Below, one piece after another: positions 1 to 41,823 of a DNA stretch of 41,823 nucleotides (its first letter is position 1; the number at the start of each line of letters is the position of its first letter). The position numbers and the translations under genes are program-made. Origin of the DNA: Candidatus Rokuibacteriota bacterium (GTDB lineage Bacteria > Methylomirabilota > Methylomirabilia > Rokubacteriales > CSP1-6); NCBI GenBank assembly GCA_003220195.1, contig QHRT01000087.1:1678-43500 (forward strand), read 5' to 3'. The notes under the pieces were generated by a model. The model was not told the origin of the DNA. It did no database searches and saw only the letters and a program-made list of their open reading frames with translations.

Positions 1-174
1 AGCGATCATCCAATCGCATAATTTTCCCTTACCACTGAACCCCGGTCAAGGAACGCCAGGCAGGATCACGAGCTCGGTTGGCCGCTCCGAGCGCGGGGTT
101 GGCCCGCGCAACGATCGCTTCGAGCCGGTGGGGGGTATCGGGGAGGAGCGGCGGAACGCTCCCCCCGATGTCGA

Positions 175-1023
175 TCAAATCCGCATGGCGCGCAGGCGCG
201 CGATCCGCTCCTCGATCGGGGGATGCGTGGAGAAGAGCCGCATCAGCGCCTGCCCGCTCAGGGGATTCACGATGAAGAGATGCGCGGTGGCCGGATTGGC
301 CTGCATCGGTACGGATTGCGAGGCGACCTCCAGCTTGCCGAGAGCTTGCGCCAGTCCCCAGCTACGACCGGCCAGACGCGCGCCCGTGGCGTCGGCCTGG
401 AACTCCCGCGCGCGCGAGACCGCGAGCTGCACGAGCATCGCCGCGATCGGCGCGAGGACGGCCATCAGGACGAGCGCGATCGGATTGCTTCCGCGTTCCT
501 CGTCGTCGCTCCGGCCCCCGCCGAACATCGCCGCCCACTGCGCCATGTGCGCGAGATAGGTGATCGCTCCGGCGAGCGTGGCCGCGAGCGTCGAGATCAG
601 GACGTCGCGGTTCTTCACGTGAGACAGCTCGTGCGCGAGGACGCCCTCGAGCTCGTCCTCGTTCATGATCCGCAAGATGCCTTCCGTGACGGCGACCGCC
701 GCGTGCTCCGGGTTCCGGCCGGTCGCGAACGCATTCGGCGAGTCGTCGGGGATCAGGTAGATGGGCGGCATCGGGATGCCGGCCCGGGTCGCCAGCCGCC
801 GCACGATCGCGAAGAGCCCTGGCGCCTGCGACTCGTCGAGCGGCTGGGCCCGGTACATCGCGAGCACCATCTTGTCCGAGAACCAGTAGCTGAAAAAGTT
901 CATGGCGATGGCCAGAACGAACGCCACCAGCATGCCCTGACGCCCCCCGAAAGCGCCTCCGAGAAGCACCAGCATCGCGGTCAGCACGGCAAGGAGGAGG
1001 CCGGTCTTGAAGACGTTGGACAT
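175..1023 (-). CDS. htpX: Zinc metalloprotease HtpX (M48)
   Basis: [15 protein letters not shown] zinc motif, [16 protein letters not shown]. Start set at MSNVFKT (ATG 1023). Confidence 0.95.
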
Positions 1024-1065
1024 GCTGAGAGCGTAGCACAGGGCGAGGTCGGCAGCCCAAACGCC

Positions 1066-1094
1066 TTGACTTGAGGGCGGGCGGCCCATATACT
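1066..1094 (+). promoter_or_regulatory. Sigma70-type promoter of the yceD-rpmF-fab operon
   Basis: TTGACT (1066-1071), 17 nt spacer, TATACT (1089-1094). Confidence 0.75.
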
Positions 1095-1135
1095 GGCCGG
1101 GTTTAACCAAAACTTCTTTGCTGACAGAGACTTAC

Positions 1136-1648
1136 ATGATCATCAGGGTCTCGGAACTTTCACCCGAAGGTCTCGACGTTCGGGACGCGAGACAGTTCTC
1201 GACGCCCGCGTTCACGGATCCCGAGTGGCGGCTCGACGGGGTGGACCTCCACGTGCAGCCGGATGGCGACGACGTGACCGTGCAGGGCACCATAGAGGCG
1301 ACCGTTCCGCTGGCGTGCGGCCGGTGTCTCGAGTCCCTGCCGACGCACGTCAATGTGCTGGTCGACGTTCGCCTGACGCCCCGTCCTGCGGCCCGAGACG
1401 ACCTGGAGCTCGGCGCTGACGACCTCGACACGGACTTCTACGCGAACGACGAGCTCGATCTCGGCGCGCTGATCCAGACCGAGACGACGCTCGCGCTGCC
1501 GATGAAGCCCTTGTGCCGAGAAGACTGCCGGGGTCTTTGCCCGGCCTGTGGTATGAACCGTAACCTGACGCCCTGCGAGTGCCGGGAGCAGAAGCCCGAT
1601 CCCCGGCTGGCGGTTCTCTCGCAGTGGTCCGCGCGCCGCAAAGGCTGA
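1136..1648 (+). CDS. yceD: DUF177/YceD family protein
   Basis: CGRCL and [19 protein letters not shown] motifs, DPRLAVL tail, directly upstream of rpmF. Confidence 0.92.
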
Positions 1649-1665
1649 GCGAGGAGCATCGAACC

Positions 1666-1848
1666 ATGCCGCTGCCGAAACGCCGTCACTCGAAGACGCG
1701 CGGGCGCAAGCGTCGCACGCACTACAAGCTCGCCGCACCGACCCGCTCGGTGTGCCCGCAGTGTCGCGAGGTGAAGCTGCCGCATCGCGTGTGCCCGAAA
1801 TGCGGGTACTACCGGGGCCGGGAGATCGTCGCCGTCGAAGGGACCTGA
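1666..1848 (+). CDS. rpmF: 50S ribosomal protein L32
   Basis: [17 protein letters not shown]...CPQC...[13 protein letters not shown]. Confidence 0.97.
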
Positions 1849-1881
1849 GGCCGCAGTCGAGCGCCCCCGGCACAATTGCAG

Positions 1882-2904
1882 ATGAAGATCGCGGTTGACG
1901 CGATGGGCGGCGACAACGCCCCGGCGGTCGTGGTCGAAGGCGCCGTCGCCGCCGTGCGCGAGCTCGGCGCCTCCGTCATCCTGGTCGGCGACAGCGCCGC
2001 GATCGAGCAGGAACTGGCCCGGCTCGGCCCCGCGGACGCCGGCGTGGACGTGCGCCACGCCTCCCAGGTCGTCAGCATGGCCGAGAGCCCGTCTCACGCC
2101 CTGCGCCGCAAAAGAGATTCCTCGCTGCGCATCGCGGCCGAGCTCGTTCGCGACGGCAAGGCGTCGGCGTTCGTGTCCGCCGGCAATACCGGCGCCGCGA
2201 TGGCGATCTCGATGTTCGTGATCGGTGTGCTGCGGGGCGTCGATCGACCGGCGATCGCCGCGGTGCTGCCGAATCTGAAGAAGTTCACGGTGCTGCTCGA
2301 CGTCGGCGCGAACGTCGATCCGAAGCCGTGGCACATGTTCCAGTTCGCCGTGATGGGCAACGTCTACGCGCGCGACATCCTCGGGATCGACACGCCGCGC
2401 GTCGGGCTCCTGTCGGTCGGCGCGGAGGAGGGCAAGGGGAACGAGCTGACGAAAGAAGCCTACGACCAGCTGAAGGAATCGTCGCTGAACTTCGTCGGCA
2501 ACGTCGAAGGGCGCGACATCTACAACGGGCACTGCGACGTCGTCGTGACCGACGGGTTCACCGGGAACGTCGCGCTGAAGATCTCCGAGAGCCTCGCCGA
2601 GATGCTCGGCGCGATGATCAAGGAAGAGCTCCATCGGGACGTGCGGTCCAAGGTCGGCGCGAAGCTGGCGATGCCCGCGTTCCAGCGCTTCCGCCGGCGC
2701 GTCGACTACACCGAGATGGGTGGCGCGCCACTGCTCGGCATCGACGGCGCGGCCATCGTCTGTCACGGCTCTTCACCGTCGAAGGCCATCAAGAATGCGG
2801 TACGAGTCGCCGCCGAATGGGCGCGAGCCGGCCTGAACGAGCACATCAAGGCCGCGCTCGAGGCCGAGATGACCCACGGCAGTCGAGAGGGGAATCGCGA
2901 ATGA
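1882..2904 (+). CDS. plsX: Phosphate acyltransferase PlsX
   Basis: IAVDAMGGDNAP, SAGNTGA, DGFTGNVALK, GGAPLLG, CHGSS. Confidence 0.96.
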   Translation: MKIAVDAMGGDNAPAVVVEGAVAAVRELGASVILVGDSAAIEQELARLGPADAGVDVRHASQVVSMAESPSHALRRKRDSSLRIAAELVRDGKASAFVSAGNTGAAMAISMFVIGVLRGVDRPAIAAVLPNLKKFTVLLDVGANVDPKPWHMFQFAVMGNVYARDILGIDTPRVGLLSVGAEEGKGNELTKEAYDQLKESSLNFVGNVEGRDIYNGHCDVVVTDGFTGNVALKISESLAEMLGAMIKEELHRDVRSKVGAKLAMPAFQRFRRRVDYTEMGGAPLLGIDGAAIVCHGSSPSKAIKNAVRVAAEWARAGLNEHIKAALEAEMTHGSREGNRE

Positions 2905-3881
2905 TCCGGGGCAAGATCGTCGGCATCGGCGCCTACGCGCCCAAGCGCATCCTGACCAATCACGACCTCGAGCGGATGGTCGCGACGAGCGACGAGTGGA
3001 TCGTCCAGCGGAGCGGCATCCGCCAGCGCCACGTTATCGAGGAGGGCGAGACGACGTCGGATCTCGCCGTGCGCGCCGCGCAGCAGGCCCTCGAGCGCGC
3101 GAACCTCACACCGGACGACGTCGATTTCATCGTGGTCGGCACGACGACCGCCGATATGCAGTTCCCCTCGACCGCGAATTTCGTCCAGGGGAAGCTGGGC
3201 TGCCGGCGGATCGGCTCGGTCGACGTATGGGCCGCGTGCACCGGATCGATCTACGGGCTCGCCGTCGGCTCGCAGTTCGTGCAGACGGGGAAATACCGTC
3301 GCGTGCTGGTGATCGGCGCCGAAGCGCTCTCGCGGATCACCGACTGGACCGACCGCTCGACGTGCGTGCTGCTCGCCGACGCCGCCGGCGCCGTCGTCCT
3401 CGAAGCGTGCGAGGACGGCCGCGGCGTGATCGACGCCGATCTCTACTCCGACGCTCGGCACTGGGAATTGCTCTACATGCCGGGCGGCGGCGCCCAGTAT
3501 CCGGCGTCGCACGAGACCGTGGACCAGCGCATGCACTTCGCCAAGATGCGGGGCAACGAGCTGTTCAAGGTCGCCGTCCGCATGTTCGTCGAGTGCGCGT
3601 CGACGCTGCTCGAGCGCCACGGCCTGAAGGTGAGCGACATCGATCTGTTCGTCCCGCACCAGGCGAACCTCCGCATCATCGAGGCGGCCGCGAAGAGACT
3701 CGACATGCCGATGGACCGGGTCTTCGTGAACGTCGACCGCTACGGCAACACGGGCGCCGCGTCGGTCTACGTCGCGCTGGAGGAGGCCGTCGCCGCCGGC
3801 CGCGTCCGCGCGGGCGACCTGATCTTGTTGGCGGCCTTTGGCGGCGGGGTCACGTGGGGCGCCGCGCTGCTGCGCTGGTAG
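2901..3881 (+). CDS. fabH: 3-oxoacyl-ACP synthase III
   Basis: AACTG, PHQAN and GNTGAAS catalytic motifs. ATGA overlap with plsX. Confidence 0.95.
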   Translation: MIRGKIVGIGAYAPKRILTNHDLERMVATSDEWIVQRSGIRQRHVIEEGETTSDLAVRAAQQALERANLTPDDVDFIVVGTTTADMQFPSTANFVQGKLGCRRIGSVDVWAACTGSIYGLAVGSQFVQTGKYRRVLVIGAEALSRITDWTDRSTCVLLADAAGAVVLEACEDGRGVIDADLYSDARHWELLYMPGGGAQYPASHETVDQRMHFAKMRGNELFKVAVRMFVECASTLLERHGLKVSDIDLFVPHQANLRIIEAAAKRLDMPMDRVFVNVDRYGNTGAASVYVALEEAVAAGRVRAGDLILLAAFGGGVTWGAALLRW

Positions 3882-3894
3882 GTCTCGCGTCGCG

Positions 3895-4830
3895 ATGATC
3901 GCGTTTCTGTTCCCCGGTCAGGGGTCACAAGCCATCGGCATGGCGCGCGCGTTCTACGAGAACTCGCCGGCGGCCCGTCGCGTCGTCGACGAGGCGAACG
4001 ACGTCCTCGGCTTCGACCTGCGGCGGCTCATGTTCGAAGGGCCGGAGGCGGAGCTCGTCCTGACGGCGAACACGCAACCGGCCGTCCTCACGGCGAGCGT
4101 CGCCGCCGCCGCCGCGTGCGCCGAGCGCGGGCTCCGACCGGGCCTGGCCGCCGGGCACAGCCTGGGCGAGTACTCGGCGTTCGTCGTCGCCGGCGCGCTC
4201 GCGTTCCCGGACGCGGTGCGCACGGTCAGGAAGCGCGGCGAGTTCATGCAGGAGGCCGTGCCGATCGGCACCGGCGCGATGGCCGCGCTCATGGGCATGG
4301 AGCTCGACAAGGTCGACGAAGTGTGTCGTGAGGCGGCGGATGGCGAGGTCGTGGAGGTCGCCAACGTCAACTCCGAGGGCCAGATCGTGATCGCGGGGCA
4401 TCGCGCGGCGGTCGAGCGGGCGCTCGCGCTCGCCACCGGCCGCGGCGGGCGCAAGAGCGTGATGCTGCCGGTGAGCGCGCCGTTCCACACGTCGCTCATG
4501 ACGGGAGCCGCCGACCGCCTGGCGCGCGAGCTCGAGAGCGTGCCCGTGCTCGATCCCGCGATTCCGATCGCCCGCAACGTGGACGGCGAGTTCGTGCGTC
4601 GCGCCGCCGACGTCACGCCCTCCCTCTTGCGGCAGGTGGCGAGCCCGGTGCGCTGGACGGCGTGCGTGGAGCGTCTCGCGCACGAAGGCGCCACCACCTT
4701 CGTCGAGGTCGGTCCCGGGCGCGTGCTGACGGGCTTGCTCCGGCGGATCGTCGACGGCGCGCGTGGCCACTCGATCGAGGATCCCCTCACGCTCGACAAG
4801 ACGCTGTCCGCGCTCGCGGTCGCGCGATGA
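3895..4830 (+). CDS. fabD: Malonyl-CoA:ACP transacylase
   Basis: FPGQGSQ, GHSLGEY, VSAPFH, EVGPG. Confidence 0.96.
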   Translation: MIAFLFPGQGSQAIGMARAFYENSPAARRVVDEANDVLGFDLRRLMFEGPEAELVLTANTQPAVLTASVAAAAACAERGLRPGLAAGHSLGEYSAFVVAGALAFPDAVRTVRKRGEFMQEAVPIGTGAMAALMGMELDKVDEVCREAADGEVVEVANVNSEGQIVIAGHRAAVERALALATGRGGRKSVMLPVSAPFHTSLMTGAADRLARELESVPVLDPAIPIARNVDGEFVRRAADVTPSLLRQVASPVRWTACVERLAHEGATTFVEVGPGRVLTGLLRRIVDGARGHSIEDPLTLDKTLSALAVAR

Positions 4831-5582
4831 CGGGTGGGGAAACCCCGCTCGCGGAACGGGTGGCGATCGTCACCGGTGGGACTCGGGGCATCGGCCTCGC
4901 GATCGCCACACGGTTGGCGGAGGACGGAGCCGCCGTGGTAGTCTCGGGCCGCGACGCCGCCCGGCTCGAAGGCGCGGTGAAGGATCTCGAAGCTCTCGGC
5001 GGCCCGGTGCTCGGCATCACGGCCGACGTGGCGACCCGGGAGGACGCGGATCGCGTGTGCGAGACGGCGAAGAGTCGGTTCGGTCGCATCGATGTCCTCG
5101 TCAACAACGCCGGCATCACCCGCGACGCCTTGCTCATCCGGATGAAAGACGACGACTGGGACCAGGTCCTCGACGTGAATCTCCGCGGCGCGTTCCTGAT
5201 GACGCGCGCCGCCGCGCGCACGATGGTGCGGCAGAAAAGCGGTCGCGTGATCAACGTCACGTCGGCCGCCGGTGCCATGGGCAACCCCGGCCAGGCCAAT
5301 TACTCGGCGGCGAAGGCCGGGCTGATCGGCCTCACCAAGTCGGCCGCGCGCGAGCTCGCGCACTGGTCCATTCTGGTCAACGCGGTCGCCCCGGGGCTGA
5401 TCGACACCGACATGACCGCCGCGCTTCCGGCCGCCGCCCGCCAGGCGCTGCTCGCGCAGGTGCCGCTGGGCCGGATCGGGACCGCGCGCGACGTCGCCGA
5501 GATGGTAGGATTCCTCGCCGGAGACGCGGCGGGCTACATCACCGGGCAGGTGTTCCACGTCAATGGCGGCCTGTACATGTAG
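4827..5582 (+). CDS. fabG: 3-oxoacyl-ACP reductase
   Basis: TGGTRGIG, NNAGITRD, GQANYSAAK. Operon context. Confidence 0.95.
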   Translation: MTGGETPLAERVAIVTGGTRGIGLAIATRLAEDGAAVVVSGRDAARLEGAVKDLEALGGPVLGITADVATREDADRVCETAKSRFGRIDVLVNNAGITRDALLIRMKDDDWDQVLDVNLRGAFLMTRAAARTMVRQKSGRVINVTSAAGAMGNPGQANYSAAKAGLIGLTKSAARELAHWSILVNAVAPGLIDTDMTAALPAAARQALLAQVPLGRIGTARDVAEMVGFLAGDAAGYITGQVFHVNGGLYM

Positions 5583-5672
5583 AGTTCGTGAAACCATCGC
5601 CCGTACGACGGACGATGGTCTCCACGAACTGCATCGCCGTTCATCAACGTTCTTCTGGGAGGTGACGGGCTC

Positions 5673-5909
5673 ATGGCGAAGTCAGTGGAGGAGCGGGTGA
5701 AGGAGATCATCGTCGAGCAACTCGGCGTCGACGAAGACGACGTCACCCCGAACGCGAAGTTCATCGAGGATCTCGGTGCGGACTCGCTGGACACCGTCGA
5801 GCTCGTCATGGCGCTCGAGGAGCATTTCGACATCCAGATCCCGGACGAGGACGCGGAGAAGATCGTGACGGTGGGGGACGCGATCCAGTACATCAAGGAC
5901 AACTCCTGA
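5673..5909 (+). CDS. acpP: Acyl carrier protein
   Basis: [20 protein letters not shown] upstream. Confidence 0.97.
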
Positions 5910-5947
5910 GCGATCCGGGTCCGTGAGGGTCTCGTGAGGAACGCCCC

Positions 5948-7192
5948 GTGAGCCGCCGCGTCGTCGTCACCGGGCTCGGCGCGCTGACCCCGCTCGGCAA
6001 CACCACCGACGAGTTCTGGGCCGGCCTGCGCGACGGGCGGTCGGGCATCGGGCCCATCACCAAGTTCGACGCCACCGGCTTTCCGACGCGCATCGCGGGC
6101 GAGGTCCGCGACTTCGATCCGCTGAAGTACGTCGACCGGAAGGACGCGCGGCGTCTCGACCCGTATCTGATGTATGCGATGGCCGCGGCGATCATGGCCG
6201 TGGAGGACTCGGGTCTCGACGCCGCGAAGACGGATCCGACCCGGTTCGGCGTGATGATCGGGTCCGGGATCGGCGGGATCACGACGCTGCTCGACGCGCA
6301 CCAGAACATGCTGACGAAAGGCCCCGATCGCGTCTCGCCGTTCTTCATTCCGATGCTGATCATCAACATGGCGTCCGGGCTCGTCTCGATGCGGTTCGGC
6401 GCGAAAGGCCCGAACTCGTCCGTGGTCACCGCGTGCGCCACCGGCAACCACGCGATCGGCGACGCCTTCAAGATCATCCAGCGCGGCGCCGCCGACGTGA
6501 TGCTGGCTGGCGGCGCCGAGGCGATCATCGTGCCGCTCACCATCGCCGGCTTCTGCTCGATGAAGGCGATGTCGACTCGCAACGAGGAGCCCGAGAAGGC
6601 CTCGCGCCCGTTCGATCTCGACCGTGACGGGTTCGTGTGCGGCGAGGGCGCCGGCGTCGTGCTGGTGGAAGCGCTCGACCACGCTCGAGCGCGCGACGCG
6701 CGCGTGTACGCCGAGGTCGTCGGGTACGGCATGACGGGCGACGCGCACCACATGACCGCGCCGGACCCGGATGGCGACGGCGCCTACCGGGCGATGCGGG
6801 CGGCGCTGGCCGACGGCGGGCTCGCGCCCGAAGACGTCGGCTACGTCAACGCGCACGGGACCTCGACGCCCTACAACGACAAGTTCGAGACGCTGGCGAT
6901 CAAGCGCGCGTTCGGGGATCACGCGCGCCGCCTCGCCGTGTCGTCCACGAAGTCCATGACGGGGCATCTGCTCGGCGCGGCCGGCGGCATCGAGGCGATC
7001 GCAACTGTGCTGGCGCTCCACCACGGCATCCTGCCGCCGACGATCAACTACGAGACGCCGGATCCGGACTGCGATCTCGATTACGTTCCGAACCACGCGC
7101 GCAAGCAGGACGTCGAGGTCGCCCTGTCGAACGCCTTCGGCTTCGGCGGGACGAACGCGACGCTGGCGTTCAGGAAGTATCGCGGCGCCTGA
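5948..7192 (+). CDS. fabF: 3-oxoacyl-ACP synthase II
   Basis: [36 protein letters not shown]. Confidence 0.97.
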
Positions 7193-7193
7193 T

Positions 7194-7658
7194 CTGGAGG
7201 CCGAGCGGCTCGGCCGGCTCGAGGAGACGCTCGGCTATCGGTTTCGTGATCGCGCGCTGCTCATCCGCGCGCTGACCCACTCCTCGTTCGCCAACGAACA
7301 TCCGCCGGGCTCCCACCACGAAAAGCTCGCGTTGCTCGGTGACGCCGTGCTGTCGCTGGTCGTCGCCGAGCATCTCTACGGCGTCGATCCGGACGCTGGC
7401 GTCGGTGACCTCACGTCACGACGCGCGGAGGTCGTCTCCGGCGCCAACCTCGCGCGGTGGGCGGCGGCGGTGGAACTCGGTGAGGCGCTCCGTCTCGGCC
7501 GCGGCGAAGAGCAGACGGGCGGTCGCACGCGCGCGTCGATTCTCGCGACGACGCTCGAGGCCGTGCTCGGCGTCGTCTATCTCGAGGCCGGGCTCGAAGG
7601 CGCCCGCATGGCGATCGCGCGACTCGCCGGCTGGGGAAACGGCGCGTCGGCGGCGTGA
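7194..7658 (+). CDS. rnc: Ribonuclease III-family nuclease domain only (no dsRBD); start codon uncertain
   Basis: The frame is open upstream of TTG 7332: LEETLGYRFRDRALLIRALTHSS...EKLALLGDAVL...LRLGRGEEQTGGR...ILATTLEAVLG. No ATG/GTG/TTG before the conserved N-terminus, so CTG 7194 is assumed. Confidence 0.8.
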   Translation: MEAERLGRLEETLGYRFRDRALLIRALTHSSFANEHPPGSHHEKLALLGDAVLSLVVAEHLYGVDPDAGVGDLTSRRAEVVSGANLARWAAAVELGEALRLGRGEEQTGGRTRASILATTLEAVLGVVYLEAGLEGARMAIARLAGWGNGASAA

Positions 7659-7670
7659 TACGCTGACTTC

Positions 7671-8816
7671 ATGCGCCTGTGGCCCGCCCGACGGCAGTCG
7701 CCGTCCGGCACGATCACGTCCGACGACCTGCTGATCACCGAGGACGTCTTGCGACGGAACGTCGAAGACGTTCTCCTCGTGCGCGAGCGCGAGTTTCTCG
7801 GCAGCATCGTCGTCTTCCGGGGCAATCTGCTGATGCCGCCCGCGCGCGCGCTCGACATCCTGCTCGAGCGGTTTCGCCGTTTCGGCTACACGCCGTTTCT
7901 GCGCGCCGACGGCGATGCGGTCGTGGTGGAGGCCTGGCCACTGGCGCAGACGGTCGAACGTCAGCGCATCCGCCTCAACGTCGCCCTGTTCATCCTGACC
8001 TGTCTTTCGACCTTGATGGCGGGCGCGTTCTTCTTCGTCGGGTCGCCGACGTTCGACGCGTTCCGCTCGGCCGAGTGGCCGCTGCCGCTCCGATTTCTTG
8101 CCGGCGTCCCGTTCGCCGCCACGCTGATCGGCATCCTCGGCACGCACGAGTTCGGGCATTACTTCACGGCGCGGCACTACAAGGCGTCCGTCAGCCTGCC
8201 GTATTTCATCCCGGCGCCGCCGCCGTTCCTGTTCGGGACGTTCGGGGCCATCATCCGGATGCGATCGCCCGCGCGAGACCGCAATTCACTCTTCGACATC
8301 GCCGTGGCCGGGCCGCTCGCCGGCCTCGCGATCGCAATCCCGACCGCGATCTTCGGACTCGCGTGGTCGAATGTCGCGCCGGCCAACGGTCACTTCACCG
8401 TGTTCGGCGAGTCGCTGCTCTGGAGCCTGCTGGTCCACCTGAAATTCGGCGCGATCCCCGCCGGGATGATGGTCTACACGCATCCGATGGCCGACGCGGC
8501 CTGGGCCGGGTTCCTGGTGACCGCGCTGAACCTCTTTCCGGTCGGGCAGCTCGACGGCGGCCGCATCGCGTATGCGCTCTTCGGCCGGCGTCACCGCGCC
8601 GTCGGCATCGCCACGTTTGCAGCGTTGCTCGGGCTCGGGGCCGTGACCGGCGCGGTGAACTGGTTCGTGTGGGCCGCGCTCCTGTTCTTCATGGTGGGCT
8701 TCCACCACAGTCCGCCGCTGGACGACCTGACGCCGTTGAGCCCCGGCCGTCGGCTGACGGGCATCCTGGCCCTGGTGCTGCTCGTCCTCCTCGTCCCCCC
8801 GATTCCGATCGGCTAG
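7671..8816 (+). CDS. Site-2 protease (M50 family)
   Basis: HEFGH, DIAVAGPLAG and NLFPVGQLDGG motifs. Multiple TM segments. Confidence 0.92.
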   Translation: MRLWPARRQSPSGTITSDDLLITEDVLRRNVEDVLLVREREFLGSIVVFRGNLLMPPARALDILLERFRRFGYTPFLRADGDAVVVEAWPLAQTVERQRIRLNVALFILTCLSTLMAGAFFFVGSPTFDAFRSAEWPLPLRFLAGVPFAATLIGILGTHEFGHYFTARHYKASVSLPYFIPAPPPFLFGTFGAIIRMRSPARDRNSLFDIAVAGPLAGLAIAIPTAIFGLAWSNVAPANGHFTVFGESLLWSLLVHLKFGAIPAGMMVYTHPMADAAWAGFLVTALNLFPVGQLDGGRIAYALFGRRHRAVGIATFAALLGLGAVTGAVNWFVWAALLFFMVGFHHSPPLDDLTPLSPGRRLTGILALVLLVLLVPPIPIG

Positions 8817-8817
8817 C

Positions 8818-8986
8818 GCAGGCGGCTGATAAAGGCCCATCTGCTTCGTTGGCGCCCACGGGTGCGTCCTCGCACCCCTCGGCCGCACGCTCAACGTACA
8901 GGGAGTACGTCTCGCGTGCGGGCTCAGGCGCATTCGATGCGCCTCTCGGGCGCCGCCTCGCATCTGGACCTTTCTCAGCCCCCTGC
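8818..8986. repeat. Structured MITE/REP-like element, copy 1
   Basis: Imperfect 22 bp TIR (gcaggcggctgataaaggccca / tggacctttctcagccccctgc), internal hairpins, homologous to the reverse complement of 24687-24859. Confidence 0.85.
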
Positions 8987-9220
8987 TGGTGGGCAGGGGC
9001 CAGATCCTTCACAGGAACGCAACGCGCCTCGTCAGCCAGTTGCGCTAATATCCGCGCCATGGCCGCGGGTGTTTCTCCTTCGCACGACCGACGTCGCGGG
9101 ATGATGCGTCCACTCCCGACATCACCCCACTCGGGTCGGCGTGCCACGGCGACGATCGCGATCGGCTCGGCATCATGGATATGACGGTGAGCATCGTGGC
9201 GACCGGGTGAGAGAAACCAC

Positions 9221-9985
9221 ATGGGAGATCGGCTCAGAGGAAAGACGGCGCTCATCACCGGCGCCGGCATGGGGATCGGGCGCGAGGCGGCGCAGCTCTT
9301 CGCCGCCGAAGGCGCCAGGGTGGTCGTTGCGGACATCGACGCGAAGGCCGCGAAGGAGACGGTGAGCCGGATCGAGGCCGCCGGCGGCGAGGCGCTGGCC
9401 GTCGTCGGCGACGTCGCAATGGAGAGCGACGTCGAGCGCATGGTCGCCGAGGGCGTCGCGCGCTTGGGCGGATTGCACGTGCTTTACAACAACGCCGGCG
9501 TGCTCTGGAAGGACCGCGACCGCTCGGTGCTCGAGACGGATCCGGCGTGGTGGGACCGCGTGATGGCGATCAACTTGAAATCCGTGTTCTGGGTCACCAA
9601 GCACGGCATCCCGCATCTCCAGCGCGCGGGCGGCGGCTCGATCGTGCTCATGGGGTCGGTGTCGGCGCTCGTCGGGTTCACCCGCGCCCAGGACGCTTAC
9701 ACGTGCGCGAAGGGAGCCCTGATCTCGCTCACGAAGTCGCTCGCGATCCAGTTCGCGAAGGACCGGATCCGCTGCAACATTATTCATCCTGGCATCGTCG
9801 ATACACCGCTCCAGGCGCCGTATCTCACCGACCAGCTCCGCAAGGAGTTCGAGACCGGCATTCCGATCGGCCGGATCGCCCGGCCGCGCGAGATCGCGAA
9901 CGTGGCGCTGTTTCTCGCGAGCGAGGAGTCGTCGTACATGACCGGCGCCGAGCTCGTGGTGGACGGCGGCTTCACGGCGGGCTGA
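9221..9985 (+). CDS. Short-chain dehydrogenase/reductase
   Basis: TGAGMGIG, NNAG, YTCAK (YxxxK), VDGG. Confidence 0.92.
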   Translation: MGDRLRGKTALITGAGMGIGREAAQLFAAEGARVVVADIDAKAAKETVSRIEAAGGEALAVVGDVAMESDVERMVAEGVARLGGLHVLYNNAGVLWKDRDRSVLETDPAWWDRVMAINLKSVFWVTKHGIPHLQRAGGGSIVLMGSVSALVGFTRAQDAYTCAKGALISLTKSLAIQFAKDRIRCNIIHPGIVDTPLQAPYLTDQLRKEFETGIPIGRIARPREIANVALFLASEESSYMTGAELVVDGGFTAG

Positions 9986-10006
9986 GCCCACACAAGGAGA
10001 TTCTTG

Positions 10007-10999
10007 ATGCGACGACTGACGCTCGTGCTGCTGGGTGCGATGCTGCTGACCGGGCCGGCCTTCGCGAAGGATACGGTCGTGATCTACACGGCGCTCGAGC
10101 CCGAGCAGATCACGGACTACATGAAGGCCGTGAACAAGTCTCTGCCGAACCTCGACGTCAAGATGCTCCGGCTGTCGACGGGGGACATCTCCGCCCGGTT
10201 CATGGCCGAGAAGGACAACATGCAGGCCGACCTCGTGTGGGGCGTCGCGGCCACCAACATGCTCGTGTTCAAGAACGCCGGCCTGCTCGAACCCTACGCC
10301 CCGAAGGGACTCGACCGCGTGCAGCCGCTCTTCCGCGACAAGGCGAACCCGCCGGGCTGGGTCGGCATCGACATCTACATGTCCGCCTTCTGCTTCAACA
10401 CCGACGTCGCGAAGAAGAAAAATCTTCCGAAGCCGGAGTCGTGGGCCGATCTGACGAAGCCGGTCTACAAGGGCGAAGTCGTGATGCCGAATCCCGCCAG
10501 CTCGGGAACCGGGTATCTGTCGGTCGCGTCGATCCTGCAACGGATGAAAGAGCCGGAAGGATGGACGTACCTCGACGCGCTCGACAAGAACATGGCGGAG
10601 TACACGAAGTCCGGCTCGAAGCCGTGCAAGGACGCGGCCGCCGGCGAGCGGGCGATCGGCGTCTCGTTCGAGTACGTCGCGATGAAGATGAAGAAGGACG
10701 GCGCGCCGGTCGAGATGGTGCTGCCGAAGGAAGGCTCGGGCTACGAGATCGAGGCGAACGCGCTGACGCGCAAGGGCAAGTCGAATCCTGCGGCGAAGCA
10801 GTTCCTCGACTGGGCCATCACCGACGAAGCGATGGCGCTCTACTCGAAATACTTCGCCGCCGTGTCGGTGGCGGGATTCCCGGTGCCCGAGGGCCTGCCG
10901 AAGGACATCTCGAAGGTCGTGTACCCGAACGACTTCGACTGGTCGGCGAAGAATCGCGACCGGATCCTGGCCGAGTGGCAGAAACGGTACCAGAAGTAG
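10007..10999 (+). CDS. ABC transporter substrate-binding protein, putative 2-aminoethylphosphonate (PhnS2/AepS-like)
   Basis: Signal peptide. IYTALE, STGDISARFMAEK, MPNPASSGTGYL and SGSKPCK motifs. AAGGAG RBS. Confidence 0.8.
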   Translation: MRRLTLVLLGAMLLTGPAFAKDTVVIYTALEPEQITDYMKAVNKSLPNLDVKMLRLSTGDISARFMAEKDNMQADLVWGVAATNMLVFKNAGLLEPYAPKGLDRVQPLFRDKANPPGWVGIDIYMSAFCFNTDVAKKKNLPKPESWADLTKPVYKGEVVMPNPASSGTGYLSVASILQRMKEPEGWTYLDALDKNMAEYTKSGSKPCKDAAAGERAIGVSFEYVAMKMKKDGAPVEMVLPKEGSGYEIEANALTRKGKSNPAAKQFLDWAITDEAMALYSKYFAAVSVAGFPVPEGLPKDISKVVYPNDFDWSAKNRDRILAEWQKRYQK

Positions 11000-12084
11000 C
11001 GGGCGCCCGCCCGCCCGCGGTCGCGCTCGAGGGCGTCACCAAGACCTTCGGTCAGGTCGTCGCCCTGCGCGGAGTGTCCCTGACCGTCGCCGACGGCGAA
11101 TTCGTCTGCTTCCTCGGCCCCTCGGGCTGCGGCAAGACGACGCTGCTCCGCATCATCGCCGGGCTCGAGCGACAGAACGCCGGCGCCGTGCGCATGCTCG
11201 GCCGCGACGTGTCGTCCTTGCCGCCGAGCCAGCGCAACTACGGGATCGTGTTCCAGTCCTACGCGCTGTTTCCGAACCTGACCGCCGCGAGGAACGTCGC
11301 GTACGGCCTGGAGGCGCGCCGAGCGGCGCGGCGCGATGTGTCGCATCGCGTGGACGAGCTGCTCGAGCTGGTCGGGCTCCGTACGCATCGCGATCGTTAT
11401 CCGGCCCAGCTTTCGGGTGGCGAGCAGCAACGCGTGGCGCTGGCGCGGGCGCTGGCGCCGTCGCCGTCGTTGCTCTTGCTCGACGAGCCGCTCTCGGCGT
11501 TGGACGCGCGCGTGCGACACGGCCTCCGAACCGAGATCAAGCAGCTGCAGCGCCGGCTCGGCATCGCGACCATCATGGTGACGCACGACCAGGAAGAAGC
11601 GCTCACCATGGCGGACCGCATCGTCGTGATGAACCACGGCGTGGTGGAGCAGATCGGCGCGCCGGCCGAGATCTACACCGAGCCGACGTCGCTCTTCGTC
11701 GCCCGCTTCGTCGGGCAGATGAACGTCCTCGCCGCCACGACCGAGAGCCGGCCGGGCTGGGCGCGCGTCGGCGCGGTCGCGCTGCGCTGCCGCCCGACGA
11801 TCTCGAGAGCGGCGGGGATGCCGGTAACGCTCGGCATCCGACCGGAGGAGATCGAGATCGGCTCGGTCCGAAACGTCGAGAACCGCATCGTGGGCCGCGT
11901 GTCGAGCGTCCAGTTCCTCGGCGCCTTCACGCGCGTCGCGGTGACCGCGGCCGACGCGAGCCTGCCACTCTTGCAGTGCGATCTGTCGGTCAGCGCGTTC
12001 GCCGACGCCGGGATCAAGGAGGGCATGGAGCTGCCGCTCGCGCTTCCCCCGGACAGGGTGCGCGTGTTCGACCGACCGACCTGA
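10975..12084 (+). CDS. ABC transporter ATP-binding protein (PhnT2/FbpC-like)
   Basis: GPSGCGKTT, LSGGEQQR, LLLDEP, C-terminal TOBE-like region. Start (GTG 10975) uncertain. Confidence 0.88.
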   Translation: MAETVPEVAGARPPAVALEGVTKTFGQVVALRGVSLTVADGEFVCFLGPSGCGKTTLLRIIAGLERQNAGAVRMLGRDVSSLPPSQRNYGIVFQSYALFPNLTAARNVAYGLEARRAARRDVSHRVDELLELVGLRTHRDRYPAQLSGGEQQRVALARALAPSPSLLLLDEPLSALDARVRHGLRTEIKQLQRRLGIATIMVTHDQEEALTMADRIVVMNHGVVEQIGAPAEIYTEPTSLFVARFVGQMNVLAATTESRPGWARVGAVALRCRPTISRAAGMPVTLGIRPEEIEIGSVRNVENRIVGRVSSVQFLGAFTRVAVTAADASLPLLQCDLSVSAFADAGIKEGMELPLALPPDRVRVFDRPT

Positions 12085-13681
12085 TGCTCGCGGCCGCCGG
12101 CGCGACGATGCCGGACCGGACGGCCCGCCGTCGGCTGGACGTCGAGCGCGTCGTGCGCCTCGTCCTCATCGCGCTGTTCGGCGCGTTGCTCTACCTGTTC
12201 GTGCTCTATCCGATGCTGCAGGTGCTCTGGCGGAGCGTGCTCGACGGCGACGGGCGCTTCGTCGGGCTCGCGAACTACCTCCGGTACTTCCGCACGCCGG
12301 CGATCGCGGCGTCGATCACCAACAGTCTGTGGGTCTCGACGGTCGCGATGGTCCTCACCGTCCTGCTGGCCTTCATCTACGCGTACGGGCTCACGCGGAC
12401 GCGCATGCCGGGGCGGGGGTTCTTTCGTGTGGTGGCGATGCTGCCGCTCTTTGCGCCGTCGCTGGTGCAGGCCATTGCGCTCGTCTACGTCTTCGGAAAC
12501 AACGGCATCCTGACCCGCCAGACCGGCATCAACGTGGGCATTTACGGCGTCCGCGGCATCGTGCTCGCCGAGGTGTTCTCCTGCTTTCCCCACGCGCTCC
12601 TGATTCTGGTCGCGGCGCTCTCGGCCGCCGATGCGCGTCTCTACGACGCGGCGGCCGCGCTCGGCGCGTCGCGAACGAAGACGTTCTTGACGGTCACGCT
12701 GCCGGGGGTCAAGTACGGGCTGATGAGCGCCTGCTTCGTCGTCTTCACGCTGGTCATCACGGACTTCGGCGCGCCGAAGGTGATCGGCGGCAAGTACTCG
12801 GTGATGGCGACGGAAATCTACAACCAGGTGATCGGGCAGCAGAACTTCACGATGGGCGCGACGGTGTCGGTCGTCCTGCTCGTGCCGGCCGTCGTCGCAT
12901 TCCTGGTCGACTGGATCGTCCAGCGCCGCCAGTACGCGCTCGTCAGCGCCTCGGCGAGACCGCTCCGGCCGGGCGATGGGGCCCTCGGCCGCCGGCTCTC
13001 GCTGGGTTACTGCGCGGTCGTCGCCGCCTTCATCGTCGGCATCGACCTGGTCATCCTCACAGCCTGGAGGTCGCCGCGCTCACTGCCGTCGCCGGGACGA
13101 TCATCGCGTTCACGGGCGCGTATCTCGTCGAGAAGACCCGGACCGCGGCCAGTGCGCCGCTCTACGTGCTCTCGGTCGTGCCCGTCGCCATTCCCGGCAT
13201 GGTGCTCGGGCTCGCGTACATCTTCACGTTCAACGCGCCCGGCAGCGTGCTGAACCGGCTCTACGCCACGCTCGCGATCCTGGTCATCTCGAACCTGGTG
13301 CACTACTTCACGGTGCCCTTTCTCACCGCCACGACGTCGCTGAAGCAGATGGACGCCGAGTTCGAGAGCGTCGCGGCGTCGATGGGCGTGCCGTTCTGGA
13401 AGACGTTCTGGCGCGTCACCGTCCCGATCGCGTTGCCGTCGATCGTCGGGATCAGCATGTACTTCTTCCTGAACGCGATGGTGACGCTGTCGGCCGTCGT
13501 CTTCCTGGTGGCGCCCGGGACCGAGCTGGCCGCCGTCGCGGTGCTCCTGATGGACGACTCGGGCGACACGGCGCAGGCGGCAGCGATGTCCGTGCTCATC
13601 GTGGCGGTCGGCCTGCTCGTCCGTCTCGTCTACTGGCTCGTGCTCCGGGGCATCACCCGGCGCACGCAGGCCTGGCGTTAG
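12084..13681 (+). pseudogene. Double-domain ABC permease (PhnU2/FbpB-like), frameshifted near 13060
   Basis: First half is in ORF 11976-13253 (LYDAAAALGAS), second half in ORF 12329-13681 (FESVAASMG). The frame switches at gtcatcctcac|agcctggag. Confidence 0.8.
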
Positions 13682-13696
13682 AGAGGTGTTGACGTG

Positions 13697-14815
13697 ATGA
13701 GGATCGAAACGCTCGCCGTCCACGCCGGACGCCGTGTGGATCCCGCGACCGGCGCCGTGGGAACCCCGATCCATCTGTCGACGACGTTCGAGCGCGACCC
13801 GGACGGCACGTTTCCCCGTGGCCATCTCTACGCGCGGAACAGCAACCCGACGCGCGCCGCGCTCGAAGAATGCCTGCGGGATCTGGAAGGCGGCGCCGCG
13901 GCGGCGGCGTTCGGCTCCGGTTCGGCGGCGACCGCGGCGATCTTCCAGACGCTCCTGCCCGGAGCCCACGTCATCGCGCCGGCGGACGCCTATCACGGCA
14001 CGCAACGGCTCTTGCGCGACACGTTCATCCCGTGGGGCCTCGCGGCGACGTTCGTGGACATGACCGATCTCGCGGCGGTCAAAGCGGCCCTGCGCCCGAC
14101 CACGAGGCTCGTGTGGGTCGAGACACCGTCGAACCCGCTGTGGAAGATCAGCGACGTCCGGGCCGTCGCCGCGCTCGCGCGAGCGGCCGGCGCGCGGTGC
14201 GTCGTGGACAACACGACGGCGACGCCCGTGCTCCAGCGCCCGTTCGCCCTCGGCGCCGACCTGATCGTGCATGCGACCACGAAGTACCTGGGCGGCCACG
14301 GCGACGTGATGGGCGGCGCGGTCGTCGCAAGGGTCGAGGACGAGGTCTTCGCGGGCATCCGTCGTGTCCAGGCCGCCGCCGGCGCGGTGCCGTCGCCGTT
14401 CGATTGCTGGCTGGTGCTGCGCGGGATCGAGACGCTGCCGTGGCGCATGCGCGCGCACAGCGACTCGGCGATGCGCATCGCCGACTTCCTGGTGCGGCAT
14501 CCGCGGGTCGAGCCGGTCCATTACCCGGGGCTGACGACGCACGCGGGTCACGTTCTCGCGCAACACCAGATGTCGGCGTTCGGCGGGATGCTCTCGTTCC
14601 AGGTTCAGGGCGATCGCGACGCGGCGATGGATGTCGCCGCCCGGCTCCGCATCATCACGCGCGCCACCAGCTTCGGCGGGAACGAGAGCCTGATCGAGCA
14701 CCGGGCGTCGATCGAGGGGCCGGACACCCGGACGCCCGACAATCTGTTGCGACTGTCGGTGGGGCTGGAGCATCCCGACGACCTGATCGAGGACCTCGCG
14801 CAGGCGCTCGACTGA
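13697..14815 (+). CDS. Cys/Met metabolism PLP enzyme (cystathionine gamma-synthase/lyase family)
   Basis: YARNSNPT, ETPSNP, VDNT, HATTKYLGGHGD (PLP lysine), RLSVGLE. Confidence 0.9.
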   Translation: MRIETLAVHAGRRVDPATGAVGTPIHLSTTFERDPDGTFPRGHLYARNSNPTRAALEECLRDLEGGAAAAAFGSGSAATAAIFQTLLPGAHVIAPADAYHGTQRLLRDTFIPWGLAATFVDMTDLAAVKAALRPTTRLVWVETPSNPLWKISDVRAVAALARAAGARCVVDNTTATPVLQRPFALGADLIVHATTKYLGGHGDVMGGAVVARVEDEVFAGIRRVQAAAGAVPSPFDCWLVLRGIETLPWRMRAHSDSAMRIADFLVRHPRVEPVHYPGLTTHAGHVLAQHQMSAFGGMLSFQVQGDRDAAMDVAARLRIITRATSFGGNESLIEHRASIEGPDTRTPDNLLRLSVGLEHPDDLIEDLAQALD

Positions 14816-14946
14816 GCAGACTCCGGCTGACGGTGGAATGCCGTCATGAATCCGGAGCTCGTGCCATGCTGCGCCATCCGCTGGCCGTCATCTTCGTTCC
14901 CCGTTCAAAAATCCTTGAAAAGACGGTGTCCGTGAGAGAGCGCGGC

Positions 14947-14963
14947 TTGGCATGCGTTCTGCT
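14947..14963 (+). promoter_or_regulatory. Sigma54 (-24/-12) promoter upstream of the hybrid kinase
   Basis: TTGGCATGCGTTCTGCT = GG-N10-GC, about 50 bp before ATG 15012. Confidence 0.65.
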
Positions 14964-15011
14964 CTCCGAGCCACGATGCGATGCCAACCAGCGCGTCCTG
15001 AAGGTATCGAG

Positions 15012-18000
15012 ATGAGCATGACCGGCCTCCGCGTGGCCCTCGACTCGCTCACGAACCGGGCGGTGACCTGGCTCCCCGGCGGCCGGTGGTTGCCCGACGA
15101 GATCTTCCGGCGCCGGCATCGCGGCATTCTCGTGTTGCTCTGGCTTCACGCCATCGCGATCTTCGCCGCCTCATTGCTGATGGGCTTCGGCTTCGCGCAC
15201 AGCCTCTTCGAGGGGGGCGTGGTCGGCGCGGCCGCGCTCACCGCCGGACTCGTCGCCGGTCATCGCCGGATCGCCGCCGTCACGGCGTGCCTCGGTCTCG
15301 TCACCGCATCGGCCGTGCTCGTCCATCTCTCCGGCGGCTACATCGAGTTCCACTTCCACTTCTTCGTGATGGTGGGACTGATCGCGCTCTATCAGGACTG
15401 GATCCCGTTCCTCCTGGCCATCGTGTACGTCGCCGTGCATCACGGCGTGGTCGGCGTGCTCGACCCGCGCGGCGTGTACAACCATCCCGCCGCGTGGGCG
15501 AACCCGTGGAGCTGGGCCGCGATCCACGCCGCGTTCCTCTCCGCGCTGAGCGTGGTCAGCGTGATCGTCTGGCGCTTGAGCGAATCCGCGCAGGCCCGTG
15601 CCCAGCTGGCCCGCGAAGTCGCCATCACCGTCAACGAGGCGCCGACGCTGGACGACGCCATCGCGACGTGTCTCGACCTGATCTGCGCGTACACACGGTG
15701 GCCGGTGGGCCATGCGTACCGCCTGGCGACCACCCCGGACCGGCAGCTCGTGTCGGCGAGGATCTGGCAATTCGACCGTCCCGAGTCCTTCGAAGCGTTT
15801 CGGGCGGCCAGCGAGGCCGCACCGTTGCCGGCCGGCGTGGGATTAGCGGGTCGCGTGCTCGCGACCGGCAAGCCGGAGTGGATCGTGGACATCACGCGCG
15901 ATCCGAGCTTCCCGCTCGCGGCGGCCGCGCGCGGCGCCGGGCTCCGCGCGTCGTTCGGCGTGCCCGTCGTGTCGAGGAGCGAGGTGGTCGCCGTGCTCGA
16001 GTTGCGCGGCGGAGCGCGCCCGCGCGACGGCCGAGCTCGAGGGCGCGCGCGAGGCGGCCGAGGAAGCCAGCCAGGCGAAGTCCGAATTCCTGGCGACCAT
16101 GAGCCACGAGATCCGGACCCCGATGAACGGCGTGATCGGCATGACGGCGCTCTTGCTCGACAGCGAGCTCACGCCAGAGCAACGCGAGTACGCCGAGACG
16201 ATCCGCCACTCCGGCGACGCCCTGCTCGCGATCATCAACGACATTCTCGACTTCTCGAAGGTCGAGGCCGGCCTCCTCGAGATCGAGCCGTTGCCGTTCG
16301 GGTTGCGCGACACGGTCGCCGAAGCGATGAAGATCCTGGCGCCGCTCGCCCATCGCAAGGGCCTCGAGCTGGCGTACGACGTCGATGCCGCCGTTCCCGA
16401 CGCCGTGATCGGGGACCCCGGACGTTTCGGGCAGGTGATCCTGAACCTGGTCGGCAACGCCATCAAGTTCACGGGGCATGGCGAGGTGATCGCGTCCGTG
16501 GACGTGCTCGGAGAAACGGCGGCCGGCGTCACCGTGCACGTCTCCGTCGCCGACACGGGGATCGGGATCACCGACGAGAAGCTCGCGCACGTCTTCGAGC
16601 CATTCACCCAGGCCGACAGCTCCACGGCGCGACGGTACGGCGGGACGGGCCTCGGTCTTGCGATCTGTCGCCAGCTCGCCGAGCTGATGGGGGGACGCAT
16701 CTGGGTGGAGAGCACGGTGGGCCTGGGCAGCACCTTCCATTTCACGGCGCAGCTCGAGCGTTCGCGACAACCGGTGGCCACACCTGCGGGCGCCTGGCAT
16801 GGCTCGCTCGGCCAGCTGCGCGTGCTGGCCGTGGACGACCATGCGACGAACCGCCGGCTCCTGCGGACGCTCCTCAGCACGTGGGGCGCCGAGACGAGAG
16901 TCGTCGACGGCGGCCACGCCGCGGTCGCCGCGCTCGAGTCGGCGCGCGTCGCCGGCCGCGCCTTCCAGCTCGCGATTCTCGACGGCCACATGCCGGACGT
17001 CGACGGGTTCGCGGTGGCGGAGCGGATCCATCGGGATCCCGGGCTCGCCGCGGTCACGGTGATGATGCTGAATTCCGACCGTCAGGCCGGTGACGTCGCG
17101 CGCTGTCGCACGCTCGGCATCAAGCGCATCCTGACGAAGCCGGTGACGCCGTCGGAGCTCCTCGACGCGATCCTGTTCGCGCTCGGCGCCTCCCGGGGGA
17201 CGCCCATCCATTCCTCCGCGAGAAGCGCCGGCGCCGCGGGCGGGCGCCGCGTCCTGGTGGCCGAGGACAACACGGTGAACCAGACGCTCGCCGCGCGGTT
17301 GCTGGAAAAGCTCGGCTATCGCGCCGTGGTGGTGGGGAACGGACTGGAGGCGGTGGCCGCGGCGGAGCAGAGCCCGTTCGATCTCGTCCTGATGGACGTG
17401 CAGATGCCGGACATGGACGGTCTGGCGGCCACCGCACGGATCCGCGAGGGCGAAACTCGGCGCGGCGGGGCGCGCGTCCCGATCGTTGCGCTGACGGCCC
17501 ACGCCATGCGCGGCGATCGCGAGAGATGCCTGGCGGCGGGGATGGACGACTATCTCTCCAAGCCCGTGAAGCAGACGGATCTCGCGCGAGTCCTGGATCG
17601 GCTGTTCGTCAGAGCGGCCGGCGCCGAGATCGTCGCGGAGCAGACGACCCGCAGGCCGGCGGCGGATCTCGCGTCCGCGCTCCAGGCGCTGGATGGCGAC
17701 GAGGAGCTGTTGCGCGAGCTGCTCACGGTCTTCACGAGCGAATGGCCGGAGCGGCTCGGCGTGGTGCGCCGAGCGGCCGCTCGCCGGAACGGCACCGAGC
17801 TCGTTCCCGCAGCGCACGCTCTGAAAGGCGCTCTGCGAGTCGTCGGAGCCACGGCCGGCGCGGCGCTGACGGAACGTCTCGAGATGCTGGGACGCGAGAG
17901 CCGACTGCACGACGCGGCCGAGGTGCTCGCCGCGCTCGAACGAGAGGCCGAAGGCCTCCTGGCCGACATCGCCGACTGGCTCCGGTGGAACGCCGCGGCG

Positions 18001-18033
18001 AAAGAGCGGAGCCGCGTCGCCGCCGAGCTCTGA
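15012..18033 (+). pseudogene. Hybrid sensor kinase (TM-GAF-HisKA-HATPase-REC-REC-HPt), frameshifted near 16003
   Basis: A membrane domain (EFHFHFFV) and GAF end at VVAVLE. The other frame gives [26 protein letters not shown], two receiver domains and AHALKG (HPt). Confidence 0.85.
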
Positions 18034-18115
18034 CACGCGCCCGTCGCGACATCGTCGGCGGACCGGCGCGGCCAGACGGAAGGGTTCGCGTGCGCTGTGA
18101 TATCGTAGACGCGCG

Positions 18116-18346
18116 ATGGCTCGGGAACGCCACGTCGATCAGCTCATGAAGAAGCTCGTCCAGGCGATCGAGGCCTCGCTCACCGCGACCGAGGCCGCGC
18201 GCGAGGCGCTCCAGGAGATCCTGAAGCGCGGCGCCGACACCGGCATTTTTTTCGCCGGGGTGAAGCCGCGCGGGGCGTTCTCGCCCGAGCTCACGTCCCA
18301 GGACAAGGAGTTCCTGAGAGCGCTCTCGATCAAGCCCGATCGGTAG
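18116..18346 (+). CDS. Small hypothetical protein
   Basis: Codon pattern typical of the window's real genes, a -10-like box just upstream, LTSQDKEFLRALSI tail. Confidence 0.65.
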   Translation: MARERHVDQLMKKLVQAIEASLTATEAAREALQEILKRGADTGIFFAGVKPRGAFSPELTSQDKEFLRALSIKPDR

Positions 18347-18351
18347 GTCCC

Positions 18352-18594
18352 GTGCGCGCCCTGCAGGTCGTCGTGCTCGCGGTCTTCGTCGCCCTGATCG
18401 TGTTGTCGCTCGTGAAACGACGGCGCGTGCCCGCGCCTCCGCGTCCGATGATTCCCGACGAGCTCGTGAAGGACCCGGTGTGCCAGACGTACGTCGTACG
18501 GTCGCGCGCGGTCACCGGCGCCTCCGCGAGCGGTCCGCCGTTCTTCTGCAGCGTCGAATGCGCGCAGCGGTACGCCGCCGGCTCCCGCAGCTGA
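18352..18594 (+). CDS. Membrane-anchored YHS/TRASH-domain protein
   Basis: N-terminal TM helix. ELVKDPVCQTYV...FFCSVEC. Confidence 0.8.
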   Translation: MRALQVVVLAVFVALIVLSLVKRRRVPAPPRPMIPDELVKDPVCQTYVVRSRAVTGASASGPPFFCSVECAQRYAAGSRS

Positions 18595-18611
18595 CCGCGC
18601 GCGCCGGCGGC

Positions 18612-19565
18612 GTGGGGCCAGCGGCGTCTTCCCATCCCGACCCCTACCGGAACGTCGACGCGCAGCCGGACGTCGCGCGGATGATCCAGTCACTCGAGGA
18701 GCGCGGACGCACGCGCGCGCAGGCGAGGCTCCGGCGACGCTTTCTCCGGTTCGCGGGAATCCCGAAGGCCGGCCGCGTGCTCGAGGTCGGCTGCGGCACC
18801 GGCGTCGTGCTCCGCGACCTGACGACGCTCGTGGGCCCGCGCGGTCGGGTCGTCGGCGTCGATCGGAGTCGCCGCGTCATCGCCGCGGCGCGGGAGCTGT
18901 GCCGCGCGCATCCGACGATCACCCTCCGTGTCGGCGACGCCGCCCGCCTGCCGTTCCAGTCGGCACGGTTCGATGCGGCGATCGCCGTCACCGTCGTGCT
19001 CCACGTCGCCGATCCGCTGGCGATGGTGAACGAGATGGTGCGCGTGACGCGCCGGGGCGGGGTGATCGGCCTTCAGGACCAGGACTTCGGCACCCTGGCC
19101 GTGACGCACCCCGATCGCGAGCTGACCGATCGCATCCTCCGTGGCGTCGCCGCCCACGTCTACGAGGAACCGCACAGCGGACGGCGGCTGCCTGGGCTGC
19201 TGCGTGCCGCCGGGCTCGCCCACGTGAGACTCTTGACCGACGTCTACCAGGACACTGGGCTCGAGCCCTACACGAAGACGTTCCTGCAGCGTCGCGCCGA
19301 GAACGCCGTGCGCTTCGGCATCGTCGATGCCGCGACGGCCGAGCGCTGGCTCGACGGCTTCACGAAGCTCGTCGCCGACGGCGCGTTCGTGATGACGATC
19401 AACTATTACGGCGCCGTCGGTGTTCGCGGCGGCGGCGCGTCGATCGCGCCGACGACCGGCCGCAGGAGAGCGGCCGCTTTCATGCGCGCGCGCCGGTCGG
19501 GTCGGACCGAGCGGAGCGCGAACGGCGCGCGCCGCACCGGGCCCTGGCAGCGGAGAGCTCGCTGA
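18612..19565 (+). CDS. Class I SAM-dependent methyltransferase
   Basis: VLEVGCGTG, GDAARLPF, VTRRGG. Start and the Arg-rich C-terminal tail are uncertain. Confidence 0.82.
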   Translation: MGPAASSHPDPYRNVDAQPDVARMIQSLEERGRTRAQARLRRRFLRFAGIPKAGRVLEVGCGTGVVLRDLTTLVGPRGRVVGVDRSRRVIAAARELCRAHPTITLRVGDAARLPFQSARFDAAIAVTVVLHVADPLAMVNEMVRVTRRGGVIGLQDQDFGTLAVTHPDRELTDRILRGVAAHVYEEPHSGRRLPGLLRAAGLAHVRLLTDVYQDTGLEPYTKTFLQRRAENAVRFGIVDAATAERWLDGFTKLVADGAFVMTINYYGAVGVRGGGASIAPTTGRRRAAAFMRARRSGRTERSANGARRTGPWQRRAR

Positions 19566-20492
19566 TCGCCCGGGCGCCGGCGGTTCGACTTCTCCTCACG
19601 CTGATCGTCCTCGTCGCCACGGTCGGCGGACCCGCCATCGCCGCGCAGCGCTCCGCGGCAGGGACCTGGCGTCCTCGCGTTGCGCCACATCGAGCGGCTC
19701 GTGGCTTTCGGGCCGCGGCCGGCTGGATCGCCGGCCGCCGAGCGCGCGCGCCAGTACATCGCGGCGGAGCTGAAACGGGCGTCCGCCGAGGTGCGCGTCC
19801 AGTCGTTCGAGGCCGACACGCCGCACGGACGGCTGCGGATGGCGAACGTCACCGGCGTGCTCAAGGGCCGCCGGCCCGACGTGATCATGATCGGCGGCCA
19901 CTACGACACGAAGTTCTTCCGGGACTTCGTGTTCGTCGGCGCCAACGACGGCGGCTCGTCGACGGCGCTCCTGCTCGAGCTGGCGCGCGTGCTGGGCGCC
20001 CGGCCGCGCGAGTACACGTACTGGCTCGCGTTCTTCGACGGCGAAGAGGCGCGCGAGCGGTGGTCCGCCACGGACAGCCTCTACGGGTCGCGCCGGATGG
20101 CCGCCGAGCTTCAACGGACGAAAAACCTGCCGCGCGCGATGATCCTCGTCGACATGATCGGCGATCGACACCTCGGCATCCTCCGCGAGGGAGTGTCGAC
20201 GCCGTGGCTCACCGATCTCGTGTGGACCGCGGCGCGGCGGCTCGGCCACCAGTCTCACTTCCTCGCCGAGACGCAGCTGGTCGAAGACGACCACGTGCCG
20301 TTCCTGCGCGCGGGCGTGCCCGCGACGCTGCTGATCGATTTCGACTATCCTCCCTGGCACACTGCGGGGGACACCCTCGACAAGGTTTCCGCCGACAGCC
20401 TGCGCGTCGTCGGCGAAGTCCTGCTGGACGCTTTGCCGTCGATCGAGGAGACCCTCACCCGTGAAGGAGGTGCCGATGCCCCGCGTCACTGA
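19562..20492 (+). CDS. M28 peptidase/glutaminyl cyclase-like protein; signal peptide lies in another frame (break near 19660)
   Basis: GGHYDTK, GANDGGSS, FDGEE, DMIGD, EDDHVPF, WHTAGDT in 19680-20492. The hydrophobic leader VRLLLTLIVLVATVGG is in a different frame. Confidence 0.8.
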
Positions 20493-21021
20493 GATCGTCG
20501 ACCCCGGGAACGATCCGATCCTGCGCGACGTCTTCGAGAAGGAGACGGAAGCGTTCGGGTTCGTGTTCAACACGACGAAAGTCCAGGCGCACACGCCGGT
20601 CATCCTGAGAGCCGCCAAGCAGCTCTCGGCCGCCGTGGAGCGCTCCGGGCTCCTGCCGGCCGAGCTGCGCTCGCTCGTCTATCTCCGCGTCGCGCTGATC
20701 AACGGCTGTCCCTTCTGAATCGACATCAATGCATCCCGTGGGATGCAAGCCGGGGCGTCGGACGAGAAGATCCGCCAGGTGGAGCGCGCGGCCGAGAGCG
20801 ACCTCTATTCCGAACCCGAGCGAGCGGCGCTCGCGTTCGCGGAAGCGATGACGATCACCGGCCACCGCGTGACCGACGAGCTCTTCGCGCGTGTGCGCAA
20901 CCATTTCTCGGAGCCGCAGGTGGTGGAGCTGGCCGCCGCGGTGGCCCTCGAGAACTTCCGGTCGAAGTTCAACACGGCGTTCGGCATCGAGGCGCAGGGA
21001 TTCTGCGTGCTCCAGCACTGA
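20476..21021 (+). CDS. AhpD/carboxymuconolactone decarboxylase-like probable selenoprotein (CxxU)
   Basis: ORFs 20461-20718 and 20743-21021 share a frame: RVALINGCPF-TGA-IDINASRG...YSEPERAALAFAEAMT. AAGGAGG RBS. Hairpin 11 nt after the TGA. Confidence 0.85.
20730..20747 (+). promoter_or_regulatory. Candidate bacterial SECIS hairpin
   Basis: TGCATCC-CGTG-GGATGCA, a perfect 7 bp stem with a GU-containing loop, 11 nt downstream of in-frame TGA 20716-20718. Confidence 0.7.
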
Positions 21022-21028
21022 GAGCGTC

Positions 21029-21388
21029 ATGACGGATCTTCAGGTAGACGTCTACGGCGTCAATCTCGTGGTCCGACTCGTCCCGGAGCGGGACGTCGCC
21101 GTGCAGCTCAGGTGCCCCAAGGGCGCGGTGATTCGCTACGGCGAGGTCGTGAGCCGCGGCGACGGGTTCGACGCGGACGGGAAAGTGTTTCGCGCGATGC
21201 CGTACGCCCAGGCGATCGTCGTCTTCGAAGAGGATGGTGCCGAGCCCACGGGCCATGCGTTCATGCATGCGGGGCGGGAATACCGGCTCATCGCCGTCGA
21301 CGACGTGCTGGTCGCGTTTCCGCCTCGCTGGTCACCGGCCGAGACGAGGCGCCCGTCGCGCGGTCAGGGGGTCGAGCCGTCGGCCTGA
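21029..21388 (+). CDS. Hypothetical protein, divergent GroES/Cpn10-like
   Basis: GEVVSRGDG...GKVFRAMP...VVFEE...GREYRLIAVDDVLV resembles the GroES pattern by eye. Confidence 0.6.
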   Translation: MTDLQVDVYGVNLVVRLVPERDVAVQLRCPKGAVIRYGEVVSRGDGFDADGKVFRAMPYAQAIVVFEEDGAEPTGHAFMHAGREYRLIAVDDVLVAFPPRWSPAETRRPSRGQGVEPSA

Positions 21389-21396
21389 TCGGCCGA

Positions 21397-22158
21397 CTAC
21401 AGCTGGTAGACCTTGTCCTGCTCGAGGAGGGAAACGCGGCCGCCGCCGATCCGCTCGAGCTCCATGGCGGTCTCTTCGAAGAACGGCGGCTTGATGTGAT
21501 AGATCCACACCGGAGTGTCCGGCGGCAGCTTCGGCAGCTCCTGCGCGATCAACGCCGGGGTCATGTGGCCGGACGCGGTCGCCAGGTCGCCCAGCCGGTT
21601 GGGGAACGTACACTCGAGCAGGATCCCCCGGATGTTGTGATGCGGCCGGATCGCTTTCCACAGGGCCTCGGTGGGTCCGGTGTCGCCGGAGTAGACGAGC
21701 CCGGCCTCGCCGTCATGCACGATGAAGCCACTCGTGGGCACCGTGTGGGTCACGGCGACCGGCGTCACCAGCAGATCGCTGACCACGTGCTCGACGCCCT
21801 CGCCGAGCGCGCGGTACCCGACGGCCGGCGCGCCCGGAGGAATCACGGCAAAATCCGGCCAGACGATGTTGTTGAACACGGCGTGCTTCATGGCGTCGAC
21901 GATCGGCGGCAGGCTGGCGATCGTCACCCGCTGGCCCTCGGCGCAGCAGGCGATGGTCTCGGCGAGGAATGCCAGCCCGGCGACGTGGTCCAGGTGGCAA
22001 TGCGAGACGAGCGCGTGGTCGATCTGGAGCTGTTCCCCGACCGTGAGCGCGGCCGGCACCGAGCCGCCGTCGATCAGGACCCGGTCGTTGACGAGAAAGG
22101 CCGAGGGGCGGTGCGCCAGCCCTTCCCCGCCGAACGCCCCGAGAACCCTGATCTTCAT
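21397..22158 (-). CDS. Metallo-beta-lactamase fold hydrolase, class II cyclic-nucleotide phosphodiesterase-like
   Basis: SHCHLDH, FNNIVWPDF, YSGDTGPT, GHMTP, IYHIKP. Confidence 0.85.
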   Translation of the reverse strand: MKIRVLGAFGGEGLAHRPSAFLVNDRVLIDGGSVPAALTVGEQLQIDHALVSHCHLDHVAGLAFLAETIACCAEGQRVTIASLPPIVDAMKHAVFNNIVWPDFAVIPPGAPAVGYRALGEGVEHVVSDLLVTPVAVTHTVPTSGFIVHDGEAGLVYSGDTGPTEALWKAIRPHHNIRGILLECTFPNRLGDLATASGHMTPALIAQELPKLPPDTPVWIYHIKPPFFEETAMELERIGGGRVSLLEQDKVYQL

Positions 22159-22216
22159 GTGTGTTCGCGGATACTAGCATAAGTCTTGACAGGATCGCCG
22201 GGCGTAGAATCTGGTG

Positions 22217-22888
22217 ATGCCCGGCGACGAGTTCGACTTTCCGACGATGGCGCGCGCCCTGATTCTCGGCGACCGGGAAACGGTCGCTCGAAAAACGCAG
22301 GAGGGGCTCGCGCTCTCGATGGATCCCAAGACCCTCATCTTCAAGGGATTGATCCCCGGCATGGACGTCGTCGGGGAGAAGTTCCGCCGGAACGAGTACT
22401 ACGTGCCCCAGGTGCTGCTGTCCGCGCGCGCCATGTATGCGGGCCTCGACCTCCTGAAGCCGCTCATCACGGCCTCGGCGCGCGCCGGCGACTATCTCGG
22501 CGTGGTGGTCATCGGCACCGCGCAGGGCGACCTCCACGACATCGGCAAGAACCTGGTCGCGATGATGCTGGAAGGGGCCGGCTTCAAGGTCGTGAACCTC
22601 GGACGCGACGTCGCCCCGGAGAAATTCGTCGCCGCCGTGCAGGAGCACGGGGCCAACATCGTCGGGATCTCGGCCTTGATGACGACCACCATGCCGGGAA
22701 TGAAGCGGACGATCGACGCGCTCGTCAAAGCCGGCGTTCGCGACCGCGTCAAGGTCATGGTCGGAGGCGCGCCGGTGAGCCAGGCGTTTGCCGACGAGAT
22801 CGGCGCCGACGGCTACGCGCGAGACTCGACGCTCGCCGTGCTAAAGGCGAAGGCGCTGCTGGGCGTCGCGGAAGGTGTCGGGCGGTGA
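22217..22888 (+). CDS. Corrinoid (B12-binding) protein, cap plus B12 domain
   Basis: GLIPGMDVVGEKF, GDLHDIGKNLV, SALMTTT, VMVGGAP. Confidence 0.93.
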   Translation: MPGDEFDFPTMARALILGDRETVARKTQEGLALSMDPKTLIFKGLIPGMDVVGEKFRRNEYYVPQVLLSARAMYAGLDLLKPLITASARAGDYLGVVVIGTAQGDLHDIGKNLVAMMLEGAGFKVVNLGRDVAPEKFVAAVQEHGANIVGISALMTTTMPGMKRTIDALVKAGVRDRVKVMVGGAPVSQAFADEIGADGYARDSTLAVLKAKALLGVAEGVGR

Positions 22889-23006
22889 AACATCGGCTGC
22901 CGATGTCGAGGCGCGCCACGGCTCCGCCGGGGCGTGTCCGAGCGTTGGGGGTCTGGGGGCCATTACGGGCGCGTCCGCGCGCCCCTCGGGGCCCCCAGGA
23001 CGATCG

Positions 23007-23921
23007 ATGAAACATCGCGGATGGGAAGTCGTCGAGCGCGTCCGGGCCGGCGAGATGCTCGTGTTCGACGGCGGCTACGGCACCATGCTGTTCGCGGCAG
23101 GACTGCTGAACGGCGCGTGTCCCGAGCTCTGGAACGACACGCACGCCGACGTCGTGCGCGAGATCCATCGTGGGTATTTCGAAGCGGGGTCGGCGATCGT
23201 CGAGACCAACACGTTCGGAGGCTCGCGGCTCAAGCTCAACGAGTACCAGCTCGGTGAGCGAACGCGCGAGCTGAACGAACGAGGCGCGCGCCTGGTGAGA
23301 TCCGTCGCGCCGGCCGGCGGCTATGTCGCGGGCTCGATCGGACCCACGAGCCGCCTGCCCGCGGAGTACGAGCCGCTCGGCGACACGACCGACGAGGAGT
23401 ACGTCGAGACGTTCCGCGAGCAAGCGGAAGCGCTCGCCGAGGGGGGCGTCGATCTCTTCGCGGTGGAGACGATGATGTTCCCGCAAGAGGCGTTCGCCGC
23501 CATCCGCGCGTGCAAGCAGGTGGCGGACCTTCCGGTGATGGCGACGATGTTCTTCCAGTACGAGGAGCTGCACGACCGCGATCGCACGATGTGGGGCGAA
23601 AGCCCGGCGAAGGTCGCGAAGAATCTCCGGGAGGCCGGCGCCGACGTCGTCGGCATGAATTGCGGGCGCGGCCCTGACCGCGCGATCGTCATCATCCGCG
23701 AGATGCGCGCTGCGACCGAGACGCCACTCGTCGCGTACCCGAACGCGGGCCTGCCGATCACGACCGGAGATCGCGTGACCTACGAGCTCGGTCCGGAGCA
23801 GATGGCGCGAGACTACCCGGCGCTGCTCGACGCGGGCGCCTCGATCGTCGGCGCGTGCTGCGGCTCCGGCCCCGAGCACATCCGAAAGATCGCCGAGGTC
23901 GTTCGCGCGCGCCGGAAGTGA
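23007..23921 (+). CDS. Homocysteine S-methyltransferase family protein (stand-alone MetH Hcy domain)
   Basis: FDGGYGTML, ETNTFGG, GMNCG, PNAGLP, GACCG zinc ligands. Confidence 0.92.
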   Translation: MKHRGWEVVERVRAGEMLVFDGGYGTMLFAAGLLNGACPELWNDTHADVVREIHRGYFEAGSAIVETNTFGGSRLKLNEYQLGERTRELNERGARLVRSVAPAGGYVAGSIGPTSRLPAEYEPLGDTTDEEYVETFREQAEALAEGGVDLFAVETMMFPQEAFAAIRACKQVADLPVMATMFFQYEELHDRDRTMWGESPAKVAKNLREAGADVVGMNCGRGPDRAIVIIREMRAATETPLVAYPNAGLPITTGDRVTYELGPEQMARDYPALLDAGASIVGACCGSGPEHIRKIAEVVRARRK

Positions 23922-24643
23922 GCGTGGAGCTGCCGGAGGATCTTCGGGTCCTCGCCGACGTCCCGCTCGCCATCGATCCCGACGAGGTCCTGCGCTTCCA
24001 GGGCTACAAGAAGGACGTCGACGTCCCCGGCGCCGACGTCCGCGCGTTGCTCGACGACGCGCTGACGCTCGGGGACGCGCTGATGAAGCCGCGCGCGGTG
24101 ATGCGCTGGGTGCCGGTCCAGCGTATGGACGCCGGCCGTCTCGCCGCGGCAGGTGTCGTCTTCCGCATTCCCGACATCGAACATCACTGGGGCGCGGTCA
24201 CTCATCTGGGCGCCGCCGTCTGCACGATCGGCGAAACGCTGGAGAGGCGCGTCGCGGATCTCTGGGACGCCCGCGAGCTGCCGCTCGCGATGATGCTCGA
24301 CAGCGTCGGCTCGGGCGCGGTGGAGAGTCTCGCGGAGTACGTGAACGACGTCTTGTGCCAGCACGGCGTGGCGGCGGCCGTTCGGGTCACCAACCGGATC
24401 AGCCCGGGCTACGGCGCGTGGGACGTCGCCGACCAGCAGGCGTTCTTCCGGCTCGTCGCGGGGGACGCGATCGGCGTCACGCTGAACGAGGCCTGCTTCA
24501 TGACGCCGGCGAAGTCGATCACGTTGCTGGTCGGCGCCGGACCGGCGGCGCGCGTCGATCACTACGCGAGCCAGTGCGCGCGATGCTGGATGCGTGACTG
24601 CGCGTACCGTCGGGCGCCGGCGCGCCGCACGGTGCACCGGTGA
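23918..24643 (+). CDS. B12-dependent methionine synthase reactivation (AdoMet-binding) domain protein
   Basis: VCTIG, LDSVGSGAVE, RISPGYGAW, MTPAKSIT, C-terminal CARCWMRDC. GTGA overlap with the upstream gene. Confidence 0.85.
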   Translation: MSVELPEDLRVLADVPLAIDPDEVLRFQGYKKDVDVPGADVRALLDDALTLGDALMKPRAVMRWVPVQRMDAGRLAAAGVVFRIPDIEHHWGAVTHLGAAVCTIGETLERRVADLWDARELPLAMMLDSVGSGAVESLAEYVNDVLCQHGVAAAVRVTNRISPGYGAWDVADQQAFFRLVAGDAIGVTLNEACFMTPAKSITLLVGAGPAARVDHYASQCARCWMRDCAYRRAPARRTVHR

Positions 24644-24686
24644 TCTGATCGCTGCCCGCGGTTCGATCCCACGTCGCGATTCGGCC

Positions 24687-24859
24687 GCCGGGGGCTCAAA
24701 AACGGTCCAGATGCGAGGCGGCGCCCGAGCGGCGCACAACAGCGTGCGCCGGTGGTCGCACGCGAGGCGTACTCTCTGTGCGTCGAGCGTGCGACCGAGG
24801 GGTGCGAGGACGCACCCGACGGCGCCAACGAAGCAGATGGGCCCTTCTCAGCCCCCGGC
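24687..24859. repeat. Structured MITE/REP-like element, copy 2 (inverted relative to copy 1)
   Basis: TIR gccgggggct...agcccccggc. The reverse complement aligns with 8818-8986. Confidence 0.85.
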
Positions 24860-24903
24860 GTGCGCTTGCGGCTCGTCAGGAGCCCGTGCTACCGTCCGCC
24901 GTC

Positions 24904-25632
24904 ATGGGAGAGAACGTCGCCGTCACGCGTGATGGCCCGATCGTCACGGTCACGCTGAATCGCCCGGAGCACCGCAACTCGCTCTCCGATCCGATGCTCG
25001 CCGAGCTCGGCGCCGCGTTCGCCGAGCTGCGCGACGACGTCACGAGCCGCGTCGTCATCGTGACCGGCGCGCCGCCGGTGTTCTCGGCGGGCGCGCATGC
25101 GCCGATCAAGAGCTCGATGTCCGAGACGGAGCGTCGCGCGGCGTTCAGCGGGCGCAAGAGCCAGTTCCGGCGGCTGTTCGAGCGCGCGAACACGGTCCTC
25201 GAGAACCTGGAGCAGACCACGATCGCGATGATCAACGGTCATGCGGTCGGCGGCGGCTGGGGACTCACGCTCGCGTGTGACTTTCGCATCGCCGCCGCCG
25301 AGGCGCAGCTGTGGATCCCCGAAGTGGATCTGGGCGTGCCGCTCGGCGTGGCGAGCACGACGCGCTTCGTGCGACTGGTCGGGCCCGGGCGCGCGAAGGA
25401 GATCATCATGACCGGCCGGCGGTATCCGGCGGCGGAAGCGCAGGCGCTCGGCCTCGTGCATCGCGTGGTGCCGGGCCCCGATCTCGTGAAGGCGACGCGC
25501 GAATTCGCCGAGAAGCTCCTGGCCAAGCCGGCGCGCCCGCTCGCCGAGATGAAGGCGCGCATCAACACGCTCGCGCGCACCGCGACGCCGGAAGTGAACG
25601 CGATGACCGAGGGGTTCCTCGACCGCGGCTGA
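24904..25632 (+). CDS. Enoyl-CoA hydratase/isomerase (crotonase) family
   Basis: LNRPEHRNSL, FSAGA, AMINGHAVGGG, PEVDLG. Confidence 0.9.
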   Translation: MGENVAVTRDGPIVTVTLNRPEHRNSLSDPMLAELGAAFAELRDDVTSRVVIVTGAPPVFSAGAHAPIKSSMSETERRAAFSGRKSQFRRLFERANTVLENLEQTTIAMINGHAVGGGWGLTLACDFRIAAAEAQLWIPEVDLGVPLGVASTTRFVRLVGPGRAKEIIMTGRRYPAAEAQALGLVHRVVPGPDLVKATREFAEKLLAKPARPLAEMKARINTLARTATPEVNAMTEGFLDRG

Positions 25633-26822
25633 TGCTCGACGGCATCCGGGTGCTCGAGCTCGCGCGCGTGATCGCCGGTCCCTACTGCGCGATGCTGCTC
25701 GGCGATCTCGGGGCGGACGTCGTGAAGGTCGAGCGCCCGGGCAAGGGCGACGACCTGCGCGAATGGGGCAAAGGCGGCGGGATGAACGCCGTCTTCGCGG
25801 CGTCGAACCGCAACAAGCGCAGCATCGCGATCGATCTGCAGACGCCGGACGGCGTGACGCTGGTCTTGGATCTCGCGCGCCACGCCGACGTGCTCATCGA
25901 GAATTTTGTGCCGGGCGTGGCCGAGCGTCTCGGGCTCGGCTACGGCACGGTGCGCGACGTGAATCCCGCCATCGTCTACGCGTCGGTCTCCGGGTTCGGA
26001 CAGACGGGACCGTATGCGCGCCGCCCGGGGTACAACTCGATCGCGCAGGCGATGAGCGGACTGATGGCGTTGACCGGCATGCCCGGCCACCCGCCCACGC
26101 GCGTCGCCGGCTCGGTGTCCGACCTCGCGGCGTCCTACGTCGCCTTCGGCGCCATCAATGCGGCGCTCGTCCATCGGTTCCGCGCGGGAGAGGGACAGCA
26201 CCTGGACGTGAGCCTGCTCGCCTCCTCGCTCGCACTCCTGCCCGATCCCGCGGCCCAGTTCTTCGAGTCCGGCGAGCGGCCGCAGCGCGTCGGCAACCGG
26301 AATCCCAGTCTGACGCCGGCCGACGCGTTCCGCACGCGCGACGGGTACGTGTTCATCGTGCTGATGAATCCGGCGCAGTGGGAGCGCTGCTGCCGCGTGC
26401 TCGGCGACGACGAGCTCCGCACGAGCCCGCGCTTCGCGACCAACGCGAGCCGCCTCGAGCACCATCGGGACATGGTGGAGCGCATCGAAACGGTGCTCGC
26501 GACGGCGACGACCGCGGAATGGGTCGAGCGCTTCGAGAAGGCGTCGATCCCCTGCGGGCCGATCTACGAGTTCGACCAGGTGTTCGAGGATCCTCACGTG
26601 AAGCATCTCGGGCTCGTGGCCGAGATGGACCAGCCCGGCCACGGCCGCCTCCGGATGCTCGGCTTTCCCTTCCGCGCGTCGGCGACCGACACGAAGGTCC
26701 GCCGGCCTGCGCCGCTCCTGGGCGAGCACACGCGCGAAGTCCTGGAAGAGCTCGGCGTCGCCGAACACGAGATCCAGCGTCTCGCGGACGCGGGGGTCAT
26801 CGCGATCGGCGCGCCGGCGTAA
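25632..26822 (+). CDS. Family III CoA transferase (CaiB/BaiF)
   Basis: LARVIAGPYC, NRNKRSI, ENFVPG, SGFGQTGP, APLLGEHT. Confidence 0.93.
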   Translation: MLDGIRVLELARVIAGPYCAMLLGDLGADVVKVERPGKGDDLREWGKGGGMNAVFAASNRNKRSIAIDLQTPDGVTLVLDLARHADVLIENFVPGVAERLGLGYGTVRDVNPAIVYASVSGFGQTGPYARRPGYNSIAQAMSGLMALTGMPGHPPTRVAGSVSDLAASYVAFGAINAALVHRFRAGEGQHLDVSLLASSLALLPDPAAQFFESGERPQRVGNRNPSLTPADAFRTRDGYVFIVLMNPAQWERCCRVLGDDELRTSPRFATNASRLEHHRDMVERIETVLATATTAEWVERFEKASIPCGPIYEFDQVFEDPHVKHLGLVAEMDQPGHGRLRMLGFPFRASATDTKVRRPAPLLGEHTREVLEELGVAEHEIQRLADAGVIAIGAPA

Positions 26823-26893
26823 CTCGGCGCCGAAGAACCTCGGCCGGCACGGCGCCGTCTGCGTCACGTCCGATCTGGTACGATTTCAGCACC

Positions 26894-27418
26894 ATGCCGC
26901 GCGACAACGTCATCCTCGTCGGGTTCATGGGCGCCGGGAAATCGACGTGCGGGCGGCTGCTCGCGCGACGGCTCGACCGCTGCTTCGTGGAGACCGACGA
27001 CATGATCGTCGCGCGCGACGGCCGCTCGATCCCCGAGATCTTTCGTGAGGATGGCGAAGCAAAGTTCCGCGAGTTCGAAGCCGAAGCTCTCGAGGCCTTG
27101 CGACTCAAGTCGGGCGACGTGATCGCGACCGGCGGCGGGTTCGCGTGCCGCGAGGGACGGATGGAGCAACTCCGCGAGCTCGGCACCGTCGTGTGGCTCG
27201 CCGGCGACCTCCGTCAGCTCTACGAGCGGGCGTGCCGTCCCGGGCAACGTCCGATGCTCGACGGCCGGCCATTCGAGGCGATCGAGGAGCTGTATCGCGA
27301 GCGCGAACCGTACTATGGCAAGGCGCATCTCATGGTGGACACGGTCGGACAGACGACCGATCAGGTGATCGGCCGGATTCTCGCATCGCTCCGGGCCTCC
27401 CATGCCGCACGCGTTTGA
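26894..27418 (+). CDS. aroK: Shikimate kinase
   Basis: LVGFMGAGKST, VIATGGG, RPML, REPYY. Confidence 0.92.
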   Translation: MPRDNVILVGFMGAGKSTCGRLLARRLDRCFVETDDMIVARDGRSIPEIFREDGEAKFREFEAEALEALRLKSGDVIATGGGFACREGRMEQLRELGTVVWLAGDLRQLYERACRPGQRPMLDGRPFEAIEELYREREPYYGKAHLMVDTVGQTTDQVIGRILASLRASHAARV

Positions 27419-29252
27419 TCGTCGACTCGCCGAGGGCCCGCTGCTCTGTGACGGCGCGATGGGCACCTTGCTCTACAGTCGCGGAGTCGCGGTCGACGCC
27501 TGCTTCGATCTGCTGAACCTCAACAATCCGGCGCTCGTCCAGTCGATCCACGCCGATTACATCGCGGCCGGCGCCGACGCGATCGAGACGAACACGTTCG
27601 GCGCCAACCGGTTCAAGCTCGGCGCGTACTCGCTCGAGCAGCAGGTGCGGGAGATCAACCGGCGCGCCGTCCGTCTCGCCCGGGACGTCCGGGAAAGCAT
27701 GGGACGCGACGTGCTCGTCCTCGGCGCGATTGGCCCGCTCGGCAAGTACCTGGCGCCGCTCGGCACGCTCACGCACAAGGAGGCGCGTGACGCGTTCCAC
27801 GAGCAAGCCGAAGCCTTGCTCGAGGGCGGCGTCGACGCGTTCATCCTCGAGACCTTTCCGGGGCTCACCGAGCTCAGGCTCGCGATCGAGGTCGTCCGCG
27901 CGATCACGGACCTGCCGATCATCGCGCAGATGGCGTTCACCGACGAGGCGCTGACCTACACCGGCCGCACCCCCGCGGAGGTGGCGGCGGCGCTCGCGAA
28001 GCTCTCCGTCCAGGCGATCGGCGCCAACTGCTCGGTCGGCTCGAGCGTGCTCTACGAGGTGCTGGAGCAGATGCAGCACGAAGCGCGCGGCCTCGCGCTC
28101 TCGATCCAGCCGAACGCCGGATTGCCGACGCGCATCGGCGAACGGTTGATCTATCTGTCGTCGCCTCCGTACATGGCGGACTGGGCCGCGCGCATGGTCG
28201 GCGCCGGCGCCCGGATCCTCGGCGGCTGTTGCGGGACCACCCCCGCGCACATCGCCGCGATGCGCGAAGCACTCGGCCGGAAGGCCTCGCCGGAACGGCG
28301 TCCGAGTCGCCCGGTCGTCAGCGTGCGCACGCGGGAACCGCTCGAGGCGCCGGTCGGCGAGAAGCCGCCACCGCCCACGGTGCTCCAGCACAAGCTCGCG
28401 GCCGGCGAGTTCGTCGTGACGGTGGAGCTGGACCCGCCGCGCGGGCACACCGTGGACAAGCTCGTGCATGGCGCGAAGTTGCTCGGAGAGCGCGGCGTCG
28501 AGATCGTCGACATCAACGACGGCTCGCTCGGTCGGGTGCGCATGGCGGTCTTGCCCACGGCGCTCCTGGTGCGCGAGGCGACCGGACTCGACGTCTCGAT
28601 GCACTTCACGTGTCGCGATCGCAATCTCATGGGCATCCAGGCGGAGCTCTTGGCCGCTCACGCCCTCGGGATCCGGAACATCCTCGCGATGACCGGCGAC
28701 CCGCCGCGCGCCGGCGACTATGCGAACGCGACGGCGGTGTTTGACGTCGACGGCGTCGGCATGATCGAGATCATTCGACGCATGAACGAGGGCGCCGACG
28801 CCACGGGCAACTCGATCGGCGGACCGACCCACTTCCACGTCGGCGCGGCGCTGAACCCCGCTGCGGAAGACGTCGACCGGGAGATCGAACGGCTGCGGCG
28901 CAAGGTCGCCGCGGGCGCCAGATGGCTGCAGACCCAGCCCGTCTACGATCTCGAGCTCCTGGAACGATTTCTCGCGCGCGCGGGTGACGTGCCGGCGCCG
29001 ATCATCGTCGGCGTGCTGCCGCTGCACAGCTCGCGGCACGCCGAGTTCCTGCACAACGAGGTGCCGGGCATTACGATCCCCGACCAGGTGCGCGCGCGCT
29101 TGCGTGAAGCGGGCGACGGCGCGCTCCGCGCCGGCATCGCGATGGCGCAAGAGCTGGTGCACCAGATCCGCCCGCGCTATGCCGGCGCGTACCTGATGCC
29201 GTCGTTTGGCCGCTTCGAGGTCGTCGCGGAGGTGCTCGATGCGCTCCGGTGA
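27402..29252 (+). CDS. yitJ: Bifunctional homocysteine S-methyltransferase / 5,10-methylene-THF reductase
   Basis: DGAMGT, GANC and GGCCGT, followed by VELDPP, HFTCRDRN, TGDPP, TQPVYD, LHNEVPG. Confidence 0.92.
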   Translation: MPHAFDRRLAEGPLLCDGAMGTLLYSRGVAVDACFDLLNLNNPALVQSIHADYIAAGADAIETNTFGANRFKLGAYSLEQQVREINRRAVRLARDVRESMGRDVLVLGAIGPLGKYLAPLGTLTHKEARDAFHEQAEALLEGGVDAFILETFPGLTELRLAIEVVRAITDLPIIAQMAFTDEALTYTGRTPAEVAAALAKLSVQAIGANCSVGSSVLYEVLEQMQHEARGLALSIQPNAGLPTRIGERLIYLSSPPYMADWAARMVGAGARILGGCCGTTPAHIAAMREALGRKASPERRPSRPVVSVRTREPLEAPVGEKPPPPTVLQHKLAAGEFVVTVELDPPRGHTVDKLVHGAKLLGERGVEIVDINDGSLGRVRMAVLPTALLVREATGLDVSMHFTCRDRNLMGIQAELLAAHALGIRNILAMTGDPPRAGDYANATAVFDVDGVGMIEIIRRMNEGADATGNSIGGPTHFHVGAALNPAAEDVDREIERLRRKVAAGARWLQTQPVYDLELLERFLARAGDVPAPIIVGVLPLHSSRHAEFLHNEVPGITIPDQVRARLREAGDGALRAGIAMAQELVHQIRPRYAGAYLMPSFGRFEVVAEVLDALR

Positions 29253-30552
29253 TCCGATCGCTCTTCACGCTCTCACGGCGTTCGACGCCGCGGCGGGAAT
29301 CCGCGCGGGCACCGTCTCTGCCGCCGCGCTGGTCGAGGCACTCCTCGCGCGAATCCGTACGGTCGACCCTCGTCTGGAAGCGTGGGTGCACGTCGACGAG
29401 TCGGCGCGCGCGCCGGCCGCAGAGCGCGACGCGGAGGCGCGCCGGGGAGCGATCCGCGGACCGTTGCATGGCGTGCCCGTCGGCATCAAGGACATCTTCC
29501 ACGTCGCGGGGATGCCGACGCGCGCAGGCGCCGGGCCGTTCGCCCACACGACGCCGGCCGACGACGCAACGTCGGTGAAAAGGCTGCGTGCGGCGGGCGC
29601 GATCGTGCTCGGCAAGACGCACACGACCGAGTTCGCGTTCCGTGATCCGGCGCCGACGCGTAACCCGTGGAACCGGGACCACACGCCCGGCGGATCGTCG
29701 TCGGGATCGGGCGCCGGTGTCGCGGCGCGCATGGTGCCGCTCGCGCTCGGCTCGCAAACGGTCGGCTCGGTGCTGCGCCCGGCCGCGTACTGCGGTGTCG
29801 TCGGATTGAAGCCGACCCACGGTCTCGTGTCCGCCGACGGCGTGATCCCGCTTGCGTGGTCGCTCGATCACGTGGGCGTGTTCGCGCGCACGGTGGCCGA
29901 CGCGGCGCTGACGCTCGGCGTCCTGGCCGGTCGCTCGATCGACGTCACGCCGACGTCCACGCCACGGCTCGCGCTCGCGCCGGAGCTCTCCGCGCGCGCC
30001 GAAGCCGACGTGGCCGGGCAGGTCAGCGCGGCCGCGAGCGCCTTCGCCCGCGCCGGCGCGGTGGTCGAGGAGGTGAAGCTGCCGGCGTCGTTCGCCGAGC
30101 TGCACGAGGCCGGGCAGCGCGTCCTGGAAGCGGAAGCCGCCGCGTACCACGAGCCGACGTACCGGGATCACGCGAGCGAGTATCGCGAGGGGATGCGCGA
30201 GCTCATCAAGACGGGGCTCGCGCAGCCGGTGACCACGTACGTTCGCGCGAACCGCGCGCGGCTCCGATTCCGCGACGACGTGATGCCGGTGCTCGCCGCG
30301 TACGATGCGCTCCTCTCGCCGACGGCGCCGACGCCCGCGCCGCGCGGGCTCGCGTGGACCGGCGACGCGTCGCTCTGCGCGCCGTGGAGCTTCTCCGGCG
30401 CGCCGTCGATCTCGTTGCCGAGCGGCCTCGCGGCGTCGGGGCTGCCGTACGCGATCCAGCTCACGTCGGCCGCCGGCGACGAAGCGCGCCTGTTGCGCAC
30501 GGCCGCGTGGTGCGAACGCCTGCTGGCCTTCTCGCTGGAGCCTGCGTGCTGA
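29239..30552 (+). CDS. Amidase signature family protein
   Basis: GPLHGVPVGIKD, PGGSSSGSGA, GSQTVGSVLRPA. Confidence 0.92.
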   Translation: MRSGDPIALHALTAFDAAAGIRAGTVSAAALVEALLARIRTVDPRLEAWVHVDESARAPAAERDAEARRGAIRGPLHGVPVGIKDIFHVAGMPTRAGAGPFAHTTPADDATSVKRLRAAGAIVLGKTHTTEFAFRDPAPTRNPWNRDHTPGGSSSGSGAGVAARMVPLALGSQTVGSVLRPAAYCGVVGLKPTHGLVSADGVIPLAWSLDHVGVFARTVADAALTLGVLAGRSIDVTPTSTPRLALAPELSARAEADVAGQVSAAASAFARAGAVVEEVKLPASFAELHEAGQRVLEAEAAAYHEPTYRDHASEYREGMRELIKTGLAQPVTTYVRANRARLRFRDDVMPVLAAYDALLSPTAPTPAPRGLAWTGDASLCAPWSFSGAPSISLPSGLAASGLPYAIQLTSAAGDEARLLRTAAWCERLLAFSLEPAC

Positions 30553-32189
30553 ACCGCCCCCGGTCGAGCGCGCCGCTGGCTCGCGCGGGAGGCCCCTTTG
30601 ATTTGAAAATCACCGGCGCGACCGTGATCGACGGCACCGGCACTACGGGCGGGCGCGCGGATGTCGGCATCACCGACGGCGTCATCGCGGCGGTCGGCGA
30701 TCTGTCGCGCGAGCATGCCGGCACGACGCTGAACGCCTCGGGCAAGGTGCTGGCGCCCGGCTTCATCGACATGCACTCGCATTCGGACTGGCGCCTCTGG
30801 GAGAACCGGCGCGCGGAGTCGAAGATCCGTCAAGGCGTGACGACCGAGGTCGTGGGCAACTGCGGATTCTCGCCGGCGCCGGTGTCCACGGAGTTCCTCG
30901 ACGATCTTCGAGGATTCGCGATCGACGTGCCGAAGGGCATGACGTTCGAGTGGCGCACGTTCGGCGAGTATCTCGCGGCGCTCGACGCCGACGGGCTCGC
31001 CGTGAACGTCCTGCATCTGGTGGGGCATGGCGCGCTCCGGATCGCGGCGATGGGCTTCGCGCGCCGCCCGCCCGACCCGGGCGAGCTGACGCGCATGCAG
31101 AAGTTGCTTGCCGACGCTCACGAGGAGGGCGCGTGGGGACTCTCGACGGGACTGATCTACGCCCCCGGGTCCTACGCGGCGACGGAGGAGCTGATCGCGC
31201 TCGCGCGCGTGGCGGCGCGGCATCGCGGAATCTACGCGAGCCACATCCGCGGTGAAGCGTCGACGCTGCTCGACGCGGTCGCGGAGGCGATCCGGATCGG
31301 ACGCGAGGCGGAGCTGCCGGTGCAGGTGAGCCACGTCAAGGCGGCCGGACGGCCGAACTGGGGCGCGGTCGAACGGGCTCTCGGCTTGATCGATCAGGCG
31401 TGCGCCGAGGGCCTCGACGTCAGGGCCGACGCGTATCCATATACCGCGTCCAGCACGACGATCCGCACGCTCCTGCCTGACTGGGCGCTCGAGGGCGGAA
31501 TCGACGCGATGATCGCGCGCATCACCGATACCGCCACCCGCGCCCGGATCCGCCGCGACATCGAGTCGCCCGGGGACGGCCAGGGTCTGGTGGGCCGCGT
31601 CGGCTGGGAGAACGTGATGATCGCGTCCGCGAGCCATCGCAAGGACGCGGAAGGCCGGCGGATCTCGGAGATCGCGCGCGCGGCAGGGGTGGACGCGGTC
31701 GACGCGGCGCTAGAGCTCATCGTCGACGAGGCCGGGCACGCGTCGATGATCCTCTTCCAGCTCGACGAGGCCGACGTCCGGCGAGCGCTCGGACACCCGC
31801 GGGTGATGATCGGCTCGGACGGTTCGGCGCTGTCGCCGTCGGGCTCGCTCGGTGGAAGCAAGCCCCATCCGCGAAGCTACGGGACGTTCCCGCGGGTCCT
31901 CGGCCACTACGCGCGCGAGGAGCGCCTGCTGACGCTGGCGCAAGCCGTCCACAAGATGACCGGGCTGCCCGCGCGTCGGCTGGGGCTGCGCGATCGTGGC
32001 GTGATCCGTCCGGGAGCGAAGGCGGACCTGGCGGTCTTCGACGCGCAGCGCGTGGCCGACCTGGCGACCTACGAGGACCCGCATCGCTATCCCGCCGGGA
32101 TCGAGCACGTCCTGGTCGACGGCCGATTCGTGATCAAGGACGGGCAGCACACGGGAAGCCTGCCGGGGCGAGTCCTCACGCCTCCGTGA
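30546..32189 (+). CDS. N-acyl-D-amino-acid deacylase (D-aminoacylase) family amidohydrolase
   Basis: PGFIDMHSHSD, GNCG, SHIR, SHVK, IGSDG, PHPRSYGTFPR. Start uncertain. Confidence 0.9.
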   Translation: MLNRPRSSAPLARAGGPFDLKITGATVIDGTGTTGGRADVGITDGVIAAVGDLSREHAGTTLNASGKVLAPGFIDMHSHSDWRLWENRRAESKIRQGVTTEVVGNCGFSPAPVSTEFLDDLRGFAIDVPKGMTFEWRTFGEYLAALDADGLAVNVLHLVGHGALRIAAMGFARRPPDPGELTRMQKLLADAHEEGAWGLSTGLIYAPGSYAATEELIALARVAARHRGIYASHIRGEASTLLDAVAEAIRIGREAELPVQVSHVKAAGRPNWGAVERALGLIDQACAEGLDVRADAYPYTASSTTIRTLLPDWALEGGIDAMIARITDTATRARIRRDIESPGDGQGLVGRVGWENVMIASASHRKDAEGRRISEIARAAGVDAVDAALELIVDEAGHASMILFQLDEADVRRALGHPRVMIGSDGSALSPSGSLGGSKPHPRSYGTFPRVLGHYAREERLLTLAQAVHKMTGLPARRLGLRDRGVIRPGAKADLAVFDAQRVADLATYEDPHRYPAGIEHVLVDGRFVIKDGQHTGSLPGRVLTPP

Positions 32190-32193
32190 CGTC

Positions 32194-34845
32194 ATGGCCG
32201 CCGGGACGCGCGCCACCCCGAAGATCCGTCGCGTGATCACCGCGCTCGACGAGCTGACGCGTCTTTCGGTGTCGACCTCGTCCATCGACGACGTCCTGCG
32301 CGTCTTCGCCGAGAAGCTCGCGACGCTCGTCTGGTTCGACTCGCTCGGCGTGTCGCTGGTCGATACCGAGCGCTGTCAATTCGAGACGATCGATCTCCTG
32401 ACGCGCGACATGTCCCCCACGCCACCCGGTGACGTCCGGCTCCCCCTGGCCGGGACGCTGCTGGCGCAGGTCATCGCGACGGGCGACGTCCACCGCGAAG
32501 ACGACGTCGCCACCGCCGCGATTCCCGAGGCGAGCCGCCAGCAACTCCTCGAGCATGGCTCCCGCTCGATGATCATGGTCCCGCTCGTCGCCCGCGGCGG
32601 CGCGATCGGCGCGGTCACGCTCGCGGCGGTCCGGCCGGCCGGCTTCGACGATGCTGACGTCGAGGTGGCGGCCCAGCTGGCGCGCCCGCTGGCCTCGGCC
32701 ATCGATCAGCGGCGGCTCGTGGAGGAGACGCGCCACCGCGCCGAAGAACTCGAGGCGCTGTCGGCGACGAGTCAGCTCATCACCGCGCACCTCGACGTCG
32801 CGTCCGTGCTCGACCGCATCAACCGGTCGGTCACGGAGTTGATCGGCAGCACCGGCTGCGCGATCGGGTTGCTGGACACGAGCGGCACGTCGCTGACGCA
32901 CGCCGCCGCGCACGGCTATCGCACAGACGAGTGGCGGGCGCTCGCCGTGCCGGTGGGCGATGGGATCATCGGCGCGTGCGCGCAGTCGGGGGCCGCGGTG
33001 CGCGTCGATGACATCCGGACCGATCCGCGCTCGGCCCGGCGCGACATCGACGAGCGCGAAGACATTCGCTCGATGCTCTGCGTCCCGCTGCGCGTCGGCG
33101 GGGCGATCATCGGCGTGATCTCGGCGTTCTCGACGCGCCCGGCCGCGTTCACCACGCACCACCAGGGCGTGCTGCACGCGTTCGCCGAGCAGGCCGGCAT
33201 CGCGATCGCCAACGCGCGCCTCTACGAGGAGACCGAGCGCCGGGCTCGCGAGACTCGCGCCCTGTTCGAGGCCGGGCGAGCGGTCACCGCGAGTCTCGAT
33301 CCACGCGAGACGATGCGCGTCATCATGGAGCAGGCGCGCAACGTCCTGGGTGCCGCCTCGTGCGGGATCATGACGCTCGACGCCGCGGCGGGCGAGCTCG
33401 TCTCCGTCGCCAGCCTGGACCTGCCGCCGACGCAGATCAGCGCGATCCGGATCAAGGAAGGCGAGGGCATCACCGGGCTGGCGGTCCGCGCGCACCGGCC
33501 GGTGCAGAGCGCGGATCTCCTGAACGATCCGCGGCATCGCTACTCGGAGCTCCAGCGCGAGACCGGGCTGCGCTCGATGATCGCGGCGCCGCTCTTGCTC
33601 GGCGACCTCGCCATCGGCGCGCTGGTCGTGCTCCGTCGGGACGTGCACGAGTTCTCGCGGGCGGAGGAGGAGCTGCTGGTGGCCTTCGCGGACCAGGCGG
33701 CGATTGCGCTGCAGCACGCGCGCCTCTACGAGAATCTCGAATCGGTCGTCGCGGCCCGCACGCACGAGCTCGACGCGGAGAAGCGCTTCGTGGAAGTGGC
33801 GCTGGAGAGCCTTCCGCTCGGCGTCTTCGTGCTCGACGCCGAGCTGCGGGTGGTCCGTGCGAACCCCGAGGCCGCGCGCGTCCTGGCGGGAGCCGCCACG
33901 CCGGGCGTGGCGTTCGCCGCACTGCTGGGCGAGCGCGGAGACCCGGTCGAGACGTTCATTCGCGACGCGTGTACGCGGCAGCGGGTCGACAGGACCGAGG
34001 AGGAGCTGGTGATCGACAGCGAGGTCCGCACGGTGCGGCTCACGGCAGCGCCCTTGCCGCCGGCGGCGTTGACGGCCGGGCACGCCGTCGTGCTCGTGGA
34101 GGACATCACCATCGCCAAGAGACTCGAGCGTCAGATGCTGCTCACCGAACGTCTGACGACCGCCGGCCGCCTGGCGTCGGGCGTCGCCCACGAGCTGAAC
34201 AATCCGCTCGCGACCATTGCCGGATGCGCCGAGGCGCTGCTCGGGCGTCTCCGGGAAGGCGAGGAAACGCGCAGCGCGGACGCTGCGGACTTCGCTCACT
34301 ACCTCGGGCTCATCGAGGAGGAAGCGTACCGGTGCAAGGAGATCACGAGCAGCCTGCTCCAGTTCGTGCGCGAGCCGGGCAGCCGCCGATCGCCGACCGA
34401 TCTGAATGCCCTGGTCCAGAAGGCGGCCGAGCTCGTGTCGCATCAATCGCGGTTCGCCGAGAGCCGCGTCGTGACGGAGCTCGATCCCGAGCTGCCGATG
34501 ACGACCGTGAACGAGGGCCAGCTCCGGCAAGTGTTCCTCGGCCTCGCGGGCAACGCGCTCGAAGCGATGGACGGGCGCGGGATGCTGACGATCCGCACCC
34601 GCGCCCCGCGCGACGAGATCCAGATCGAATTCGCCGACACCGGGCCCGGCATTCCCGACTCCGTGCTGCCGCGGATCTTCGATCCCTTCTTCACGACGAA
34701 GCCTCCGGGGCAGGGAACCGGTCTCGGGCTCGCGATCGCGCAGGGCATCGTCGCCGACCATGGCGGACGCATCGACGTCCGCTCGCGCGTCGGTGAGGGC
34801 AGCGTCTTCCGCGTGGCTTTGCCGCGTACGCCGGGGGACCCGTGA
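32194..34845 (+). CDS. Sensor histidine kinase (3x GAF-PAS-HisKA-HATPase), soluble
   Basis: Repeated GAF ends (AIANARLY, ALQHARLY), VAHELNNPL, FFTTK, GTGLGL. Confidence 0.93.
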   Translation: MAAGTRATPKIRRVITALDELTRLSVSTSSIDDVLRVFAEKLATLVWFDSLGVSLVDTERCQFETIDLLTRDMSPTPPGDVRLPLAGTLLAQVIATGDVHREDDVATAAIPEASRQQLLEHGSRSMIMVPLVARGGAIGAVTLAAVRPAGFDDADVEVAAQLARPLASAIDQRRLVEETRHRAEELEALSATSQLITAHLDVASVLDRINRSVTELIGSTGCAIGLLDTSGTSLTHAAAHGYRTDEWRALAVPVGDGIIGACAQSGAAVRVDDIRTDPRSARRDIDEREDIRSMLCVPLRVGGAIIGVISAFSTRPAAFTTHHQGVLHAFAEQAGIAIANARLYEETERRARETRALFEAGRAVTASLDPRETMRVIMEQARNVLGAASCGIMTLDAAAGELVSVASLDLPPTQISAIRIKEGEGITGLAVRAHRPVQSADLLNDPRHRYSELQRETGLRSMIAAPLLLGDLAIGALVVLRRDVHEFSRAEEELLVAFADQAAIALQHARLYENLESVVAARTHELDAEKRFVEVALESLPLGVFVLDAELRVVRANPEAARVLAGAATPGVAFAALLGERGDPVETFIRDACTRQRVDRTEEELVIDSEVRTVRLTAAPLPPAALTAGHAVVLVEDITIAKRLERQMLLTERLTTAGRLASGVAHELNNPLATIAGCAEALLGRLREGEETRSADAADFAHYLGLIEEEAYRCKEITSSLLQFVREPGSRRSPTDLNALVQKAAELVSHQSRFAESRVVTELDPELPMTTVNEGQLRQVFLGLAGNALEAMDGRGMLTIRTRAPRDEIQIEFADTGPGIPDSVLPRIFDPFFTTKPPGQGTGLGLAIAQGIVADHGGRIDVRSRVGEGSVFRVALPRTPGDP

Positions 34846-36209
34846 CGCGCGCCATCCGCGTGCTCGTCGCCGACGACGAGCGAAATCTCCGTGATCTCGT
34901 CGTCCGCGAGCTGGTGCGCAAGGGCCACGAGGTCGACGGCGCCGGCGACGGCGAGGCTGCGCTCGAGCTCCTGCGCGAGGCGCCGTACGACGTCGCGATC
35001 CTCGACATGAAGATGCCGCGCAAGGCCGGGATCGACGTCCTCCGCGAGCTGTCGTCGGTCGCGGAACCGCCGCAAGTGATCGTGATGACCGGCGTGCAGG
35101 ACGTCGCGACCGCCGTCGAAGCGATGAAGCTCGGCGCGTACGACTACCTGACGAAGCCGACGAGGATCGAAGAGCTCGACGTGCTGGTGCGCAAGGCGGC
35201 GGAAAAGGGCCAGCTCGTCCGGGACAACGCCGCGCTGCGCGCGCACGCCGAGGGCGCGCAGCCGTTCGGCGGGATCGTGACGCGCAGCCCGGCGATGCAC
35301 GAGGTGCTCGGTGTCGTCGAGCGCGTGGCCCCGACCGATTCGGCCGTCCTGGTGCTCGGGGAGAGCGGCACCGGCAAGGAGCTCGTCGCGCGCGCGATCC
35401 ACGAGCGATCGGCGCGCGTGCGCCGCGCCTTCGTGCCGATCCATTGCGGAGCGTTGCCGCACGAGGTGTTCGAGTCCGAGCTGTTCGGCCACGAGAAGGG
35501 GTCCTTCACCGGCGCCATCACGACGAAGCCGGGGCTCGTCGAGCTGGCGGACGGCGGCACGCTGTTCCTCGACGAGATCGGGGAGATGGAGCCCGACAGC
35601 CAGGTGAAGGTGCTGCGCGTGCTCGAGACCGGCACGTTCTTCCGCGTCGGCGCCACGCGGGCGCGCCGCGCCGACCTGCGACTCGTCGCGGCGACGAACC
35701 GGGATCTCGACGACGCGATGAGGAAAGGGCAGTTCCGTCAGGACCTCTTCTATCGCGTCAACACGATCACGGTCCGCCTGCCTCCGCTCCGCGAGCATCG
35801 CGAGGACATTCCGCTGCTCGCGGAGCATTTCCTCGAGCAGAAGTCGACGTACGGCGTGAAGAAGCTTTCGCCGGCGGCGTTCGCGGCCCTCGAAGCCTAT
35901 GCCTGGCCCGGCAACGTGCGCGAGTTGCTGCACGCGATCGAGCGTGGCGTGATCCTCGCGAAGGGCGACGAGATCCAGCCGGAGGATTTGCCGCCGGAGG
36001 TGCTGGGCCGCGGTTCCGCGACCGTCAGTGCTTCACCCGCCCCGGCCGGCGGCATCACGCTCGAATCGGTGGAGCGCCAGGCGATCGTCGGAACGCTTCG
36101 CCAGGTCGGCGGCCACCGCGGCAAGGCGGCCGCCCTGCTCGGCATCGATCCGAAGACGCTCTATCGCAAGATCCTCGGCTACGGCATCGCGCGCGAGGAG
36201 TTTTCGTGA
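34842..36209 (+). CDS. Sigma54-dependent response regulator (NtrC/AtoC family)
   Basis: REC domain, GESGTGKE, GSFTGA, FLDEIGE, WPGNVREL, Fis-type HTH. Confidence 0.95.
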   Translation: MTRAIRVLVADDERNLRDLVVRELVRKGHEVDGAGDGEAALELLREAPYDVAILDMKMPRKAGIDVLRELSSVAEPPQVIVMTGVQDVATAVEAMKLGAYDYLTKPTRIEELDVLVRKAAEKGQLVRDNAALRAHAEGAQPFGGIVTRSPAMHEVLGVVERVAPTDSAVLVLGESGTGKELVARAIHERSARVRRAFVPIHCGALPHEVFESELFGHEKGSFTGAITTKPGLVELADGGTLFLDEIGEMEPDSQVKVLRVLETGTFFRVGATRARRADLRLVAATNRDLDDAMRKGQFRQDLFYRVNTITVRLPPLREHREDIPLLAEHFLEQKSTYGVKKLSPAAFAALEAYAWPGNVRELLHAIERGVILAKGDEIQPEDLPPEVLGRGSATVSASPAPAGGITLESVERQAIVGTLRQVGGHRGKAAALLGIDPKTLYRKILGYGIAREEFS

Positions 36210-36384
36210 CCGGGACCTCGTCAACGTGGGCGCCGGCGCGGGCTCGTACGAGCCGACCGATCGACGCGTCGTCGCCGTGGAGCCCTCGGTCTCGATGATC
36301 CGGCAACGTGCCGGCGACGCTGCGCCGGTCGTGCAGCGCTCGGCGCTCGACCTCGGATATCGCCTCCTCATCGGGCGGACGTAA
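36206..36384 (+). pseudogene. Remnant of a class I SAM methyltransferase
   Basis: LVNVGAGAGSYEPTDRRVVAVEPS...PVVQ is joined directly to a terminal LDLGYRLLI. Most of the gene is missing. Confidence 0.65.
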
Positions 36385-36552
36385 CGCCGACTCGCCGCGG
36401 GCGCGTCCCTTGCGCGGGGTCGCCGGGCGTGTACACTTGGAACGTCCGCCGCCACGGCGACCTCGCCACCGATGTAACGTCTTCCGCGTTCACGGGGCGT
36501 GCACGGTAGCGGAAGAAGAGTTGGCGGAAGAAGAGTTGAAGGAGGGCCTCAA

Positions 36553-36915
36553 ATGGCATCCAAACTGTACATCGGCGGCCTGTCATATTCCACGACGAGC
36601 GAAGGGCTCCGCGAGTTCTTCTCGCAGAGCGGCAACGTCCTCTCCGCCACCGTCATCACGGACCGATTCTCCGGACAGTCGCGCGGGTTCGGCTTCGTCG
36701 AGATGTCGACGGCCGAGGAAGCCCAGAACGCGATCTCGCAATTGAACGGCCGGGAACTGGACGGACGTCGGATCACCGTCGAGATCTCGAATCCGCAGGC
36801 GCGGACAGGTGGCGGTGGCGGAGGTCGCCCCGGCGGTGGCGGCCGCGGTCCCGGCGGTGGCGGTGGCCGCGAAGGCGGGTACGCGCACCGGCCGTCGAAA
36901 CCGGTGAAGTGGTAG
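36553..36915 (+). CDS. RRM RNA-binding protein with Gly/Arg-rich tail
   Basis: KLYIGGL (RNP2), RGFGFVEM (RNP1). AAGGAGG RBS. Confidence 0.95.
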   Translation: MASKLYIGGLSYSTTSEGLREFFSQSGNVLSATVITDRFSGQSRGFGFVEMSTAEEAQNAISQLNGRELDGRRITVEISNPQARTGGGGGGRPGGGGRGPGGGGGREGGYAHRPSKPVKW

Positions 36916-36942
36916 CGTCCCGTATTCCCTGACGACGCGAGC

Positions 36943-36971
36943 ACGGGCCAGCCGGTCATCGGCTGGCCCGT
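36943..36971. terminator. Hairpin between convergent genes
   Basis: acgggccagccg-gtcat-cggctggcccgt, 12 bp perfect stem. Confidence 0.7.
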
Positions 36972-36977
36972 CGTGTT

Positions 36978-38825
36978 TCAGGCGGGCGTTCCGCTCGCGT
37001 CCGAGAAGATTCGCTCGTAGCGGCCGTAGTCCCGCGCCGCGTCGGCGTCGGAGCGCGGCGGGATCTCGCAGGACGTCGACAGGATGAAGGCGGAGCGCCG
37101 CGCCGCCGTGTCGATGCACCGGCGGACGTCGGCTTCCATCGCTTCCTTGCTCGTTTTCTCGAAGCGCGTCGCGTCGACGTTGCCGATGGCGACGGCACGG
37201 CCCTGCGCGACCTCGACGAACCGTTTGAGCTGGTCGACGTGCAGCGTCGGGTCGGCCTGCTGATCCAGGTCGAAGGAGATGGTCGTGAACCCGCAGGTGA
37301 TCAGGTCGTCGTAGATCGGGTAGGTCGTGCCGCAGATGTGCGTCGTGACGCCGACCTTCTTCGCCTTGAAGTGGTCGACCAGCTCCTTGTGATAGGGCGC
37401 GATGAAGTCGCGATAGTTGTCCGGTGAGATCAGGCTGATCGACGCCGTGGGCTCCGAGAACGAGAGCCCGATGCCGGTCTTGACGATCGCGTCCCCCCAC
37501 AGCTTGCAGAAGTCGGTCGTCACGCGCATCAGCGCGTGGATGAAGTCGGGGTCCTCGAACGTGTCGAGCAGCATGACCTCGGGATTGCGCATCAGCATCG
37601 CGATCGTCCACGGGCCCACGGCGACCGCGCCGGTGGCCGTGGGAAGCTTCGCGGCCACGAGCGCCTCACACTGCTCGAGGAATCCCGGCAGCCGCGCCGT
37701 CCGGTAGGGGTCGGGCATCGCGATCGTCGCGAGCCGTGTCTTGTCCTCGGCCAGCACGTGCTCGTCGATCGACGGCACGACGTAGTCGGAATACTTGACG
37801 CCACACCCGAAGGCCTCGGCCTCCTTGGCCAGGTCGTTGTAGGCGAGCACGACGTCCGGCTGGTAGCGTTCGTAATAGTTCAGCATCGCGGTGATCGCGC
37901 GCGGCACGTTCGTGCAGTACTCCTCGATCGAGAGCCCGTCGAGCGTTCCGGCGAACGACGCGACGATCGGATAGGTCGGCACGCGGTCGGCGAACGAGCG
38001 CTTGTAGGCGGCCACCACGCGGTCGCGCGGGGTGTAGGCGTTGGTGCCCTTCTCGGCGTCCCACAGGCGGTTGGCTTCCATGTACTTGGGCGGCAGCTTG
38101 GCCTCGTACTCCATGAACTGCGTGATCGGGTAGCGGATCCCGCCGGCGTGCGTGCCGCGCAATCCCTCGATGATCTCCTCCATCCGATGCCACGGCACCG
38201 TGAACGCCATCTCGTGGTCCTGCGTCTGCCCGAAGATCCGGTCGCCGGAACACGGCAGGATCATCTGTGGCTCGTCGGTCCGCATCGTCGTCACGATGAT
38301 GTCCGCGCACGCGACGCGCCCGCCGAACGAGGACGTGAGCTTCCCGCCGCGCTTCCACAAGGCCGCCTGGGTGAGGCGCATCACCTGGGCCGCGTTGCCG
38401 TAGATGCACACGAGGTGCGGCTCGAACGTCGCCCGATCGAGAGGAGCGACGAGCAGGGCGTGGTACTGTCCCGGCGGAAATCGATCGATCGCCGCCTCGG
38501 ACCGCTGCCCCGCCTCCTTCGTCTCCGTGTACATCCCTTCGCAGAGCGTGCCCGAGGCGAAGAGGTGGTTCGGCTTCTCGAACCCGACCGCCGCGATGCC
38601 GAGCGCGCAGATGTGATCCTCGCGCGTCAAAGCGATCGTCCACCCGTACCGGCGCGCCATGTCGATGACCTGGCAATTCATGCTGAGCTTCTTGAAGTCC
38701 CGCGCCGGCCGGCGCGCCCGCTCGGGGATGGGCTCGTCGGGCCGCAGCATTCGAATGGCGACGGGAAACGTTTGCGGCCGGATGTACGTCTGAAGCTCAC
38801 GATCCGCGGTCGTCGTGTCGATCAT
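36978..38825 (-). CDS. DUF169 domain fused to an MtaA/CmuA-like (UroD superfamily) methyltransferase domain
   Basis: N-half: FPVAIR, MNCQ, CADI, PCSGDR. C-half: ADRVP, EAEAFGC, GPWTIA, EPTAS, HICG, GNVD, STSCEIP. Confidence 0.82.
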   Translation of the reverse strand: MIDTTTADRELQTYIRPQTFPVAIRMLRPDEPIPERARRPARDFKKLSMNCQVIDMARRYGWTIALTREDHICALGIAAVGFEKPNHLFASGTLCEGMYTETKEAGQRSEAAIDRFPPGQYHALLVAPLDRATFEPHLVCIYGNAAQVMRLTQAALWKRGGKLTSSFGGRVACADIIVTTMRTDEPQMILPCSGDRIFGQTQDHEMAFTVPWHRMEEIIEGLRGTHAGGIRYPITQFMEYEAKLPPKYMEANRLWDAEKGTNAYTPRDRVVAAYKRSFADRVPTYPIVASFAGTLDGLSIEEYCTNVPRAITAMLNYYERYQPDVVLAYNDLAKEAEAFGCGVKYSDYVVPSIDEHVLAEDKTRLATIAMPDPYRTARLPGFLEQCEALVAAKLPTATGAVAVGPWTIAMLMRNPEVMLLDTFEDPDFIHALMRVTTDFCKLWGDAIVKTGIGLSFSEPTASISLISPDNYRDFIAPYHKELVDHFKAKKVGVTTHICGTTYPIYDDLITCGFTTISFDLDQQADPTLHVDQLKRFVEVAQGRAVAIGNVDATRFEKTSKEAMEADVRRCIDTAARRSAFILSTSCEIPPRSDADAARDYGRYERIFSDASGTPA

Positions 38826-38963
38826 GGCATCGAGACTACTCTCGGCGGGGATCTCGTGGCAACGGAGTGCCGGAAGTCGCCCACTTCGTTGCCATGACCT
38901 CTCTCGAAAATCCCGCCGCACGCGCGCGAGCCATCGGTACGATCCTTGCGGTGGCACTTCATC

Positions 38964-39698
38964 GTGAAACGGTGGGTCACGCTCGCAGTCGGCACGCTGA
39001 TGGGCCAGTGGCTTGCCTTCGGCGGCAGCGAATCGCCGGCCCGCGCCTACAGCGCGGGAGTCGTCGCCTGGGATCGACAGGACTACGCCGAGGCCGCGCG
39101 CCGCTGGAGCCGCGCGACCGCCTTGCAGCCGGACAACCCGTACTTTCATTACAGGCTCGCCAGCGCGCTGAGCCGGCTCGGCCAGCGCACGTCGGCGGCC
39201 GACGCCTATCGCCTGGCGCTCCTGCTCGAGCCGCCGGATCACCTCGCGCGGCTCGCGAAGAACGAGCTCGTGCGACTGACCGACGACGCCCCGCCGCGGC
39301 CGCCGGCGGACGGTGGCAGCGTCGCTCTCGACCTCGCGAACGGGGTGTGGATCGTCCCCGTCACCCTGAACGGCGTGCGCTCCGCGCGGTTCTTGCTCGA
39401 TACGGGCGCGAGCGTCTCCCTGATCGCGCCGGCGCTGGCGCAGCGTCTCTCGCTGTCGGCCGCGGACGGACCCCAGCCTCTCCAGCCGCAACCCGTTGCG
39501 GGTCTCACCACCGGCCCGGCGGTCAGGATTCCGTCGCTGCGCGTCGGAGACGTCGAGATCAGGAACACCCTGGCCGTCGTGCACGATCCCGGGCCGCCCG
39601 TCGACGGCATCCTGGGGAACACGTTCCTCGGTCGCTTCCGGGTCACCATCGACTCGGACGAGAAGAGGCTCGTGCTCGTCCCGCTCGTGCGCGACTGA
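38964..39698 (+). CDS. Exported TPR plus retropepsin-like aspartyl protease
   Basis: Signal-like N-terminus, TPR (ALQPDNPYFHYRLA), FLLDTGAS, GILGNTFL. Confidence 0.85.
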   Translation: MKRWVTLAVGTLMGQWLAFGGSESPARAYSAGVVAWDRQDYAEAARRWSRATALQPDNPYFHYRLASALSRLGQRTSAADAYRLALLLEPPDHLARLAKNELVRLTDDAPPRPPADGGSVALDLANGVWIVPVTLNGVRSARFLLDTGASVSLIAPALAQRLSLSAADGPQPLQPQPVAGLTTGPAVRIPSLRVGDVEIRNTLAVVHDPGPPVDGILGNTFLGRFRVTIDSDEKRLVLVPLVRD

Positions 39699-39788
39699 CG
39701 CACGCGGGATCGCCACGCTTCTCCACGCTCCCTGGCACGCTGAAAACCCGGGCGCTCGATGCCGTGAAAGAACTACCTGGAGGACGTC

Positions 39789-41175
<1,387 letters not shown>

Positions 41176-41353
41176 CGCTCGCGGCCTGAACAAGCGATCT
41201 TCCTGGCCCCCTCGTCGCCCCTGTCAGCGGGGCGGCGGGGTGACCAGGTCACCTGCCTCCGGACCGTCCCGGGCGACACGCCTCCGCCAAATCCGCGGGC
41301 ATCCTGTCCCGAAAGCCGGGTAATTTGCCCGACCCCTCCGCGCGGGAAATGAT

Positions 41354-41370
41354 TCGGCACAGGCGTTGCA
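41354..41370 (+). promoter_or_regulatory. Sigma54 (-24/-12) promoter upstream of the DksA-like gene
   Basis: TCGGCACAGGCGTTGCA = GG-N10-GC with TTGCA. Confidence 0.65.
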
Positions 41371-41413
41371 CGAGCCTGGCGCGCGGTTACGGCCCAACGG
41401 GAGGAGGCGGATT

Positions 41414-41815
41414 GTGGACACGATTAGGGAGACTTTGGAACGCGAGCTCAGGACAGTGATGAGCCGCCTGCGGCTTCTGGAAGGCGCGGTCCTGCTCACG
41501 GAGTCACTGGGAACGCTCGGGGACAATACGCCGTTCGCCGACGAGGTGGACGAGATCCAGGCCAACGAGCGACGGGAAATCGGGTTCGCCACGCGCGAGC
41601 TGCTCGTCGACCGTGTGAACCGCCTCGTCGCAGCCCTGGACCGGCTGCGTGACGGGGAGTACGGGGTCTGCATCGAATGCGGAGAGTCGATTGCTCCGGC
41701 ACGCCTCAGAGTCATGCCGGAGGTGGCCACCTGCGTGCGCTGTCAGGATCGACTCGAGCGGACGAGTCACCAGCTCGAAGCGGTGGGCGTCGGAGCGGAC
41801 GCGGAAGACGATTGA
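41414..41815 (+). CDS. DksA/TraR C4 zinc-finger family protein
   Basis: ADEVDE coiled-coil tip, YGVCIECGESI...RLRVMP...CVRCQ. GGAGGAGG RBS before GTG 41414. Confidence 0.88.
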   Translation: MDTIRETLERELRTVMSRLRLLEGAVLLTESLGTLGDNTPFADEVDEIQANERREIGFATRELLVDRVNRLVAALDRLRDGEYGVCIECGESIAPARLRVMPEVATCVRCQDRLERTSHQLEAVGVGADAEDD

Positions 41816-41823
41816 TCACGGAC

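Follow-up and report, generated by a model that had tools for sequence, protein, structure and literature searches.

An AhpD/CMD-fold gene of soil Rokubacteria whose conserved in-frame UGA is very probably decoded as selenocysteine

The locus

The window, by which we mean the whole 41,823-nucleotide stretch of DNA that was analysed, comes from a soil Rokubacteria genome that comprises 598 contigs and is 82.8% complete. The genes and features that concern us here all lie on its forward strand and are listed below, with positions counted from the first letter of the window.

18480-19565, + strand: SAM-dependent methyltransferase gene, further upstream (Pfam Methyltransf_11/25, E = 1e-20)
19680-20492, + strand: Peptidase_M28 gene, the upstream neighbour (Pfam PF04389, E = 2e-33), its 3' end overlapping the selenoprotein start by 17 nt
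20463-20470, + strand: Shine-Dalgarno-like GAAGGAGG, ending 5 nt upstream of the ATG at 20476, a putative function read from its sequence
20476-21021, + strand: predicted AhpD/CMD-fold selenoprotein gene, complete, 181 codons (181 residues) in a single frame from ATG 20476 to the true stop TGA at 21019-21021
20707-20718, + strand: predicted redox motif Cys78-Pro-Phe-Sec81 (TGT CCC TTC TGA), with the presumed Sec codon at 20716-20718
20730-20747, + strand: putative bacterial SECIS hairpin, a 7-bp stem with the loop CGUG, beginning 11 nt after the UGA

The initial annotation had read two apparent ORFs at this place as one frame cut by a TGA at codon 81, with a read-through product of 181 amino acids and, 11 nt past the UGA, a 7-bp stem closed by a CGUG loop; all of this holds in the sequence. 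The TGA at 20716-20718, which follows directly on NGCPF (...ALINGCPF), is the sole in-frame interruption of 20476-21021, and the Pfam CMD domain (PF02627) spans it, covering residues 44-124 with an E-value of 8e-16 and 58.2 bits against a gathering cut-off of 23. Orthologous proteins start with MPRV, and their ends coincide with that of the window gene, using TAG, TAA or TGA.

Within the window's own family the usual order is methyltransferase gene, M28 peptidase gene (its stop overlapping the next start) and selenoprotein gene, and the M28 gene lies upstream in 12 of the 13 loci of that family (among L023-L035). Over the 80 named ortholog loci, which are the best 80 of 429 relatives, the M28 gene is found upstream in 59 and the methyltransferase gene in 55; in the gene-neighbourhood comparison the loci of a second family had neither neighbour. 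The M28 peptidase gene and the selenoprotein gene probably belong to the same operon.

Conservation of the UGA and of the reading frame

To describe the distribution of the in-frame TGA we used three sets of orthologs. The near-relative set, drawn from the 40 nearest genomes and the window's own at E <= 1e-50, contains 27 loci, each with exactly one in-frame TGA, and in 27/27 it stands at codon 81, as GCPF*[IMV]D. The 80 named orthologs, nearly all from Rokubacteria/Methylomirabilota metagenome-assembled genomes and with 65-78% identity, have the TGA at codon 81 in 80/80 loci. A phylum sample of 201 evenly chosen genomes yielded 109 matches at E <= 1e-40, with one TGA in 109/109; by family, the matches were found in 92 of 125 genomes (f1), 15 of 16 (f4) and the single genome of a third (f13, 1/1), and the other nine families of this sample gave no match (e.g. 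0/18, 0/15 and 0/15). The 27, 80 and 109 sets overlap and share related genomes, and since all the relatives are metagenome-assembled genomes from one lineage, these counts are not to be taken as independent events. A Cys at codon 81 was seen in no ortholog of the 27, 80 and 109 sets. Judged by sequence, the orthologs (GCPFU-IDINASRG) form a distinct group, confined in the searched genomes to two or three Rokubacteria/Methylomirabilota families, and every member examined carries the presumed Sec codon.

The true ends of these genes bear on the meaning of TGA in the lineage. The final stop is TAG in 53, TGA in 20 and TAA in 5 of the 78 orthologs (out of 80) in which it is present, the other two running off their contigs, and the M28 gene likewise ends in TGA (20490-20492). 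Because the window gene and 20 of its orthologs end in TGA, this codon is an ordinary stop in the lineage and has not been reassigned.

Purifying selection acts on both sides of the internal TGA. In a gapless comparison of 79 orthologs with the window, amino-acid identity is 72.5% over the 80 upstream codons and 72.2% over 98 downstream codons, and differences are most frequent at the third codon position both upstream (2689, vs 1179 and 997 at the other two) and downstream (3062, vs 1512 and 1312). Equal identity together with the third-position excess on both sides rules out a pseudogene as well as a non-functional downstream half. Conservation among the homologues extends over the UGA, and they are not independently split; consistently split homologues lacking such conservation were one of the outcomes that the initial annotation had named as refuting its reading.

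Another was the occurrence of TGC or TGT at 20716 in reads. No letter other than those of the TGA appears at 20716-20718 in Logan contigs from three soil DNA runs (three studies) and one RNA run, although these contigs do vary synonymously close by, at 20709 (T>C, TGT to TGC) and at 20712 (C>A, CCC to CCA). These contigs are short and break around 20712-20740, and among the pieces listed only one has at least 31 letters on each side of the TGA; this TGA-spanning contig belongs to a relative and is from the RNA run (X19). The same run also gave one 151-nt contig identical to 20496-20646, with carried-over DNA being possible in an RNA library. The contigs give the TGA modest support.

A candidate SECIS element downstream of the UGA

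The hairpin is made up of UGCAUCC (20730-20736), the loop CGUG (20737-20740) and GGAUGCA (20741-20747), which form 7 perfect pairs, and it appears in the MFE fold and in the centroid fold alike. The published consensus for bacterial SECIS elements comprises an apical loop of 3-9 nt on an upper stem of 4-16 bp, a G in loop position 1 or 2 that is mostly followed by G or U, a distance from UGA to loop of 16-37 nt, and an MFE <= -7.5 kcal/mol (PMC13188914). The window hairpin fits this model throughout, with 7 bp below a 4-nt loop whose second letter is G and third is U, an 18-nt distance between the UGA and the apical loop, and -9.3 kcal/mol for the hairpin alone, so that the earlier description of it as SECIS-like agrees with all four constraints of the published model.

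To place this fit against chance, we asked how often a TGA triplet anywhere in the window, on either strand, precedes a perfect stem of 7 bp or more that obeys the SECIS loop and spacing rules: 18 of 915 (2.0%, the present one included) do so. Shuffled sequence folds as well as the 60 nt that follow the UGA (z = 0.36), and fold energy by itself is therefore no argument here; given this value and the 2.0% chance level, the hairpin taken alone is only suggestive. A scan of the whole window with Rfam at gathering thresholds returned no match, and hence no curated RNA family stands behind the hairpin. Conservation, covariation and frozen synonymous sites lift the predicted element beyond chance.

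Base pairs were counted on two separate gapless alignments, one of orthologs (A2) and one of paralogs (A3), because a joint MAFFT alignment (A1) threw the paralogs with 3-nt loops out of register. Across 26 orthologs (24 distinct) 97% of the cells are paired, a level that registers slid along the alignment never approach (at most 60% paired), and two of the seven pairs covary (C-G/U-A and G-C/U-A). Among 11 paralogs, whose proteins are 30-52% identical and whose 3-nt loops read GUG, GUC, GGA, GGC or GUU, 96% of the cells are paired and six of the seven pairs covary, with 0 of 500 shuffles matching the observed covariation score. The CGUG-type hairpin is present in 73 of the 80 named orthologs; the remaining 7 have a substitute, UCCCGC-GGUCU-GCGGGA, lying 4 nt further downstream. 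Where the amino acid is kept in the 80 orthologs, the stem codons GCA (Ala86) and UCC (Ser87) have undergone synonymous change in 0/73 and 0/80 cases (0/153 in total); the corresponding figures are 42/80 for the loop codon CGU and 762 of 2145 (35.5%) outside the hairpin.

Selenocysteine machinery and predicted decoding

The window's own genome encodes the whole of the Sec machinery on whose presence the initial annotation had made its reading depend. One contig (C265) carries a tRNA-Sec with the anticodon TCA (69.7 bits; ARAGORN also calls tRNA-SeC (TCA)), selA (586 bits) and selB (375 bits), and another (C540) carries selD (333 bits), all four scoring above curated cut-offs. The selD gene has an in-frame TGA of its own, in ...SCAGUASK, which makes it a second gene in this genome that requires Sec decoding.

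With the machinery, the hairpin and the conserved frame considered together, we regard it as very probable that the UGA at codon 81 is decoded as Sec and that this is a genuine SelB/SECIS-dependent selenoprotein gene. SelB carrying Sec-tRNA(Sec) would bind the mRNA hairpin at 20730-20747 and deliver Sec to a ribosome that has paused at the UGA, which lies 11 nt ahead of the hairpin.

A search of the window for further hidden selenoprotein genes listed 16 TGAs that are flanked by open frames and have a perfect stem of 6 bp or more. Apart from codon 81 of the present gene, these sites look like true stops or like non-coding frames in GC-rich sequence. One other site was plausible, at 7656-7658, and it is an ordinary stop between RNase III-like and M50 peptidase genes that share a frame.

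Fold, active site and proposed chemistry

The initial annotation had placed the TGA at the second Cys of the CxxC motif of AhpD, and the solved structures 2gmy (Atu0492) and 2ijc (PA0269) align in this way, their INGC-x-x-C matching INGCPFU. Homologues with Cys at this position, which the same proposal led one to expect, are represented by these two and by the remoter full-length proteins P0063, P0097, P0114 and P0116 (GC[EADS]WC). In an alignment of 37 sequences (A4) the invariant columns are the Sec/Cys column and Glu151 only, with Cys78, Gly77 and Asp83 nearly invariant. A further Cys near the C-terminus, Cys177 (QGFC), is shared by the orthologs and the four Cys homologues, and might serve as a third redox residue.

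An AF2 model computed from alignment A4 is a single all-helical domain (pLDDT 95.5, pTM 0.90), in which Cys78 sits just ahead of helix 79-91 and Sec81 in the first turn of that helix. At E <= 1e-4 the Foldseek matches to this model are all AhpD/CMD-family proteins, with a probability of 1.00 for at least 16 entries. The top structural matches are Bmp8, PA0269, D. radiodurans AhpD (6k40) and 2prr (TM 0.70-0.86, query-normalised), and further matches include S. pneumoniae AhpD and several 'peroxidase-related' proteins.

Four residues after Sec81 stands Asn85 (C78-P-F-U81-I-D-I-N85), which is Asn in 80/80 orthologs, so the protein departs from the classical M. tuberculosis-type AhpD motif CxxCxxxH by having Asn at the place of the His. 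In M. tuberculosis AhpD the residue here is His137. With Asn85 in place of His, the protein may lack the proton relay of classical AhpD and may act on something other than a peroxiredoxin. The second Cys of the CxxC (Cys133 in M. tuberculosis AhpD) is presumably the attacking residue, and it is this position that Sec81 occupies.

The active site of the product would then be Cys78-Pro-Phe-Sec81 at the N-terminus of helix 79-91. Sec81, substituting for the attacking second Cys, would react with an oxidised substrate, which may be a peroxide-derived sulfenate, a disulfide or another electrophile; Cys78 would resolve the adduct to give a Cys78-Sec81 selenenylsulfide, and a cellular reductant would recycle the enzyme. 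The enzyme is most likely a thiol/selenol oxidoreductase, to go by the chemistry of its family, and we infer both the actual insertion of Sec and the direction of the redox chemistry from sequence. A more specific reading would make the protein a Sec-dependent, lineage-restricted AhpD/YciW subfamily with a dedicated selenol redox step, coupled to the upstream M28 peptidase and SAM methyltransferase and not part of general peroxide defence. We consider this unlikely; if true, an example of such a step would be the maturation or detoxification of one particular small molecule or peptide.

Alternative explanations

The interrupted frame could also be explained in ways that do not involve Sec. A nonsense mutation may have killed an AhpD-like gene whose halves are now decaying, in keeping with a frame that is broken under table 11 and with public gene calls that list only the halves. 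However, the TGA stands at codon 81 in 80/80 and 109/109 orthologs that are 51-80% identical, the sequence downstream of it is conserved as well as that upstream and with third-position changes dominant, and a covarying hairpin follows 3' of it; a pseudogene is hardly credible against this evidence, and we give it the lowest probability of any account considered here. Two separately translated genes, one for an N-terminal protein of 80-85 residues and one for a C-terminal protein of 92 residues, would fit the ATG at 20743, which could open a 92-residue ORF, and the presence of such halves in databases. Yet one Pfam CMD domain (44-124) and one confident AF2 domain bridge the junction, residues 82-89, which lie between the TGA and that first ATG, are highly conserved as IDINASRG, and the Cys-containing homologues are single chains, all of which makes a pair of genes highly improbable.

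A third account accepts a single chain and has the UGA read through as something other than Sec, either by a near-cognate Trp or Cys tRNA or through a lineage-wide reassignment of TGA. The few database proteins with W, G, S or L at the position (P0002-P0006) are in its favour, being the kind of entry that a gene caller set to another genetic code, or reads with errors, would produce. The use of TGA to terminate the window gene, the M28 gene and 20 of the 80 orthologs speaks against reassignment; the complete Sec machinery, including a Sec-containing SelD, a SECIS-type hairpin upheld by compensatory change, and the identity of the position with the redox Cys of homologues all argue for Sec over another residue. 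Read-through of this kind is therefore very unlikely in our judgement, and decoding as Sec is the reading that we carry forward.

Representation in public protein sets

The initial annotation had predicted that pipelines would split the gene in two, and this is what has happened: 109 of the 120 database matches listed cover at most 55% of the query, and the fragments that were fetched are halves, which finish at ...NGCPF or begin just past the TGA, at MDINASRG or MQAGAS. Full-length entries are few, and in these the Sec position reads G, S, L or W, or the region is missing. Roughly half of the genomes sampled from the phylum, a major soil and groundwater group, have the gene; public protein sets store it almost wholly as two fragments or artefactual read-throughs, and no curated model calls the protein at its trusted cut-off. 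The main value of the finding is for annotation, where calling the gene correctly would add one selenoprotein per genome in the phylum. It also offers a clean case of a covarying bacterial SECIS, including one lineage in which the hairpin has been replaced. It opens no new question in selenium biology.

Comparison with known systems

The closest solved structures by sequence are Atu0492 (2gmy) and PA0269, the P. aeruginosa AhpD (2ijc, 2o4d, 7xw1), with E-values of 6e-16 to 1e-14 and an rmsd of 1.1-1.2 over 132-139 columns against the model. They differ from the window protein in their length of ~145 residues, without the N-terminal 40, in having Cys and not Sec, and in having His and not Asn four residues on. 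The best full-length structural match is the debrominase Bmp8 (6ohi, 6ohj; Foldseek E = 1e-7, TM 0.83, 178 columns; sequence E = 1e-11), which shares the CMD fold and whose entry titles name a C82A mutant. The active-site Cys of Bmp8 performs reductive chemistry. It differs in its identity of 23-24% and in having Cys and not Sec, and the window data give no pointer to halogenated substrates. M. tuberculosis AhpD (1knc, 1gu9), which gives the fold family its name and whose CxxC redox chemistry reduces AhpC, is a weak structural match (E = 0.3-0.5, TM 0.52-0.58), and its Glu-Cys-Cys-His relay is not reproduced in the window protein, which has Asn85 at the His position.

Among curated families, the best-scoring is NF053654 ('GroundWater_YciW', YciW-related (seleno)protein), which aligns with residues 2-175 at an E-value of 9.5e-44 and has in common with the window protein its length, the Sec position and the kind of hairpin. 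The window protein scores 149.3 bits against a cut-off of 310 and falls outside this family, whose true members are the paralog clade NGCEFU-QD[VI]NAAVGS, ~45% identical and coexisting with the orthologs in related genomes (one such locus, L049, scores 315.2 bits). It likewise stays below the cut-off of TIGR01926 (peroxidase-related enzyme), the model that a recent review uses for AhpD-like selenoproteins, with 60.5 bits vs 81.8.

AhpD-like selenoproteins with a CxxU motif, to which the initial annotation had appealed as precedent, have been known since 2005, when 27 sequences belonging to COG2128 were reported from the Sargasso Sea (Zhang, Fomenko & Gladyshev, PMC1088965). In the GOS data they are described as being among the most abundant families, with 299 sequences for AhpD-like 1 (COG2128) and 70 for AhpD-like 2 (pfam02627) (PMC2398784), and the families listed in a 2026 review include AhpD-like (TIGR01926), CMD-like (PF02627) and several AhpD-related selenoproteins (PMC13188914). 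The same review mentions a Methylomirabilota MAG that is predicted to encode 63 selenoproteins (PMC13188914, citing Deng et al. 2026). As these families are described, the window gene shares with them the CMD/AhpD domain, the CxxU motif, in which Sec replaces the second Cys, a SECIS element right after the UGA and many Cys homologues; its own group is separate, and is set apart from the 2005 and 2008 families by description. The kind itself has been on record since 2005 and is not new; the window gene belongs to it as a separate ortholog group.

Selenocysteine machinery of the genome

The genome from which the window derives (G000) holds a cluster of tRNA-Sec (anticodon TCA), selA and selB within less than 5 kb on one of its contigs (C265:8569-13356; loci L014, L004 and L006). 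On another contig (C540), selD carries an in-frame TGA within the motif ...SCAGUASK... (L001:1531-1533), and the selenophosphate synthetase of this genome therefore appears to be a selenoprotein itself.

Neighbouring genes and other candidate sites

The selenoprotein gene is followed in the window by these features:

21029-21388, (+): 119-codon ORF, directly 3' of the selenoprotein gene
21397-22158, (-): metallo-beta-lactamase-fold/class-II phosphodiesterase-like gene, adjoining the selenoprotein gene
22214-23921, (+): B12-binding (corrinoid) protein gene and homocysteine S-methyltransferase-domain gene, adjacent, with a 14-nt overlap

The 119-codon ORF had no Pfam match, and at the 80 named loci of the orthologs no adjoining counterpart of it was found. 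A gene 39-46% identical to the phosphodiesterase-like gene adjoins the second-family orthologs, in a different arrangement (upstream regions of L036-L041), and the two genes at 22214-23921 resemble a pair for corrinoid-dependent methyl transfer.

Elsewhere in the window, the TGA at 7656-7658 is flanked on either side by long open frames and has a 6-bp hairpin downstream. As a hidden Sec codon it was rejected: it is the ordinary stop of an RNase III-like gene, with an M50 peptidase gene next in the same frame. A perfect 11-12-bp hairpin at ∼36930-37010, which lies after stop codons on both strands, is probably a bidirectional terminator.

Variation at and around the Sec codon

Among the orthologs, seven (L086, L104, L106, L112, L116, L129 and L133) have the usual hairpin swapped for UCCCGC-GGUCU-GCGGGA, which begins 4 nt further downstream; here the SECIS has turned over inside one ortholog group. 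Cys177 (window 21004-21006, in QGFC), near the C-terminus, is kept in the orthologs and in four Cys-form homologues, and could be a third redox residue of the selenoprotein. The 'full-length' versions found among the matching database proteins (P0002-P0008) either have G, S, L or W in place of Sec or omit ∼40-65 residues around it. These anomalies resemble artefacts that arise from the use of other genetic codes, from errors in sequencing or from spliced gene models.

Paralogs in related genomes

Several more AhpD/YciW paralogs (among them L049-L061) occur in related genomes, each with one in-frame TGA and a hairpin of its own. In one related genome (G016) a TGA was present in 7 of the 13 matches; in G000 the single TGA-bearing copy seen is the selenoprotein gene of the window. 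Some of the paralogs (L056-L058) lack the first Cys, giving the motif A/S-x-x-U, and others (L059-L061) have the classical CxxUxxxH motif.
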